From Turneriella sp. (GTDB lineage Bacteria; Spirochaetota; Leptospiria; Turneriellales; Turneriellaceae), in contig CBDIID010000003.1 of NCBI GenBank assembly GCA_965279515.1, positions 32,001-96,000 on the forward strand: a stretch of DNA of 64,000 bases, written 5' to 3'. The translations under genes and the position numbers were made by a program. The notes beneath the pieces were generated by a model that saw only the letters and a program-made list of their open reading frames with translations, had not been told where the DNA came from and made no database searches. Positions 1 through 64,000 of the stretch are shown here, one piece after another. Position 1 is the first letter of the stretch. Each line of letters begins with the position of its first letter.

Positions 1-2
1 CA

Positions 3-608
3 CAGTCTGGTTATCCACACTTGACTTCGCTTTGGGTCGAGTTGAGAGATAATCGCGGTAACCTAGTGGATATCGTCGGTGGAAATCGGACAGGTGCTGC
101 CGTGACTGGTACGGGTACTTCCGCAGCCCCCACTCTGAGTGCCTCACCAGTAGCTACAGCCCACAATGAAACCCGGTATTTTAAAGGTGGCTTTCACATG
201 CCTTCAGCAGGGCTTGTCGGTACAGGTTCAGACGGGACCACGGGAGCAGCAGATAGCACCGATACTACCCGTACGAGCGTAACTAATGCGACGAATCCAT
301 GGACATTAGGGCCCTCGACTCCGAACCTTTCCACCGCAGCCTTTCCGGTTCGGACATCACCGACGACGGATAATAGCATAGAACTTATCTGTAACACCGC
401 ATCTGCAGATACACCTTATATGGTATCGATGGAGCGCAATTCCAGTTTCGGTGATGGCACATCGGCTGCCAATTGGGAGCATTCAACTAAGAATATGACA
501 ACCAGTGGTGGAAATGGAGGGCGCGGCAGATATATCAAAACTGATTACAGGGATCGAACGATTGCGACACCCGGTGAAATCAACTCGCGATGGAGCGCAT
601 TACCATGA
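3..608 (+). CDS. C-terminal part of a secreted/surface protein, possibly lamin-tail-domain-like (5' partial, starts before the window)
   Basis: Frame is open from base 3. It contains 'VELRDNRGNLVDIVG' and 'YMVSMER...NW...ATPGEINS', which resemble LTD motifs. The stop overlaps the next start (ATGA, 605-608). Confidence 0.55.
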   Translation, partial: QSGYPHLTSLWVELRDNRGNLVDIVGGNRTGAAVTGTGTSAAPTLSASPVATAHNETRYFKGGFHMPSAGLVGTGSDGTTGAADSTDTTRTSVTNATNPWTLGPSTPNLSTAAFPVRTSPTTDNSIELICNTASADTPYMVSMERNSSFGDGTSAANWEHSTKNMTTSGGNGGRGRYIKTDYRDRTIATPGEINSRWSALP

Positions 609-1672
609 AGAAGAGAGATGTGATCCTGATTTTTTTAATACTTACTCATTGTACTTCAGGGACGGATCAAAATGTCCGGAATCAGGATATTTTTGATGAA
701 GCGAAACAACTTGCTTTTCAGGATTTTACAGCAAGTCCTATCAACTTTGACGGAGGAATTCAAAGCTTATTGACGGCAATTGATGGGCAAGCGAATAATC
801 GTGAAAATGCGTATGCGGCAACGATTGAGGGTGTTGTTACTCTACCCTCCCGATACGGCGTAGCAATTGGTGGTTTAACAACTGCAGAGACAGCTTTATT
901 AATAGAAGGTTGTCGCAATGCCTGTAGCGATCCCGCACATACTACATCGGGAGCTTGTACGGGAGCATCGCAAGTATGGGGCCCGAATCAAATATTTGCC
1001 CGATCCTTTGTGCTACAAGATGCAAATGCCGCGATTTTGATTGTTTATGGTTTGGAGCCTCCGATTTCAGATGTTACACAAAACACCAGTATGAAGTACA
1101 TTCTCAACTCAAGAAAAGGGGATATGGCAGTGTTTGGAGATCGGATGCGTATTTCAGTAACACGAGTGCAAAAATATGGAACTGGAACGAATGTTCAACC
1201 TATCGTAACAGATTTTTCCTCACCTGTTCTGGTTTCAACTAGAAATCCAGTGCCGTACGCAATGAAAACTCTGGCTTTTACACGCGCCAGTGATTTATAT
1301 TTGACTCGCAGGATTGAAGGCTACATCATTGCTAAGCCTGAAAATTATGAATGTCTTAATGGGACTGACAGGGAGTTTCAGTTTAATTATCAAAAGGGAT
1401 ATATCGGGACTTTGTGTGCAGGTGCTTCAAGCTATGCAGATGCGAATGCTAGCTGTACGGGAAGCAAGGTTCCATACAAGATTCAGTTGAGTAATAATCT
1501 TGGTGCTGGCACCTTATCGGGCTTTGATACCGGAAATTCTTTTAGTTATAATTTTGCCTTGGGGGCTAAGGTTCGCTTAACGGGCAGTGTGTTTGTGCCT
1601 CAGTTTAATCAAGCAGAGTCCACACTAAGTTTGATGCTGGATCAAAAATTTCAAGCGGAGAGCCTTCGCTAG
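605..1672 (+). CDS. Putative lipoprotein with OB-fold-like (nuclease-associated) modules
   Basis: Signal/lipobox MKKRDVILIFLILTH-C. Motif pattern 'IEGVVT...SFVLQDANAAILIV...GDRMRISVT' resembles YhcR/DUF5689 OB folds. Start set at the ATG overlapping the upstream stop. Confidence 0.6.
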   Translation: MKKRDVILIFLILTHCTSGTDQNVRNQDIFDEAKQLAFQDFTASPINFDGGIQSLLTAIDGQANNRENAYAATIEGVVTLPSRYGVAIGGLTTAETALLIEGCRNACSDPAHTTSGACTGASQVWGPNQIFARSFVLQDANAAILIVYGLEPPISDVTQNTSMKYILNSRKGDMAVFGDRMRISVTRVQKYGTGTNVQPIVTDFSSPVLVSTRNPVPYAMKTLAFTRASDLYLTRRIEGYIIAKPENYECLNGTDREFQFNYQKGYIGTLCAGASSYADANASCTGSKVPYKIQLSNNLGAGTLSGFDTGNSFSYNFALGAKVRLTGSVFVPQFNQAESTLSLMLDQKFQAESLR

Positions 1673-1673
1673 T

Positions 1674-2807
1674 ATGAAAGGCTTCATTGCATTTCTATGC
1701 TTGCTCACCACATTCATGGGCTGCGCCAAAATTGCGGAGAGTGAATCCGCTGCAATTAAAAGGTCTTTTACTGATGACGGATGCAAAATCATCAGCGCGG
1801 CAGAGGGCAAAGGTTACTATGTGGGCATCGATAACTGTCTGACGGACAATGCGCTCAAAGCTGCATTGCAGGCGAGAATAAAGAATCACAAAGTTATGCG
1901 TTATACAGAAAATAGCACCGCCTTCACAGGATACGAATTTATTACAAAAGCCTTTGTTACACTCGGCAATGTAGTCTACGATATGCCTACCCGCTTTGAT
2001 GTGTGGGACGCCTATGTTCTTTTCGCAGCCAAGGGTGCAAATCCCTATAAATCGGGCGCAAACTGCGCTGTGGATAGAATTTTGGATTGGTATGATTATC
2101 AATGCTATCAGGTCCCGACAGAAATTATGAGTGCTAGTACCGGAGGCCAGCAAAATCCCGGAAGTGCGGATGCTTTGGCGGCGCCGGTTGCAAATTTCGG
2201 TGTCATTGGTCTGTACGACAGGGCGCATGGCTGGCCGGCAAGTTGGTTTCGGAACGCAACCCAGGATAATAATCCGTCGGGGGGCAGTTATTGTTATGAT
2301 GGCAATAATGATAGTTCTTATGATGTTTATGCAGACTACCGTGCGGTGACAGATTTGCATCACCTTGTGCCGGGCCGGCGCTCGCTTAACGGTGCGCTGT
2401 CAAATTTTGCCCCTGGAATTGTCGCGGCGCCAGATGCGAACTTTCCACGCACAAATGGCATGACTTTTGGTACCCCAAATGCCGGGGCGATGACGGGTTT
2501 TCCTGGTGCTACAGGCGTGACAGCCAAGGTGTGGACGCCAGCACCCGAGTTGCGCGGAGATTTCGCCCGTAATTATTTCTATATGGCGACACGTTATTAC
2601 ACAGAAGATTCTTGCTGGCAGACGAATAACGCCGTTACCAAGGCTAACATAAATACGTGGCTTGAAAATGTACTGCGACAATGGCACAGTGATGATCCAG
2701 TGAGTGCAGAAGAGATAACAAGAAATGATTGGGTTCAGCGAATACAGGGAAACAGGAATCCATTTGTTGATCATCCCGAGTGGGTGGCGAAGATTAGCGA
2801 TTTTTAG
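1674..2807 (+). CDS. Endonuclease I family (EndA/Bsn-like) lipoprotein
   Basis: Lipobox FMG-C. Motifs DRAHGWPASW, DLHHLVP, RGDFARNYFYMATRY, WHSDDPVS, RN...IQGNRNPFVDHPEWV. Confidence 0.9.
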   Translation: MKGFIAFLCLLTTFMGCAKIAESESAAIKRSFTDDGCKIISAAEGKGYYVGIDNCLTDNALKAALQARIKNHKVMRYTENSTAFTGYEFITKAFVTLGNVVYDMPTRFDVWDAYVLFAAKGANPYKSGANCAVDRILDWYDYQCYQVPTEIMSASTGGQQNPGSADALAAPVANFGVIGLYDRAHGWPASWFRNATQDNNPSGGSYCYDGNNDSSYDVYADYRAVTDLHHLVPGRRSLNGALSNFAPGIVAAPDANFPRTNGMTFGTPNAGAMTGFPGATGVTAKVWTPAPELRGDFARNYFYMATRYYTEDSCWQTNNAVTKANINTWLENVLRQWHSDDPVSAEEITRNDWVQRIQGNRNPFVDHPEWVAKISDF

Positions 2808-3000
2808 GTTACTGGCCTTGCGGTGCGGCGTACAATGAATAGAGCTGTACATATTAGGCGGGAGTTAACATTTCGTCAAGCGGCGAAGCGTTGAACGCAT
2901 TAGGTTGTATGGGCAAAGAAAGTAAACATGCTGTGCATTATTGGCACTTTTGTTGCTCTGCAACATATTTACTATGTGGGGAAGTGTTGTTGGAGGCTTT

Positions 3001-6000
3001 ATGAGATCAGAAAAGAAGACTATACTATGTTTGGGGGTTCTTCTCTTAACTTTGCTCATGGCCTGCGGCGGCAGAGAATTAGGCAATACTTCCTCAGAGA
3101 GTGGCATTACTGGCTCAGGTGATGCAGCCACTCCCCCTAAAGTAACTGCCATTACCCCTTCCGATTTGAGCACGGGAATCAACAGGGACGCGGTTATTCA
3201 GATTACGTTTAGCGTAGCAGTAAATAGCGCTACGGTTACCATGACCTCAAATACGACATGTACGGGCTCAATCCAAGTCTCAACTGATGCTAACTTTGGG
3301 GCTGGCACTTGTTTGGCCATGAATCAGACCGTTACGCAGTCCGGCACCGTAGTAACTGTTCGTACCGCAAGCCTAATGACCGCAAGCATACCACATTATA
3401 TTCGCATTACGACTGCTGTTGCGGGCGGAACAGGCCTTACGATGCAAACGCAGTTCAACTCAAATTTTACCACGGGTACAGCCTTAACTCCGCTCAACAA
3501 TGAGTTCGGCACCGATTGCAGTGGGGGGGCGGGCACGGTTGCGGCTTTCAAAACTGCAGCAACAGGCACAGAAGGGGCGGTGGGACCTCTTGCCATCAGC
3601 GGCTTAGTTGTCACTGGTATTGATCGCTTTGGTAGTTTTTACTTACAGAAAGGAAGTGAGGGAATTTACGTCGACGTGAATACTACGGCCGGTGCGTGTG
3701 GCACTACTTGTCTTGGCAATAAGGCTTCATACTATAACTTGCAAGTCGGCGACGAAATTTGTTTGAATATTACACGTGCCGTAGAGACAAATACTGTTGA
3801 TACGGTGAAAGATTACGACGCGATAAAGAAAACTGGTATCGGCACAGTATCTCCGCTGGTTCTGACCGATGTCTTTACAGCCGCAACCATAAGTCGCTGG
3901 GTGCGTGTCAGCGGATTTCTGACAACCAAGACAGCTGGCGGCAACGTTAACCATACCCTGACTTTTGCGGACGGCAAATCTCTGGTCATTCGGGATAACA
4001 CGAGCAATAAATTTAGCAGCATAAATCAGAACGACTATATCGAAGTAACGACTGTTGCGAGTTGGTTTGGCGGGAGTCCGCAGTTAATGATGGATACCGG
4101 AGTTGGGACGGCGAGTACAGGCACATCGCCACCAGCATATTCCGTGGCAGGAACTGTAAGTGGCTGGAGTGCAGGGGAGAACTTCACTTTGACCTTAAAT
4201 GGCGGAAATGCTACTAGCGTTAGCGCAAATGGTGGTTATACGTTTACTGGGAGCCCAACCGTAAGCGGACAATACACAGTAGCCATTTCCGTCCAACCCA
4301 CAAACAATGTGTGTGTGGTGAGTAATCCGACGGGTTATGCAACCGCAAATATTTCTAATGTGAATGTTACCTGCACTCCCAAACCCATGTATAATTTTCT
4401 TACTTGGGCTGATACTGAGGCGGCGAGTACTTATCCCCAGGCTGCACAGTTTTTTACAACGGCTACCTTGGATGGTGGAAATGCGCTGGATACAACGGCC
4501 GGATCATATTCTACGCTTTATACGGGGGTATACAATGGTACATCCAGTTCGCGTATGCTTGGACTCGGGAGTGGAGGTTTGAAATTCCTGAATACTGGTT
4601 CTGGCGGAACGTACATGGGAGCAATGGTACTAACATTGGATACTATCGGAAAAACTTCGCTGCGGATGAACTGGACGGCGACTACTGTAACAGTCCTGGC
4701 TCGACCGTATCGAATTGCTATTCAGACCCGAACAAGCCCTTCAAGCGCCTGGACCAATAACGGTAGTTTCTACGGGGCAAATGCAGCGGCCGGACATTCA
4801 CAGACTTTTTCAGCAGTGGACATCAGCGCCATAGATAACCAAATACAAGGCCAGATTCGGTTTGTATATTATCAGGAAGGAGCGGGTAGTGGAAACCGGC
4901 CTGAACTGTCGCTGGATGATATTGCAATTTATACTACTGGAAACGCACGGGCGTGGTTAACGGCTTTTTCTCCCGGAGTAACCGCAACGGGTATCTCTGT
5001 GACACCGACGGTGAGTGTGACCTTTAATGAAGCTATGAATCCCGCTACCGTAACGACGGGTAATCTTTACATAGTTGCGGGTACAAACTGCAGCAACACC
5101 GCAATTACTGCGGCGATCACCGCATCGAACGGCAATCAGACTTTCAGTTTTTCACCAACGGGGCTGGCTAGTTCAACTCAATACACGACGTGCGTGAAGG
5201 CGGCTATCGCCGATGCAGGTGGTGAGACCATTGGTACGGATAGAAACATCAGCTGGACGACAGTTGTCGTCGATGTGACGGCACCGACGATCAGCAGTAC
5301 TACGCCGGCGAATGCGGCTACCAGCATTGCCTTGAATTCTACCGTTGCCGTTACATTCAGCGAAGCCATGAGTACGGGAACCGTGACGGCCCAAACCAGC
5401 GCAGGGGCTTGTACAGGTAGCGTTCAGGTCTCGACGCAGGCCAGTAATTTTGCAAGCTGCATTGCGATGACCGCCGCGGCACCGACTTTCAGTGGTGGCA
5501 ATACCATAGCCACGTTTACACCCGCATCTAATCTCACTGCCTCCACAACCTATCTGATACGGGTTACGACGGCGGTTCAGGATGCGGCAAATAATGCCCT
5601 GGCCGCCCAGTTTACAACAGCAACCGGATTTACCACGGTTGCGGCGGATGTAACACCACCGACGATTAGTAGCACGACCCCAGCGAACGCCGCGACGGGC
5701 GTTGCGACAAGCTCGACTGTTGCGGTAACTTTCAGCGAGGCTATGAATACTGGAACGGTGACCGTACAAACAAGCGCGGGTGCATGTTCTGGTAGTATTC
5801 AAGTCTCCCTGGATAACTTCACGAATTGTATTGCCATGGCGGCGGCAGCACCGACCTTCAGTGGCGGCAACACTATTGCTACAGTAACCCCGGCATCAGC
5901 ACTCACCGCTTCGACGACGTACAAGATACGCGTGACCACTGCGGTTCAGGATGCGTCGAATAATGCTCTGGCGGCTCAGTTTGAGACTGCGACGGGGTTT

Positions 6001-6684
6001 ACAACAGGAGCAGGTGCGCCGACGTATATTATACAAGAGTCATTTAACTACGGAGCGACGACACAGGCGCTGACCGCAGCCACGGCGAATTGGACTGCTC
6101 ATAGTGCTGCTGGAACGAATTCGCTTCAGTATGTCCAATCGCCGCTATCGATGACTGGATATTGTTCTGGTGGCGGCATTGGCGGTGTAAACTTCACAAC
6201 GTCGGGTGAAGATATAAATAGAACATATACCTCTCAAACTTCAGGCACTATGTACTATGCTGCATTAGTTAATCTCTCAGCGATCGGAAATACGACCGGA
6301 GACTATTTCCTCAGCATAGGCACTGGAACAACGAATCTCTACGGTAGGGTTTATGCCCGGAATAATGGTTCGGGGCAGGTCAACTTTGGTATCGCTCGAA
6401 TAAACGAAGCTGCTGTCTATGCAGCGGGCACGTATGCTTTGAATACAACCTACTTGATCGTCGTGAAATCCGATGCTTTTGGAACCACAGGTCAGGCGAA
6501 CCTATTTGTCTTAAGCGCTTCGGCAGGTAGTGAACCAGCAGCAAATGCGACAAGTACTGGAAATACAACTAACATCGCAAACTATTCAGCGGTTTTTCTG
6601 AGACAAGGAGCTACCGCCCAAATGCCAACAGGGAAGGTTGGATGTATAACTGTAGGTAAAAGTTGGGCCAGCCTATTCGAGTAA
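3001..6684 (+). CDS. Large surface lipoprotein with multiple bacterial Ig-like (Big_5-type) domains and an OB-fold pair
   Basis: Lipobox LLMA-C after ATG 3001. Four 'P...TP......V.VTFSEAM'-type units. 'GLVVTG...SFYLQKGSEGIYV...LQVGDEI' is OB-like. Thr/Ser/Ala-rich. Confidence 0.85.
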   Translation: MRSEKKTILCLGVLLLTLLMACGGRELGNTSSESGITGSGDAATPPKVTAITPSDLSTGINRDAVIQITFSVAVNSATVTMTSNTTCTGSIQVSTDANFGAGTCLAMNQTVTQSGTVVTVRTASLMTASIPHYIRITTAVAGGTGLTMQTQFNSNFTTGTALTPLNNEFGTDCSGGAGTVAAFKTAATGTEGAVGPLAISGLVVTGIDRFGSFYLQKGSEGIYVDVNTTAGACGTTCLGNKASYYNLQVGDEICLNITRAVETNTVDTVKDYDAIKKTGIGTVSPLVLTDVFTAATISRWVRVSGFLTTKTAGGNVNHTLTFADGKSLVIRDNTSNKFSSINQNDYIEVTTVASWFGGSPQLMMDTGVGTASTGTSPPAYSVAGTVSGWSAGENFTLTLNGGNATSVSANGGYTFTGSPTVSGQYTVAISVQPTNNVCVVSNPTGYATANISNVNVTCTPKPMYNFLTWADTEAASTYPQAAQFFTTATLDGGNALDTTAGSYSTLYTGVYNGTSSSRMLGLGSGGLKFLNTGSGGTYMGAMVLTLDTIGKTSLRMNWTATTVTVLARPYRIAIQTRTSPSSAWTNNGSFYGANAAAGHSQTFSAVDISAIDNQIQGQIRFVYYQEGAGSGNRPELSLDDIAIYTTGNARAWLTAFSPGVTATGISVTPTVSVTFNEAMNPATVTTGNLYIVAGTNCSNTAITAAITASNGNQTFSFSPTGLASSTQYTTCVKAAIADAGGETIGTDRNISWTTVVVDVTAPTISSTTPANAATSIALNSTVAVTFSEAMSTGTVTAQTSAGACTGSVQVSTQASNFASCIAMTAAAPTFSGGNTIATFTPASNLTASTTYLIRVTTAVQDAANNALAAQFTTATGFTTVAADVTPPTISSTTPANAATGVATSSTVAVTFSEAMNTGTVTVQTSAGACSGSIQVSLDNFTNCIAMAAAAPTFSGGNTIATVTPASALTASTTYKIRVTTAVQDASNNALAAQFETATGFTTGAGAPTYIIQESFNYGATTQALTAATANWTAHSAAGTNSLQYVQSPLSMTGYCSGGGIGGVNFTTSGEDINRTYTSQTSGTMYYAALVNLSAIGNTTGDYFLSIGTGTTNLYGRVYARNNGSGQVNFGIARINEAAVYAAGTYALNTTYLIVVKSDAFGTTGQANLFVLSASAGSEPAANATSTGNTTNIANYSAVFLRQGATAQMPTGKVGCITVGKSWASLFE
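5272..6009 (+). repeat. Intragenic tandem duplication of an Ig-like domain (375-nt period)
   Basis: DVTAPTISSTTPANAAT... at 5272 and DVTPPTISSTTPANAAT... at 5647. The protein copies are near-identical, with many synonymous differences. Confidence 0.9.
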
Positions 6685-6853
6685 TATGCCATCGATTTTG
6701 CGCGTGCATGTAGTGTGTCCTCGCAGGCAATGCCTCCGCCAGCCCCTCTTCACGCAGTGGAGAGGGCAGCCAAAGCACATTCTTTAAAATTCAGAACCGG
6801 CCATCTTTCTTCCCCTATCTCTACTCGGGCGATGGGGTAAGAAACCAAAAACA

Positions 6854-6882
6854 TTGACGGTGCCGCCGGGGCGGTATAACTT
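6854..6882 (+). promoter_or_regulatory. Sigma70-like promoter, probably producing a leaderless transcript
   Basis: TTGACG-N17-TAACTT, 6 nt before ATG 6889, with no SD sequence. Confidence 0.5.
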
Positions 6883-6888
6883 GGGCCT

Positions 6889-7143
6889 ATGAACGATCTG
6901 GTGATATTGGGGATTGTGCTCGGCGGCATTGTGCTCATGCTCTTTCTCATTTCGGAACGGCAGGCGGGAAAACGCGCCGTGGAATTAAAAATGTTCCAGA
7001 TGGAAAACACCCGCATGATTCAACAAATGGAAAAAGAATCACGGCTTAGGCATGAAGAAAATATGACTTATTTCAATGGGGTTATGCAGTCCATATCTCG
7101 CGTTATCCTTAAGCAAGAAGAGGGTGAGGGCGGGGTTAAGTAA
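6889..7143 (+). CDS. Small single-pass membrane protein (84 aa)
   Basis: N-terminal hydrophobic helix followed by a coiled-coil-like tail, with a promoter directly upstream. Confidence 0.65.
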   Translation: MNDLVILGIVLGGIVLMLFLISERQAGKRAVELKMFQMENTRMIQQMEKESRLRHEENMTYFNGVMQSISRVILKQEEGEGGVK

Positions 7144-7262
7144 CGTTTTTTGACGAGACCCGTACCGTACTCAAAGTGCGTCGCGCAGCCGTCTCTCGCT
7201 GACCTGGCTTAGGTTGGTTGTCAGTGACGGGTCGGTGCTGGTACTCGCTGGTACTCGATTTC

Positions 7263-7291
7263 TTGACGCCGCTAACTGATCTTGTTACATT
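7263..7291 (+). promoter_or_regulatory. Sigma70-like promoter, probably producing a leaderless transcript
   Basis: TTGACG-N17-TACATT, 6 nt before ATG 7298. Confidence 0.55.
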
Positions 7292-7297
7292 GCCCGC

Positions 7298-7423
7298 ATG
7301 AGCGCATTGGCAACGGTTGCGTTTTTTGTGACTTTCACAGGTGCCGGATATCTAATCGCTGTTGCTATGTCTCGGCTGATTGCAGAGCAGGTGGCTAATA
7401 GGCTAAATCGCCATAATAAATGA
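7298..7423 (+). CDS. Small membrane peptide (41 aa; not in ORF track)
   Basis: MSALATVAFFVTFTGAGYLIAVAMSRLIAEQVANRLNRHNK. Has an upstream promoter and an ATGA overlap with the next ORF. Confidence 0.5.
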   Translation: MSALATVAFFVTFTGAGYLIAVAMSRLIAEQVANRLNRHNK

Positions 7424-7584
7424 ATGCGCGAATCCTTTTGCTGATTGGATTCGCGATACTTGCGTCCAGTATTTTACTTCTGCAAAGTTACAAAGAATAC
7501 GCGAAAACTGTTGAGACGCTTGTTACCTTGCTGGCATTGACGACATCGTTCGTCGCGATCTATGATTTCCTCAAAAAGAAATAA
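7420..7584 (+). CDS. Small two-helix membrane peptide (54 aa; not in ORF track)
   Basis: MNARILLLIGFAILASSILLLQSYKEYAKTVETLVTLLALTTSFVAIYDFLKKK. Translationally coupled to the 41-aa ORF. Confidence 0.5.
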   Translation: MNARILLLIGFAILASSILLLQSYKEYAKTVETLVTLLALTTSFVAIYDFLKKK

Positions 7585-7589
7585 CCGAC

Positions 7590-7826
7590 TCAGAGTGCTT
7601 GCCGTAACTTCTGTTCAGCCAATCGGCCCAGATAGCTGGCCAAGGCAAGACGGGCCGTGTTGCCCGTCGTCGCGGGCGAAGCAAAGTTTGCGGTTGTTAG
7701 AATATCCATCCGTGTGGCGGTGAGCCGTGTAATACGTAAGCCCTTTGCTTCCGGGCTGGTTTGGGCCGAGGCTGCTTTCAGGGTACGCAGCGACAGCAGG
7801 AGGAGTTGCTCCTCCGCCGAAATCAT
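7590..7826 (-). CDS. Hypothetical protein (78 aa) coupled to fliS
   Basis: Start overlaps the fliS stop (ATGA). No recognisable motif. Confidence 0.45.
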   Translation of the reverse strand: MISAEEQLLLLSLRTLKAASAQTSPEAKGLRITRLTATRMDILTTANFASPATTGNTARLALASYLGRLAEQKLRQAL

Positions 7827-8257
7827 CCCTCGGCCTTAAAGCCGCCCTTATAATCCGTGGGTTTTGCCGCCGCAGCCTTGGCGGGCGCTGTGTCGATCTG
7901 CTTCCAGGCCTCTACGAGCTCCGTGAGGACCTTTTTGACGGGTTTCATCTTGTCCGTCTTCTTTTCGAGGTTGGCCTCGAGCAGCTGGGTTTTGCAGTAG
8001 GCGTAGAGGTTGAAGAGGTTTTGGGCGATTTCGCCGCCCTCGGCGAGGTTGAGTGAAACCATGAGTTCGGTAAAGATGTCTTGTGCGCGCAGAATCGCCG
8101 CATTGGCCTTGTCGAAGGTCTTGAAGGAGGTCATGTGGCCCTCCGCCTCTTTGATGAAGCGCAGCGCGCCCTCGTAGAGCATGATAATGAGCTGCTTCTG
8201 GTCGGCGGTGCCAACGGAGTTGGCCTGGTATTCTTTAAGGTGCAGGTCGCGTGACAT
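7823..8257 (-). CDS. fliS: Flagellar export chaperone FliS
   Basis: YQANSVGTA..QLIIMLYEGALRF, AQDIFTELMVSLN..GGEIAQNLFNLYAY, EL.EAW. Confidence 0.95.
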   Translation of the reverse strand: MSRDLHLKEYQANSVGTADQKQLIIMLYEGALRFIKEAEGHMTSFKTFDKANAAILRAQDIFTELMVSLNLAEGGEIAQNLFNLYAYCKTQLLEANLEKKTDKMKPVKKVLTELVEAWKQIDTAPAKAAAAKPTDYKGGFKAEG

Positions 8258-8358
8258 CAGTTACGCCTTTGAATGAGGCTCTCAGAGTGTCGGCACTTTT
8301 TGAAGAATAGGCGAGGGTTTTTGAAAAAGCCCCATTCCGGGAAGAAATGGGGCATGCT

Positions 8359-8484
8359 TTACTTCGAAGCTTCTGTCTTCGTCTTATCTTTCGTCTTGCT
8401 TTTCTCGCCGTCTTTGCCGTCGCAGGCGTTTACCGCTGCGGCCGCAAAAAGAGCAACAACCAAAAGGGCAGCCAATTTCTTCAT
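8359..8484 (-). CDS. Tiny lipoprotein (41 aa; not in ORF track)
   Basis: MKKLAALLVVALFAAAAVNA-CDGKDGEKSKTKDKTKTEASK, with a GGAGG SD just upstream. Confidence 0.7.
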   Translation of the reverse strand: MKKLAALLVVALFAAAAVNACDGKDGEKSKTKDKTKTEASK

Positions 8485-8612
8485 AGAGCCTCCAGGACAA
8501 TACATGCCGCAGCCGCCAAAGCCGCCACGTGCTTCACTGCCAAGTTAATTCAGGGCAGGGCATGCGGCCAGAAAAAGCGTTTTCGCAGCGTTCCAAAAAG
8601 CGATCATGCCTG

Positions 8613-9632
8613 ATGCGTTTAGCGTTTTTAGTGGGATTTATCTCTGTTCTGGCCATGGCCTCGTGCAAAGCGGCACCGGCTGCCGCCGCCCGTACGGATA
8701 TACAGGCGATCTTTCATGGCTCACCCGAAGAGACGCTGAAACCGACCATCTGGGATACCGGCGATACGACTGTAACGAACGAAGACCGCCTCGAGATCTA
8801 TGAGCCGCATATCCGCGGCATCGGCGGCGGCTACTTCGGTGTTGGTTCGATTCAGAATTTTACGCTCGCCGCGTGGGCGAGAAGCGAATACATCTGGCTC
8901 ATGGACTTTACGCGCGTGGTGGTTGCCGCCAATAAAATCCACACGGCTTTCCTGAAGCGCCTGAAGACCCCCGCCGAGCACCGCGCGATGTGGGACAAAA
9001 AGAAATCGGCGGCAGAAGCCGACAAGATTTTAGATGAAGAATTTAAGGGTAACCCCGATCTCGCCTTCATTAAAGAAAGCTATCGTAAGGCGTCGCCTTA
9101 TCTCATGATCACCTTCGGCTTTATTGACAAACTGACAAAAAAGCGACCCTATAAGTACTGGTTGAACGACCAGGAACAGTACGACTACCTGAAGGGTCTT
9201 GCATTGGCAAACCGCATACGCGCGATCAAGGGCGACCTGAACGGCGACACAACGGTGAATGGCATTGCCGCGGCGGCGAAACAGATGGGCGTACCGCTGC
9301 GCATTCTCTATTATTCGAACGCAGAAGAGTATTTCAAGGGTTACAAGCCGCCGTTCAAAAAATCCTTTTCGCAGATGCCGGTCGACGATAAGTCGTTCGT
9401 GGTGCGCACGATCTCTTTCAACAAGGCGAAATGGCGCTGGGCCGAAGATTCTGACCTCAGCACCGACCGCGGTTTCCATTACAGCCTGCAGCCGGCGACC
9501 GAATTTGTCGAGGCGCTGAAGCTCGAGCAGGTCGACGTGCGCGATTTTTACAAGACAGCCCTCGTCGATCCGAAAGAGTATGGCCTCAGCTGGCTGGGCT
9601 CGCTCGCTGAAAAAAAGCGTGCGGGTAAATAG
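8613..9632 (+). CDS. Conserved lipoprotein, LIC_10091-like (possible methyltransferase-like fold)
   Basis: Lipobox AMAS-C. Motifs GGGYFGVGSIQNF..AWARSEY.WLMD and GDL.G...LYYSNAEEY. Confidence 0.65.
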   Translation: MRLAFLVGFISVLAMASCKAAPAAAARTDIQAIFHGSPEETLKPTIWDTGDTTVTNEDRLEIYEPHIRGIGGGYFGVGSIQNFTLAAWARSEYIWLMDFTRVVVAANKIHTAFLKRLKTPAEHRAMWDKKKSAAEADKILDEEFKGNPDLAFIKESYRKASPYLMITFGFIDKLTKKRPYKYWLNDQEQYDYLKGLALANRIRAIKGDLNGDTTVNGIAAAAKQMGVPLRILYYSNAEEYFKGYKPPFKKSFSQMPVDDKSFVVRTISFNKAKWRWAEDSDLSTDRGFHYSLQPATEFVEALKLEQVDVRDFYKTALVDPKEYGLSWLGSLAEKKRAGK

Positions 9633-10684
9633 TGCAGGCCGAAAAAGAAACGCAACGCATCAGCGCCGCAACGGCGAAAACCCTGCTTAAGTCGTATAAG
9701 CCGAAGGCAAAAGTTCTGCCGAAGATCGCCGCACTCATCAAGGCGAATAAAAAGTTTCTGCTGACGACACATATCGGCGCCGACGCCGACGGTTTGGGCA
9801 GCCAGATCGGTCTTTACCTGCTGCTGAAGTCGCTTAAGAAAGATGTGAAAATTCTGAACAACGAGCATGTACCCGAGTATCTGCGCGAGTTAATGCCCGG
9901 CAAGCTCGTTGGCCATATCGGCGAGGGCGGCCTTACCGAAGCGGCGGCAGAAAAGCTGATGCGCGACCGTTTTGTGTTTATCCTCGATTCCTCTGAGCCA
10001 CACCGCAGCGATAAAGTGGGCGAGATGTTCCTGAAGCTGAAACGTCCCTGGGCGACGATCGACCACCATGTGCTGCCCGGAAAAAAAGAATTCTGCGTCG
10101 ACCCGACGTATGCGGCAACCGCCGAGCTCATCTGGGATCTCTACAAGTACCTGAAGAAACCAATCTCCAAAGCCGCAGCGACACCGCTCTATACGGGGTT
10201 GGTCGCCGACTCGGGCAATTTTCGTTATCCCAAGACATCGCTGCGCACGCATATTGCCGCAGGCGAGCTCATCGGTTTCGGCATCCATTCGGATTTCATA
10301 TTCCGGGCTATCTACGAAAGCCATCCCCTCGATCGCCTAAAACTCAATGCGCGCCTGATGCCGAAGGTGCAGATTCTCGCGAATAAGGTCGTGCTGTTAC
10401 CCGTATTACGCGCCGACCGTGAGGGTTTAGACCTCGGCGACAGTGGCACCGAGGGCATCGTGAACCATTTGCTGGCCCACAGGGGTGTCAAGGCGGCTGC
10501 AGTGCTGAGCGAGAGCTCAGAGGGCGAACTCAAGGGTTCGCTGCGCTCGATTGGCGCGGTCGACGTGGCATCATTGGCAAAAAAATTCGGCGGCGGCGGG
10601 CATAAGAATGCAGCGGGCCTCAAGGTGAGAAAACCCTTTGCTGAAGCGCTGAAGCTTGTAATTGCGGAATTAGAACAACTCTAG
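9632..10684 (+). CDS. nrnA: DHH/DHHA1 phosphoesterase (NrnA-like oligoribonuclease/pAp phosphatase)
   Basis: H.GADADGLGS, ILD, IDHH, DSGNFRY, SLRS and FGGGGHKNAAG motifs. Confidence 0.85.
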   Translation: MQAEKETQRISAATAKTLLKSYKPKAKVLPKIAALIKANKKFLLTTHIGADADGLGSQIGLYLLLKSLKKDVKILNNEHVPEYLRELMPGKLVGHIGEGGLTEAAAEKLMRDRFVFILDSSEPHRSDKVGEMFLKLKRPWATIDHHVLPGKKEFCVDPTYAATAELIWDLYKYLKKPISKAAATPLYTGLVADSGNFRYPKTSLRTHIAAGELIGFGIHSDFIFRAIYESHPLDRLKLNARLMPKVQILANKVVLLPVLRADREGLDLGDSGTEGIVNHLLAHRGVKAAAVLSESSEGELKGSLRSIGAVDVASLAKKFGGGGHKNAAGLKVRKPFAEALKLVIAELEQL

Positions 10685-10687
10685 GCC

Positions 10688-10721
10688 TCTTTTGCCCATG
10701 AATTAATTCATGGGCAAAAGA
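10688..10721. terminator. Perfect 34-bp palindrome, probable bidirectional terminator
   Basis: TCTTTTGCCCATGAATT|AATTCATGGGCAAAAGA lies between convergent stop codons. Confidence 0.65.
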
Positions 10722-12698
10722 TCAGCGAATGAGCTTTACAATCATCTCGAGCTTCTCGGCCGCTTCCATCACTTCCTGGACCTTGCTTTTGAAGATGACC
10801 AGCGCCGTGTCTGAGATTTCTTTTTTCACGATCTTTTTACCGCGGATCTGACCCAACAGTGCCTCTGTCAGGCGCGGGTCGGCGGTTTCGAGCAGAACGA
10901 TGCTCTCTTCGATGATGACAATCGGTAAATCTTTACTCCACTCGGTGAGATTGAAGTCGAGGGCCTGCGGTATGCCGCTGCGCGTCGTGCGGCCGAGCAG
11001 GGCCTTAAAGCTCTCGATCGTGTTGCCGAGCATGACGCCGGTCTGTACTGATTCTTTGTTGAGCTGGAAGTTAAAGACCTTGTCGTATTCCTTGAGTTCG
11101 GCAAAGGATTTTAACAGGTGCAGGTCATGCAGCGACATCTTTTCCGGGATCGCCACGAGTGTGCCGTCGGGGTTGAGAATGACTGCGCCCGAATCGCTTT
11201 CGGTTAACAGGGCCTCGTTGTGGAAGAAGTGGTTACCTAAATTGCTGACATAGACGAAACGTTTCGGATAATCGACGCGCAGCATACCCATGAGGTACAT
11301 GTAGATCATCGAAGAAACAATCATCGAACGCTGCTCGATGTAAGAGTTTTTAAAGTCACGCACCTTGAAGCCGGGTATCATGATCACGCGCGAGCGGATG
11401 AGTTCGGCGAGCAGCACCTTGACGAACATGCCATTGTTGTTTTCAATGAGTTTGATGCAGGTATCGATCATCGGCATCTTGAAGAACGGCAGGTCGATCG
11501 GTAAAAACACTTCGTCGCCGACCATACGTTTGTCGGCGGCTTCGAGAATCTTGTTGAAGAGGTCGCGCATGAGCTCCGACGGTTCGCGCTTGAGGAACTC
11601 CTCATAGTTTTCGATGAGCACGACGTTCTCGTCGCGCAGGTCGACGAGCTCGAACAGGCGCAGTAGCGGCAGAATGATTTCGATCTGGTGCATCTGGCTC
11701 TTTTCGGAAAAGAGGTTGATGTCGATGTCGATGAGTGAGGCTTCGGAGCGCTTCATGTCTGCCTGACGCAGTTTCTCCGACTGTGAAAGCGTGAGACCCT
11801 TATTAGAAATGAACAGCAACAGTTTCTTTAGGTTCAAAAGAAAGTCAAAACCGTTCTCAATCGTGCGTTCCGTGAGTTCTTTGACGTCGTTACGCACCGG
11901 GAAGAGCGGGTTCTTCTTGAGATAGTTGAAGAGCTCGAGCGGAATCACGAGGATGCGCACGAAACGCTCGTCGATGAAATAGATGTCTTTGAGCAGCTGG
12001 AAGGCGTCGAGCCGGCGGATGGTCTTTTCCATCGGCAGCTTTTGCTCGTCCATGATGATGCGCGCGGCGTTGATCTCGATGATACCGCCGTTGGTAAAGG
12101 CCTCGTCGAGCAGCACCATCTCACCTTCGCTGAGACTGCCGAGAGTTTTGATCAGCGTCTCTTCTTTGAAGGCCTTCTCGGCGTATTCGCGCGGCTTCTT
12201 GCCCTTGCCGCCCAGGATAATGAGGTATTTAGGATCGTACTCTTCAGGCGGGGTCTGTTCGACTTCGCGCCGGATGCTGATCTGGAATTTTTCGCCGCGC
12301 GAATTTCCGTCGGTAGAAACAATACTGCGGAATTCGTCGAAAGCGATATATTTATCGAGGTTGTGGGTAATCCGCTCGCGGTTCTTTTTCTGGTAAAGCA
12401 GCATGATGTGCTTTAACACAGCGAGTTCTTTCTCGACGTTGATCGGCTGCAGCTGTATTTTGCGGCTGATTTCACCCAACGTCAGAATCTGTTTGTTATT
12501 TAATATCACCGCATAGATTTTTACCTGCAGCGGTGTCAGTTTTTCGAGGACGGTTTTCAGGAAGTAGGGGTCGACGAAGGTCTTGGAGAGCAGCTGAATG
12601 AGGGCCCGTTTATCGCCCGGTGGCTTAAGCAGTCCCCAGACCTCGGCCACCCTTAGGAGCTGCTCTTTTTCCAGTTTGCCAAGCTCTTCAAGCAGCAC
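10722..12698 (-). CDS. Helicase-associated domain protein (Helicase_C_3-like, XPB-partner type)
   Basis: C-terminal ILNPDGTLVA...L..FAEL...DKV..FQL.KESV..G...IPQAL.F.L.EW, plus an N-terminal wHTH-like region. Confidence 0.7.
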   Translation of the reverse strand: MLLEELGKLEKEQLLRVAEVWGLLKPPGDKRALIQLLSKTFVDPYFLKTVLEKLTPLQVKIYAVILNNKQILTLGEISRKIQLQPINVEKELAVLKHIMLLYQKKNRERITHNLDKYIAFDEFRSIVSTDGNSRGEKFQISIRREVEQTPPEEYDPKYLIILGGKGKKPREYAEKAFKEETLIKTLGSLSEGEMVLLDEAFTNGGIIEINAARIIMDEQKLPMEKTIRRLDAFQLLKDIYFIDERFVRILVIPLELFNYLKKNPLFPVRNDVKELTERTIENGFDFLLNLKKLLLFISNKGLTLSQSEKLRQADMKRSEASLIDIDINLFSEKSQMHQIEIILPLLRLFELVDLRDENVVLIENYEEFLKREPSELMRDLFNKILEAADKRMVGDEVFLPIDLPFFKMPMIDTCIKLIENNNGMFVKVLLAELIRSRVIMIPGFKVRDFKNSYIEQRSMIVSSMIYMYLMGMLRVDYPKRFVYVSNLGNHFFHNEALLTESDSGAVILNPDGTLVAIPEKMSLHDLHLLKSFAELKEYDKVFNFQLNKESVQTGVMLGNTIESFKALLGRTTRSGIPQALDFNLTEWSKDLPIVIIEESIVLLETADPRLTEALLGQIRGKKIVKKEISDTALVIFKSKVQEVMEAAEKLEMIVKLIR

Positions 12699-12814
12699 AG
12701 ACAGGCAGAGGATATTAGCCGAGATAGCGTGTAAAATCGTTTATGCCTTTTCCCCGGCCATAGCGCCAAAATAGTCCTTGCCATAGGGACGGCAAAGTCT
12801 CGACTGCTTTAGAA

Positions 12815-13582
12815 ATGTGGCGTTCTTTTATACCCAACGCATTTTCGATGGGTAATCTTACATTTGGTTTTTTCTCGATGGTGATAGCCTCGCGCGCCAC
12901 CGGGCATAACTCTGAGAATTTTTATTATTTCATCGCAGCCAGCCTATGTATTATCATCGCGGCGATCTTTGATGGTCTTGACGGCCCCCTGGCGCGGCTG
13001 TTCAAATCGCAGAGCCAGTTGGGCGAGCAGCTCGATTCACTGGCCGACCTGACAACGTTTGGCCTGGCACCCGGTTTTCTGATGTACAAGATTTACCTCT
13101 ACGAGATTGTCATCAGTAAGGCAACTTTTGGCACCCCGTGGGATATCCCCGTGGGCATGGCCGTTGCAGCCGTTTTTCCGCTCTGCGCCGCGTTCCGTTT
13201 GGCGCGTTTTAACGTGGCCCACGACCCGAACGCCTTTGTGGGGTTACCCTCGCCGGTTGCGGGGCTGCTGATCGCCTTTTTACCACTGTACAATAACAAC
13301 ACACAATATATCTCCCGCCCTGTCGCAATTGTCATATTTATATCCGTCGCATTCCTTATGATCAGCAATATCAGGTATACGAAGCCGCAATCGAATATCC
13401 GCCGGCAGTTTACCATTGTCAGGGCAATCGGCTTTGTCGCCATCATTGGCCTGCTAATCTATCGTTTTAACCTATACTTTGTCGTGTTTGGTGTCGTTAT
13501 TTTATATGTGGCGTCCGGGCTCTTTGCGATGGTGATACACATTACGCAGAAGCTCCGCTATAAAATTACATCCGGGGAATAA
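12815..13582 (+). CDS. pssA: CDP-diacylglycerol--serine O-phosphatidyltransferase
   Basis: IPN.FSMGNL..G, DGLDG.LAR....S.LGEQLDSLADL.TFGLAP, RLARFN, FVGLPSP. Confidence 0.92.
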   Translation: MWRSFIPNAFSMGNLTFGFFSMVIASRATGHNSENFYYFIAASLCIIIAAIFDGLDGPLARLFKSQSQLGEQLDSLADLTTFGLAPGFLMYKIYLYEIVISKATFGTPWDIPVGMAVAAVFPLCAAFRLARFNVAHDPNAFVGLPSPVAGLLIAFLPLYNNNTQYISRPVAIVIFISVAFLMISNIRYTKPQSNIRRQFTIVRAIGFVAIIGLLIYRFNLYFVVFGVVILYVASGLFAMVIHITQKLRYKITSGE

Positions 13583-13583
13583 G

Positions 13584-14462
13584 ATGTCTTTCAAATCCGT
13601 TTTGCTACAGTTGCGTAATACCGGCATAGTTCTGCTCGTCTCATCGGGATTAATCATAGGTCAAATCGGCGCGGCAGACGAAAAGCCAGCCGAGAAGCCA
13701 GAAAAGGCTGAGAAGGCCGAGCCGCCGGTGAAACCTGAAAGCACCGAAAAAGCCGGAAAAGCCGAGCCGCCTGCTAAAGCCGAAAGCACCGAGAAAGCAG
13801 GAAAGGCTGAGCCGGCTGCTAAAGCTGAAAAGACCGAGAAGGGAGAAAAAGGCCCCGAAGGTAAGCGCAAGAAGCGCGTTATCAAACTCGCCGAAGATAA
13901 AGAAGAAACCGCGCCACCGGAAAAAGATCCCGCAACGTATGAGCTCAGCAACAAGAAATTTTTAGAGGGCTATACGGTACTCGACCGCCAACCATGGGAC
14001 CGCGGTGAACATATTCTGATCTCAGCACTTATGGGCGCTATCGGTGGCGGCATTGTCGGCGGCATGGTCGGCTTTTCCGGTTATGATAAGAACGATGATA
14101 CCAAAACGCTGAACTCGCTCTATGCCTTCGCGGGTGCCGGCGCCGGGCTGGGTGTTGTCGGCGGCCTGACGACGACCTTTTTTGAGCGCGGCAGGGTAGA
14201 ACAATTTGCCATCGGCAAGTTTCTTCTCAAGTACTCATGGTATGGTGCCATCGGCGGCGCGCTGATTGGCGGCGGCATCGGCATGATTCCTTATGCTTCG
14301 AGCGGCGACTACGGCGACATTGTGCGTTATGCGGGTTATGGGGCCGGGGTCGGCCTGGCTGCCGGATTAGCGCTGTTCTTCATCGATTTACCCGATCACA
14401 TGAAATTATATTCGTACAGGCGTGAAGACCAGAGCGTGATCATGATCGCCTGGCGTTTCTAG
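13584..14462 (+). CDS. Exported/membrane protein with charged repeat linker and glycine-zipper helices
   Basis: Signal peptide, E/K/A/P repeats and two GAIGG...GxxxG helix pairs. Confidence 0.75.
   Translation: MSFKSVLLQLRNTGIVLLVSSGLIIGQIGAADEKPAEKPEKAEKAEPPVKPESTEKAGKAEPPAKAESTEKAGKAEPAAKAEKTEKGEKGPEGKRKKRVIKLAEDKEETAPPEKDPATYELSNKKFLEGYTVLDRQPWDRGEHILISALMGAIGGGIVGGMVGFSGYDKNDDTKTLNSLYAFAGAGAGLGVVGGLTTTFFERGRVEQFAIGKFLLKYSWYGAIGGALIGGGIGMIPYASSGDYGDIVRYAGYGAGVGLAAGLALFFIDLPDHMKLYSYRREDQSVIMIAWRF
13701..13835 (+). repeat. 3 x 45-nt in-frame tandem repeat (EKAGKAEPPAKAEST-like)
   Basis: Units start at 13701, 13746 and 13791. Confidence 0.85.
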
Positions 14463-14480
14463 GAAAGTTCTGCGGGCTTG

Positions 14481-15269
14481 CTAACGCCAGGCCTTAAGCA
14501 TCGCATCGAGCATCGTCAGCGAACGGTCCATCTCGGCGAACATCGTCTGCACCAGGAGCGGCGCGAGAATAGCCAGCGCCATAAAACCGATCACGATCTT
14601 TGCTGAAAAACCCAGCACAAGCATATTCATCTGCGGCGCGGCTTTCGAGAGAATGCCGAGAGTGACCGAGACAAGCAGCAGGCAGCCGATGACGGGCAGG
14701 GCGATCTTCAGCGCCGAGATAAACATACCGCCCGATAATAGCGCAAAATATTTAAATAGCTGGTTCTGCACGATTCCCTGTTTCAAAAATGAAAACCCTA
14801 GATGCGGAACGCGCTCGACGGAAAATGCCAGCGCCTGGATGAGATAGGTGTGCGCGCCGCTGACAAAAAAAACAAACAGCGCGATCAGGTTCTTGAACGT
14901 ACCGATCACGGGCAGCGAGATCTGCGACAGCGGGTCTAAGACTTCGCTGATGCCAAAACCCATCTGTACGGAAAAAAATTCCCCCGCGAGCTGATAGGCC
15001 GCGAACAGAAACTGCATGGCGATGCCGATAAAGATACCGATCATCGCCTGCTCGAACACAATCATGATAAACGAATTTTTCAGGTCTTCTTCAAACCCGG
15101 GAGGCATGTTTGCGACCGGCGTCACGATGCCGGCGCAGATGAACGACAGGGCGAAGCGGGAAAAGAACGGCAGCGAATCGCCGGAATAACCCGGAGCCAC
15201 CGAGAACAATGCGAGAAAACGGGCGAAAACCAGGGTAAAAAGCTGAAACTGCCCGGTGAGGATTTCCAC
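14481..15269 (-). CDS. fliR: Flagellar biosynthetic protein FliR
   Basis: LVFARF, AYQLAGEFFSVQMGFG, ALKIALP, LSKAAPQMN. GTG start just after the fliQ stop. Confidence 0.93.
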   Translation of the reverse strand: MEILTGQFQLFTLVFARFLALFSVAPGYSGDSLPFFSRFALSFICAGIVTPVANMPPGFEEDLKNSFIMIVFEQAMIGIFIGIAMQFLFAAYQLAGEFFSVQMGFGISEVLDPLSQISLPVIGTFKNLIALFVFFVSGAHTYLIQALAFSVERVPHLGFSFLKQGIVQNQLFKYFALLSGGMFISALKIALPVIGCLLLVSVTLGILSKAAPQMNMLVLGFSAKIVIGFMALAILAPLLVQTMFAEMDRSLTMLDAMLKAWR

Positions 15270-15274
15270 CTGAC

Positions 15275-15538
15275 TTAATGTTTGCCTATGATGCGCATCA
15301 GATCGCGCGTATAGTCGGTCATGCTGTGGATCATCCACGAAGCGAAGATGAGCGAGACGACAAGCACCGCGATCAGCTTCGGCACAAATGTCAGCGTCTG
15401 CTCCTGGATGCTGGTCGTGGTCTGTATGATGCTGATGATGAGACCAACGATAAGCGACACCATGAGCGCCGGTGCGCTGAGCTTTACCGTGAGCCAGATG
15501 GCATCACGCAGAAGGGAAATGACGTCGGTTTCCGACAT
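15275..15538 (-). CDS. fliQ: Flagellar biosynthetic protein FliQ
   Basis: GLIISIIQTTTSIQEQTLTFVPKL. Confidence 0.95.
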   Translation of the reverse strand: MSETDVISLLRDAIWLTVKLSAPALMVSLIVGLIISIIQTTTSIQEQTLTFVPKLIAVLVVSLIFASWMIHSMTDYTRDLMRIIGKH

Positions 15539-15578
15539 GTGACATAATACAGCCGGGCCCGAACGCCGCGTCAAGCCA

Positions 15579-16265
15579 TTACGCAGGCCGGAAGATCAGC
15601 GCAAACTCGCCCTGTTTGCCTTTGGCCCAGGCAACTGCATCAGCGATAGGCCCCAAAAAAAACTCTTCATGCGTTTTGGTGATTTCGCGGCCGATGAGGA
15701 TTTCACTCTGCGGAAACACCAGCTGAATATCGGCGAGGCATTTTTCGATGCGGTGCACCGACTCGTAGAGCGCGATGGCACCTTCAAAGTCCAGGTACTT
15801 CTTCAGTTCATTCTGCCTGCGGCCGCTCTTGGGGGAGAGAAAACCCAGAAAGAGCAAAGGGTCGACAGAGAAGGGCGTTACGCTGACCAGTGCGGTCAGC
15901 GCCGCGGCGCCGGGTACGGGAATAATCCGGATTTTATTTTCATAGCAGAGTTTCAGGATGCGCGCTCCGGGATCCGAAAGCCGGGGAGTGCCCGCGTCGG
16001 AAATCAGTGCACCGGTGCGGCCTTCGGTTAACAGCTTGATGAGCCCCTCGGCGCTCGCCGCCTCGCTGAACGGATTGTGTACCAGCAGTTTCGCCGAGGT
16101 GGAGACTCCCGCGCGACGGAAGAGATCCAACGCTTTGCGCGTGTCTTCGCAGGCGATAAAATCTACAGAAGAGAGAATTTGTTTTGCGCGCTCGGTTAAA
16201 TCCGCCGCGTTGCCGATCGGTACGGCGACCGAATAAAGACAGCCCCCTTTGCCGGGAGCAGTCAT
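15579..16265 (-). CDS. rsmI: 16S rRNA (cytidine1402-2'-O)-methyltransferase
   Basis: LY.VA.PIGN..D...RA, ACEDTR, SDAGTP.LSDPG, YESVHR, REITK.HEE. Confidence 0.93.
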   Translation of the reverse strand: MTAPGKGGCLYSVAVPIGNAADLTERAKQILSSVDFIACEDTRKALDLFRRAGVSTSAKLLVHNPFSEAASAEGLIKLLTEGRTGALISDAGTPRLSDPGARILKLCYENKIRIIPVPGAAALTALVSVTPFSVDPLLFLGFLSPKSGRRQNELKKYLDFEGAIALYESVHRIEKCLADIQLVFPQSEILIGREITKTHEEFFLGPIADAVAWAKGKQGEFALIFRPA

Positions 16266-17429
16266 TTAGCCCTGGCTTTTGGCGGCTGCGGCCTTTTTTC
16301 TTTCAGGCGCGCGGCGATCGTATTCCTGCAGCGCCTTCCAGGTAGCGGAATAATCATTGCGGGCATTCCAGACAACATAACCGTCACCCTTGGCATCGTC
16401 GACGGCGTAAAACTGTTTTAATACATATTGCGGTAATGCGAGGCCTGATTCCTTGATCTTCATGCCAAAACCCTGGATCCATGGGATGATCCGCGTTTTG
16501 GGAATACGTTCTTTTGAATTCGCAACACCTTCTTTGACGGTGCCATAGGGATCGGCGATCTTTTCCGGGTCACCATAATAGTGCGATGGATACACCATGG
16601 GATAGAGATTGTGCACGTGTGCGCCGAAGATTTCGAGCTTCTGGCCGATCTGGTCGTTCTTGTTCAGCGTAATGCGGCCAAAGACGTCGGCGCCGAGTTC
16701 GACGCCCAGGGAGTCGGTGAGCTTGCGCGCGCGGGAGAGGATGCCGCTGACCTGCTCATATTTTAATTTGAGCGGCAGGCGCTGCATCTCGCGGCTGTCG
16801 GCGTAACGGATATAGTCGAGCTGTATCTCGCGAAAACCGGTTTTCACCGCGCGCTCGACCGCCGCCATAATACTTTCGATGCGTTTGGGATCGGGGTATT
16901 TTTGTTTGAGACCCAGGTCAAAGCAGACGACGCGGGCGATCGGATAAATACCGCTGCCCTTGATATAAGACATCTGTTCCGCTGTCAGGGCCTTGCCCTG
17001 CGCGTCGATGACCATCGCATTGATGCCGTACTTTTTGCTCTGGTCTACAAAATGTGTCAGCGACTTTGTGTTGATGGCTGTCGCATTGGTGAGGTAGATG
17101 CCCTTGATAAATTGCGGCCGCGCCATCGGAAACATCGCCCATGACAGCTGGTACTCCTGCAGCTTCTTGAGGAAGGTAAGCACAGAGTTGCCGCCCATGG
17201 CCGCGGTCTTAAAATTGATCGGTTCTTTTTTATCAGCGGCAGGCGTTACGGGGGGAGTGTTCGCGAGTGCGACGTTCGGCTCTGGCTCAGCAGCCTTTGT
17301 CACATGGACTTTGGCATCAGTGGGTTTAGCCGCTGTGGCGGCCCCAGCTTTCAGGCAAGTCATGCTGCTGTAGAGAGAGACCATCGCAAATACGAAAAAG
17401 AAGGGAAGGGTACGGTTGATTTTTTGCAT
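16266..17429 (-). CDS. Putative glycoside hydrolase, DUF4015-like, exported
   Basis: KGIYLT, INAMVID, IYPIARVV.F, GF.EIQLDYIRY, DVFG, IGQ, PMVYPSHY, PWIQGF, WNA.N.Y. Confidence 0.8.
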   Translation of the reverse strand: MQKINRTLPFFFVFAMVSLYSSMTCLKAGAATAAKPTDAKVHVTKAAEPEPNVALANTPPVTPAADKKEPINFKTAAMGGNSVLTFLKKLQEYQLSWAMFPMARPQFIKGIYLTNATAINTKSLTHFVDQSKKYGINAMVIDAQGKALTAEQMSYIKGSGIYPIARVVCFDLGLKQKYPDPKRIESIMAAVERAVKTGFREIQLDYIRYADSREMQRLPLKLKYEQVSGILSRARKLTDSLGVELGADVFGRITLNKNDQIGQKLEIFGAHVHNLYPMVYPSHYYGDPEKIADPYGTVKEGVANSKERIPKTRIIPWIQGFGMKIKESGLALPQYVLKQFYAVDDAKGDGYVVWNARNDYSATWKALQEYDRRAPERKKAAAAKSQG

Positions 17430-17455
17430 GAGGATACCTAATATTTTCGGCAATC

Positions 17456-17535
17456 AGGGCCAATTTCACGAGGCTATTGCCTCAGCGTTTTTTCAAAACG
17501 TGGGGGCCGCCTTGCGGCCCGGTGAAATTGGCCTT
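17456..17535. other. Four-way-junction structured intergenic element
   Basis: 12-14-bp outer stem enclosing three perfect hairpins (see findings). Confidence 0.6.
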
Positions 17536-17639
17536 TGTATGCCACTTTCCTGTCTTTTTTTGTGAGACATGCGGGCAATGAATGAGGAAAAGCGTGTTTG
17601 CATGACGGCGCGTTTCCGCTTCCCAAACTGCCCCAGTCG

Positions 17640-18374
17640 ATGGGCAAGCAAACACCTGAAAGCGAGACCACAACCACGCCGCGTGAAAAGCGCGAAGTCG
17701 TGCGTGGCATGTTCAACCGCATCGCCCCGACCTACGATCTACTCAATCGCATTTTGTCGTTTGGTATCGATCGCCGCTGGCGGCGGCAGACGATTCAGCT
17801 GATGGGGCTCGATGAAAAATCGGTCGTGCTCGATCTGGCCTGCGGTACCGGGGACCTATCGGATGCCGCCGCAAAGCAGGGCGCCCGGGTGGTCTTTGCC
17901 GTCGATCCCTCGCGTGAAATGCTGCTGCGTGCGGGCGGCAAGCTGCGTTATGCAGCGGCGCGCTGTTATTTCGTTGAAGCTTTCGGCGAAGAGCTGCCCC
18001 TCAAAAGCGGGCTCTGCACGCATGCGATGATTGCCTTCGGCATCCGCAACGTGCAGGAGCGCCACCGTGCCTTTGCCGAGATCTACCGCATTTTAAAGCC
18101 GGGCGGCGTCTTTGCCGTGCTCGAATTTACGCCGATGGACCGCAAATTTATCTCTTCGGTATTCAACCTCTATTTTCAGAAGCTCCTGCCTGCAATCGGC
18201 GGCCTCATCAGCCGCGACCGCCAGGCGTACCAGTACCTGCCCGAGTCGGTGGCGCGTTTTGTCACCACGGCGGATCTCATGCGCGAAGGGGAAGCGGCCG
18301 GTTTTGCAGTCCTGGGCACCAAGGTCTTTGCCATGGGTGTTGCAACCTGCATTCTTTTCCGTAAGCCGGATTAA
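17640..18374 (+). CDS. ubiE: Demethylmenaquinone/ubiquinone methyltransferase UbiE/MenG
   Basis: MFNRIAPTYDLLNRILSFGIDRRWR, LDLACGTGD, AFGIRNV, RILKPGG, AYQYLPESV. Confidence 0.93.
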   Translation: MGKQTPESETTTTPREKREVVRGMFNRIAPTYDLLNRILSFGIDRRWRRQTIQLMGLDEKSVVLDLACGTGDLSDAAAKQGARVVFAVDPSREMLLRAGGKLRYAAARCYFVEAFGEELPLKSGLCTHAMIAFGIRNVQERHRAFAEIYRILKPGGVFAVLEFTPMDRKFISSVFNLYFQKLLPAIGGLISRDRQAYQYLPESVARFVTTADLMREGEAAGFAVLGTKVFAMGVATCILFRKPD

Positions 18375-18534
18375 CTGCGTTTCTGTTCATTTTTCCATGA
18401 AAAAGGCATAAGTCACCGCCCTTTTGTTCGGGGATAGTTTTTGGCAATTACATAATTAGATAATTAGCTAAATAATAATTGACGTGCCGTTTGCCTTTTG
18501 GGTATCTCCCGCGCAATCGAATGAGGAGACATAA

Positions 18535-19902
18535 ATGAAAAATAGCATTTCTTTGCTGACAGTTTTCAGCATGCTGAACTTGGCAGCTTTTCCCCTGACA
18601 GCCCAGGCTACCGAGCCAGCGGTAAATCCGCCGGTAAAATCAGATTCATCTGCTGTTACCAGCCCGGCACCCAATACTACCGAGGTGAAGCCGGCAATAC
18701 CAGCCCCCGAAGTCAAAAAAGAAAAACCGCGCGGACTGCCAGTCGGTGTTGAATATATCAGCGGGAAAGGACTCACCTTTGACACGGGCGATGGTAAGTT
18801 TGCGGCAACCATGCAGCATCGTCTGCAGTTCCGCTATTCCTATCCGTTCGATACGGATCCCCGTTCGATTGCCAACCTGAATGAAGAGGGGCACTCCTTT
18901 ATGGTGCGCCGGGCGCGTTTTAAGCTCGCGGGTCATGCTTTCAAGCCATGGCTGAAATACAACTTCCAATATGACTGGTCGCAGCCCATCTTGCGCGACT
19001 TCTGGATTGGTATCGAGCGTTTCGATTGGCTGCAACTACGCATCGGTCGCGGCAAAGTGATCTACAACGATGAACGCGTTTCATCGTCGGGAGCGCAGCA
19101 GTTCGTCAACCGCTCGATTGTCAACGACGTCTTCACGGTCGACCGCCAGCAGGGGGTACAGATCATGGGCCGCGTTTTACCTCATACCTTTGCCGATTTT
19201 AACTATGTCGTTGGAGTGTTCGCCGGTCGTGGCGTCGGCGAACGGCTCAACGACGATACGAATCTCATGTATGCGGCACGCCTGCAATGGAACGCGGTTG
19301 GGGATCCGATCGATTTCCAGCAGAGCGATTATAAATCGACACAAAAATGGCAACTGAATATCGCCGCTGGAGCCGCGACGAATAAGAGTAACTGTACGGC
19401 TTTCGAAACCGATGCCACGAGTTGCCGCAGGCTACCCGGGACTAATTATCCGCAGCTGGCTGCGGGAGCCGCGCCGGGCGCAGGTGCCGGGCAATTCAAG
19501 GTGGATCAGGCGTTTTTTGAGCTCCGTTCAGTTTACAAAGGATTCTATTTTAAGCATGAAACACATGTGAAGCGTGTGATCGACCAAAGCCTGGTGACGC
19601 CCACGTTGTGGTCACGCGAGGCCGAGATGTGGGGGGCCTTGGTGCAGCTGGGGTATTTTCCGCACAATGCGCTGGATTTTGTCCCTTCCGAGCTTGAGGT
19701 TGCGGGACGTATGGCATTCGTCGATCCCAACATCAATGTCGCGGGCAACGACCAGTATGAGTATACCGGCATTCTGAACTGGTTTGCGAATGGTCACAGC
19801 AATAAAATCTCGTTCGAGGTGACTCACCATGTGCTGCAGAACCCGACGGGCGGGTACGCTTCTGAGCAACGCTACCGCAGCCAGTGGGAGTTTTCTTTTT
19901 AA
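18535..19902 (+). CDS. Outer-membrane porin, phosphate-selective OprO/OprP-like
   Basis: Signal peptide, RLQFRY, F.VRRAR.KL.G, ER..SS...QFVNRS, DRQQG.QI.G and C-terminal F. GAGGAG SD. Confidence 0.8.
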   Translation: MKNSISLLTVFSMLNLAAFPLTAQATEPAVNPPVKSDSSAVTSPAPNTTEVKPAIPAPEVKKEKPRGLPVGVEYISGKGLTFDTGDGKFAATMQHRLQFRYSYPFDTDPRSIANLNEEGHSFMVRRARFKLAGHAFKPWLKYNFQYDWSQPILRDFWIGIERFDWLQLRIGRGKVIYNDERVSSSGAQQFVNRSIVNDVFTVDRQQGVQIMGRVLPHTFADFNYVVGVFAGRGVGERLNDDTNLMYAARLQWNAVGDPIDFQQSDYKSTQKWQLNIAAGAATNKSNCTAFETDATSCRRLPGTNYPQLAAGAAPGAGAGQFKVDQAFFELRSVYKGFYFKHETHVKRVIDQSLVTPTLWSREAEMWGALVQLGYFPHNALDFVPSELEVAGRMAFVDPNINVAGNDQYEYTGILNWFANGHSNKISFEVTHHVLQNPTGGYASEQRYRSQWEFSF

Positions 19903-19983
19903 GAAAACCAAAGGGATGCATTTTGGACTACCAAAATGACATCCCTTGACGCCCTGTCTTAAATTCCGTTTTTCCCTTTAATT

Positions 19984-21798
19984 ATGTCATCTTTTTCGCT
20001 CCGCCGCGAATGTAATTCGGTCGGTCCGGCTGATAACGGCAACAGCATCGTCGTCTGTGGCTGGGTGTACCGCTACCGGGACCAGGGCGGTGTGCTCTTT
20101 GTCGACCTGCGCGATCGCAGCGGTCTCGTGCAGGTTGTCTTCGATCTCGCCGTAAACGCCGACCTGCACAAACAGGCCAATGCGCTGCGCGCTGAGGATG
20201 TCATCCTCGTTACGGGCAAGGTGCGCCTGCGCGACAAAAACGCGATTAATCCAAAGCTCAAAACCGGCGAGATCGAAATTGTTGCCGAAGGGCTTGAACT
20301 CTTGAGCAAAGCGAAACCGTCGCCGATTCCCCTCGACGAACACGACGACGAAGCGTCTGAGGAGCTCCGCCTCGAATACCGCTTTCTCGATCTGCGCCGC
20401 AAACCCATGCAGGAAGCCCTGCGTGTGCGCCATGAATTTATCCGTGCCGCGCGTAACTTTCTCGACAACGAAGGTTTCTGGGAAGTCGAAACGCCGATTC
20501 TCAATAAATCGACACCCGAAGGCGCGCGCGACTTTTTAGTTCCGAGCCGTCTGAACCCCGGCGAGTTCTATGCGCTGCCGCAGTCGCCGCAGATTTTTAA
20601 GCAGCTTTTGATGGTCGCCGGTTCCGAGAAGTATTACCAGATTGCACGCTGTTTCCGCGACGAAGATTTGCGGCGCGATCGCCAGCCCGAGTTTACGCAG
20701 ATCGATATTGAGATGAGCTTTGTCGACAAAGACATGGTGATGGAACTCAACGAGCGACTGATTGCCGGTGCCTGCAAATCGGCATTTGGTGTCGAGATCG
20801 AAGGCAAGCCGCAGCGGATGACTTACCATGACGCGATGGAACTTTATGGCAATGATAAACCCGACATCCGTTTTGCGATGACGCTGACTGAGCTCGGCGA
20901 TTGGGCGCCGATGACTGAGTTCAAGGTATTTAAGGGCGCCGCAGAAACCGGTCGCCTCAAGGGCCTCTGTGTGCCTGGCGGCGCAGTGCTCTCACGCAAA
21001 GACATCGATGATCTGACGGCATGGGTCATGCAGGACTATAAAGCCAAAGGTTTGGCCTGGGTTAAAGTGACCGAGAATGGCCTGGAATCCCTGATTACGA
21101 AATTTCTCCCCGAAGCCGCGCAGACTGAACTTTTGAAACGCACCGGCGCTAAGGCGGGCGACATTATTTTCTTCGCCGGCGACCGCGCCGATATTGTGTT
21201 TGCGACACTCTCGGCGCTACGGCTGCGCCTTGCTGAAAAACTCAAGATGATTCCCGATACGTTTAAGGCGCTGTGGGTGGTGGATTTTCCGCTCTTTGAC
21301 TGGGATCACGAAACTAATTCGCTGCTCAGTGTGCACCATCCCTTTACCGCACCGGTACCCGAAGATGCCGCGCTCGTCAAGGCTGCGGGAAAATCAGCAG
21401 AATTGACTCCGGATGAAGCAAAGAAACTGCTCGCGGTGCGCTCGAATGCATACGACTTTGTGCTGAACGGTGTCGAGATCGGCGGTGGTAGTATCCGTAT
21501 CCATGAGTCTGAACTGCAACAGGCAATCTTCCGTCTTCTGAAAATTACCGATGAAGAGGCGCAAAGCCGTTTTGGCTTTTTACTCAAGGGTCTCGAGTTC
21601 GGCGCTCCGCCGCATGGTGGTATTGCCTTCGGCGTCGACCGCGTTCTGATGCTGGGCCTCAAGCGCGCGTCCATACGCGACGTAATGGCTTTCCCGAAAA
21701 CACAGAAGGGAACCTGCCTCATGTCGGGAGCACCATCCAACGTTGACGAAAAGCAGCTGCGCGAACTTTATCTTAAGTCTACCGCGAAAGCCCGTTAA
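19984..21798 (+). CDS. aspS: Aspartate--tRNA ligase
   Basis: RDQGG..FVDLRDRSG, TPEGARDFLVPSR, LPQSPQ.FKQLLM, RCFRDEDLR.DRQPEFTQ, GAPPHGGIAFG.DR. Confidence 0.98.
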   Translation: MSSFSLRRECNSVGPADNGNSIVVCGWVYRYRDQGGVLFVDLRDRSGLVQVVFDLAVNADLHKQANALRAEDVILVTGKVRLRDKNAINPKLKTGEIEIVAEGLELLSKAKPSPIPLDEHDDEASEELRLEYRFLDLRRKPMQEALRVRHEFIRAARNFLDNEGFWEVETPILNKSTPEGARDFLVPSRLNPGEFYALPQSPQIFKQLLMVAGSEKYYQIARCFRDEDLRRDRQPEFTQIDIEMSFVDKDMVMELNERLIAGACKSAFGVEIEGKPQRMTYHDAMELYGNDKPDIRFAMTLTELGDWAPMTEFKVFKGAAETGRLKGLCVPGGAVLSRKDIDDLTAWVMQDYKAKGLAWVKVTENGLESLITKFLPEAAQTELLKRTGAKAGDIIFFAGDRADIVFATLSALRLRLAEKLKMIPDTFKALWVVDFPLFDWDHETNSLLSVHHPFTAPVPEDAALVKAAGKSAELTPDEAKKLLAVRSNAYDFVLNGVEIGGGSIRIHESELQQAIFRLLKITDEEAQSRFGFLLKGLEFGAPPHGGIAFGVDRVLMLGLKRASIRDVMAFPKTQKGTCLMSGAPSNVDEKQLRELYLKSTAKAR

Positions 21799-21807
21799 TT
21801 AACCGGT

Positions 21808-22821
21808 ATGGTCGAAAAGAAAAATCTCGAAGAAATTCTGCGTAAGATTCCGCAGAGCCGCGTATTCGTGCTTGGCGACCTGATGTGGGATGAATATATC
21901 CGCGGCGATGTCTCACGCATTTCGCCGGAAGCCCCCGTGCCTGTGCTTTTGGGTACCAGCGAAGACCGCACACCGGGCGGTGCGGCGAATGTTCTGAAGA
22001 ACCTGCGCGATCTCAAGTGCACCATGGGCATCCTGGGTATTGTCGGCGCGGACGCCAACGGCGTTGCGCTGCAGCATGAACTGGAAAAATGGGGACTCAG
22101 CGATCACCTGACACTGATTCGTATGCCAGACCGGCCCACGACGATCAAGACGCGTTTTATGGCGCGCAACCAGCAACTTTTACGCGTCGACCGTGAAAGG
22201 GCGAGCGCGATCGACGAAAAAACGGAAACCGAAGTGTTGAGAGCCTTCGAGCGCTCGGTGGGCGGTTTCGACGCCGTGATCATCAGCGACTACGATAAGG
22301 GGCTTTTGACCCGGCGCGTTATTACCGAAGCTATTAAGATAGCACGCTCTAAAAAAGTATTTGTGGCGGTCGACCCGCAGGTAAAACATTTCCGGGATTA
22401 CGCCGGTTCAGATATCATGACGCCGAACGAAAAAGAGGCTTCTGAGGGCATCGGCAAACCTTTTCCGCAAAACGACGAAGATACAGCAGCTATTGCTGCG
22501 CTGATCCGCAGCGAGCTTGCGCTCGAGAACCTGCTGATCACGCGCTCGCAGCGCGGTATGGCGTATTTTAAGGACAAACAGGCCGTCTACCTGCCCACAG
22601 TGGCACGCGAAGTTTTCGACGTCACCGGTGCCGGTGATACGGTGATCACTGTCTATACCGCGGCCATCGCGGCGGGAGCGACGCATGTCGATGCGATGGT
22701 GCTCTCGAACATCGCTGGTGGCATCGTTGTCGGTAAGCTCGGCACCGCGACGGCAACGGTCGCCGAGATACAAAACGAGCTCGGGCGTCCGCTTCCCGAG
22801 CTCAAGATCGTTAACTCATAA
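21808..22821 (+). CDS. rfaE1: D-glycero-beta-D-manno-heptose-7-phosphate kinase (PfkB family)
   Basis: GDLMWDEY..G.VSRISPEAPVPV, GGAANV, SDYDKG, TPNEKEA, DVTGAGDTV, VVGKLGTA. Confidence 0.92.
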   Translation: MVEKKNLEEILRKIPQSRVFVLGDLMWDEYIRGDVSRISPEAPVPVLLGTSEDRTPGGAANVLKNLRDLKCTMGILGIVGADANGVALQHELEKWGLSDHLTLIRMPDRPTTIKTRFMARNQQLLRVDRERASAIDEKTETEVLRAFERSVGGFDAVIISDYDKGLLTRRVITEAIKIARSKKVFVAVDPQVKHFRDYAGSDIMTPNEKEASEGIGKPFPQNDEDTAAIAALIRSELALENLLITRSQRGMAYFKDKQAVYLPTVAREVFDVTGAGDTVITVYTAAIAAGATHVDAMVLSNIAGGIVVGKLGTATATVAEIQNELGRPLPELKIVNS

Positions 22822-22823
22822 GC

Positions 22824-23765
22824 ATGGCTGACAACGGGCGCCGGGTCATTCTTTCCGTAGAAAATGTGGATAAGAAGTTTCCGCGCGTCCACGCCGTGAA
22901 AAACCTCTCGTTGAAAATCTATGAAGGCGAATCGGTTGCGCTGCTAGGGCCCAACGGCGCGGGTAAAACGACACTGCTCGAAATGATCGAGGGGCTGCAG
23001 TTTCCCGATTCGGGAGAAATCCTCATCGATGGCCTGACCTACAGAAAGGACGAAAAGAAAATCCGGGCGCTGATGGGGCTTGCGTTCCAGGAAACACGTT
23101 TCCCTGAAAAGATCCGAGTTGTCGAGGCGCTCGAATTATTTTCGGCTTTTTACGGTGGCACCACGGCGCGCATCACCGAGATTCTCGAGCTGATTTCGCT
23201 CACCGAAAAGAAAGACGCATTTGTGAATAACCTGTCGGGCGGCCAGCGCCAGCGCCTTGCCCTGGGTATCGGTATCATCCAGAAACCCAAAATTATCCTG
23301 CTCGATGAGCCCTCGACGGGCCTCGACCCGCATGCGCGCCGTGAAATCTGGCGCATCATGGCCGACCTGAAAAAGCAGGGGTCGACGCTGCTCTTAACCA
23401 CGCATTACATGGAAGAGGCCGAAGAGCTCTGTGAGCGCATCGTGGTGCTTTTTAAGGGAAAAATTCTTGCCGACGGCCCGCTCGAAGAGCTGCTCGACCA
23501 GCATGCGAGCCATGAAATTATCGAATTCAAACTCAAGAAGAAATCCGCCGATGTGCTCGCGCGGCTGCATACCTTGAAAAAGGTCTCGCACTTCCATTTT
23601 AACAAAACCAATGCGACGGGAGTCATGCACGTCGATGACGCGGCGGCGATTCTGCCCGATTTTCTGCGCAAAGCGGGCAGGCAAAATCTCGAGTCCTTCG
23701 CCGCACGGCCGCTGACGCTCGACGACCTTTTTATCAAAATGACGGGCAGGCATCTCGATGGTTAG
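22824..23765 (+). CDS. ABC transporter ATP-binding protein (ABC-2 exporter)
   Basis: GPNGAGKTT, LSGGQRQR, LLDEPSTGLDP, TTHYMEEAE. Confidence 0.95.
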   Translation: MADNGRRVILSVENVDKKFPRVHAVKNLSLKIYEGESVALLGPNGAGKTTLLEMIEGLQFPDSGEILIDGLTYRKDEKKIRALMGLAFQETRFPEKIRVVEALELFSAFYGGTTARITEILELISLTEKKDAFVNNLSGGQRQRLALGIGIIQKPKIILLDEPSTGLDPHARREIWRIMADLKKQGSTLLLTTHYMEEAEELCERIVVLFKGKILADGPLEELLDQHASHEIIEFKLKKKSADVLARLHTLKKVSHFHFNKTNATGVMHVDDAAAILPDFLRKAGRQNLESFAARPLTLDDLFIKMTGRHLDG

Positions 23766-24822
23766 ATCTTCGTGGCAACTTTACCTGATGCACCTCAGGG
23801 AATTTTTCCGCGACCCGGAAATTATCCTGTGGTCGGTGATCTTGCCCGTGGCAATGTCGTGGGTTTTGGGCGTCGCATTCGTGCAGCGCAAAGTCACGAC
23901 GCGCCAGATAGCCGTCGTCGGCGACGTGCAGAAAAGCGCCGAGTTGCGCGAGGTCATCAACGAGATTGAGAACCGGAATATTTCCCGCCCTAAAAAGACC
24001 AATGACCACAGCGTTTTCAAATTTTCTTTTGTCGATCGCGAAAAGGCGCTGCGCCTGCTGCGCAAGGGCAAGATAGTCCTGTTCATAGAACTATCGCATA
24101 GTGGCGCGTTGAAGTTTCATCTCGATCCGGCGAATGAGACCTCGTATCTGGCATACTTGATCTTGTCGCGGCGGCTCAGCCAGGAAAAAGTCGAATTGCA
24201 GCTGAACCCGATTACCACGCATGGTAACCGCTATATCGACTTCCTGATCCCGGGGCTCATGGCTCTCGGCATCATGAATTCCTGCCTCTGGGGCATTGGT
24301 TACATACTCATCGAATACCGCATGAAAAAACTCATGCGGCGAATGATTGCCACGCCCGTGAAAAAAGCGGCCATTTTGGTATCGTTCTTTTTCTCGCGCA
24401 TGACGATCAACCTCGTCGAAATCGCCCTGCTTTTTGCGTTTGGTTACTTCTATTTCGGCTTCATCTTACAGGGCGGGTGGGCGCAGATTATCCTGTTATT
24501 CATATCCGGAAATGTCGCCTTTGCCGGCCTGGCATTTCTGCTCTCGTCGCGCGCTGAGAATACGCGCACAGGTAACGGCATCATCAATGTCTTTTCTGTG
24601 CCGTTGATGCTTGCCTCGGGGATTTTCTTCAGTTATGCGAATTTTCCCGACGCGATTCAGCCGGTATTGCAGTATTCACCGCTGGCGCTCCTGGCCGACG
24701 CCATGCGCACGGTATTCAATACAGGGGGTGAAATTACCGAAATTTTGCCCGCTATGGCTATCCTGAACGGTTTTGGCGTGTTTTGCTTTTCAATCAGCCT
24801 GAAAATTTTCAGGTGGCATTGA
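23758..24822 (+). CDS. ABC-2 type permease
   Basis: REFFRDP, RYIDFLIPGL and multiple TM helices. Overlaps the ATPase gene. Confidence 0.92.
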   Translation: MVRSSWQLYLMHLREFFRDPEIILWSVILPVAMSWVLGVAFVQRKVTTRQIAVVGDVQKSAELREVINEIENRNISRPKKTNDHSVFKFSFVDREKALRLLRKGKIVLFIELSHSGALKFHLDPANETSYLAYLILSRRLSQEKVELQLNPITTHGNRYIDFLIPGLMALGIMNSCLWGIGYILIEYRMKKLMRRMIATPVKKAAILVSFFFSRMTINLVEIALLFAFGYFYFGFILQGGWAQIILLFISGNVAFAGLAFLLSSRAENTRTGNGIINVFSVPLMLASGIFFSYANFPDAIQPVLQYSPLALLADAMRTVFNTGGEITEILPAMAILNGFGVFCFSISLKIFRWH

Positions 24823-24835
24823 AGGTTACTAAGCA

Positions 24836-26536
24836 GTGTCTGAAAACGAAATGACCCGCAAGCTCCTCGAGGAGCTCGAAACTTCTGAGAACGGTTCTTT
24901 TGAACTGGTGGAAGAAGACGGCAAAGCGGTGATCAAGATATTCAACCCAAAGGGTAAGGGCAGGCCGGTACACCCGACGGACCTGATGAACCGCATCCGC
25001 TCGATGCAGATTATTCCTGACAAAAGTGTTTCGCTCGAGCGGATTCTGAAGAATACCCAGGAAGGCAAAATTCCCGAAGGCCAGTCGCATGTGCTGGGCG
25101 AGTGGCCTAAGGTAGTCATGCGCAAAAGCGCGGTCGCCGAAATTCAGGTTTCGCCCGAACAAATGAGTGCGCATATCTTTATCGAACCTCCCGAAGGCGG
25201 CGGTAAGATGCTGACAGAAGAGAATCTGCGGCAGCTCCTCAAAGACCATGGCGTCGTTAAGGGCATCATTCCCGATGTGCTTAAAGATATGGTAACGCGT
25301 CCGCAATACAAAAAACTCATTCTCATCGCCAAAGGCGAAGAACCACACAAGGGTGAAGACGGTTATGTGCGTCCGCTCTTCGAAACCATGAATAAACCGC
25401 GGCGTGACGCCACCGCGCAAAAGATCGACCACAAACAAGTCAACCTGATCCGGTCGGCGAAGATCGGCGAAGCAATAGCGGAGAAAATCGACCCGACGAT
25501 TGGCACAGCGGGTTATGCAGTGAGCGGCCGTATGATGCCGGCAGAGCCCGGGCAGATCGCCGAGTTTCAGCTCGGCGCAAACGTCGAGATCGCTCCCGAC
25601 GGAAAACATTTGCTTTCGAAAATCGAAGGCAGGCCTGTACTCGAATCGAGCGGCAAGATCCGCGTCGACGAAGTCGTCTATCTCAAGAATATCGACTATT
25701 CTACCGGCAACGTGGATTTCCCCGGATCGGTGATCGTCGAAGAATCGGTCGCCGACGGCTTCAAGCTCAAGGCATCCGGAAGTATTATTCTGCAATCGAG
25801 TGTCGGCGTCTGCGACATCACCGCCGGCAAAGACGTTATCTTATCGGCGGGTTTTATGGGGCGCGGCGAAGGCCGCATTCAGTCAGAAGGCGATGTCTAT
25901 GCGCGTTTTGTCGAGCAGGGTACAATCGAAGCGAAAGGTTCGATCTTCGTCTCCGAAGCGGCCCTGCACTCAAAACTCATCGCCGGCGGTGCGATCGTCG
26001 TTAAGGGTGGTCGCGGCGATATCAACGGCGGTGAATTATCCGCGGGGAAATACCTTCAGTGTAACAAGCTCGGCGGTGCGGGTGAAACCAAGACCCTTGT
26101 CACGGTGGGGATTGACCCCTCTGTCAGAACTGTCATCGATGAGATTACAGCTTCGATCAAAGACAAAGAGGGGACGCTCGAAAAAATCCGCATCAGCCTC
26201 AATCGTATCAATGAAGCGATGAAAAAGCGCCGGCTGGATCCGAAAGAAACCGAGACGCGCGAAAAGCTGGTGCTGGCCCTCAGGAAATATAAGGGGCTTC
26301 TCGAATCAGACCAGAAGCAACTCGAAACAGCGCAGAATTCCTATGTCGCGCACAGCAAAGCCTATGTGAATATCGAAACACAGCTCTTCCCGAATGTGGA
26401 AATCAGCTTTGGTAAGGGTCAGGTGTTCCGCAGTCCGGTGCGCTCTCTGCCCGGCCGGCAGGCGATCTATGTCGAAGACAGGCTGGTCGTCACCCAGCCT
26501 ACGTTACCACGATTTTTTCAAAACGAGAACGAATAA
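24836..26536 (+). CDS. FapA family (DUF342) flagellar assembly-associated protein
   Basis: AKGEEP..GEDG, IDYSTGNVDF.GSV, beta-helix region, GGRGDINGG and a C-terminal coiled coil. Confidence 0.85.
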   Translation: MSENEMTRKLLEELETSENGSFELVEEDGKAVIKIFNPKGKGRPVHPTDLMNRIRSMQIIPDKSVSLERILKNTQEGKIPEGQSHVLGEWPKVVMRKSAVAEIQVSPEQMSAHIFIEPPEGGGKMLTEENLRQLLKDHGVVKGIIPDVLKDMVTRPQYKKLILIAKGEEPHKGEDGYVRPLFETMNKPRRDATAQKIDHKQVNLIRSAKIGEAIAEKIDPTIGTAGYAVSGRMMPAEPGQIAEFQLGANVEIAPDGKHLLSKIEGRPVLESSGKIRVDEVVYLKNIDYSTGNVDFPGSVIVEESVADGFKLKASGSIILQSSVGVCDITAGKDVILSAGFMGRGEGRIQSEGDVYARFVEQGTIEAKGSIFVSEAALHSKLIAGGAIVVKGGRGDINGGELSAGKYLQCNKLGGAGETKTLVTVGIDPSVRTVIDEITASIKDKEGTLEKIRISLNRINEAMKKRRLDPKETETREKLVLALRKYKGLLESDQKQLETAQNSYVAHSKAYVNIETQLFPNVEISFGKGQVFRSPVRSLPGRQAIYVEDRLVVTQPTLPRFFQNENE

Positions 26537-27677
26537 CGGCAATGATCTCGTCCTGTTCGGCGTCGGTCAGAGTCGGATAAAGCGGCAGAGACAGCGCTCC
26601 CTGAAAATAATCCGCAGTTGCGGCAAAATTCTCTCTTTTAAAACTATACTTTTCACCGATGCTGGAAAACTCGTAGATTGGAATAAAGTGCACCGACGAA
26701 CCGATGGATTTTTCGGCGAGATCCCTCATAATATCTTCACGCGAGGCGCCCGCACCGTCGGCGACCGAGATACAAAACAGGTGGCCGGCATGGTCGCCGG
26801 GCACGGCGCCGGCGCTCAACTCCTGGAAACGCAGGGGTAAGCCGGCCAGGGCCTCGCGGTAGCGCGCGCAGAGCGCGAGCCGGCGTTTGTGGTAGCTGTC
26901 GAGAGAGTGCAATTGCGTCAGCCCCAGGGCCGCGTGTATGTCGGTAAGATTCGCCTTAAAACCTGTTTCAACGATGTCATAGCGCCACGAGCCGCCGGTA
27001 TAACGGTTCCACGCCGCGCGTGACATGCCGTGCAGGCTAAGGGCGCGCACGCGTTCGAGATCGGCGGCGGCGCAGACGACTGCACCGCCTTCGGCGGTCG
27101 TCAGGTTTTTTGTCGCATAAAAGCTGTAACAGGAGAAATCCGCATAATTGTGCAGAAACTTGCCGTCAAATTTTGCCTCGAGTGCATGCGCATTGTCGAG
27201 TATGAGTTTGAGTCCGTGGCGGCTGGTGATGGCGCGCAGTGTATCCATGGGCAGCGGGTTGCCGGCAAACGGTACGGCAATCACCGCCTTCGTCCAGGGT
27301 GAGATTTTCTCTTCGAGAGATGCCAGCGAAAGATTCCATGTCTGCGGATCGATGTCGGCGAGCACCGGGGTGAGTCCTGCAAGTTCGATGACCTCAAACG
27401 TTGCGATAAAGGTATTCGCCGGCACAATGACCTCGTCGCCGCGTTTGAGGTCTGAGGCGGCGAGCGCGATTTGCAGCGCCGCCGTACATGAGGAAACAGG
27501 AATGATATTTTCCGTTTCGAGATATTTTTTAAGTCCCGCGTTGAAACGTTCCGTGAGGGGGCCGGTCGTCAGCCAGCCATTATCGATCGCTTCTTTAAGA
27601 AATGGTGCCGCGCTTTCAAACGTTACTGGCGCGCGCGAGAAGGGTATCCGCGGTTTTGCACCGTCGCTAACGGCCAT
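26499..27677 (-). CDS. DegT/DnrJ/EryC1/StrS PLP-dependent aminotransferase
   Basis: GWLTTGP, SSCTAAL, GDEVIVP..TF.AT, SFYATKNLTTAEGG, LSLPLYP. Confidence 0.92.
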   Translation of the reverse strand: MAVSDGAKPRIPFSRAPVTFESAAPFLKEAIDNGWLTTGPLTERFNAGLKKYLETENIIPVSSCTAALQIALAASDLKRGDEVIVPANTFIATFEVIELAGLTPVLADIDPQTWNLSLASLEEKISPWTKAVIAVPFAGNPLPMDTLRAITSRHGLKLILDNAHALEAKFDGKFLHNYADFSCYSFYATKNLTTAEGGAVVCAAADLERVRALSLHGMSRAAWNRYTGGSWRYDIVETGFKANLTDIHAALGLTQLHSLDSYHKRRLALCARYREALAGLPLRFQELSAGAVPGDHAGHLFCISVADGAGASREDIMRDLAEKSIGSSVHFIPIYEFSSIGEKYSFKRENFAATADYFQGALSLPLYPTLTDAEQDEIIAVIRSRFEKIVVT

Positions 27678-28837
27678 CAGACGTTCTTACGCTTCACAGC
27701 GACGCGTTCGCTCTTTTTCAGCGCCACATGGGGATTCACATGCTTCTCAGTAGATTTGACTTCAAAGTGCAGGTGGGCGCCTGTGGAAGCCCCGGTTGAA
27801 CCCACAAGTGCGATCTTTTGCCCGCGTTTCACATACTGGCCCTTTTTTGCAATGAGTTTTGACGCATGGCCATAGACTGTAAAGAGACCGTTCTTATGCC
27901 GCAGCAGAATCATGTTACCATAGCTGCCGCCGTTGCCTGCAAACGCGACCACACCTTCCGCCGCTGCGTGGATCGGTGTCTTCATTTTCGCGCCGATGTC
28001 GATACCGGTATGGAATGCCTTCGACCCGCTGATAGGGTGCACCCGCCAGCCGAAACCCGAAGTCAGGCGGTAGTTGGCTTTGATTGGCCAGGCAAAAACC
28101 TTTTGGCGTACATACTGGATCTCAGGAAGCGGTTTCGCACCAGGAAGAAATATTTCGCTGCCTTTGGCGAGCATCGTCGACGACAAGCCATTGGCCTTGC
28201 GCACTTTTTCGGGATTAATTTTATAACGTTTGGCGACGTCGCTTAAACTTTCTTTTTTCGACGCCTTGTGGAACACACCGACGCGGTCGGGAATACGCAG
28301 TGTATCACCCGGCTGAATGACCGTCTTTTCCTTGATCTTATTGGCATTGACAATCGTTGCCACGGTCACGCCGTACTTTTGCGAGAGCCTCCAGACGGAC
28401 TCACCGTTTTTCACTTCATGCTGCGTCACACGCACGCGTTCGCTTTTTTTTACGACTTTAGGCTTTTCTTCTTTTTCCGGGGCGGCTTCCGGTTCTGCGG
28501 GTTGGGTTTTGCCCTCGCTGAGCGGCGGTAAAATACCGGCTTCCTCAGGAACCAGCTCGTCGACGAGGCGCAGATCCTCTTCGCCCTTTTCAGGGTTGCG
28601 GCGGATTTCCTCAAAATAACGGTCCATCGCCACATCGACATCGGCACTTTTCAGTTCCTGGTGGTCGTGATAGGCGACATTATTCAGCGTGACCGGCATA
28701 TTGCGGTCTGCGCGCGCCGATTTCTGCGTATTTAAGGGTTTCGCCGAAAGGTGCGAATCGTCGCTGAAAAAGATCACCAGCATCAGCACCAGTGAAAGTC
28801 CTGCGATGCCTAAAAGCAGCCTGTCTAGTACGCGCAC
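27677..28837 (-). CDS. LysM-containing M23 metallopeptidase (start uncertain)
   Basis: N-terminal TM helix, two LysM domains, HTGIDI, YGH, GSTGASTGAHLHFEV. Confidence 0.9.
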   Translation of the reverse strand: MRVLDRLLLGIAGLSLVLMLVIFFSDDSHLSAKPLNTQKSARADRNMPVTLNNVAYHDHQELKSADVDVAMDRYFEEIRRNPEKGEEDLRLVDELVPEEAGILPPLSEGKTQPAEPEAAPEKEEKPKVVKKSERVRVTQHEVKNGESVWRLSQKYGVTVATIVNANKIKEKTVIQPGDTLRIPDRVGVFHKASKKESLSDVAKRYKINPEKVRKANGLSSTMLAKGSEIFLPGAKPLPEIQYVRQKVFAWPIKANYRLTSGFGWRVHPISGSKAFHTGIDIGAKMKTPIHAAAEGVVAFAGNGGSYGNMILLRHKNGLFTVYGHASKLIAKKGQYVKRGQKIALVGSTGASTGAHLHFEVKSTEKHVNPHVALKKSERVAVKRKNV

Positions 28838-28919
28838 GCATATTATTTTCGGCAATTTTACCCCCCGTCTTTGAGCCTTTTTATGCTTTTCGGCGCTTTT
28901 CAAAGACCCAGCTCGGGGG

Positions 28920-29924
28920 GTGATCCACATTCTTGGTGCCGGTATTGCAGGCCTGACACTCGCCGCAGCTCTCGATCGCCGGGGCAAGCCTTGGCGCCTC
29001 TACGAGAAGGCATCGGAAACGGGGGCAGAGGCTTCGGGTAAAAACGCGGGGATTATCCGCACCTATGAGACAGATCCCGTGATGCGGCGATTTGCCGCAC
29101 TCAGCCTTGGGTATTACCGGCACGAGGAGCCCTCGTACGTAGAGCGGGGAATCCTCTTACGCCCCTGGGAGGTGGATTATGATCAGCCTGCGCCACAGAA
29201 GCGGCCGTTTTCGCACCGGCGCTTTGATGGCTTTTTTCTGCCCGAAAATGGTACGATAGAGCCGCGCGGGCTTTTACAGCGAATCGCCGCAACTCCTTTC
29301 GGGCACGGCACGCTGGAGTTTAATTTCGATGCCGTTGTGCGCTCAGACGGGCAGAGAATTGAAGGTTTGGCATCGCTGTCCGGCAGAGAGATCGTTTTCG
29401 CCGAGGGCGATGTGCTGGTGGCTGCCTGCGGAGAAGGTACGATTGCCCTCGCCAAAGACCTGGACCGCCCGCTTGCGCTCATTGCACACCGGCGGACGCT
29501 CTATGAGTTTCACAACACAACAAACTATGACGGGCCTGTCGAATGGAATGAAGAATGCGGGGTTTATTTTCGGCCGCTGGGAGATACCCTGCTTGCGACC
29601 GCCGGCGAACAGATTCCGTCGGCGCCGGATGCAGCCCTGGAAGAAGGCGGTGATGCAAAAATGCTCGCTATTCTCGAACGGGAATTTCCCTTCATGTCGT
29701 ACGATCGGCTGACGGGTACGCGCACGTGCAAGCGCCTGACCCCGCTCGACAACCGGCCCTATGCGGGCCGTGACGCGCATTTCGCCAACCTCTTCTGGTT
29801 TACGGGGCTCGGGGGCAGGGGAATCTCAACGGCTCCCGCGTTCGCTGAAGCTTTGGCGGATTGCCTCGGCGGAAAAGACACCGGTCAGCTGGCAGCTGTC
29901 TCACCTGCACGGGTGCACGCTTAA
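28920..29924 (+). CDS. FAD-dependent oxidoreductase (DAO/glycine oxidase family)
   Basis: ILGAGIAG, ASGKNAGI, TPLDNRP..G, GLGGRG.STAPA. Confidence 0.85.
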   Translation: MIHILGAGIAGLTLAAALDRRGKPWRLYEKASETGAEASGKNAGIIRTYETDPVMRRFAALSLGYYRHEEPSYVERGILLRPWEVDYDQPAPQKRPFSHRRFDGFFLPENGTIEPRGLLQRIAATPFGHGTLEFNFDAVVRSDGQRIEGLASLSGREIVFAEGDVLVAACGEGTIALAKDLDRPLALIAHRRTLYEFHNTTNYDGPVEWNEECGVYFRPLGDTLLATAGEQIPSAPDAALEEGGDAKMLAILEREFPFMSYDRLTGTRTCKRLTPLDNRPYAGRDAHFANLFWFTGLGGRGISTAPAFAEALADCLGGKDTGQLAAVSPARVHA

Positions 29925-32719
29925 AACGATATCCCGAATATCTTGTGGCGGACATCCCCGTCTTTTTCCGTGCGCGCGTAGATGAAGGTGAGTACAGAGA
30001 ACCGCTTATAATTTTCTTCGCTCTCGTAGTGCCATAGGCCACCCCAAAGACTGCCATAAGAATCAAAGCGCCGCTCGCGCTGCGTCGCGGGATCGATCTC
30101 AAAATTTTTCGTGTGGTAATAGGCCGCGCCCAAAAGTACGTGCTCGGTTTGATCATACGCCGCGGCATCGCTGTTGTGGTAATATAAAATCCCTAAAAGC
30201 ACCGCGCGGAACAGGCGGTTGCCGTTGTCATGGTTGGTAAAAGCCGAGAGTAAAAATGGCAGATATAGATTTGTATCGCTGCCACTGCGCGAATGCCACC
30301 AGAGCGGCAGAAAGTGGTTGCGGGCATAGCTGCCATCCCGCTGGTATTTATAACCGGTTAACAGGGCAAAGTGCCAGCTGAATGTATACTCTGTATCTGA
30401 ATAGTTAAAGAGCAGGGAGTACGCGAGCCGGAAATGAGTGCTCTTCTGTTCGCGTTCATACCAGAACGTATAGAGCAGCGCGTTCCACGAGAAGCCATCC
30501 GCCGTCGTATAGGTTCTGCGGCCGGCGATAAAGGCGAAATTATCCAGCGCATAACCCGGCGAGCGTTCGCCGTAATAGAGCGGGAATAACCAGAACACTG
30601 TTTCTTCTGCAGGCGCCTGGCCTGCCGCGAGGTTTTGCCGTGAATAATAGAAAGGCAGAACGAATAAATTCGCATAAGTGCCGTCTTTGTCTGCGCGCCT
30701 GTGGAAAAGCAGCGGGATACCCACCGTGCGGTAGTGAGATGAATACGTGTCGTAATAGAGCCACGAGAACACGGAGCCGCGGTTCTTTTCGCCGAAATAC
30801 AGGTATAGCGGCGAGAGGTGCATGGTGAATTCGTCTTCACTGCTCTGTGTTTCGTGGAAGCGCCAGAAAAGCCCTGCGGCGGTAAAAAGCGAGCTGCGCC
30901 GCCGGAATACCGGATCTGTGGCCGAGGCCTCGTATTCCTGCGTGCTGTAATATACGGGAATGATGTAGGTCGTCGCCCCTCGGCCGTCATGCGAGCGGCT
31001 GCGGTGGTAGAGCGCCCAAATACCGAAAGTGCTGTCATCGTCGTCGCGGCTCGTGTAGAACAGCCATGAGAGCGTGGTGAATGTATTGCCGTCGATGCGT
31101 GTATGGTGCAGCGGCGAGAAATGCAGCTGTTTTTCGCGTTCGCCCTCGAGCCACCATTTTTTCCAGAATAGCGGAAAGATCCGGTAGCCGCCTTTTTGCG
31201 GTGAGGTATAATGGTTCACGAGCGGCCAGAGTACGGTCTTTTCGGCCATTTGGGTTTCGCATTCGAATTCATCCCAGTAAACGATGACGAGAAACGCCGA
31301 GATCTCGCTCGTGCAATCCTTATGAAATTTTTGCTGCTTGCCGTAGAGCGGGATGAGCGCACCGACGACGAGATATTGCACAGCCTCATCCTTATAGCGG
31401 ACGTAAAAGGGCAGCAGCGTCTGCACGCCGGTATCGTTGTTGGCATCCCAGGTCAGCCAGCTTAATGGCAGCAGGCGAAAGTGGCGGTAGTGATCGGCGC
31501 GTTCATAAGCAAAGATGCCAAAGAGAGCGTATGTGCCGAAGAAGCTGTCTGAGTCGTCGCGGTTTCGGGCGCGCTTCGCCGTGACCTGTGGCGGAACAGG
31601 TGCGGTGATTTTATTTGCAGGCGGCGCCGCCTCAGCTCCGCTGTTGATGGTGCTGCGCGACGATATGCGGAAGAGATTGTAGAACCAGCCGATATCCGAA
31701 TCGAGGGAGATTTTTTCGCCACGGATCTGCACGCCGACGGGCAAGCTGCTGAGTCTTTCTTCAGAGAACGATAGCCCGGCGGCGTCGACGTGCAGGGAGT
31801 AATCCCCCTTTTGATAGCTGAGGTAGAGCGGAATCAGAAGTTTCAGGTGGCTTTTTTCGCCGCGAAAGTTCCAATAGAGCGGCGAGACGAGGGTTGTGTC
31901 ATTCGGGCTGCTCGAATAATAATAGAGCGGAAAGATGCCATGGTAGCTGCTCTGCTCTGTGCGATGGCTACCCCAGTAAATGAGCCAGAGCAGCGAGCGG
32001 TCGCTGGAATCTTGTCTGACGTTTGCGTAGTAGAGAGGTGAAATGAAGAACGATGCTGCGTCGCCGTAACGATCGTAATAATAGAGCGGCAACAGGTGCG
32101 ACAGTGTGCTCGCGGGCCGCGAGCGGTGGCGTATGAGATAGAAAAAGATGAAATCCCACTCTGAAGGTGATGAATCCCAGAGAATGAGCGGTATGATGGG
32201 GATGCCCACCGAGTAGGTCGCCCCGGCCGGTGAGGGAGAGTGCCGCGAATACCAGAAGAGCGGCGTCAGCAGAAAGGGGGAATCCCCCTTGTAGGTGGAA
32301 TAATAATACAGCGGCAAGAGGCCGCTGTACTTTTTCGCGGAATCTCCCCGTTCGCCCCAATAGTAGAGCCAGAACAGCGATTGGTCGCGGGCCGCAAGGT
32401 CTTGTTCGCGGTAATAGAGCGGCGTCAGCAGCAGGTAGCGGTTATCGACCTTGCTCTCGAGCTGGTAATAGAATGGAAAGATCCTGCTGCTTTTATAGCG
32501 GGGGTAGTCCTTGTTTCCCCAAAGAAAAAGCACGTGAAGGGCATGGTGGTTCTCCCATTCCTCTTTTTGGATGAAAAACAGCCTTATCGGCAGCTTCTCT
32601 TCGCGCTCGCGGCCATAGATTTCATGCTCGCCCGCGTCGAGGTCACCCCAGGACCGTGCAGCGAGGGGGCCGCCCCAAAGGGCACACAGGCATAAGGCGC
32701 GATAGAGGCGGAGCCGCAC
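29921..32719 (-). CDS. Large aromatic-rich repeat membrane protein, LA_1737-like
   Basis: Signal peptide, many xxPLYYY/PLFW-type repeats and C-terminal IFGISF. Confidence 0.7.
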   Translation of the reverse strand: MRLRLYRALCLCALWGGPLAARSWGDLDAGEHEIYGREREEKLPIRLFFIQKEEWENHHALHVLFLWGNKDYPRYKSSRIFPFYYQLESKVDNRYLLLTPLYYREQDLAARDQSLFWLYYWGERGDSAKKYSGLLPLYYYSTYKGDSPFLLTPLFWYSRHSPSPAGATYSVGIPIIPLILWDSSPSEWDFIFFYLIRHRSRPASTLSHLLPLYYYDRYGDAASFFISPLYYANVRQDSSDRSLLWLIYWGSHRTEQSSYHGIFPLYYYSSSPNDTTLVSPLYWNFRGEKSHLKLLIPLYLSYQKGDYSLHVDAAGLSFSEERLSSLPVGVQIRGEKISLDSDIGWFYNLFRISSRSTINSGAEAAPPANKITAPVPPQVTAKRARNRDDSDSFFGTYALFGIFAYERADHYRHFRLLPLSWLTWDANNDTGVQTLLPFYVRYKDEAVQYLVVGALIPLYGKQQKFHKDCTSEISAFLVIVYWDEFECETQMAEKTVLWPLVNHYTSPQKGGYRIFPLFWKKWWLEGEREKQLHFSPLHHTRIDGNTFTTLSWLFYTSRDDDDSTFGIWALYHRSRSHDGRGATTYIIPVYYSTQEYEASATDPVFRRRSSLFTAAGLFWRFHETQSSEDEFTMHLSPLYLYFGEKNRGSVFSWLYYDTYSSHYRTVGIPLLFHRRADKDGTYANLFVLPFYYSRQNLAAGQAPAEETVFWLFPLYYGERSPGYALDNFAFIAGRRTYTTADGFSWNALLYTFWYEREQKSTHFRLAYSLLFNYSDTEYTFSWHFALLTGYKYQRDGSYARNHFLPLWWHSRSGSDTNLYLPFLLSAFTNHDNGNRLFRAVLLGILYYHNSDAAAYDQTEHVLLGAAYYHTKNFEIDPATQRERRFDSYGSLWGGLWHYESEENYKRFSVLTFIYARTEKDGDVRHKIFGISF

Positions 32720-32838
32720 TTTTCAGTATCCAGGGTCGAAGTCCGCCGTCAAGCCGAGGCCCGGAGGGCTTTGCAAATAAAATCGCCGCTTTGCTTTACT
32801 TTTGAGCGGAAAATCCCGATATTGAACCGAGGAAACTT

Positions 32839-33837
32839 ATGCGCAAAACTATACTCCTGTTCGGTTTTATCTTCGCGGCGGGGGCTCTCGGAGCCGAAAA
32901 TGTCGCTGAAAAGGCCAAATATAAGCGGTCTGAGGCCCTGAACCAGATCGTCTATCTCGAAGTGCCGCTTCGGAATTTTAGCTCCGAAAGGCCTGAGCTG
33001 GCTAAGGAATATGAAGAGGTCAAGCGCAAGTACGCTGTTGCCTTAAGTTTCTTTTTTGAGGATAACTTTGTAGAATCTTACAAGATCTTCCTCGAAGTGC
33101 AGAACAGCATTGAAAAACTATACGAACAACTCTCACTCTTCTATATTGACCGCACCAACGTGGTACTGCAGCAATCGGTGAAAGAGGCCACGGAGATCGA
33201 AATCCGTTTTAACCGCAAGGGAACGTTCGCCACGCAGAAGATCGGCAAAAAGCGCGAGGCGGGTGTGCGCATCGCAGCGGATAAAAAAGAGACCAAGCTC
33301 GAGCAGCGTCTCTATGACCCGACCGACATCCATTATCTCTATGACAAAAAAGCCATGATCGACAACATCGATTACGGTTATGCACAGCTGGGGCAGGCCA
33401 AGGTCGCCCGCCAGAAAGCATTGGATCTCGAGAAATGGCTTGAAAAAGGCAAGGCGATGCCAGCGACCATGAAAAAAAGCCGCATTGAAACATACAAAGG
33501 CGTGATCGATCTCTGCCGTCAGGCGAAAATCAATGGCATCATGGTGATGCAGCTGAACCGTATCTATGATAACTATGAACTGCAGACAAAGTTCAAAGAC
33601 AACTATTTCATGAAAGAAAAACGCCTCGACCCGGTTTTTGACTTCGCTATCCCCGATGATTTCGTGAAAGATGCGAGTGATTCACGCAACGCTATCCACG
33701 ACCACAGCGATCGTATTATGGTGAAGGGTGAAGACCCGGCTAAAATCGCCAAGGAAGACCGCAAGCCGATTCCCAAGGCGCAGCGTTTCGGTACGTCAGC
33801 GGGCGGCCCGGCCGACACCAAACCGAAACCACAGTAA
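32839..33837 (+). CDS. Exported alpha-helical hypothetical protein
   Basis: GAGG SD, signal peptide ending ALG-A, 332-aa ORF. Confidence 0.75.
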   Translation: MRKTILLFGFIFAAGALGAENVAEKAKYKRSEALNQIVYLEVPLRNFSSERPELAKEYEEVKRKYAVALSFFFEDNFVESYKIFLEVQNSIEKLYEQLSLFYIDRTNVVLQQSVKEATEIEIRFNRKGTFATQKIGKKREAGVRIAADKKETKLEQRLYDPTDIHYLYDKKAMIDNIDYGYAQLGQAKVARQKALDLEKWLEKGKAMPATMKKSRIETYKGVIDLCRQAKINGIMVMQLNRIYDNYELQTKFKDNYFMKEKRLDPVFDFAIPDDFVKDASDSRNAIHDHSDRIMVKGEDPAKIAKEDRKPIPKAQRFGTSAGGPADTKPKPQ

Positions 33838-33889
33838 AACGTGTGAGCGCCGTTACCCCGCGGCGCTTTAAACAACCGGGGATTCGGTC

Positions 33890-34372
33890 ATGATTACTCT
33901 CAAAATGGGTTCGATTAAACCTTCGCGGCTCGTGGAAATTGCGTTTGCGCCGTTCGCCAACCAGTTTTCTGAAAAAGATATTTCCGTCGAGTTCCATATG
34001 CCTTACACGCTGCCGGTTTTGCCCTGTGACGTCGCCAAGATCGCCTGGACGCTGACGATTTTCTTCAGCAATGCCGTACGTTACACGCCGCAATGGGGTC
34101 GCCTCACCGTCAGGGCTGCTGCCAGCGAAACGCAGATGCAGATCTTTGTGGAAAATACCGGTTACGGTGTGCCGCTCGAACGGTTGCAGCGCATGTTCGA
34201 ACGCAGTGAAAATTATGATTCTCCTGAGTTCGGCCAGGGGTTGGCGCTCATTCTTGCGCGTGAAATCGTCGAGGCGCATGGCGGTCATATCGGCGTGAAT
34301 TCTGAACTCGGTGTCATGACGCGCTTTTATATTGAACTGCCGATAGAAAAAATTACCGAGGATAAAACATGA
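33890..34372 (+). CDS. Stand-alone histidine-kinase-like ATPase (HATPase_c) domain
   Basis: N box FSNAVRYT, G1 ENTGYGV, F box, G2 FGQGLAL, EIVEAHGG.I.V.S. In-frame TAA at 33869-33871, so there is no HisKA domain. Confidence 0.8.
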   Translation: MITLKMGSIKPSRLVEIAFAPFANQFSEKDISVEFHMPYTLPVLPCDVAKIAWTLTIFFSNAVRYTPQWGRLTVRAAASETQMQIFVENTGYGVPLERLQRMFERSENYDSPEFGQGLALILAREIVEAHGGHIGVNSELGVMTRFYIELPIEKITEDKT

Positions 34373-35502
34373 AGAGATTACAATTCACAGCCTACGCCGT
34401 CGTTTTCGCGGCGCTGATTGCCGGTTTGTCAAACCTCAATGCCGAAGTGTCGGATGAACTTGTGGCGACGCTCGTCGAAGACTGCCCGGAAAGCGTCGCC
34501 GAAACGTATACGAAGGCTCTCCCCCGTTATGCCAAGGCTTTGCCCGAGAAGAAGGCCGACCCGGCGCAGACGCTGAAGGCAGTCGTGCCGCGCGCCTGCC
34601 ATCTCGAACTGCAGGACTGGCAGCTGCAAACCGCGCTGCAGCTCGGGCATTACGGGCTCAACCAGGGCCTCAAGGCTTCGACGGTCTCTGACCTCACTGA
34701 GATCCAGAGCTGGCGCACCATGGCCAAAGAGGTGTACCTGAAGCTTGGCCGCACCTATGAGAGAATGCTCAGGGCTGGCGCCGGAACCGAAGAGATTGCC
34801 GAAGTTTTTTACGCCGCGCAGAATGGTTCATTCACACCAGACCAAACCGACGCGCTGACGCTGATCTATGCCGAGCACCGCGCGGCCGGCAAGAACCACG
34901 CTGAGGCGCTTGCGGCAGCAAAAGCGGAAGCGAAGGATATAAAAAAACTGCACGGTAAAAGCGTCGCGGCATTCGTCGCGGAAAAATCGCCTGTGCCCCG
35001 CCTGCATGCAGGCGCCGGTGATACAAAGCCCTTGTCGGGCGACGCGCTTTGGGATCAGCTGGAAAATGCCATCAAGGCCGAGAATAGCCAGGCACCGTCT
35101 TCGGCGGGCGGCAAAAAACCTACCTGGAATGTCGAGAAGCTCGTCAGCTTTTTCGGCGAGTGGAAGGGCACACCGTATAAATGGGGCGGGGTGACAAAAA
35201 AAGGCATCGATTGTTCGGGGTTTGTACTGAAGGCGATTGAATCCCAGTTTCCGCAGGGTAAATATCCGCGCAGCGCGAGCCAGCTAGCAGGCCAGGGAGT
35301 CGCCGTCGAACGCGCGAACCTCGTGCCCGGCGATCTGATATTTTTCGCGGCCTCCGAGGTGCCGGGCAGAATTACGCATGTCGCCATCTACGTGAACAAC
35401 AGCGAATTCGCCCATGCCTCGTCGAAGTACGGCGTGACGCTCGCGAAGATCACCGACAAGTATTATACGAAACGGTTTGTCACAGCGCGCCGCCTTTTTT
35501 AA
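34369..35502 (+). CDS. NlpC/P60 (C40) cell-wall peptidase, exported
   Basis: GTPYKWGG....GIDCSGF, PGDLIFF, HVAIY, FAHASS. Confidence 0.92.
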   Translation: MKRLQFTAYAVVFAALIAGLSNLNAEVSDELVATLVEDCPESVAETYTKALPRYAKALPEKKADPAQTLKAVVPRACHLELQDWQLQTALQLGHYGLNQGLKASTVSDLTEIQSWRTMAKEVYLKLGRTYERMLRAGAGTEEIAEVFYAAQNGSFTPDQTDALTLIYAEHRAAGKNHAEALAAAKAEAKDIKKLHGKSVAAFVAEKSPVPRLHAGAGDTKPLSGDALWDQLENAIKAENSQAPSSAGGKKPTWNVEKLVSFFGEWKGTPYKWGGVTKKGIDCSGFVLKAIESQFPQGKYPRSASQLAGQGVAVERANLVPGDLIFFAASEVPGRITHVAIYVNNSEFAHASSKYGVTLAKITDKYYTKRFVTARRLF

Positions 35503-36137
35503 TGGAAATTTCAGGCCAAAGGATTTCCCTGCCGCGGAATTTCCTCTTCCTGAACCGGCTGCCTGCGCGTTTTGAAATTCTTGTCATCGCCAAAGGCGCA
35601 ACGCTGCCGAAGGGCACGGCCTTTGAGCTCGAGATCCAGGGGCAGCGCCTCGTGCTGCAATCGAAGATCGAGCTGAAGGTCGGCGCGCGCTACGACCTCG
35701 AAAAAATTTCGGCTCTCGAATTCAAGATTCTCGCAGAAAAGGGGGATATCCCCCGGGAAAAAACGGCAGACGAGCTGCGTACAGATCCACCGCGCAAAAA
35801 TCCCGGTACCGATAGCCCCGCTGTTTTTATTCCTGATGCAAAAACAACGGCGCAGGACCTCATGGCTCTCAAGGTTCTCGCCGATTCCGGACGCCATGTG
35901 TCCGCGAACGGAGATAAATACCTTTTCAGTCTCGAATCAGAAATTGACCTGAGTGGCGTCTTTGTGCCGCAAACACCCGGCAGGTACCGCCTGTTTGTGA
36001 GCGGCCACGCCATTCAAAAAGCCGATCTCGAAAACCTCGCGGAGTCCCTGTCGGGCCTTGGCATCGACGGTGTGAGGCATGTGACGCCGGCGGTACTCGC
36101 ACGCATCTCTGCGGGCGCGGTCGATATACGCACTTAA
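35502..36137 (+). CDS. Hypothetical protein
   Basis: 211-aa ORF coupled (TAATG) to the NlpC/P60 gene. Confidence 0.6.
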   Translation: MEISGQRISLPRNFLFLNRLPARFEILVIAKGATLPKGTAFELEIQGQRLVLQSKIELKVGARYDLEKISALEFKILAEKGDIPREKTADELRTDPPRKNPGTDSPAVFIPDAKTTAQDLMALKVLADSGRHVSANGDKYLFSLESEIDLSGVFVPQTPGRYRLFVSGHAIQKADLENLAESLSGLGIDGVRHVTPAVLARISAGAVDIRT

Positions 36138-37648
36138 ACTAGAACCGCAACGGGCTTACCGTCGATATAACGAAAACAGGCGCGGGTTTTGTCGCGCGGC
36201 AAGTCGGCGACATCGCTGTGCGCGGTTCCGTCTGCATTGACAATGCGTGCGAGGCACAGCGAGCCATTGCCGCGGCGGAAACAGCCCAGCGCAAACGGGG
36301 CATCGCTGCCGGGGTTAAATTTTACCGTGACGGCGGCATAGAGCATCGCCGTTCCACCTTCATCCAGGCGCATACTTTGGGGAATATCGTGCTTTGCTGA
36401 AAATACCTGCGTACCAGCCTGCGGCAGTGGTTGGCGCGACAAAATCGCCACCGAATTCACACAATCGATACCGCCATTGCCGCCGAAGAAAAAATGTTTT
36501 GCATGGGGATTTCCCCGGGCGTGCGCGAAAATATCGATGAGGCCCGTCGCAGCCGAAAGTGAGATTGCGGCCTGCGTGTTTAAAATACCGCCCTGTTCAT
36601 TCACGGCAATCTTTTTGCCCGTAAGTTCAATGTGCCCGGTTTTCAGGCTCTCAGCAGCAGTTTTTGCCGGGATATTAAAATAGTCTGCGGCCTGCCGCAC
36701 GAGCATGAGCGTAAAACAATCGTAGATCCATGCATAGTCGATCTCTTCGGGTTTAATGCCCGCGCGGGAAAATGCCCGCTTCGCGGCGAGGGCAGCGGGG
36801 GAGACAAAGTCGGGCCGGCGACTCAGGTATTTCTGCCCATAGTTGGTGCCGACGCCGTTGATGAAGAGAGAATTTTCCGCTGCATGAAATCCTAATTCTT
36901 TTTCAAGCCGTTTCAGTAAGGTATCATTGGCAACCAGTATGGCGATGCCGTGGTCGGTGGCCACAGCGACCATCGCGGTAGCATAGACGCCGGCGAGATA
37001 ACGCTTGAGTTCACCGGGCTTCAGCGCCTTACCGTACACCGCGGCACGTTCATTGGCGACGGCGCGGTTTCGGTAATATTCGGTGATGGCCTCGACGTCT
37101 TCGATACCGATGCCATCTTCAAACATCATGCGGTCGGCGAGCAGGGCATAGAGCGAAATCAGGTTGGCCTGGGTATGGAGTTCAGTGTCTTTATCGAGCA
37201 GGGCGTCTGAAACCTCGCGGTAATATTTCACTCCCGCGTCGCCGCCACGCGGTACTTCGGCGCCGGCGATCAGCACCAGCCGCTCTTCGGCGACGCAGAG
37301 TTTGCGCGCGATTTCCAGCGCAGCGGGTGTACTGGCGCCGCCCAGGTCGACGCTATGCAGCTCGACGCCGGTCAGGCCGAGAAAAGAAGCCTTCTTCGCG
37401 ACATCCATGGTGTGGTGGTGTTCGTAGATCGAGGGACCAAAGCCGACATAGTCTGTGATGTAAGGTTTAAGCTTTTCAAAGGTGAGGCCGAGCGTGGCGG
37501 CCATGCGCTCGGCGGCAATTTTCGTAAAAGCGGCGAGCTTTTCATCGAGCGATATTTTTTTATAACTCAGCGACCGTGTTTCCAGCTCCGCTTCGACATC
37601 CTTCAGAATGGCGTCGGCGACAGCGAAGATTTGTGCCCCGCCCGCCAT
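36134..37648 (-). CDS. Thiolase-fold (SCP-x/aldolase-type) protein with C-terminal DUF35-like OB domain
   Basis: H..NERA, D.G.AILV, AAKRAFSRAGIKPEEIDYAWIYDCFT, VNEQGG.L. Tail LYAAVTV...P..APFALG...G...LAR is OB-like. Confidence 0.75.
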   Translation of the reverse strand: MAGGAQIFAVADAILKDVEAELETRSLSYKKISLDEKLAAFTKIAAERMAATLGLTFEKLKPYITDYVGFGPSIYEHHHTMDVAKKASFLGLTGVELHSVDLGGASTPAALEIARKLCVAEERLVLIAGAEVPRGGDAGVKYYREVSDALLDKDTELHTQANLISLYALLADRMMFEDGIGIEDVEAITEYYRNRAVANERAAVYGKALKPGELKRYLAGVYATAMVAVATDHGIAILVANDTLLKRLEKELGFHAAENSLFINGVGTNYGQKYLSRRPDFVSPAALAAKRAFSRAGIKPEEIDYAWIYDCFTLMLVRQAADYFNIPAKTAAESLKTGHIELTGKKIAVNEQGGILNTQAAISLSAATGLIDIFAHARGNPHAKHFFFGGNGGIDCVNSVAILSRQPLPQAGTQVFSAKHDIPQSMRLDEGGTAMLYAAVTVKFNPGSDAPFALGCFRRGNGSLCLARIVNADGTAHSDVADLPRDKTRACFRYIDGKPVAVLV

Positions 37649-38379
37649 CAGCGCTGGAACTCCGGCAAAGCTGCGGCAAGCTGGCGCGAGAGTTCGCCAT
37701 ACCAGACAGGGCAGTTGCTGCAGTGTTTGAATGCCGGTACCGTTCTGTTGGTGTCGTGCGGGAAAATATAGACCTGTGTGTTGGCCTTGCCCGCCTGGTA
37801 GGCGAGCAAAAAGAATTCTTCAATGTTGCGGTTGCCGATGACGACGCAGCCATAACTGATGGCGCCGCCATGCACGTTGATGCCTGTCGAGACATAGCCG
37901 ATATCGCGGCCCTCGAGTTCGAGCATGGCCTTATCGAAGGCATTGGGATAATCGACGTGCAGGGCAAGATGGTATTCGCGGCTGAGGCCCATCGAGTCGA
38001 TGCCATAGATGCCTTCGGGAATCTGCAGGTCACCGTAATAGATCTTCGGCCCCTGCTTACCGCTCATCGCCGTGAAGGCATAATCTTTGATATAATGCCA
38101 TTTACCCCTTTCATCGGGTAACCAAAGCTCGGCTTTGCGCTCTTCCTTAAAAACCGCAAGGCGAACAGCTTTGGGCGGATAGCTAACGCCGGCCGCTGCC
38201 ATCGGTTTTTTTAACCGTGAGAGAATCGATTTGGAGTTCTTTTTAAGGAAACTTGCGGGTGTGGGACCTTCCGCCGCAGCTGGCTGCGCCGGAAGAGTTT
38301 GTTTCACCGGCGCTGCCGGGTTGGCAAAAAGCGAACACGCTGAAAGCAGTAAAAGGTTAAGGGATGTCCGCGGTGGCAT
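37648..38379 (-). CDS. L,D-transpeptidase family protein (YafK/YkuD-like)
   Basis: FKEERKAELW, SGKQGPK..GDLQIPEGIY, YPNAFD, INVHGG..SYGC. Confidence 0.88.
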   Translation of the reverse strand: MPPRTSLNLLLLSACSLFANPAAPVKQTLPAQPAAAEGPTPASFLKKNSKSILSRLKKPMAAAGVSYPPKAVRLAVFKEERKAELWLPDERGKWHYIKDYAFTAMSGKQGPKIYYGDLQIPEGIYGIDSMGLSREYHLALHVDYPNAFDKAMLELEGRDIGYVSTGINVHGGAISYGCVVIGNRNIEEFFLLAYQAGKANTQVYIFPHDTNRTVPAFKHCSNCPVWYGELSRQLAAALPEFQR

Positions 38380-39919
38380 GGGAATTCTCTGGAGTATTCT
38401 CTTGCCGGTTAGCATTATTGCCGCCGCCGCCACCACCACGACCGCCACGGCGCCCGCGGCGCCGGCGAGGTCGGTTGCCACCACCATCGCGGCCACCACC
38501 ACCGCTGTTGCGGCGAGGCTCGCTGGGGCGCGGACGCTCAGGCGGAGCTTCGTTGCCTTCTTCGGGGCCTTCGGCTATGTAATCTTTCTCGTCGATTTCC
38601 ATGCGTTCTACGGCATTTTTGCGAATCGATTCGGGCAATTTTTGCCTCAGGCCAATTTCCCAAAACAGGGCTTTTTGCAGCGCGTCTTCGTCATCGGCGG
38701 CGCGTGCGATGATCTTATAGACAATGAACGATTCCTGGAAAATCTTGCGCTGCTGGAACTCTTTCACCCAGCCTTTGCGCTCAGCGACGTTGCGGCGAAA
38801 GAGGTTCTGCGTTGAAAAAATCTGCATCAGCGTTTCATATTCGCGCTTTGTCAGCTGCACGTCTTTTTGCAGGGCCTGTAGCGCACCGCTGAGTTTGCGC
38901 TCGAGTGTCTTTTCGTGGTCTTTCTGGTTTTTGAGGATGATGTCCTGCAGCGAACCGGCGATGAGCAGGGCGTAGTAGATGTTCAGGTTCACATCTTCGT
39001 GTTCCTGGATCATACGGTCGGCGATCGCGAGGCGGCGGCCGAGACCCGTCTCCATGAACTGGTCGTCGTCGAGCAGCGGGTCTAATTTCTCGCCGCGCAC
39101 AACTGCCGGCATGAGGGTTTCCATGAGGCCTGAGTTGTTGAGCGACGCAAAGATTTTGGCTGCCTGGCCGCTGCGGAAAATTTTATTGTATTCTTCGTGC
39201 AGGCGTGAGGTGGATGCCTTTTTCAGGAGCCCCTTGTATTTCTGGATTGCCTTAAACGTCAGGGGGTCGAGGTCGAGCCCTAAAAGGGCGGCAAATTTTA
39301 CCGCGCGGTACATCCGCACCGGGTCTTCGGGGAATGAGATATCGGGGTTACCGATGACGCGCACAATGCGGTTCTGGATGTCTTCGAAGCCGCCTGTATA
39401 GTCGACGATCATCTCATTCTTAATGTCGAAGATGAGAGCGTTGATAGTGAAGTCGCGGCGCGCCGCATCTTCTTTGAAAGTGCCAAACTGGTTGTCGCGC
39501 TTCAGCAGAAGTTCATCGGAGTTCTTGGCCTCGGCACGGTTAGAAGGCAGCGAGCGCGCCGTCGAAACTTCGATGACCTTGTTGCCGCGGAACACGACAT
39601 GCACGAGGCGGAAACGGCGGCCAATGATGCGGCTGTTCGCGAACATGCGGCGCAACTCTTGCGGGTGCGCGTCGGTCACTACATCATAGTCCTTTGGTTT
39701 GCGGCCGAGCAGGTGGTCGCGTACGCTGCCACCGACGATATAGGCGCGGCAGCCCATCTGCTGAATGCGCTGCACGGTTTTGACGGCGTCCTGGTCTAGG
39801 TCAGCCACGCGGATATTGTGCTCTTCGCGCGGAATTTGCCGGGGTTTGGGGTAGCGGAGAATCTGGTCTGCGCTGAGGGCTTTTTTAAAGCCAAAAATCT
39901 TCAAAATTTTCTGAAACAT
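38357..39919 (-). CDS. pcnB: Poly(A) polymerase I
   Basis: VGGSVRD.LLG..PKDYDV, the PAP-specific IIGRRFRLVHV motif, RRDFTINA, EDPVRM.RA and an Arg/Gly-rich tail. Confidence 0.93.
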   Translation of the reverse strand: MFQKILKIFGFKKALSADQILRYPKPRQIPREEHNIRVADLDQDAVKTVQRIQQMGCRAYIVGGSVRDHLLGRKPKDYDVVTDAHPQELRRMFANSRIIGRRFRLVHVVFRGNKVIEVSTARSLPSNRAEAKNSDELLLKRDNQFGTFKEDAARRDFTINALIFDIKNEMIVDYTGGFEDIQNRIVRVIGNPDISFPEDPVRMYRAVKFAALLGLDLDPLTFKAIQKYKGLLKKASTSRLHEEYNKIFRSGQAAKIFASLNNSGLMETLMPAVVRGEKLDPLLDDDQFMETGLGRRLAIADRMIQEHEDVNLNIYYALLIAGSLQDIILKNQKDHEKTLERKLSGALQALQKDVQLTKREYETLMQIFSTQNLFRRNVAERKGWVKEFQQRKIFQESFIVYKIIARAADDEDALQKALFWEIGLRQKLPESIRKNAVERMEIDEKDYIAEGPEEGNEAPPERPRPSEPRRNSGGGGRDGGGNRPRRRRGRRGGRGGGGGGNNANRQENTPENSHATADIP

Positions 39920-40273
39920 CTGAAATCAAGGTCCTTCTCTATCGAGTATTCCACCATTCAGGGGGAAACAGTATTGGGCGCGGGGGTGAAAAAGTCAAAA
40001 TCAGGGGCTTTTCAGGATTGCGAAAAGCGTATGCCAGATCGCGCATGCTACAGGAATGCGGGACCTTTTCGACCGGCTCTACGGCATAATAATAAAAGGA
40101 GACAGGTTCTCAACCTTTATCTTGTTTTGGCGGGGTATCTGGCCCAGGCTGCCGCCCGATGCTCACCAGGAGGAATTCCCCCTAAAAAAAATGAGCACTT
40201 GAGGCAATCCCGGAATCTCTACCTGCTGCAGCGTGTATTTGAACGTGAAAATCCGCGCCGCAGGAGAATTAAA

Positions 40274-41356
40274 ATGAAAAACCAGATTTTGAACCATGCC
40301 GTTTTCGTAGTGGTTTCGGGTGTTCTGGCGGCGTGTGCCGGCAGTGCGAACGTGGAACCGCAGAGCAATCTGCAAAAAGCCGCCCGCGGCGAAGCGACTG
40401 CAACCGAGGTCGCGGATGCCATAAAGGAGGCAAAAACCGCCACAACTGTTTTGCCGCAACTCACCAGTATGACGCCTGCCAGTGGCAGCATCTTTACCAT
40501 GCCCGATACCCGCAAAATTGCCGCTGCGCTCAGGGGTAACAGCGCCGCCTGGCGCAGCGAACTCTATTTGCAGGCGGGTGACCGCAACCTGCGCCTGATT
40601 GCCGATACGCGCCAGGGACCCTTGAACAAAGAAAGTGAATATGCTTTCGTCGAGGGCACAGCGATCAATTTTTACATTGTGACACATACACCGGCGGGGG
40701 ATTTCACCTTTTACGCCAATGGCAGCCATGGCAGGGTAACCAAAAACGGTGCAACGTACACGATCGCCTTTGAAGATAAACCCGAGGGCATTCCGGGCTT
40801 AGGCGAACCGGATTGGGATTTCAACGACGTCGTCGTCGACGTAACGCTGAGGCAGCCACAGGTAGTCGATTTAACCGGCAACTTTGATATTGCCGTGGAT
40901 TACCTCGATCACCATGGTCTCAATTACCAGGGATATCCGATTTATTACATCGGCGAGACGATGAAATACAAAGTCGCGCTCAAGGTGCGTTCGAACAGCG
41001 AATATTTTGCCGGCAAAAAATTCCGCGTCTATGCGCTGCATGAATATTTTGAGGATATCACCTCGAACCGCTACTGGTACCCTTCACCGCCTCGGCCGGC
41101 CAATGAACCGCAGATCATTTCTGTCAAAAAGGGCGATCCGCTGCCAGGCCAGGACCCGCTCCACAGCTGGAAAGATCTTGCGTTCGCCGCGGGCGCACAG
41201 TTTAACCTGCTCGGTTCATACACGAGCCCCTTGTCAATCGCTGCCGGCAACGACCAGACACACATTCTGATCGTGCGCGAAAACGATCAGGGGCAGATTG
41301 AGTTTGTGGTATTCGATAATCCGCAGGCCGGTGTTTTCGATCCACCGGCAAATTAA
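40274..41356 (+). CDS. Lipoprotein with DUF4114-like FED...D.DFND motif
   Basis: AGGAG SD before ATG 40274, lipobox LAA-C, FEDKPEG...DWDFNDVVV. Confidence 0.75.
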   Translation: MKNQILNHAVFVVVSGVLAACAGSANVEPQSNLQKAARGEATATEVADAIKEAKTATTVLPQLTSMTPASGSIFTMPDTRKIAAALRGNSAAWRSELYLQAGDRNLRLIADTRQGPLNKESEYAFVEGTAINFYIVTHTPAGDFTFYANGSHGRVTKNGATYTIAFEDKPEGIPGLGEPDWDFNDVVVDVTLRQPQVVDLTGNFDIAVDYLDHHGLNYQGYPIYYIGETMKYKVALKVRSNSEYFAGKKFRVYALHEYFEDITSNRYWYPSPPRPANEPQIISVKKGDPLPGQDPLHSWKDLAFAAGAQFNLLGSYTSPLSIAAGNDQTHILIVRENDQGQIEFVVFDNPQAGVFDPPAN

Positions 41357-41370
41357 TTGATTCGAATTCA

Positions 41371-41508
41371 GGGGGTTGTCTAAAAAGGCGCAAGAAAACC
41401 GAAAGCTTCGAAAATCGCTTTGCGATTTCCTGCTAAAGCGGCCGAAGCGGCCTGCTTTCGGTTTTCTTTTCGGCCGTTCGCGCCGAATACGCGCCTTTTT
41501 AGCCCCCC
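41371..41508. mobile_element. MITE-like structured element with terminal inverted repeats
   Basis: GGGGG..CTAAAAAGGCGC / GCGCCTTTTTAG-CCCCC ends, with nested internal hairpins. Confidence 0.55.
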
Positions 41509-41997
41509 TTAATCTTTATCGACAAGAGTAAAATGGCGGATGACCTTCAGCGAGTTGAGTTTCTCGTCTGAAAAAACCGCCTTCACCCGTGCGCCGATCC
41601 AAAGTCTCGATTCGTCTTCGGGCACTTCAATGAAGTGCTGAAAGTTGTTATCTGCGCCATCGAGTTTGAAGAAACCATAACCGTAAGGCACCGGCTTTTT
41701 TTCACCGGTTTCCGGATCTAAAAACTGAAAACGCAGGATCGTAAAGCTGACAATCTTACCTTCGCTCGCCACAGGCACAAGCTCAGTCATTTCGGTATAG
41801 CAGGGGCCACAGACCTGGCGCGGCGGCACGTAGACCTTTTTGCACTTTGGGCATTTAATACCGAGAATGCGGTGGTGGTCGCGCAGCTCGGCGAGAAACT
41901 TACTTCCGTAAAGGCCCACCGCATAGTTATACGGCTGCGAGCCCTCGCCGGAGGACATCGTAAAGAGACCTTGTTTATTTTCTTCTGTCGCGCTCAT
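41509..41997 (-). CDS. Zn-ribbon/OB-fold protein (DUF35/ChsH2-like)
   Basis: CPKC..VYVPPR..C.PC, GKIVSFT, PYGYG..KLDGAD, IGARVKAVF. Confidence 0.9.
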   Translation of the reverse strand: MSATEENKQGLFTMSSGEGSQPYNYAVGLYGSKFLAELRDHHRILGIKCPKCKKVYVPPRQVCGPCYTEMTELVPVASEGKIVSFTILRFQFLDPETGEKKPVPYGYGFFKLDGADNNFQHFIEVPEDESRLWIGARVKAVFSDEKLNSLKVIRHFTLVDKD

Positions 41998-43154
41998 GGT
42001 TTTTTTGCTCCAAAGAGAAGTAGATCGGTCCAGAAACAACCGCCGAAACCGGTGGCGAGAGCAAGGTCGACTTTGCCGCCCTTGACCTGGCGCGCATCGG
42101 CGCGGCCCTGTACTTGTAAGGTGGCTTCCGCAACGCGGATGAGCGCCGTCGCGCCAATGGGGTTACCGCAGATCGGGCCACCTGATGGGTTGATCGGCAG
42201 CTCGCCATCCATATCCGTGACGCCATCCCAGAGAAGTTTCGGACCTTCACCCGGCTTGCAGAGTCCCAGTGACTCAATCCAGCTAAGGCCGGCATAAGAG
42301 TAAGGAAGATACATTTCAATCACGTCGAGTTGTTTGAGTGGGTCGGTGATCCCGGTTTTGCCAAAAAGTTCTTTTGAGGCATGCACCATGGATTGCAGGC
42401 CGTCGAGTTCGACGTCGGCCGTCATCGCTGCATTGTGGCGTACCGAGGTGCCCAGGACCCAAGCCGGTTTGTCGCAGATTTTTTCAGCGACCGATTCTTC
42501 GGCAAAGATCACGGCGCAGGCGCCATCGGTGCGCGGGCACATGTCGAGCCAGTGCAGGGGATCGGCAATGAGTGGCGATCCCATGACCTGCTTCACGGTC
42601 GTTTCTTTTTGCACATGGGCAAAGGGATTATTCGCGCCGTTCTTGCGGTCACGCACAACGACGCGCGCGGCGTCTTCTTTCTTGTGGTTATAACGTGCGA
42701 GGTAGGCCTGCGCCTCGACGGCAAGGCCGCCGATGGCTCCCGCAAAAACCAAACGATCCCAGATGGGATCGAACGCTGTGGTGATCGCGGCTGTCGTATC
42801 GGATTCGGTATTCTTTTCCCAGCCGATGACCAGGAGTTTCGAGAACATGCCCGAGGCGACGAGGTGATAGCCGCCGATGGCGAGGGTTGTGCCTGTTGTG
42901 CCACCAGTTGTGAGTTTAATGACGGGTTTCATTGTGCCGCCGGTGCCCGGGGCCGACCACGAATCGACATAGTTAATGCCTTCGAAGTGGTCCATGTTGC
43001 CGATGACGATGCCGTCGATGTCGTCGATGGTGAGCTGCGCCGCCGTGAGCGCACGGTTCACCGCTTCGGCGATGAGCTCTTGCCCGTTGACGTCGGCGCG
43101 GCCGCCGGTGTGGTATGTCTGGCCTGAGCCAATGACTGCTACTTTACGCGCCAT
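41994..43154 (-). CDS. Thiolase-family protein lacking catalytic Cys (Ltp3-like aldolase subunit)
   Basis: KLTTGGTTGTT in place of xxxCASG, DGACAVIFA, IEMYLPYS, PINPSGG...NPIGATALIR. Confidence 0.85.
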   Translation of the reverse strand: MARKVAVIGSGQTYHTGGRADVNGQELIAEAVNRALTAAQLTIDDIDGIVIGNMDHFEGINYVDSWSAPGTGGTMKPVIKLTTGGTTGTTLAIGGYHLVASGMFSKLLVIGWEKNTESDTTAAITTAFDPIWDRLVFAGAIGGLAVEAQAYLARYNHKKEDAARVVVRDRKNGANNPFAHVQKETTVKQVMGSPLIADPLHWLDMCPRTDGACAVIFAEESVAEKICDKPAWVLGTSVRHNAAMTADVELDGLQSMVHASKELFGKTGITDPLKQLDVIEMYLPYSYAGLSWIESLGLCKPGEGPKLLWDGVTDMDGELPINPSGGPICGNPIGATALIRVAEATLQVQGRADARQVKGGKVDLALATGFGGCFWTDLLLFGAKKP

Positions 43155-43173
43155 AGAAGCTCCTGATCAAAAA

Positions 43174-43252
43174 CGCAAAGGTCGCAAAGTTTCGCAAAGT
43201 GGGCAAAGAAATCTGTTTCTTAAACTTTGCGTAACTCCGCGTACTTTGCGGT
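43174..43252. repeat. Inverted tandem heptamer repeat element (CGCAAAG units, then CTTTGCG units)
   Basis: cgcaaag-gt-cgcaaag-ttt-cgcaaag-tg-ggcaaag ... ctttgcg-taa-ctccgcg-ta-ctttgcg. Confidence 0.75.
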
Positions 43253-43271
43253 GCTGTCCTGAGTATGCCTT

Positions 43272-44429
43272 TCATATTGAGCTCCCTAAAACCCAAACAC
43301 AATGCGCCTGCGCGCACGGTCCATTGATTCCATGCGCAAGTGCGGTATTCACCTTCTTCGGAACCTGGTGTGCGCCCGCGTCACCGCGTATCTGCAGCGA
43401 CGCCTCAATCATGCGGATGAGCCCCGCAGTGATGACAGCATGCGCCGATAAAACTCCGCCCGAGGCGTTCACGGGCAAAGCGCCGCTCATTTGGGTCGCG
43501 CCGCTTTTCATGAATTCGGCGCCTTTGCCTTCGCCGCAAAAGCCGAGGCCTTCATACCACATGAGTTCCATATAGGAGAAGGCGTCATAGATTTCCGCGA
43601 GATCGATATCTTTCGCCGGGTTTTTAATCCCCGCAATCTGGTAGGTCTTTTCAGCCGCAAGTTTGAGTGCGGGTGATCGGGCGAGATCGCGCAGGCCCAG
43701 GTCATAGGCGTCGGAATAAAAGGCTGTGCCCTTGATATAGACAGGTTTTGCCTTGCCGCCTTTAATTTTCCGCGTGAATTCATCCCCCGCAATAATCATC
43801 GCAGCGGCGCCGTCGGTGATGGGTGAGATGTCATAGAGCTTCAGCGGGTCGGCGTATTTTTTCGACTTCATGACGTCGTCGACGCTGATCTTTTTCGCGA
43901 TCTGTGCGAGGGGATTGGCTAGGGCATTGCCGTGGTTCTTCACCGAGACTGCGGCAAAATCTTCTTCGGTTGCGCCAAACGCATTCATGTACGAACGCGC
44001 CTGCATGGCGGCCGATGTAATATTGTCGAGGCCCAACGGCCGTGTGAAGATCGGCTCAAACATGCCGTTCGTGATCAGGTTGGTATCGCTCTCAGAGCCC
44101 TTGCTGTGCGCGACGATCAGCGTGTTTTTATACGAACCCGAGAGAATGCGCGACAAGGCGTAGTAGGCGCCAAAGGTACCATCGCCCTCGACGGTCGACA
44201 CGTTCTTTTCGTAGGCGCCGGCGACGTCTTGCACCGCCATCGACGAGATGGTACGGCCGTCCCAGAAGTCGTTCGAAACCGTGATGACATTGTCGATATC
44301 TTTGATTTCGACATCGGCATCTTTGAGCGCCAGCTGCGTGGCCTCGTAGACCATCTCGGCAAAGTTCTGGTGTTTTTTATTGCGTTCTTGTTTTGTTTGG
44401 CCGACACCGATAATAGCGGTTTTTTCCAT
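43272..44429 (-). CDS. Thiolase-family protein lacking catalytic Cys (Ltp4-like aldolase subunit)
   Basis: SNDFWDGR, TVEGDGTFGAYYA, VKNH.NA..NP.A, SPITDGAAA, AEIYDAFS, VNASGG.L. Confidence 0.85.
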   Translation of the reverse strand: MEKTAIIGVGQTKQERNKKHQNFAEMVYEATQLALKDADVEIKDIDNVITVSNDFWDGRTISSMAVQDVAGAYEKNVSTVEGDGTFGAYYALSRILSGSYKNTLIVAHSKGSESDTNLITNGMFEPIFTRPLGLDNITSAAMQARSYMNAFGATEEDFAAVSVKNHGNALANPLAQIAKKISVDDVMKSKKYADPLKLYDISPITDGAAAMIIAGDEFTRKIKGGKAKPVYIKGTAFYSDAYDLGLRDLARSPALKLAAEKTYQIAGIKNPAKDIDLAEIYDAFSYMELMWYEGLGFCGEGKGAEFMKSGATQMSGALPVNASGGVLSAHAVITAGLIRMIEASLQIRGDAGAHQVPKKVNTALAHGINGPCAQAHCVWVLGSSI

Positions 44430-44452
44430 CAGTGATTCCTCTTAGCCAACTT

Positions 44453-44472
44453 GTGCTGAGCTTGTCGAAGCA
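44453..44472. repeat. REP-like motif GTGCTGAGCTTGTCGAAGCA
   Basis: Resembles the widespread TGAGCTTGTCGAAG short intergenic repeat family. Single copy in this window. Confidence 0.5.
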
Positions 44473-44493
44473 TGATTGCTGTTTTTTCCATAA

Positions 44494-44952
44494 TTATGCC
44501 GGCTTAAAATACTGGATATCCAGAATGTGACCTTCACGGTTTTCGCGGAACACCGGCTGCACGCGCATGCCAGTCTTGACCTTGTCGAACGAGACCTCGC
44601 CCAAAAGATGCGGCAGGGCCTGTGTGGCGCCGTCTAAAAGAATAAGCGCGTAGATACGCGGGGCATCCGCCGCAGCAGCGAGGCTGTCATAGTGGCGCTG
44701 CGTGAAAGTCTGCACCGTGCCCGTGCCCGGGAGTTCAAGCCATTCGGTGATCGGCTTCAGGGAATAGGGGGAGTTGAGTTTCGGGGGACAGAAGATCTGC
44801 CCGGTTTGCGGGCATTTGTTTGCGAGAATTTTTTTATCGTCGCGCAGCGCCTTTAGGAAGCGTGAACCAGTCTCGCCGACAGACCAGGTATACGGCACCT
44901 TGATCTTACTGTGGTGGACAAGGGGCTCCACCGAATTACGCCAATCACTCAT
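44494..44952 (-). CDS. Zn-ribbon/OB-fold protein (DUF35-like), degenerate Zn ligands
   Basis: YTWSVGETGSRFL, CPQTG..FCPP...SP, GTVQTFT, LLDGA...LPHLL, GMRVQPVF. Confidence 0.88.
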   Translation of the reverse strand: MSDWRNSVEPLVHHSKIKVPYTWSVGETGSRFLKALRDDKKILANKCPQTGQIFCPPKLNSPYSLKPITEWLELPGTGTVQTFTQRHYDSLAAAADAPRIYALILLDGATQALPHLLGEVSFDKVKTGMRVQPVFRENREGHILDIQYFKPA

Positions 44953-45054
44953 AGCGGGTACATTGAAAAAAACCGGACATTGTGGAAATAAAAACTAATG
45001 CGCAAATTCTGTAATCCTTTACGGCCTGTTTACCATTCTACCGTCGTGTAATCT

Positions 45055-46506
45055 ATGAAACCTGGTTTCGCCCTTAAATGCGCTTCGCTCACGTCATTAG
45101 TAATCACTTTGGTACTACCCGTGAATGCGCAGCTAAAACCCAAAAAGGCCCCACAACCTAAAGCGACCGCTGCAAAACCCGCAACTGTCACAGCTCCGGT
45201 TGTGGCTGCTACACCGGTTGCACCAGTAGCTACCGCCACGCAGCCCGCGGCGAATCAGGAAAAATGGTATGACAGCGTCAAAATCTCCGGCATGATCCGT
45301 GTGCGTCCCGAAGTTAAGGATAACTTCGCCTTCGACGGCGATCAGAAGTATAGCTTCGTCGGTCAAAAGGTCTGGCTGACGGCAGAAAAGGAATTTGCTG
45401 ATAAAAGTAAGGCTGTCATTACCTTACAAGATGTGCGTATCTGGGGCGGCCAGAACCCTTCGATCACCGACACAGGCACCGAGCGGCAAGCCACAGATAT
45501 CCGCGAAGCATACCTCAACCTCAAAAATTTTCTCTGGAGCCCGTTTGACCTCAAGATCGGCCGCCAGAAACTCGAATACGGCGAGCAGATGCTGGTCGGT
45601 TCTCTTGACTGGGCGAACGTGGGGCGCTCATTCGACGGCGCGAAACTCATCTGGGAGACGCAGCATAATAATTTGCAGATTTTTACGACCTTTGTTCAGG
45701 GCTCGCGTTCCAACGATCTCAACAATGCTGCGAGTCCCCTCAATACCAAAAATGTTTATTTTAGCGGCATCTATAATGCCTGGAAAATCCACCGCGCCTT
45801 CATGCTCGATACCTTTATTTTTGCGCGGAATGAAGAAGGCGTTGATCGCAATGCCAACCAGCTCTACACGTATGGCATCCGCATGAGTAACCGCACCGAC
45901 CCGGGCAATAAAACCCCCAAGGATATGCTGATCGATTATTCACTCGACGTGGCCTATCAGGGCGGCCAGCGCCTCGGTGAAGAAATTCAGGCGTATGCCG
46001 CCGTGGGTTTTCTCGGCCTCAACTTCAATACAGGCAGCCTCGTGCGTATGCGCGTCGGCGGGCAGGGCGCCTATGCGAGCGGCGACACCGATGCGAGCGA
46101 CGGCAAGTACCAGACCTTTGACGCGCTCTATCCCACGCCGCACTACCAGTTTGGCACCGCCGACATGACCAGCTGGAGAAACCTCACCGGCTGGGGTGTG
46201 GACTATACGATCTGGTTCGGCCCTGATTTCAGCATCAAACTCGATTACTGGTATGCTATGCGTTCCAGCACCGCCGACTACTGGTATGCAGTTTCCGGCG
46301 CTGCCTACACGACAACGCCCATCGCATCCCTGGGCGGCGAGCGCGAGCTCTATCAGGAAGCCGATGTGACGATCAACTACAAGGCGCGGGATTTCCTCGC
46401 TTTCCAGGCGGGCTATTCCTATGCAATGCGCGGCAAGGCGATGACCGCGGCAGGCAAAAGCGGCGATTACCAGTTTGCGTACCTGATGTCTACGCTGACA
46501 TTCTGA
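45055..46506 (+). CDS. Alginate-export (AlgE-like) outer-membrane beta-barrel
   Basis: Signal peptide, LQDVRIWG, IGRQ.L.YG...LVGSLDW.N.GRSFDG, ASGD...FD.LYPT.H..FG.AD and C-terminal F. Confidence 0.85.
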   Translation: MKPGFALKCASLTSLVITLVLPVNAQLKPKKAPQPKATAAKPATVTAPVVAATPVAPVATATQPAANQEKWYDSVKISGMIRVRPEVKDNFAFDGDQKYSFVGQKVWLTAEKEFADKSKAVITLQDVRIWGGQNPSITDTGTERQATDIREAYLNLKNFLWSPFDLKIGRQKLEYGEQMLVGSLDWANVGRSFDGAKLIWETQHNNLQIFTTFVQGSRSNDLNNAASPLNTKNVYFSGIYNAWKIHRAFMLDTFIFARNEEGVDRNANQLYTYGIRMSNRTDPGNKTPKDMLIDYSLDVAYQGGQRLGEEIQAYAAVGFLGLNFNTGSLVRMRVGGQGAYASGDTDASDGKYQTFDALYPTPHYQFGTADMTSWRNLTGWGVDYTIWFGPDFSIKLDYWYAMRSSTADYWYAVSGAAYTTTPIASLGGERELYQEADVTINYKARDFLAFQAGYSYAMRGKAMTAAGKSGDYQFAYLMSTLTF

Positions 46507-46507
46507 T

Positions 46508-47077
46508 ATGTTACTTGCAGTCTTTGACTTTCTCGTCGCCGCGACAGCCGCTTTTGCCGCGATACGGGCGCATCGCCGCAGCGCGGTGGATGTCTTCACG
46601 CAGGCGGGTTATGCCGCCGTCATGGTCGCGGCGCTCATCGGCACGGTTAAATTTTCAGCAATGCCACAGCTCGCCAGCTTACATGCCATTGCATCGCATG
46701 TCGCCGCCATCATCGGCGTGCCGTTTGCAGCAGTGGGATTTCTTATATTAAAGAGGGAAATCCGACTTTGGGCTATTGCTGCCATTGCGGCCCTATTCGT
46801 CGCCGCAGCGGTATTCTTCTGGAATTCACCCACCTATGCGCTGATTGTGGGCATCTTCGCGCAAGCGCTCTGGCTCTGGGGCGGCATACTGCGGCGTGAT
46901 GAAAGCCGTATCTTATTGCGCGTGGTCATTTCTGTCGTGCTGACATCAGCCGCGGGGCTGCTGTTTGCGGGCCCGGGGCTGTGGCACGGAATAGAAAGAG
47001 AGAACATCTTCCACGGCCTGTTGGCCTTGGCTCTGCTGCAGCAGGCTTATGCCTTTGGGACTCCCAAAACTGAATAG
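46508..47077 (+). CDS. Multi-pass membrane protein of unknown function
   Basis: About 7 hydrophobic segments, GTVKF, NIFH. Confidence 0.7.
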
Positions 47078-47080
47078 GGC

Positions 47081-47118
47081 TTGACGATACATCGATACAT
47101 CTAAATGTATCGATGTAT
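47081..47118 (+). promoter_or_regulatory. ahcY promoter with perfect 14-4-14 palindromic operator
   Basis: TTGACG is followed by ATACATCGATACAT-ctaa-ATGTATCGATGTAT, which abuts ATG 47119. Confidence 0.7.
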
Positions 47119-48570
47119 ATGAAAACTCCAGAAACAACCACAGCCAGTGGTGCTGGCTCAACCAGCGCCCAGGATTATAAAGTTGCCGACATCTCACTCG
47201 CCGAGTGGGGCCGCAAAGAACTCGATATCGCCGAGCATGAAATGCCGGGCCTGATGTCGCTGCGCAAAAAGTATGGCGCCGAAAAGCCCTTGAAAGGCGC
47301 AAAGATCATGGGTTCACTCCACATGACTATCCAGACTGCGGTTCTCATCGAAACGCTGAAAGCATTGGGCGCGGATGTCCGCTGGTGCTCGTGCAATATT
47401 TTCTCCACACAAGACCACGCCGCCGCAGCCATCGCGAAAGCCGGCATTCCCGTCTACGCCTGGAAAGGCGAAACTCTCGAAGAATACTGGTGGTGTACTG
47501 AGCAGGCACTGACCTGGCCAGACGGTTCAGGCCCCGACCTCATTGTCGACGACGGTGGCGATGCCACGATGCTGATCCATGACGGCACCAAAGCGGAGAA
47601 AGACCCCAAATTCGTCACCCAGGCAACAGACAACAAAGAATACAAAATTGTCCTGAACCTCATCGGCGAAAGCCTGAAAAAAAGCCCGGACAAATGGACT
47701 AAAATCGGCAAAGCAGTACGCGGTGTTTCTGAAGAAACCACAACGGGTGTAAAACGCCTCTATTCGATGATGGAGAAGGGCGAACTGCTTTTCCCAGCCA
47801 TCAACGTCAACGACTCTGTCACAAAGTCTAAATTCGACAACCTTTACGGTTGCCGCGAATCACTCGCCGACGGTATCAAGCGTGCGACAGACACCATGAT
47901 CGCGGGCAAGGTTGCCTTCATCGCCGGTTATGGCGACGTGGGTAAGGGCTCGGCACAATCTATGCGCAATTTTGGCGCACGTGTGATCGTCTCTGAAATC
48001 GACCCGATCTGCGCACTGCAGGCAGCGATGGAAGGCTACCAGGTAGCACCGATCGAAGATGCACTCGCCTCAGCAGATATCTATGTGACAACAACCGGTA
48101 ACAAAGACATCATCACGCTCGATCACATTTTGAAAATGAAAGACCAGGCGATTATCTGTAACATTGGTCACTTCGACAATGAGATCCAGATCGAAGCGCT
48201 GGATAACCTCAAGGGTGTTCAGAAGATCAACATCAAGCCCCAGTACGACAAGTACGTGCTGCCGAATGGTAAGACTGTATACATGCTGGCAGAAGGCCGC
48301 CTTGTGAACCTCGGTTGCGCAACGGGTCACCCATCCTTCGTGATGAGTAACTCATTCACGAACCAGACGCTGGCACAGATCGACCTCTGGAAAAACAAGG
48401 ACACAAACAAGATCGACGTCACACGCCTTTCCAAAGTCCTCGACGAAGAAGTCGCGCGTCTGCACCTCGAGCGCATCGGTGTGAAACTGACCAAGCTCAC
48501 GAAAGAGCAGGCAGATTACATCGGCGTCGACCAGGCGGGCCCATATAAGCCGGAGCATTACCGGTATTAA
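47119..48570 (+). CDS. ahcY: Adenosylhomocysteinase
   Basis: [82 protein letters not shown]. Confidence 0.99.
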
Positions 48571-48611
48571 CCTCACCCCCCAACCCCCTCTCCTATAAGG
48601 AGAGGGGGAGT
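48571..48611. repeat. REP-like hairpin CCTCACCCCCCAACCCCCTCTCC-N-GGAGAGGGGGAG
   Basis: CCCCCTCTCC/GGAGAGGGGG stem directly after the ahcY stop. Resembles a widespread REP family. Confidence 0.6.
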
Positions 48612-48641
48612 AAAAATCCTCCGTAAAGGGGGATTTTTTTT
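48612..48641 (+). terminator. Rho-independent terminator
   Basis: AAAATCCTCC-gtaaa-GGGGGATTTT followed by a T-run. Confidence 0.65.
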
Positions 48642-48660
48642 ATCCTGAGCAAAAGATAAT

Positions 48661-48923
48661 ATGCCAAACCCGAACATAGAATCATTTATCGAAAAGGTGA
48701 AAGCCCAAGCCGACGCAGATGCGGATATCTTCGCCATCGCCGCTGCGGGTTCTGCCACCACTGGCGAGACTGACGAATATTCCGATCTCGATCTGGTGAT
48801 TGTCACTGCTTCGCCCATAGCCCCCGACCGCGCAAAGCGACTGGGACAACTTCACTCAAGACGAATACTACTGCCGAATTCGCAGCATTGGATTATTTAG
48901 ATAAAATAAGGAACTTACCATGA
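48661..48923 (+). pseudogene. Internally deleted nucleotidyltransferase gene (Pol-beta superfamily)
   Basis: The GS......DEYSDLDL motif is followed by a frame break near 48840. Another frame gives ...TAEFAALDYLDKIRNLP* with a stop overlapping the add start (ATGA). Confidence 0.65.
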
Positions 48924-49939
48924 TGACCGATACGGAATTTTTTACGGAAATGCCCAAGGTGGAACTCCACGTACACATCGAAGGCGCGCTGAAGCCCGAC
49001 GACTATTTTGACCTCGCGGAAAAGAATAATGTCGCATTGCCGGTTTCAACCCGCGAAGCGTGGCGTGACTTCTATAAATTCCGCAATTTCGATCACTTTA
49101 TCCAGGTCTATACCACCTCGGCGGGGCTTCTGCGCAGTGCCACCGATTATAAATTCATTGTCGAGCGCTTCTTTGCGCTGCAGGCATCGCAGAACATCTG
49201 CTATAGTGAAGCCTTCATGAGCGCGGCATTTATGCACACTAAAGACGATGCCGAAGCCCTGTACGATGCGCTGGGCGAAGCACTGGCTGCCGGCCGCGAA
49301 AAATACGGCATCGAAGTGCGCCTGATCCCGGATTTTTCGCGCGAGATACCTGAAGTGCAGAATGCCGTCGCCGATTTTATTTCCGGTGGCGCGAAACGCG
49401 GCGTTTTTATCGGCGCGGGGCTCGGCGGCGTCGAACAGGATTTTCCCGCGGCGCTGTTTAAGAATAATTTTGACCGGCTACGCGCCGAAGGTCTGCATAT
49501 ACCGATCCATGCGGGCGAGGCCGCCGATGCGTGGAGTGTTAAAGACGCGGTGGAAATCCTCAAGGCCGAACGTATCGGCCATGGCCTGAATCTCATGCAA
49601 GATGCTGAGCTCATCCGTTATTTCCGCGAAAAAAAACTTCCCGTCGAAATATCGCCCAGCAGCAACTACTGCCTGAACGTCGTTCCGCGCAACGAGCCGC
49701 ACCCGATCCGCAAGATGGTCGATGCGGGCGTCAATTGCCTGGTGAATTCTGATGATCCCGGTATGTTCAATACCTCGCTGACGGCGGAATACGGACTTTT
49801 AGCGGGGCAGGGGTTTTCGCGCGAAGAACTGTGGAAAATGAATTGCGCAGCGATAGATGCCAGCTTTCAAAGCCCTGAAGAAAAACAAAAGCTCAGTGCG
49901 CAGTTCGCCGCGTGGCGGAAATCCTCAGAGCCTATGTAA
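48920..49939 (+). CDS. add: Adenosine/adenine deaminase
   Basis: MPKVELHVHIEG, IHAGE, ERIGHG, E.SPSSN, VNSDDP.MF. Confidence 0.92.
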   Translation: MMTDTEFFTEMPKVELHVHIEGALKPDDYFDLAEKNNVALPVSTREAWRDFYKFRNFDHFIQVYTTSAGLLRSATDYKFIVERFFALQASQNICYSEAFMSAAFMHTKDDAEALYDALGEALAAGREKYGIEVRLIPDFSREIPEVQNAVADFISGGAKRGVFIGAGLGGVEQDFPAALFKNNFDRLRAEGLHIPIHAGEAADAWSVKDAVEILKAERIGHGLNLMQDAELIRYFREKKLPVEISPSSNYCLNVVPRNEPHPIRKMVDAGVNCLVNSDDPGMFNTSLTAEYGLLAGQGFSREELWKMNCAAIDASFQSPEEKQKLSAQFAAWRKSSEPM

Positions 49940-49957
49940 CAAGCCAGGAGCGCATGC

Positions 49958-50689
49958 TCAGAAGTGTAGGGCGATGGCAAGGCCCGGCCGGATAAAATAC
50001 TGAGCCGCGGAGATGTTTTCTGCTGTCAAAAGATTGGGGCTGCGCACCTTCGCATAGAGCCACGCGCCTTCAGTGAAAAGCTGCACGCTCAGCCCCGAAT
50101 GGACTTTGAAATCGACGCCGATCATGGCACTCGTGAGCCATCCCCATTCGCTGTATTTGTGATAACGGGAATCTGCCGCCGAGAGTGTGCCGCTGCTGAC
50201 GCTCAGTACATATTCCAGTGCGCCGAAGCCGTAGGCGGGTCCGGTGCCCAATTCGGTAAAAAACCAGTCCGAAACCCAGGTCTTCCGCAACCTGAACTGC
50301 AGCGGAATCCAACCCAGGCCCATGCGGTAGTTGCCGCTGCTGAAAGTATAGCTGCCACCGGCCTCGGCATTTTTGCGCACGATGAAATCCTGCGTCACCG
50401 CCGAGCTGCCGGTCAGCAAGGCGCGGCTTGTGAAAGCGGAATAGAGATGTAGCGAAATCCCCAGCCCCCAGCTGCCCTGCGTGCGGTAAAAACGCCCGCC
50501 ATAATCGGTGAAATCGTAGTTGATGGTTTCGCTGTTATAAGTTGACGCAAGGCCCGAAGGTAGGTACCTTTGCCCCAGTGAATAAGCCCCTTCGACGGTT
50601 AACAGATACCCGGGCTCGGCAGCAAATAGGGCGGATGCCCCCAGCAGGTAGATGAAAATTCGATTTATGCCGCGTCTGAGATTTTGCAT
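49958..50689 (-). CDS. Probable outer-membrane beta-barrel protein
   Basis: Signal peptide, alternating aromatic strands and C-terminal ALHF. Confidence 0.65.
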   Translation of the reverse strand: MQNLRRGINRIFIYLLGASALFAAEPGYLLTVEGAYSLGQRYLPSGLASTYNSETINYDFTDYGGRFYRTQGSWGLGISLHLYSAFTSRALLTGSSAVTQDFIVRKNAEAGGSYTFSSGNYRMGLGWIPLQFRLRKTWVSDWFFTELGTGPAYGFGALEYVLSVSSGTLSAADSRYHKYSEWGWLTSAMIGVDFKVHSGLSVQLFTEGAWLYAKVRSPNLLTAENISAAQYFIRPGLAIALHF

Positions 50690-50698
50690 TGAGGCCCT

Positions 50699-51271
50699 AT
50701 GAGATTCGCCCGCGCCATATGTGTAACGGCCACCGCGCTGGCAATTTTATTGCCCGCAGCCGTTTTCGCGCAGAGTGCGCACAGCCGGCTCACTGACCCG
50801 ACGCTGCTCAAGCGTTTTGACACGCTTTCGCATAAGCTCATGTGTACCTGTGGCTGCAATATGCCGCTCAGAAACTGTAACCATACAGGCCACTGCAATG
50901 CCTGGCCGGCGCGCGATGCTCTCGACAAGCTGCTGCTGGCGGGCGTCAGCGATGACAAAATCATCGACGGCTTTAAAAATGGCTTTGGCCCCGACGCTGA
51001 AAAGGCCGAAGCCTTTGCGATGGCGAAACAGAACGACTACGCGTATATGATGGTGCAGTTCAAAAATGGTTTTGGCGCACAGATCATGAGCATTCCCGAA
51101 AGCAATTATCTGGGTACGTTTGCGGTCTTGGGCGGTATTCTCTGCGCCGGCATTATGGCGCTGTTTATCCGCAGCCGCAGCAAGCGTCCCAAGACAGCAG
51201 AAAAGCTGGCGCTGCTCGATGACAAGCGGCGCGAAGAGCTTCTGCGCAAGCTGTCATCCGATCACAATTAA
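50699..51271 (+). CDS. ccmH: Cytochrome c biogenesis protein CcmH-like
   Basis: Signal peptide, LMCTCGC...L..C.H...C, G.SDD.II..F, FG....P and a C-terminal TM helix. Confidence 0.7.
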   Translation: MRFARAICVTATALAILLPAAVFAQSAHSRLTDPTLLKRFDTLSHKLMCTCGCNMPLRNCNHTGHCNAWPARDALDKLLLAGVSDDKIIDGFKNGFGPDAEKAEAFAMAKQNDYAYMMVQFKNGFGAQIMSIPESNYLGTFAVLGGILCAGIMALFIRSRSKRPKTAEKLALLDDKRREELLRKLSSDHN

Positions 51272-51367
51272 CTTCAGCCTGGGCAACCGGCCAGTATGGA
51301 AATTAAATTGACCCAATAGGCACGTGCGGGCGTCCAATATCGTACATCCTTTATAGGAGAACTCAAC

Positions 51368-51781
51368 ATGAAGAATAGACTCACAAGTATCATCATCATT
51401 GCTGCCCTGGCCTCTTTCACCGGTGCCAGCTATGCCAAATCGTCGATGCGTGCCCCGGAGCCGGCGCCTGATCCGACAAAAAAGAAAACCGGCGAAGAGT
51501 GCAAAACTGCGGATGAATGCCAGGCGCACCATTCCTGCAGCAAAGCCGGTGAAAAGAATGTCTGCACGGCGCACCCGCGCCCCAAAATGAAGCCCGGGGT
51601 CGTGACTATGCAAATGGGCAGCCAGGCTATCGAGCCGTTTGACCCGAAAAAAAAGAAAGCTGGTGAAGAGTGCAAAGTTTCTGACGAATGCCAGAAGCAC
51701 CACGAGTGCAAAAAAGACGGCGACAAAGGTGTCTGCACAGCGCCTCCGGCTCCAAAACTGCCGCCCGGTGTCGTGACCTGA
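51368..51781 (+). CDS. Secreted Cys/His-rich protein with two 46-aa repeats
   Basis: AGGAG SD, signal peptide ending ASYA, and 2 x DP.KKK.GEECK..DECQ.HH.C.K.G.K.VCTA.P.PK..PGVVT. Confidence 0.85.
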   Translation: MKNRLTSIIIIAALASFTGASYAKSSMRAPEPAPDPTKKKTGEECKTADECQAHHSCSKAGEKNVCTAHPRPKMKPGVVTMQMGSQAIEPFDPKKKKAGEECKVSDECQKHHECKKDGDKGVCTAPPAPKLPPGVVT

Positions 51782-51787
51782 TTTGAT

Positions 51788-52825
51788 ATGGTAGCGGCCT
51801 GGCTCAAAGATTCCCGCTTTGACCTGGCTTTCATCGTCGGCATTGCCCTGCTCGCCGGCGTGATGGCCGGCGTCACGGTATTCTGGCCGCTGCTGTTTTT
51901 GCCGATGCTCACGGTGCATAGCTGGCTCTTTGGCTACGAGCATCTTTGGGCCACATATACAAAACTTCTCGGGCATCCCGACGACCGCGCACGCTTTCGC
52001 GGCTTGATTCTCTACGTACCTCCGTTCGTGCTGCTGGGGCTCTTTGTTATTGGAAATACCTTTGGGTTGAAGGGGCTCTACGTGCTGTATTTTATCGGGC
52101 AGTTTTTCCACACCGTCCGGCAAAGCTGGGGCCTTGCACAACAATACCGCCGGCAGGCAGGCGGATTACCCTGGGATTCTACACGTTTATCTGAAATAAC
52201 GCTCTGGTCCGTTCCGCTGTGGGGTTTACTCTACCGCTGTTCACAGCGCCCCGATGAATTTCTTTTTCAGGATTTTTGGCTGCCGCCTGTGCCGCGCATT
52301 GCCGTTCATATTATGGGCGCCGTCGCAGTCATGCTGTGGCTTGTCTGGATCTATTCACGCGTGGCAGCCTATCGCCGCGGGGAATTGGCGCTGGGGCACA
52401 CGCTTTACATGATTTCGCATCTGGCAATCTACCTGGGCGGCTATCTGGTGATAGATGAATTATGCTCTGGCTGGTTGCTCGTCAATGTTTGGCATAATGT
52501 GCAGTACATCGCCTTCGTCTGGATCTACAATCGCCGCCGTTTTGCGACGGGAATTGATCCGCGCACCCGCATGCTCTCCTGGCTTTCGCAGAGTGGCTAC
52601 CGCCGCTTCTTCTTATATGCTCTCGCAACGGTGGCACTTGCCTTACCGGTTTATTATTTGCTGCCGCAGTTAGGCCTAACTCTCGATGAACTTCTGAAAA
52701 ACACGGCTGTACCGACGGCCATTACCTTAGGCCTGACCTTAACTTTTCACCATTATATCGCCGATGGCATCATCTGGAAGAGGCGGAACAATCCGCATTT
52801 GGGTGAAATATTTCACCCCACTTGA
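51788..52825 (+). CDS. Polytopic membrane protein with His boxes (putative metal-dependent enzyme)
   Basis: EHLWATY, FHTVRQSWG, WHNVQY and HHYIADG.IW across 9-10 TM helices. Confidence 0.75.
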   Translation: MVAAWLKDSRFDLAFIVGIALLAGVMAGVTVFWPLLFLPMLTVHSWLFGYEHLWATYTKLLGHPDDRARFRGLILYVPPFVLLGLFVIGNTFGLKGLYVLYFIGQFFHTVRQSWGLAQQYRRQAGGLPWDSTRLSEITLWSVPLWGLLYRCSQRPDEFLFQDFWLPPVPRIAVHIMGAVAVMLWLVWIYSRVAAYRRGELALGHTLYMISHLAIYLGGYLVIDELCSGWLLVNVWHNVQYIAFVWIYNRRRFATGIDPRTRMLSWLSQSGYRRFFLYALATVALALPVYYLLPQLGLTLDELLKNTAVPTAITLGLTLTFHHYIADGIIWKRRNNPHLGEIFHPT

Positions 52826-53656
52826 CTAATTTGGAAAGAAGATCGCCTGCGGGCGATAAATCCAGAACTCTCCCTCGGTAAGATTGCCGAGATTTAACTC
52901 GCTGGTAATGACAAAACGTTGGCCGCCGATATTCTGATGTGCCAGTTTATAATGCAAGGTGCCCAGGACTTCATAGATCACGGCGGTATGGTCAGGCGCC
53001 CCGAGCGTTTCCGTTCTTGTAACCCCATTGGGAAGCTTGCCGACAACTTTCACCGAACGAAATTGAATGATATCACCCGGAAGAACTTTCTCGGTCTTGG
53101 GATTAACCAACTTTCCGAAATCGAGGGGACGCTGCCAATCTGCGCCATTCAAATCCAATGCCTCAGCCGCAAGATCCCAGCATTCCCCAGCCCCCACAGG
53201 CTTGCCCAGCTTACTGTGGGCAAAAGCCAGCACTTTAGAATTCAGGCCCAGACCGGGAAGATTTGCGGGAACATTTTCCGTTACTTGAATAGCGGGGATG
53301 AAACCAATTCCGCCAAAACGCAATGAACCCGGCTTTGTGTCCCCATAGACCACGAGTTTATACGGCGCCGGACCTTCTTTGAACAAAAAAATGACATTAA
53401 ACTTACCGTCTTCAGCAACCGGAATGCGCGTCATTTTTTTGGCGCCACCTTCTTTGGCAAATTCGAAAACAAGGGTTTTCATCGATGTTTCACCGGAAAA
53501 TGTGGCCGAATATTTTACGACGCCAGGTACCGGGTTCAGACTGAAAGCGGATTTTCCTCCCGGATAATACTGGAAATCCGCATCGGGCTCTTTTGCCGAA
53601 AGTGTCAGGGCGAACAGGATCCCCAACGCAAGCAAGATTGTCTTCTTTGGCTTCAT
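52826..53656 (-). CDS. Exported papain-like/CHAP-like cysteine hydrolase domain protein
   Basis: Signal peptide, GKPVGAGECWDLA, PGDIIQF, PDHTAVI, HQN. Confidence 0.7.
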   Translation of the reverse strand: MKPKKTILLALGILFALTLSAKEPDADFQYYPGGKSAFSLNPVPGVVKYSATFSGETSMKTLVFEFAKEGGAKKMTRIPVAEDGKFNVIFLFKEGPAPYKLVVYGDTKPGSLRFGGIGFIPAIQVTENVPANLPGLGLNSKVLAFAHSKLGKPVGAGECWDLAAEALDLNGADWQRPLDFGKLVNPKTEKVLPGDIIQFRSVKVVGKLPNGVTRTETLGAPDHTAVIYEVLGTLHYKLAHQNIGGQRFVITSELNLGNLTEGEFWIYRPQAIFFPN

Positions 53657-54237
53657 AGCGTTTAGGATAAGCCAATGTTTTCGAGCTTACGTCAATGAAT
53701 AAAAAGACAGAATTGTCATAAAAGCACACTGTGAATTATTTATTAACATGAGTGCGTGATTTTGAAAGCGGCTGAGTGGGCATGTTTGAAAAGGCAAATA
53801 CCGCGCCATCAATGCGTCCGTAGCGTCACCCGGAGGAGTACCAAACAAAGGCCCCGTTTGCGCGACGGGGGAATCTTAGGTGCGCAGCTTGTAAATATTA
53901 TTATCTGGAGTAATGGCGCCTGTGCGCGCGGTTATCTGCTTAATTGTTATTACTTTTCGTTTTGCCTCCCTAAAACCTGCCTTTTCGGCAGAGAGATCTA
54001 TAGTGCTTTAAATGATGGTGAGCAGCAATTTATCATATACTAAATGTCGTCAAAATTAGGTGTATTTCTTTTTTGATGCCCGAACTGCGTACGTCAGACG
54101 CGTACGTATTGACAGGCTATCGTCGATTGCTTCCTTGTGCGCTGCGTCATGTCGCTCGCAGCATATGCAGTTTTTTGCATACAGATGGAAAGAATCCCGG
54201 TATTCTTTATTAATAGATGTCAATTTTTGTGAAGATT

Positions 54238-57200
54238 ATGGCTGTAAAGAAACGTGGTGTTAAAATTATCGGGCGCAATTGTCGCTCGCCCCTTTTCTTT
54301 TGCATTCTGGCTTTCGTCTCCTTGTGGTCGCCAGCCTGCACCGGCAGAGCAACCATCGAAATTCTTCGTACAGAAATTTCCGTGAATTCGGTCATTGTCG
54401 CTAACGGTAGCGAAGTGCGCCTCGGTAGCACGGTTGTCGGTCAGACGCTGGTGAGAAGCATTGTCGTTAAAAACCTGTCAGAGGCAGATTTACCGCTCAG
54501 TGTTACGAATTCGAATGCCGGGCTATGCTCACTTTCCGGGGGGAATACCCGCGTAGCGCGCGGTGACTCGGTTGCGTTGACCCTATCTTGTGCGCCGGCA
54601 AGTGCGGGCACGGCTTCCGGGATTCTCGAGTTTAGTTTTGCTGATAAGCTTGCCGCGGTTTTCGTGAAATACCAGCTCGATGTTACGCCTTCACCGGTAC
54701 CCGAAATCCGCGTGCGCGTCGGCGGCAGCGAACTGCCCACTAACAGCAGCTATAATGTCGGTAATATTCTTGAATCCGCAAATTCGGTCGTTACTTTTAC
54801 CATCGACAATTTAGGAATGTTGCCCCTGCAGCTTACGGCTGTGCCCGCTGTTGCAGTTTCGGGAACGCATGCAGCAAATTTTCCCGCGGGAAACCCTTCG
54901 CTAACTGTTCCCGCAGGCGGCAGCACAACTTTCGACATCACCTTTTCACCGGGATCGCCGGGCGTGAAGGCGGCGGCGATTACGATCGCTAATAATGATC
55001 CGGATGAATCGGGTTATGTCATTAATTTAACAGGAACGGGTGTTGCCATTGTGCCGGAAATCCAAGTAACGATGGGCGCTACCAACTATAATCACGGCTC
55101 AACTTACACGTTCGCCAGCACAACGCAGGGCAGCACCGCAAGCGCAATATTTGAAATACGCAACCAGGGAACCGCAAACTTGGTTTTAAGCGGCACGCCG
55201 CGCGTTGCGATAACCGGCGCCGATGCCGGTTATTTTAGTGTGCTCACGCAACCCGGCGGGATTATTTTGCCAGGGGCCAACAGCACTTTCTCTGTGCAAT
55301 TCAACCCGATTACCACTGGAGGGAAAACAGCAACGCTTGTCATCGCTAACAACGATGCGGATGAAAGTTCCTATACTATCACTCTTTCCGGGAGTGTGAA
55401 TGCACCGAATATCGTGGTTGAGCGTAACAGTGTGGTACTGCAATCTGGGATCAGCGCCTGTGACTTGGGCTTGACGGTTGCAGGCGCTGGCTCAACTTCC
55501 GATACGATTACGATCCGCAACACAGGCAACCAGGCCCTTTCTCTTGGCAGTGCATCCTTTACCGGCCCGGACGCTGCAGAATTTGGCATATTTGCCTACA
55601 CCACATCGTTGGCTGCCGGCACTTCTATTTCTGCCACTTTTTATGTAAATGCCAGTACCATGGGAAATAAAACGGCAACGCTGGTCATCCCATCGGGAGA
55701 CTACGATACACCTTCTTTTTACATTACGGTTACCGCCATGGCTGGCCTCTGGACCCGGAAAAGATCGAATAGCGTTGAATGGTTAAAGAGGCAGACTTTT
55801 TCTGTGGCGAATACGGGAACAGAAATCTACGTTATCGCCGGTTATGATCCCAACTATAATGCGATAAATCACATACACAAATCGACAAACGGTACCGTAT
55901 GGCAGCCTGTGTCGCAGACTTCCGCTTTGCCTGTAGCCAGCGGCGGCGTGGGAGTCTGGTTTGCGGGTAAATTATTTCACTACGGCGGCAATGGCACTTC
56001 GAGTCTCGTCAACCTGGGTGCCTACCGGAGCACCGATATGGGTGTCACTTGGACAAAATATGATACTTCTTCATGGCTGCATCAAACCAGCATGGCGTCT
56101 GTAATCCATAATGGAAATCTCTTCCTCCTTGGTGGGCGCATTGTTGCATCCAATTCGGTGCATGGCCAGATTCGCAGCTCGGCGGACGGAGAAAATTGGA
56201 CGCTATTGTCTTCAACAGGTTGGCCTGGCGCATCAGACAGCGGCGCGGTAAGTTTTGGTGGAAAAATCTGGTTGATAGGGGGCTTTGACGCAGGCGGCGG
56301 TACCACGGCTAACATCCATTCTTCAACGGATGGCATTACCTGGACTCATGTCACCGGCAGTGCACCTTTTGGTCAATATTTTGGTAATCAGCTCGCGGTT
56401 CACGCCGGAAAAATCTGGCTAGTATCTAGTGGCAATACTTCTGAAGTCTGGAGTTCCGCCGACGGCTCGGCTTGGACCAAGCAAGTTGCCGCGCCTCCAT
56501 GGGGAAAACGCTACAGCGGAACGCTCGTCAGTATGGGCGGGAAGCTATATCTTATTGCAGGAGTCGGCCCCCAAGGCACGACAGATGAAGTCTATTCATC
56601 CAGCGACGGAATAAACTGGACGAATGAAAATGCCAGAGGGCAGATCTGGCGCGGCCGTTGGTCGCACCAGGTTGTCAAATTAGGTAGTAAATTGTTGCTC
56701 ATGGGTGGCACGGATGGTCAGGGCCATCGTAAGGACGTTTGGGAGTCTACAAACGGCGTCGATTGGACGAAAAATCCCGATGCGCCTTGGAGTGAACGAA
56801 TTGGATTACGATCGATCGTCGTCGGTTCAGAGGCTTTTGTGATCGGCGGAGGCACCAGCTCCGGCTCGAACCTGCTAAAAAACGATGTCTGGAAAACCAC
56901 AGACGGCAATACGTGGACGCAAGTCACTGCCAATGCAGGCTGGGGCCGGCGATATTACCATGGCTTACAGCACTTTGGCGGAAAATTCCATGTATTCTCG
57001 GGTACAAATGAAAGCAATGGACGTTATTGCGATGCATGGTCTTCTAGCGATGCCCTGACCTGGTCTCAGGCTGCAACTTCTGCCCCCTGCGCTGAAGGTG
57101 CAGCTGTCCTGCAATTCCTGGGCAAGATCTGGAGTTATTCCGGCTGGAACGGCTTTTACATAAATTCGAATCAATCGACGACTGATGGTATGACCTGGAC

Positions 57201-57474
57201 CTCTAACACAGCGGTATCATGGACTGCAAGGGTCGGCGCCTCAGCTTTTTCGTATAAAGGATATGCGCTTGTTATGCTTGGTTCCAATAGCTCTTATTTA
57301 ACGTCTACGATGTATTCAAGCGACGGCGTTAACTGGGCATATCTGGGGGTGCCGGCAGCACTGGCTGGTCGGGATTACCAGCAGATGCTACTCTTCAATG
57401 ACGGCTCGGGCGATAAGATGTGGATGTTTGGCGGTGCTTATTACAATGATATCTGGACCTTTGAACTACCATAG
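54238..57474 (+). CDS. Large surface protein: ASH/choice-of-anchor-D Ig domains plus kelch-like beta-propellers
   Basis: Repeated PEI.V...I.N.G...L.L...IANND.DE..Y.I.L.G units, followed by many GK.W..GG...VW.S.DG..W repeats. Start uncertain. Confidence 0.85.
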   Translation: MAVKKRGVKIIGRNCRSPLFFCILAFVSLWSPACTGRATIEILRTEISVNSVIVANGSEVRLGSTVVGQTLVRSIVVKNLSEADLPLSVTNSNAGLCSLSGGNTRVARGDSVALTLSCAPASAGTASGILEFSFADKLAAVFVKYQLDVTPSPVPEIRVRVGGSELPTNSSYNVGNILESANSVVTFTIDNLGMLPLQLTAVPAVAVSGTHAANFPAGNPSLTVPAGGSTTFDITFSPGSPGVKAAAITIANNDPDESGYVINLTGTGVAIVPEIQVTMGATNYNHGSTYTFASTTQGSTASAIFEIRNQGTANLVLSGTPRVAITGADAGYFSVLTQPGGIILPGANSTFSVQFNPITTGGKTATLVIANNDADESSYTITLSGSVNAPNIVVERNSVVLQSGISACDLGLTVAGAGSTSDTITIRNTGNQALSLGSASFTGPDAAEFGIFAYTTSLAAGTSISATFYVNASTMGNKTATLVIPSGDYDTPSFYITVTAMAGLWTRKRSNSVEWLKRQTFSVANTGTEIYVIAGYDPNYNAINHIHKSTNGTVWQPVSQTSALPVASGGVGVWFAGKLFHYGGNGTSSLVNLGAYRSTDMGVTWTKYDTSSWLHQTSMASVIHNGNLFLLGGRIVASNSVHGQIRSSADGENWTLLSSTGWPGASDSGAVSFGGKIWLIGGFDAGGGTTANIHSSTDGITWTHVTGSAPFGQYFGNQLAVHAGKIWLVSSGNTSEVWSSADGSAWTKQVAAPPWGKRYSGTLVSMGGKLYLIAGVGPQGTTDEVYSSSDGINWTNENARGQIWRGRWSHQVVKLGSKLLLMGGTDGQGHRKDVWESTNGVDWTKNPDAPWSERIGLRSIVVGSEAFVIGGGTSSGSNLLKNDVWKTTDGNTWTQVTANAGWGRRYYHGLQHFGGKFHVFSGTNESNGRYCDAWSSSDALTWSQAATSAPCAEGAAVLQFLGKIWSYSGWNGFYINSNQSTTDGMTWTSNTAVSWTARVGASAFSYKGYALVMLGSNSSYLTSTMYSSDGVNWAYLGVPAALAGRDYQQMLLFNDGSGDKMWMFGGAYYNDIWTFELP

Positions 57475-58675
57475 AATGTTCCCGTAGAAAATACGAAGCC
57501 CTGCTTAAAAAATCCTCCTGATTTGGTGTAAACAAATAATTGTTCCGATCGATGTGCCCCAAAAGCAGACTCCCAAAATAAACCTCGATCTGCATGTCCG
57601 CCATGAACCTCAGTCCGATCGGGTAGCCGTTAAAGGAATTGCCGATAAATATCCGGTGTTGTTTGTAGTTGGTGTAACCGCGGTCATTTACGATGCGCAC
57701 GATGCAATCCTCAGGGTAGGCGGGTACTAGATCGCCAGTGTAGGAAATTTCAGATGGTCGGTAGAACTCTGCCGGCGTCCTCATATGCAAGGCTTCATGG
57801 GGGCGTTCATTGTTGAAATCATGGCGCCACTGATCAAATGAAATCTGGTGCAGTTTCAGATCGCCGCGAATGCGCCCCTGCAGTTCCGTGCGGATGTCTC
57901 TGTGCATACGCTCATGTCCGCCATTCTGCGCTGGCTTTCCCGGATCAATGCGGTCCAGAGAAATTCCCAACGACAGCCACCAGACTGACAATTTTGTCAG
58001 GCCAAAGAGTCCCCACGATGATGCGAAAGGAGTTCCGTTGTCAGAGCGAATAATTTCCGGCAGACCATAGCGTTTGAAGAGTCTGGCAAAGTGTTGTTTT
58101 ACATTGGAAATATTGCCCTTTTCCAGTATCTGTATCGACAGGATGTACTTACTGTACTCATCGCGAACTGTCAGTGGTTCGCATTTCTCTGCATGTGCAG
58201 TGTACCACCAGCCCTTGAAGTCAACCGTCCATAAGTGATTGGGATGCTTCGCCTTTTCGCGAAGCATCAGCCTCTCTCCGGTTCTGCGGCGCTTCTTTCC
58301 TCTTGGCCTTGTCAGACCAGAGCGTGCCAGAAGCCGATCGACTGTAGGAACTGAAATATCGCCTTTGCGCTCCGGGTAAAGCCTGCAGAAAACCGCATAG
58401 ATCTTCTTGGCTCCCCAGCGCGGCCGGTTATTCTTTATGCGAATAATATCGCAGATTGTTTCTTCGTCAGTGCGGTTCGGATTGCCTCCTGGTTTTCGTG
58501 ATAACTCCGCCAATCCGGCTAAGCCTTTTTCCAGGAACCTTGCCTTCCACTTGTACCCTGTCTTGGTGCTGATACCAAACTCGCGGCACAGCTCTGTGAA
58601 ACTCTCTACGCCCTCCAGGGCGCGAAAGACAAAAGATCTTTTCTCTTCCATTTTGGTAACCTCTTTCCACGGCAT
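57395..58675 (-). CDS. IS481-family DDE transposase (C-terminus reads through into the neighbouring gene antisense)
   Basis: MPWKEV, ELCREFGIS.KTGYKW..RF, WTVDFKG, IRSDNG.PF, P.QNG.HER.HR, ERPHEAL...TP. Confidence 0.92.
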   Translation of the reverse strand: MPWKEVTKMEEKRSFVFRALEGVESFTELCREFGISTKTGYKWKARFLEKGLAGLAELSRKPGGNPNRTDEETICDIIRIKNNRPRWGAKKIYAVFCRLYPERKGDISVPTVDRLLARSGLTRPRGKKRRRTGERLMLREKAKHPNHLWTVDFKGWWYTAHAEKCEPLTVRDEYSKYILSIQILEKGNISNVKQHFARLFKRYGLPEIIRSDNGTPFASSWGLFGLTKLSVWWLSLGISLDRIDPGKPAQNGGHERMHRDIRTELQGRIRGDLKLHQISFDQWRHDFNNERPHEALHMRTPAEFYRPSEISYTGDLVPAYPEDCIVRIVNDRGYTNYKQHRIFIGNSFNGYPIGLRFMADMQIEVYFGSLLLGHIDRNNYLFTPNQEDFLSRASYFLREHSMVVQRSRYHCNKHRQTSTSYRPSRH

Positions 58676-58770
58676 TCGGTCCTCCTGCCGCAGGCAGGCT
58701 AGAACCCTTTGCGGAGCAAAGTGTTACCGATGTCTTGATAGAAATGTGTTACCTATGTCGTGATAGTACC
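57475..58770 (-). mobile_element. IS481-family insertion sequence, right end apparently lost
   Basis: Left end GGTACTATCACGACATAGGTAACAC with a second ACATCGGTAACAC copy. No matching right end found. Confidence 0.8.
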
Positions 58771-58849
58771 ATCTTTGCCGCGAAGACCCGAGCACGCGAC
58801 CCAGCCGAAGGCGATCGCCGCGCAGCGCGTAAAATTTGTTGTCTGAAGT
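58771..58849 (-). repeat. attC-like site 1, truncated by IS481
   Basis: Matches the right part of the 61000-61213 and 63227-63442 elements, ending in GTAAAATTTGTTGTCTGAAGT. Confidence 0.75.
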
Positions 58850-58888
58850 AATTGCGCCTGTGAGCCCGGGCAGGGATGGCCGGGCGAC

Positions 58889-59707
58889 TCAGAAGCCGTA
58901 ACCTATAGATACAGTTAGATGGATGTCATGCACAAAAGAATTTCTACCAATATCAGGCCAAACCTCTGCATTCGAAAATAGATACGTTAATTGGTAATAA
59001 AGATTAAATCTAAACTGCCAGCTATACCAGAAGCGACCTGTCATGCCCACGCCAACACGCGCAGTCGGGCCATGAACAAATACGCTAGTTGGGGCAGTTG
59101 TAATTTGTGTTTGTCCATTTGGTGCCCCAAGCGCCGAGATAAGACTATTATAACCTGCGTATGGATAATAAGAACCTAAATCATACCCAACTTGGCCCAG
59201 AAGATCGAAAGAACTAAAGCCACTCCCGGGATACAAATGTATCTCCTTACCAATCAGTAGTGTATGGAGCGAAACAATCAAGCTATCAGAAATATGTTTA
59301 AAGTTCGAAGTATCGGTACAATACTGGCCGCAATAGCTAGTCTTACCCGCGTTAATGCGTTGGAGTTGGGAACGATACAGATAAGAAAGCAATGTTGACC
59401 ATCGTTCTGATTCGTAAGCTTGATAGTTAATGCCAAATACAAGGGTAAAAATAGTCGCATCAGCTGACTGCTGAGAACCATTAGGTACTGCGGTGGAAAC
59501 CCCCAATGCATTTGTATACTGATTCTCTCGAGTATAAATGCCACCGATTGCTGTGCCGATGCCAAACTCAAGAATAATATTATTCTGAGGAAAGTTAGAT
59601 TTAGCTTCTTGTGAAGTTTTCTCGACTCTTTTCTCAATCGCTTCTATTTTCGCAACGATAAAAGCGGAAAATACGACGATACAGACAAGGAAGAAAAATC
59701 TCACCAT
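58889..59707 (-). CDS. Cassette-borne exported/outer-membrane beta-barrel-like protein
   Basis: Low-GC ORF with N-terminal hydrophobic signal, amphipathic strands and C-terminal GYGF. Confidence 0.7.
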   Translation of the reverse strand: MVRFFFLVCIVVFSAFIVAKIEAIEKRVEKTSQEAKSNFPQNNIILEFGIGTAIGGIYTRENQYTNALGVSTAVPNGSQQSADATIFTLVFGINYQAYESERWSTLLSYLYRSQLQRINAGKTSYCGQYCTDTSNFKHISDSLIVSLHTLLIGKEIHLYPGSGFSSFDLLGQVGYDLGSYYPYAGYNSLISALGAPNGQTQITTAPTSVFVHGPTARVGVGMTGRFWYSWQFRFNLYYQLTYLFSNAEVWPDIGRNSFVHDIHLTVSIGYGF

Positions 59708-59764
59708 TAGGTAAATACAAACTGTTTTACAGATTGTAAAGACAAGGAAATTTTCTGGGGTTTG

Positions 59765-60906
59765 TCTTTAGTCCGGAGACATATGTTACAGTGGGGTTGC
59801 TGAAATAAGCGCCCGCCCTTAAGCGGTTTTTACCACAAAACTAAACTTAAGGGAGCGGGCAAATGTACGATTACCAAGAAGCATATCGGCGCATAAAGCG
59901 CAATTTTCATTACTACAAGGGAGATGTCACAGTCCGTATGCGGGCTATGCAATTGTTAAGGGTGCTACGGACGATTACGAAAGGACGATCCGTAGAACTT
60001 GCCTCTGAACTACAGGGTGTCAGGCGGCAGTATTTTTATTTCTGGCTGCGACGGCTGATTGCCACCGACTATGATTTGCAGAGCCTGAAAGGGCGTTCAA
60101 AAAGGCCACACTGCTCACGTAATGCCAAACCAAAATCAGTTATTCTGAAAGTGAAGGAAATTCGTAAGCTCGACGAATCTGGCGGCCATACCATCGCTTT
60201 GATTCTACGACGTGATTTTGGTATCCGCATCGCCGGTTCAACGGTCTGCAACATTCTGAAACGGGAGGGTATTAGCAAGGTTTATCGCTACCAGAAACGC
60301 AATGAGCACACGAAGCGGTATAGCGTAGAAAACCCTTTAAATACGGTGCAAACAGACAGTGCCTGGACGGGGTTTGCAGACAATCACGGTAACAGGGTTT
60401 ATTATTTTCCAGTGATCGATGATTGTTCGCGGGTGGCGACGGTTCATGTCTGCGATTCAAAATCCGGAGATGAAGCGATCAAAGGGATGCAAAGATTCAT
60501 TGAGGCATTCGGCAAACCAGATCAGGTTCAGACCGATAATGGTGTGGAGTTCACCAATCGATTTACTTCACGCAGAAATGCGAAACGGGAGAAAGACGGA
60601 ACATACGCTTTGTTTGAGCAATTTCTGTTCACACAGGCCATACCACATCGGCTAATCAAGGTTCGGACACCTGAGCATAATGGCAAGGTCGAACGGTTCA
60701 ACGGAACCTTAAAAAGGTTTCTTCAACGCAGGGCCAAAGATGGAATGAGCATCCTCCAATTTCAGACGTTGATTGATCAGCACATGGACTGGTACAACCG
60801 CCGCCGGCCACATTGGTCATTGAACGGGTTGACCCCGCACGAGCGGTTCTATGGAGTCCGCTTGGCAAAAATCGCATAAGTGTACGATATCTCCCCGGAC
60901 TCTACA
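59765..60906 (+). mobile_element. IS481-family insertion sequence with 15-bp target duplication
   Basis: Imperfect 26-bp IRs (TCTTTAGTCCGGAGACATATGTTACA / TGTACGATATCTCCCCGGACTCTACA). Direct repeat ATTTTCTGGGGTTTG at 59750-59764 and 60907-60921. Confidence 0.9.
59863..60879 (+). CDS. IS481-family DDE transposase
   Basis: RSKRPH, VQTD, IDDCSR, VQTDNGVEF, PEHNGKVERFNGT, YN..RPH.SL.G.TP. Confidence 0.92.
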   Translation: MYDYQEAYRRIKRNFHYYKGDVTVRMRAMQLLRVLRTITKGRSVELASELQGVRRQYFYFWLRRLIATDYDLQSLKGRSKRPHCSRNAKPKSVILKVKEIRKLDESGGHTIALILRRDFGIRIAGSTVCNILKREGISKVYRYQKRNEHTKRYSVENPLNTVQTDSAWTGFADNHGNRVYYFPVIDDCSRVATVHVCDSKSGDEAIKGMQRFIEAFGKPDQVQTDNGVEFTNRFTSRRNAKREKDGTYALFEQFLFTQAIPHRLIKVRTPEHNGKVERFNGTLKRFLQRRAKDGMSILQFQTLIDQHMDWYNRRRPHWSLNGLTPHERFYGVRLAKIA

Positions 60907-60999
60907 ATTTTCTGGGGTTTGAAACTCAACAAGAAATATTGATCCAGCTATGTTCACCGCCGACACGAGGTCGGCGAATAACAAAGGCGCAATTATTTC

Positions 61000-61213
61000 A
61001 GACAACGTGGAATTTACCTGAAGTTGAGTGACGCTTCGTTCAACTTTGTATTCTGTAAGGCCATTCTGCGTCACTCAATCTGCCCGAAGCGCCTCGCGGC
61101 AAAGCACAAAACAAGCGTCCCGCTTGTGCTTTGTCCGCGATCTTCGGCGCGCAGGGCCGAGCACGCGAGGAGCTGCGGCACCGCAGCGGCGCAGCAGGTA
61201 AATTTTGTTGTCG
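61000..61213 (-). repeat. attC-like site 2 (~214 bp)
   Basis: AGACAAC-gtgg-AATTTACCTG ... CAGGTAAATT-tt-GTTGTCG terminal stem with branched internal hairpins. Confidence 0.78.
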
Positions 61214-61276
61214 GCAGTACTTGCGGCATTTCGAGGGCAACCTGCAAACCACGGAGGGTTTGCAGGAGTATTTTAG

Positions 61277-62528
61277 CAGTCTCCTGAAAAACTCTTGATT
61301 TTCTGGATTTTCTGTGCGTATATGAAATATGCGCGGGAATAAACCAGATCAAGATGATCTTTATAGTTACATTTCACTCGAGGAGCGGGTGCCGATGTCG
61401 CATCCGCTGCGTCCCATGAGGCAAATTATCGATGATGTGCTCAAAGCAATGAGCAAGAAATTTGATAAGGTTTATTCGAAGACAGGCAGGCCGAGCATTC
61501 CACCAGAGGTACTCGTTAAGACGCTTTTCCTGCAGGTGCTTTATGGAATCCGCAGCGAGCGTCTGGCTTTAGAGCAACTCGATTTCAACCTGCTCTACCG
61601 ATGGTTCGTCGGCATTACCATGAACCAGAAGATTTGGGACGAAACAGTATTCACCAAGAATCGCGATCGGCTCTTTGCTGGTGAAGCACTCGACGCATTC
61701 TTCGCGGCAGTTATCAAGGAAGCAGATAAACGTGGCTTGCTATCACATGACCATTTCAGCGTAGATGGTACGCTAATCGAATCCTGGGCTTCGCTGAAGA
61801 GCTTCAAGAGCAAAGATCACCCGGACAATAATGGCGACGATGGCGATCCGGGCAACCCCAGTGTCGATTTTCATGGCGAAAAAGACGCAATGACACTCAC
61901 CAATCCACGACGGATACACAGGCAAAACTCTATCGTAAAGGCAAGGGTAAAGAAGCACGCCTGTACTACATGGGCCATTTGCTGATGGAAAATCGCAACG
62001 GGCTCGCGGTGGCTGCGAGTGCAACACAGGCCGGATATCACGAAGAACGAACATCTGCTTTACAAATGTTGAAATCATTGAAGCGAAGCGGAAGAATAAC
62101 CATGGGCGGGGACAAGCATTACGACGATCTGGAATTTGTCCGAGACCTTAAATCGATACAGGTCACCGCGCATGTTGCGCAGAATATCCATTCCCGACGC
62201 CATCATAGTGCGATTGATGAGCGGACAACCCGGCATTCAGGCTACGAAGTGAGTCAGCGGAAACGCAAGCGCATAGAAGAGATATTTGGCTGGGCGAAGG
62301 GCTTCAGTACTTTGCGGCGACCGCATTTTCGCGGACTGAAGCGCATTGGCGCATTTTTCAAGTTCGTCATCAGTGCGTATAACCTTATGAGGATACGAAA
62401 TCTATGCCACGGATAGCACCTCTGCGAATGAAAAGACCGGGCGCCCTGAAAACGCACAACCCACCTGCATTTCCTGAGGCGCTAAGTTCCGAAAATTCCT
62501 GCTCTATCCCCCATTTTTCCGGAGACTG
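61277..62528 (+). mobile_element. IS5-family insertion sequence with TTAG target duplication
   Basis: IRs CAGTCTCCTGAAAA / TTTTCCGGAGACTG. TTAG at 61273-61276 and 62529-62532. Confidence 0.92.
61329..62416 (+). pseudogene. IS5-family transposase, frameshifted near 61880
   Basis: GRPSIPPE, FNLLYRWFVG and HFSVDGTLI in the first ORF. Continues in the -1 frame as RRNDTHQSTTD...YMGHLLMENRNGL...RKRIEEIFGW. One A is missing in GAAAAAG. Confidence 0.85.
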
Positions 62529-62951
62529 TTAGATGGTTAAAACCCGTTCATTAAGCACTGATTGCAGCTTCGCGATATTGCGCAATGTCGGATTAGCCTT
62601 CTTAGGGTTCTCAAAATTCTGATAATTCTGGTAAGGAATATTCATTTTGGCTGCCAATTGCTTTTGAGTCAAATTGCGCTTTTTTCTGGCTAATTTAAGC
62701 CAAATAGCAAAGGCTACGTTCTCACTCGGCGCTACCAAATGAATTCCTTTCCCGGCTTTGTGCGATGGCTGAGGAATCTCTTGCTCTCTCAGGTCTATGG
62801 ATTCTAAGTACCCATCCAATGCTTCTTTAGCATGGGTCAAAGCTTCATCCAAGGAATACCCAAAAGTAAGGCAGCCAGGTAAGTCTGGGAATTCAACGCT
62901 AAAAGCGCCTTCTGATTTCGAATGAGTGATTTTCGCCGGATACTTAATCAT
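62529..62951 (-). CDS. hicB: HicB antitoxin with C-terminal HTH
   Basis: YPA.I...EG.F.VEFPDLPGC.TFG.SLDEA...AKEAL, followed by an Xre HTH (LTQKQLA). Confidence 0.93.
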   Translation of the reverse strand: MIKYPAKITHSKSEGAFSVEFPDLPGCLTFGYSLDEALTHAKEALDGYLESIDLREQEIPQPSHKAGKGIHLVAPSENVAFAIWLKLARKKRNLTQKQLAAKMNIPYQNYQNFENPKKANPTLRNIAKLQSVLNERVLTI

Positions 62952-63127
62952 TTTAGCCCACTTTGTTTAAGAATTGCATTCAGAGTTCCTTTCGGGATAT
63001 CTGAATTGCCATGCACCGGCACAACAACGGTTGAGGCGCCTTTCACCATGATGTGATGGGAGCCCTTTATACGATCCAGAACCCAACCGTTTTTTTTGAG
63101 CTTTTTCAATAGCTCCTTGCCTGACAT
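62948..63127 (-). CDS. hicA: HicA toxin (59 aa; not in ORF track)
   Basis: MSGKELLKKLKKNGWVLDRIKGSHHIMVKGASTVVVPVHGNSDIPKGTLNAILKQSGLK, with an ATGA overlap with hicB. Confidence 0.95.
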   Translation of the reverse strand: MSGKELLKKLKKNGWVLDRIKGSHHIMVKGASTVVVPVHGNSDIPKGTLNAILKQSGLK

Positions 63128-63132
63128 CCGGA

Positions 63133-63161
63133 ATAATACACATTATTATATGTATCGTCAA
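63133..63161 (-). promoter_or_regulatory. hicAB promoter with overlapping palindromic operator
   Basis: TTGACG-N17-TATTAT, 5 nt before ATG. An ATACAT-N8-GTGTAT near-palindrome overlaps the spacer. Confidence 0.7.
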
Positions 63162-63226
63162 TCTTTTCCGGGTTTTCCTCTGCGTTCCGAAGCCGCCGAA
63201 ACATGGATGTTTCGGGCAATAATGGC

Positions 63227-63442
63227 ACCTAACTTGGATTTTACGCTGACGTTTTTTGACGCTTGTGTCATTTATTCAGTCTGTAAAGCCGATTTGCGTC
63301 AAAAAATGTGGTCGTAGCGGCTCGCAGTGGCGCGCAAAAGCAAGCGTCCCGCTTGCGCGACATCTGCGATCTTTGCCGCGAAGACCCGAGCACGCGAGGA
63401 GCTACGGCACCGCAGCGGCGCAGCGCGTAAAATTTGTTGGGC
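63227..63442 (-). repeat. attC-like site 3 (~216 bp)
   Basis: ACCTAAC (RYYYAAC)-ttgg-ATTTTACGC ... GCGTAAAAT-tt-GTTGGGC (GTTRRRY). Confidence 0.8.
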
Positions 63443-63507
63443 GACGTCACGGGCCTAACGGCAAAAATATTTGACACAATGTCTTGTGTGAAGTGTTGTG
63501 TAGCTAT

Positions 63508-63708
63508 ATGGCAACGAACTTAGCTATAGACAACAAGCTATTAAATGAGGCTCTTAAAATAGGTCATTTCAGATCTAAAAAGGACACCGTTAATACGGCT
63601 TTGCGTGAATTTATTCAAAAACGACGCCAAAAGGATATCCTGAGTTTGTTTGGAACTATAGACTTTGATTCTAAGTATGACTATAAAAAAGCTCGTAGTC
63701 GGATATGA
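63508..63708 (+). CDS. vapB: VapB-type antitoxin (DUF2191-like)
   Basis: MATNLAID.KLL.EALKIG...SKKDTVN.ALREFIQ.R.Q..IL.LFG. Confidence 0.88.
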   Translation: MATNLAIDNKLLNEALKIGHFRSKKDTVNTALREFIQKRRQKDILSLFGTIDFDSKYDYKKARSRI

Positions 63709-64000
63709 ATATTATTCCAGATACCCCCGTCTGGTCGTTAGTTCTGCGAAGAGATATGCCCAACCGTGAAGTGCAAAACCTGTTTGTCCGATTCATTGAA
63801 GAGGGACGTGTCATCTTGCCCGGTGTTGTTAAGCAAGAACTTCTGTCAGGGGTTAGAAACCAAGCCCAATTTGATGCCTTGGCAGAGCAACTGACTCATT
63901 TTCCGGTAATATTAGCTACAGACGCAGATCACATACTTGCGGCTAAATTTTTCAATAAATGTCAAAAGTCAGGTATCCAGGGCAGCCATATCGATTTCTT
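63705..64000 (+). CDS. vapC: VapC PIN-domain toxin (3' partial; not in ORF track)
   Basis: MNIIPDTPVWS...QELLSG...AAKFFNKCQKSGIQGSHIDF, with an ATGA overlap with vapB. Runs off the window. Confidence 0.9.
   Translation, partial: MNIIPDTPVWSLVLRRDMPNREVQNLFVRFIEEGRVILPGVVKQELLSGVRNQAQFDALAEQLTHFPVILATDADHILAAKFFNKCQKSGIQGSHIDF

Follow-up and report, generated by a model that had tools for sequence, protein, structure and literature searches.

We analysed a 64,000-nt stretch of Turneriella sp. DNA (the window), which holds the distal end of an array of 77 attC-like sites. Cassettes of this array moved as units and were cut inside the trinucleotide AAC. The shuffling can be attributed with good confidence to a tyrosine recombinase without the I2 insertion of integron integrases, which probably acts on a folded bottom strand picked by two G·T mismatches.

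Cassette arrays and the elements of the window

An HMM search of the genome gave 156 site matches. Two same-strand arrays accounted for 130 of these, the window array (array A, 77 sites) and a second one (array B, 53 sites). The cassette array suggested in the original prediction from a few elements is thus far beyond chance, and the copies were clustered, co-oriented, spaced by one gene and shuffled at AAC/GTT. A cassette comprises its gene or genes and the site to their left in window coordinates. We compared the flanking sites of the 113 cassette pairs that shared 97% identity or more; left sites were at least 90% identical in 110 pairs, right sites in 16. Since the left site moves with the gene, a plus-strand reading of the cassettes was ruled out, and the minus-strand reading originally proposed was borne out. 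The junctions displayed for 11 long cassette pairs lay in AACG, and attI sites bearing AACT in genomes G007, G012, and G013 bounded the crossover to AAC. One cassette was 99.5% identical in G002 and G011, with differing neighbours. The array of G011 reached up to 215 sites.

Both arrays were headed by an attI-like core, in which a 6-bp spacer is flanked by a pair of inverted arms. As had been expected, the attI-like site of array A lay past position 64000, at C3:170674, about 74.7 kb beyond the window end, and the window held the distal end. MlaD/ABC-type genes (read by eye) were found past the head of array A and a cytochrome P450-like gene past that of array B. As a possible trace of a cassette promoter (Pc) in the attI sequences, a TTGAC/TTGCC-like hexamer seen by eye recurred about 35 nt from the crossover, with no clear -10. 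Joints in four sequencing runs from one study, available as contigs only, were repeat-graph artefacts and uninformative on circles; a look through the listed sequencing runs turned up none of RNA. A plasmid search with site 2 gave no match.

The three elements reported earlier were all real, with AAC..GTT cores at 61004-61209 (site 2, 206 nt, hicAB cassette) and 63231-63438 (site 3, 208 nt, vapBC cassette), and a truncated element at 58771-58840 (site 1, the right third of a site, model positions 144-226, part of the OMP cassette). A fourth, degenerate site at 53762-53914, the most distal of the array, had been omitted (nhmmer match, model positions 53-219, E 1.8e-7; repeat family D3). All four lie on the plus strand, which for site 2 is the predicted folded (bottom) strand.

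The modules between the sites had been taken as single-function units, which overlooked three IS elements, two of the IS481 type and one of the IS5 family. A left-truncated IS481-family element (57513-58770, minus strand; transposase ORF 57395-58675, with rve/IS481 matches) abuts the middle of site 1 with its right end, truncating it; seven further near-full copies of this element were found, every one inside the two arrays. The OMP cassette gene (58889-59707, minus strand, 272 aa, 41% GC) encodes a predicted outer-membrane beta-barrel. This earlier assignment agrees with language-model neighbours (PF13505 clusters are among the ESM Atlas neighbours at 0.97), and searches of Pfam and NCBIfam gave no match. 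An IS481-like element (59765-60905, plus strand; ORF 59863-60879) lies in the same cassette, flanked by 16-bp direct repeats at 59749-59764 and 60906-60921 (repeat D19).

The next cassette carries the hicB antitoxin (62529-62951, minus strand; PF15919, HTH_3) and the hicA toxin of a bacterial type II TA system (62948-63127, minus strand; PF07927), with a promoter-like consensus match before hicA at 63161-63133. It is less simple than the hicAB module described before. Just past the hicB stop, an IS5-family element (61277-62528, plus strand) with a frameshifted transposase (61329-61985, 61970-62416) and a TTAG target duplication is inserted; it is missing in the G002 copy. Pairwise alignment with that copy also revealed a foreign cassette 5' end (63216-63233, plus strand) fused onto hicAB in place of its own, so that the two cassette ends are mismatched with each other. 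The 3' end arm (61207-61224, plus strand) is identical in the intact G002 copy and is followed by a terminator-like hairpin (61241-61266). The genes identified as vapBC matched their families, vapB antitoxin at 63484-63708 (PF09957) and a vapC-like PIN protein cut by the window end at 63705-64000 (PF01850, E 6e-4, under the curated cut-off for this partial sequence), but they lie on the plus strand, opposite to the cassette direction.

Site architecture and the G·T signature

Across 420 sites from six genomes, found by a caller that demanded AAC/AAT plus G and a near-perfect inner stem, lost window site 3 and may favour regular sites, the AAC..GTT length was 161-241 nt with medians of 206-214. 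AAC and GTT were invariant, and the RYYY part was looser than the canonical consensus. The sites (about 208 nt) are predicted to fold as four-way junctions with a 4/2-nt central spacer and a covarying L stem. The 4/2-nt spacers and the inner stem of about 10 bp named in the earlier account were indeed present, the stem covaries, and both internal hairpins singled out there occurred in both full sites (61112-61126 and 61172-61187 in site 2, 63341-63355 and 63401-63416 in site 3). Compensatory changes were found in 37 of 49 pairs, nearly all of them Watson-Crick. The covariation score was 0.426 vs. 0.100 for shuffled and at most 0.096 for slid pairings. The plus strand had the stabler fold in 110 of 122 sites; folding both strands of site 3, as had been suggested, gave z values of -3.0 on the plus and -1.95 on the minus strand.

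An extrahelical base in L'' was absent from 52 distinct sites, whose L stems paired with an unbulged L'' arm, mismatches being confined to a single column; an extra base on the arm opposite L'' was seen in one type of site. The sites had been regarded as attC unusual for their length. The 200-bp IntegronFinder size cap given there was not encountered in the published text consulted. They are long, and their core geometry differs as well, in the missing extrahelical base, the G·T pairs and an outer stem of 18 bp.

The outer stem would be formed by the two ends of one cassette. Positions 4-9 and 12-15 were Watson-Crick in 379-390 of 396 cassettes, and position 11 was G·T in 384 and Watson-Crick in 0; with shuffled cassette ends, pairing at positions 13-16 was about 0.3. 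A mirror G·T was found on the L arm in 388 of the 415 sites in which this arm was located (420 examined), and 19 of the 415 had T·T in its place. The mirror pair was also present in 55 of 57 L arms of other families. In the window, the 3' end arm of the OMP cassette (58838-58862, plus strand, R'' and extension) and its 5' end arm (60982-61006, plus strand, extension and R', with the crossover within AAC at 61004-61006) are complementary (inverted repeat I1, 25 nt, 92%), and at position 11 G faces T. The vapBC cassette 3' end arm (63436-63454, plus strand) has its partner just past the window, differing at position 11 only. The ends of site 3 had been called a perfect ACCTAAC/GTTGGGC; both match the RYYYAAC/GTTRRRY consensus, yet they are not mutually complementary because each belongs to a different cassette.

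The recombinase and its probable mode of action

The original prediction proposed a search for an IntI with the I2 insertion as partner. No canonical IntI with I2 scored over the cut-off in this genome and five array-bearing relatives, where matches broke at the I2 region (the family search covered 14 control genomes, with no positive control among them), and the recombinase identified is I2-less. It is encoded at C3:2926093-2927193, and has 24 residues between aligned blocks where VchIntIA has 65, so the I2 insertion is missing. Its score against TIGR02249 was 161 bits (cut-off 265), and the nearest solved fold was 2a3v. The catalytic R, K, HxxRH, and H/Y motifs were invariant in 16 homologues. 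A spacing of about 100 residues was found in 0 of 150 best representatives (10 of 151 unmeasured).

In a quick tree the recombinase grouped with IntI rather than Xer, the nesting of IntI depending on forks of 80-84, which were drawn open. The genome's own XerC/D-like pair fell on a separate branch with a support of 100. Five sequences classed as Xer by spacing fell within the I2-less group in the tree; the KDR-to-HxxRH spacing was 57-63 residues in this group and 65-68 in the Xer class. The genome also contains a second, diverged recombinase gene at C3:2781225-2782130.

A direct-repeat box, GTTCTA-N5-GTTCT, was found upstream of the integrase gene, a lexA-like gene and a PA0069 radical-SAM gene. 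In G005, G007, and G011 the exact matches were only two, at the integrase and lexA. The box was not seen in G012, G013, and G016, nor in the recA upstream region of this genome. The integrase may be under SOS/LexA control, judging by these boxes.

The plus strand probably folds into an R box, a spacer of 4 and 2 nt, an L stem and a three-armed junction. Once a cassette is excised as a circle, its ends would zip into the 18-bp outer stem, and both integrase-binding arms would then hold G·T ten bases from the core, with C·A on the other strand. We propose that this difference sets the strand choice and, with it, the correct orientation. We envisage that a single integrase serves both arrays in trans; it would cut AA|C and exchange one strand, and replication would resolve the product, as with IntI. 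Circles may be better substrates than the sites in array form, whose ends come from different cassettes, and capture would thereby be favoured over loss. The TA cassettes, hicAB and vapBC among them, likely lend the array stability.

The same enzyme and cassettes could instead use a classical double-strand reaction with two exchanges, the hairpins serving regulation or the extrusion of cruciforms and the G·T pairs reflecting two binding arms with asymmetric sequence preferences. This would suit an enzyme without I2, the insertion credited with single-strand activity in PMC7790495, as well as the symmetric attI core with its 6-bp spacer like that of Xer sites; the predominance of Watson-Crick compensatory changes means that either strand can fold. 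We nevertheless consider such a reaction improbable. In double-stranded form the binding arms would be about 200 bp apart, the 18-bp pairing joins two ends of one cassette and covaries per cassette, and the spacers of attI and attC are unmatched, yet the crossover lies only in AAC.

Alternatively, the gene of the I2-less enzyme could be a bystander, the arrays being moved by the host XerC/D, the C3:2781225 recombinase or a lost canonical IntI. The gene is distant from both arrays here (about 0.8 Mb from array B and 2.8 Mb from the window array), and no integrase gene adjoining either array of this genome was found. Moreover, 26 of 42 loci of I2-less homologues were without a signature pair and no more than 4 had at least two, so that an array cannot be deduced from the protein group of the enzyme. 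Against a bystander, the recombinase gene was divergent at the array head with attI beside it in 7 of 8 same-genus loci fetched (no site was found within 14 kb upstream of the G001 copy), and in 14 of the 20 loci chosen from the class it adjoined signature arrays, in both divergent and tandem layouts. These 20 loci held 82 pairs at position 11 vs. 1-6 at control positions. Signature pairs numbered 29 beside the 42 I2-less homologues, 1 beside 17 IntI, and 4 beside 14 recombinases with Xer-like spacing. The six array-bearing genomes were without an IntI over the cut-off or a match spanning the I2 region, and the recent shuffling of 100%-identical cassettes, evident from the cassette-pair comparison, speaks against a long-lost enzyme. 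We regard the bystander role as very unlikely.

Least credible of all are structured RNAs, terminators or REP/MITE-like repeats with the G·T as G·U in the plus-strand transcript, which would fit the strong covarying structure and the wobble on one strand, but an Rfam search of 53000-64000 gave no match, the wobbles stand at fixed positions only, other changes being Watson-Crick, and the sites move with the adjacent gene and are confined to co-oriented arrays ending at an attI-like half site.

Comparison with known integrons

The closest parallel is with the Vibrio cholerae superintegron (VCR, VchIntIA, 2a3v), which likewise has a long co-oriented array, an AAC/GTT core with the crossover in AAC, a folded bottom strand with an R box, unpaired spacer, L stem and branched terminal part, a divergent integrase by attI (here in relatives), TA cassettes and possible SOS control. 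Unlike it, the present system has an integrase without I2 and with an extra N-terminal domain, sites without the extrahelical L'' base and with G·T at +10 on both arms, and cassette ends that pair along about 18 bp, compared with 7 there; one integrase apparently serves two distant attI-headed arrays. The spacer is 6/8 nt vs. 7/8 nt in canonical attC sites. The length of the latter is 57-141 bp (PMC5027507).

Treponema integrons are likewise spirochaete chromosomal arrays with folded sites bounded by AAC/GTT; the accessible part of PMC3607928 describes their attC as 63-132 bp long, with a protruding G and IntI-dependent, and Treponema as the only spirochaete clade found with integrons. XerC/XerD, archaeal XerA (NF040815), and IMEX (CTX phage) share the lack of I2, and attI here resembles their core with a 6-bp spacer. 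The recombinase differs from the XerC/D-dif system in branch and spacing and is not an XerC or XerD orthologue; to our knowledge, Xer systems build no cassette arrays. The I2-less enzyme of CTX is able to use a folded single strand, according to the portion of PMC7790495 available. The same portion holds I2 necessary for cassette capture and gives the accepted account that the gain of I2 turned integron integrases into single-strand shufflers of cassettes, intermediates being lacking. For their 'integron-like' tyrosine-recombinase subgroup, Smyshlyaev et al. call the insertion essential for integron function, and the accessible part of the paper mentions neither arrays nor sites in members that lack it (PMC8138268). 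Our literature search, largely outside subscription journals and excluding supplements, found no description of the present system, and 'Turneriella' with 'integron' gave no papers.

With an I2-less relative tied to arrays, the origin of integrons and the part played by I2 can be tested directly, and the two G·T pairs would constitute a precise, mutable recognition rule. A search by this signature is independent of sequence and reaches a cassette pool likely missed by tools keyed to I2 or canonical attC. The cassette-specific, self-complementary 18-bp ends may bear on how cassettes are made.

Tentatively, and with our judgement nearly balanced, we suggest a second, possibly older integron class, in which I2-less integrases would read G·T-marked folded DNA, many via a fused HARP/XPB-like mismatch-sensing domain. 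It would be common in this spirochaete class, occur in Bacteroidota and Bacillota, and include the group within which IntI arose by gaining I2. If so, cassette capture would predate I2, and the near-absence of integrons from those phyla would be a detection artefact; surveys, in the available text of PMC9024848, report integrons as extremely rare in Firmicutes and almost as rare in Bacteroidetes. Of the 151 genomes of the class, 121 had homologues at E <= 1e-60, and the signature also flanked homologues in Bacteroidota and Bacillota loci. The N-terminus of this genome's recombinase is predicted to be three-helix. Many homologues other than this enzyme have a small N-terminal alpha/beta domain with two conserved Trp. 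The HARP/XPB fold is one of damage recognition; HARP is also linked to mismatch recognition, a link for which our literature search gave no source. The homologue domain matched 4o66 (HARP/XPB comparison) weakly (E 0.13) and was superimposed on XPB and UvsW with Z 6.3-6.8 and an rmsd of 1.7-1.9 over 54-59 residues.

Cassette arrays and their units

The elements lay where the original prediction had placed them, two complete sites with cores at 61004-61209 (site 2, hicAB cassette) and 63231-63438 (site 3, vapBC cassette) and a truncated piece at 58771-58840 (site 1), and both internal hairpins named in it were found in sites 2 and 3. They are genuine members of a large cassette array, that of a non-canonical integron. 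Searching the whole source genome (G000) with an iterated HMM gave 156 matches, 130 in two arrays and 26 scattered. As proposed, one array has its distal end in the window (C3:32001-96000 of G000): array A, with 77 sites at 85.8-169.9 kb of contig C3. Array B contained 53 sites (C3, 3,734-3,805 kb), and all sites of both arrays were on the + strand. By DNA search, the element was matched by 11/13 genomes of the same genus vs. 1/27 others.

Cassette boundaries were studied in six genomes, in which 420 full sites were called along with 396 cassettes running from site to site; the material was arrays A and B of G000, the arrays fetched for G002 and G011, and portions for G003, G005, and G013. The caller required AAC/AAT+G plus a near-perfect inner stem, for which reason site 3 was dropped. 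There were 113 pairs of cassettes with ≥97% identity; their left sites were ≥90% identical in 110 pairs and their right sites in 16, and junctions fell within AACG in all 11 long pairs. The cassette is therefore a gene with the site on its left, which agrees with the minus-strand reading of the prediction and makes + the 'bottom' strand.

The hicAB cassette was found again in the arrays of G002 and G013. The ends of the G002 copy match and it lacks the IS5, whereas the window copy bears the 5' end of another cassette. The proper 5' end was joined to a short cassette at C3:113421-113440, and both junctions were at the outer-stem edge. Type II toxin-antitoxin-like modules were detected by Pfam in 17 cassettes (150 cassette ORFs beyond the window); DUF433/DUF5615 pairs were counted among them as probable modules of this kind. 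Short cassettes without a called ORF were strongly amplified in the G011 array (L046, L061-L070; families of ~280 nt and ~375 nt, tens of copies, 85-100% identical) and in the G000 arrays (~194 nt, about 11 copies). A large cassette family with common end sequences was represented at window 58838-58888 and at about 20 places in both arrays, and some array B members contained several kb of ordinary-looking chromosomal genes (clpP, glutathione peroxidase). The 1085-aa Ig-like/Kelch-repeat protein encoded at 54217-57474 (+), between a degenerate site and an IS481 remnant, may be cargo of this family. The small protein encoded at 51368-51781 contained an internal duplication rich in Cys (138-nt repeat).

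Three insertions were absent from the prediction: site 1 is cut by an IS481-family remnant, the OMP cassette contains an IS481-like element, and hicB is followed by an IS5-family element. The IS481-family element (~1335 bp) had eight large copies, every one inside arrays A and B and in a single orientation (window 57513-58770; C3:97890, 136788, 143166, 156717, 3740580, 3749016, and 3765036). The seven copies outside the window ended 18-19 nt short of the end of a site's AAC, where the 18-bp stem formed by the cassette ends has its outer edge, and four of these seven had a 4-bp duplication. It is likely a site-targeting IS.

The recombinase and the attI-like heads

Four tyrosine recombinases were found in G000. 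An IntI with the I2 insertion in its catalytic domain, which the prediction suggested looking for, was not among them, none reaching the IntI cut-off; nor was any IntI over the cut-off found in five array-bearing relatives. In a quick tree, two of the four branched with Xer, one was a long-branch outlier, and the fourth was P0001 (C3:2926093-2927193), the proposed integrase. P0001 lacks I2 (24 residues vs. 65 in VchIntIA) and scored 161 with TIGR02249 (cut-off 265); the top structural match of its predicted model was 2a3v. Orthologues stood divergently at the attI end of an array in 7/8 same-genus loci fetched (G002, G003 with a split gene, G005, G007, G011, G012, and G013), and no site was found near the G001 orthologue. 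The integrases and attI regions of G002 and G011 (loci L043 and L046) were nearly identical to each other; these integrases were 39% identical to P0001 and nonetheless had the same site family. The long-branch outlier, a diverged enzyme that fell near IntI (C3:2781225-2782130), had a small outlying group of four sites ~23 kb away, at 2,805-2,809 kb.

When a partner was sought for the end of the first cassette, each array head gave a single clear attI-like match (16-17 of 18), in G000 at C3:170674 and C3:3805400. Such heads were likewise present in G002, G003, G005, G007, G012, and G013, and that of G011 was read by eye. They are half sites with an inverted arm pair and a 6-bp spacer from AA|C, the hairpin being absent. 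Three heads have AACT in place of AACG, and this confines the crossover to AAC.

A direct-repeat box, GTTCTA-N5-GTTCT, was found upstream of P0001, a lexA-like gene, and a PA0069 radical-SAM gene. With boxes at C3:2927215 (-), 4249241 (+), and 4316039 (-), these genes are a candidate small LexA regulon; recA of G000 was without the box. In G005, G007, and G011, the sole two exact matches genome-wide were at the integrase and lexA. G002 had the exact box at lexA only, the integrase box differing by one base, and no exact box was found in G013. The box shared by integrase and lexA suggests SOS control.

The predicted fold of the site and the probable mechanism

RNAalifold on 53 array-A sites gave an inner (L) stem closing a three-armed junction, with 37/49 pairs compensatory. 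The covariation score of 21 core pairs, inflated by sequence kinship, was 0.426 vs. 0.100 for shuffled and at most 0.096 for slid alignments. No bulged base was found on the L'' arm in this fold. Each cassette has two ends that can pair with one another along some 18 nt. Of these, positions 4-9 and 12-15 were Watson-Crick in 379-390 of the 396 cassettes and position 11 in none, G standing opposite T on the + strand in 384. Mismatched ends, used as the control, paired at ~0.3 at positions 13-16. The mirror position on the L arm, where the stem runs into the first branch, was G·T in 388/415 sites with the arm found (T·T in 19, Watson-Crick in 8) and in 55/57 sites of other families; a third G·T closed the L stem in 52/52 sites. 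The + strand fold was more stable than that of the other strand in 110/122 sites. Canonical attC sites are described as 57-141 bp long, with strand choice via extrahelical bases, spacer, and terminal structure (PMC5027507).

The layout of the arrays, the shuffling of units at AAC, the attI-like heads, the I2-less partner, the covarying fold, and the fixed G·T positions are all observed, and we consider a mechanism of folded-strand cutting, circle capture at attI, trans action, and LexA control quite likely as a whole. The integrase would cut the folded + strand at AA|C. It would pick the + strand by the G·T at +10 in each of the two arms, which is C·A in the opposite strand, and such use of mismatches for strand choice seems somewhat favored. 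On excision, the circle would acquire an 18-bp stem, and its integration at attI would be correctly oriented; in G000 the integrase would act in trans, and LexA would control it. The main alternative, in which the same enzyme performs classical double-strand recombination, appears improbable.

The system works like a sedentary chromosomal integron yet departs from the definition in three respects: I2, extrahelical base, and size. Cassette capture is said to require I2 (PMC7790495), and a classification of tyrosine recombinases describes the insertion as incompletely conserved in its integron-like subgroup (PMC8138268). Our literature search found no description of this system.

Range across bacteria

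A class-wide search with a profile from 16 homologues gave matches at E ≤ 1e-60 in 121/151 genomes of the class. From these, 20 loci on long contigs and spread over genera were chosen. At least two pairs with the end signature (G·T at position 11) were present in 14/20, with 82 signature pairs in total vs. 1-6 per control position and sites of 125-289 nt; most signature-bearing loci had the array behind the integrase in tandem layout. In locus L200 (G105:C1:1531000-1550999), a 217-nt site of the G000 type lay within another family's array, which points to cassette exchange across families. Two integrase-linked arrays were seen in G105. The text of PMC3607928 names Treponema as the sole spirochaete clade with integrons.

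Motif spacing divided 80 loci from all phyla into 42 I2-less, 17 IntI, 14 Xer-like, and 7 unclassed, with 29, 1, 4, and 0 signature pairs, respectively. Any signature pair was present in only 16/42 I2-less loci and at least two pairs in 4/42, these four coming from one Bacillota MAG with sites of 275-352 nt, one Spirochaetota MAG, and two Flavobacteriaceae. According to PMC9024848, Firmicutes have integrons only extremely rarely, and a single complete integron was newly identified in Bacteroidetes proper.

The 17 IntI grouped on one branch (support 96) within the I2-less rows of a quick 91-core tree, and true Xer fell outside (100); the forks nesting IntI there were weak. Many homologues had a domain at the N-terminus in which two Trp are invariant; this domain matched the N-termini of XPB and UvsW with Z 6.3-6.8 and 4o66 with E 0.13. 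N-terminal folds of the XPB/UvsW type read mismatches or junctions. The N-terminus of P0001 was different, with three helices in the predicted model.
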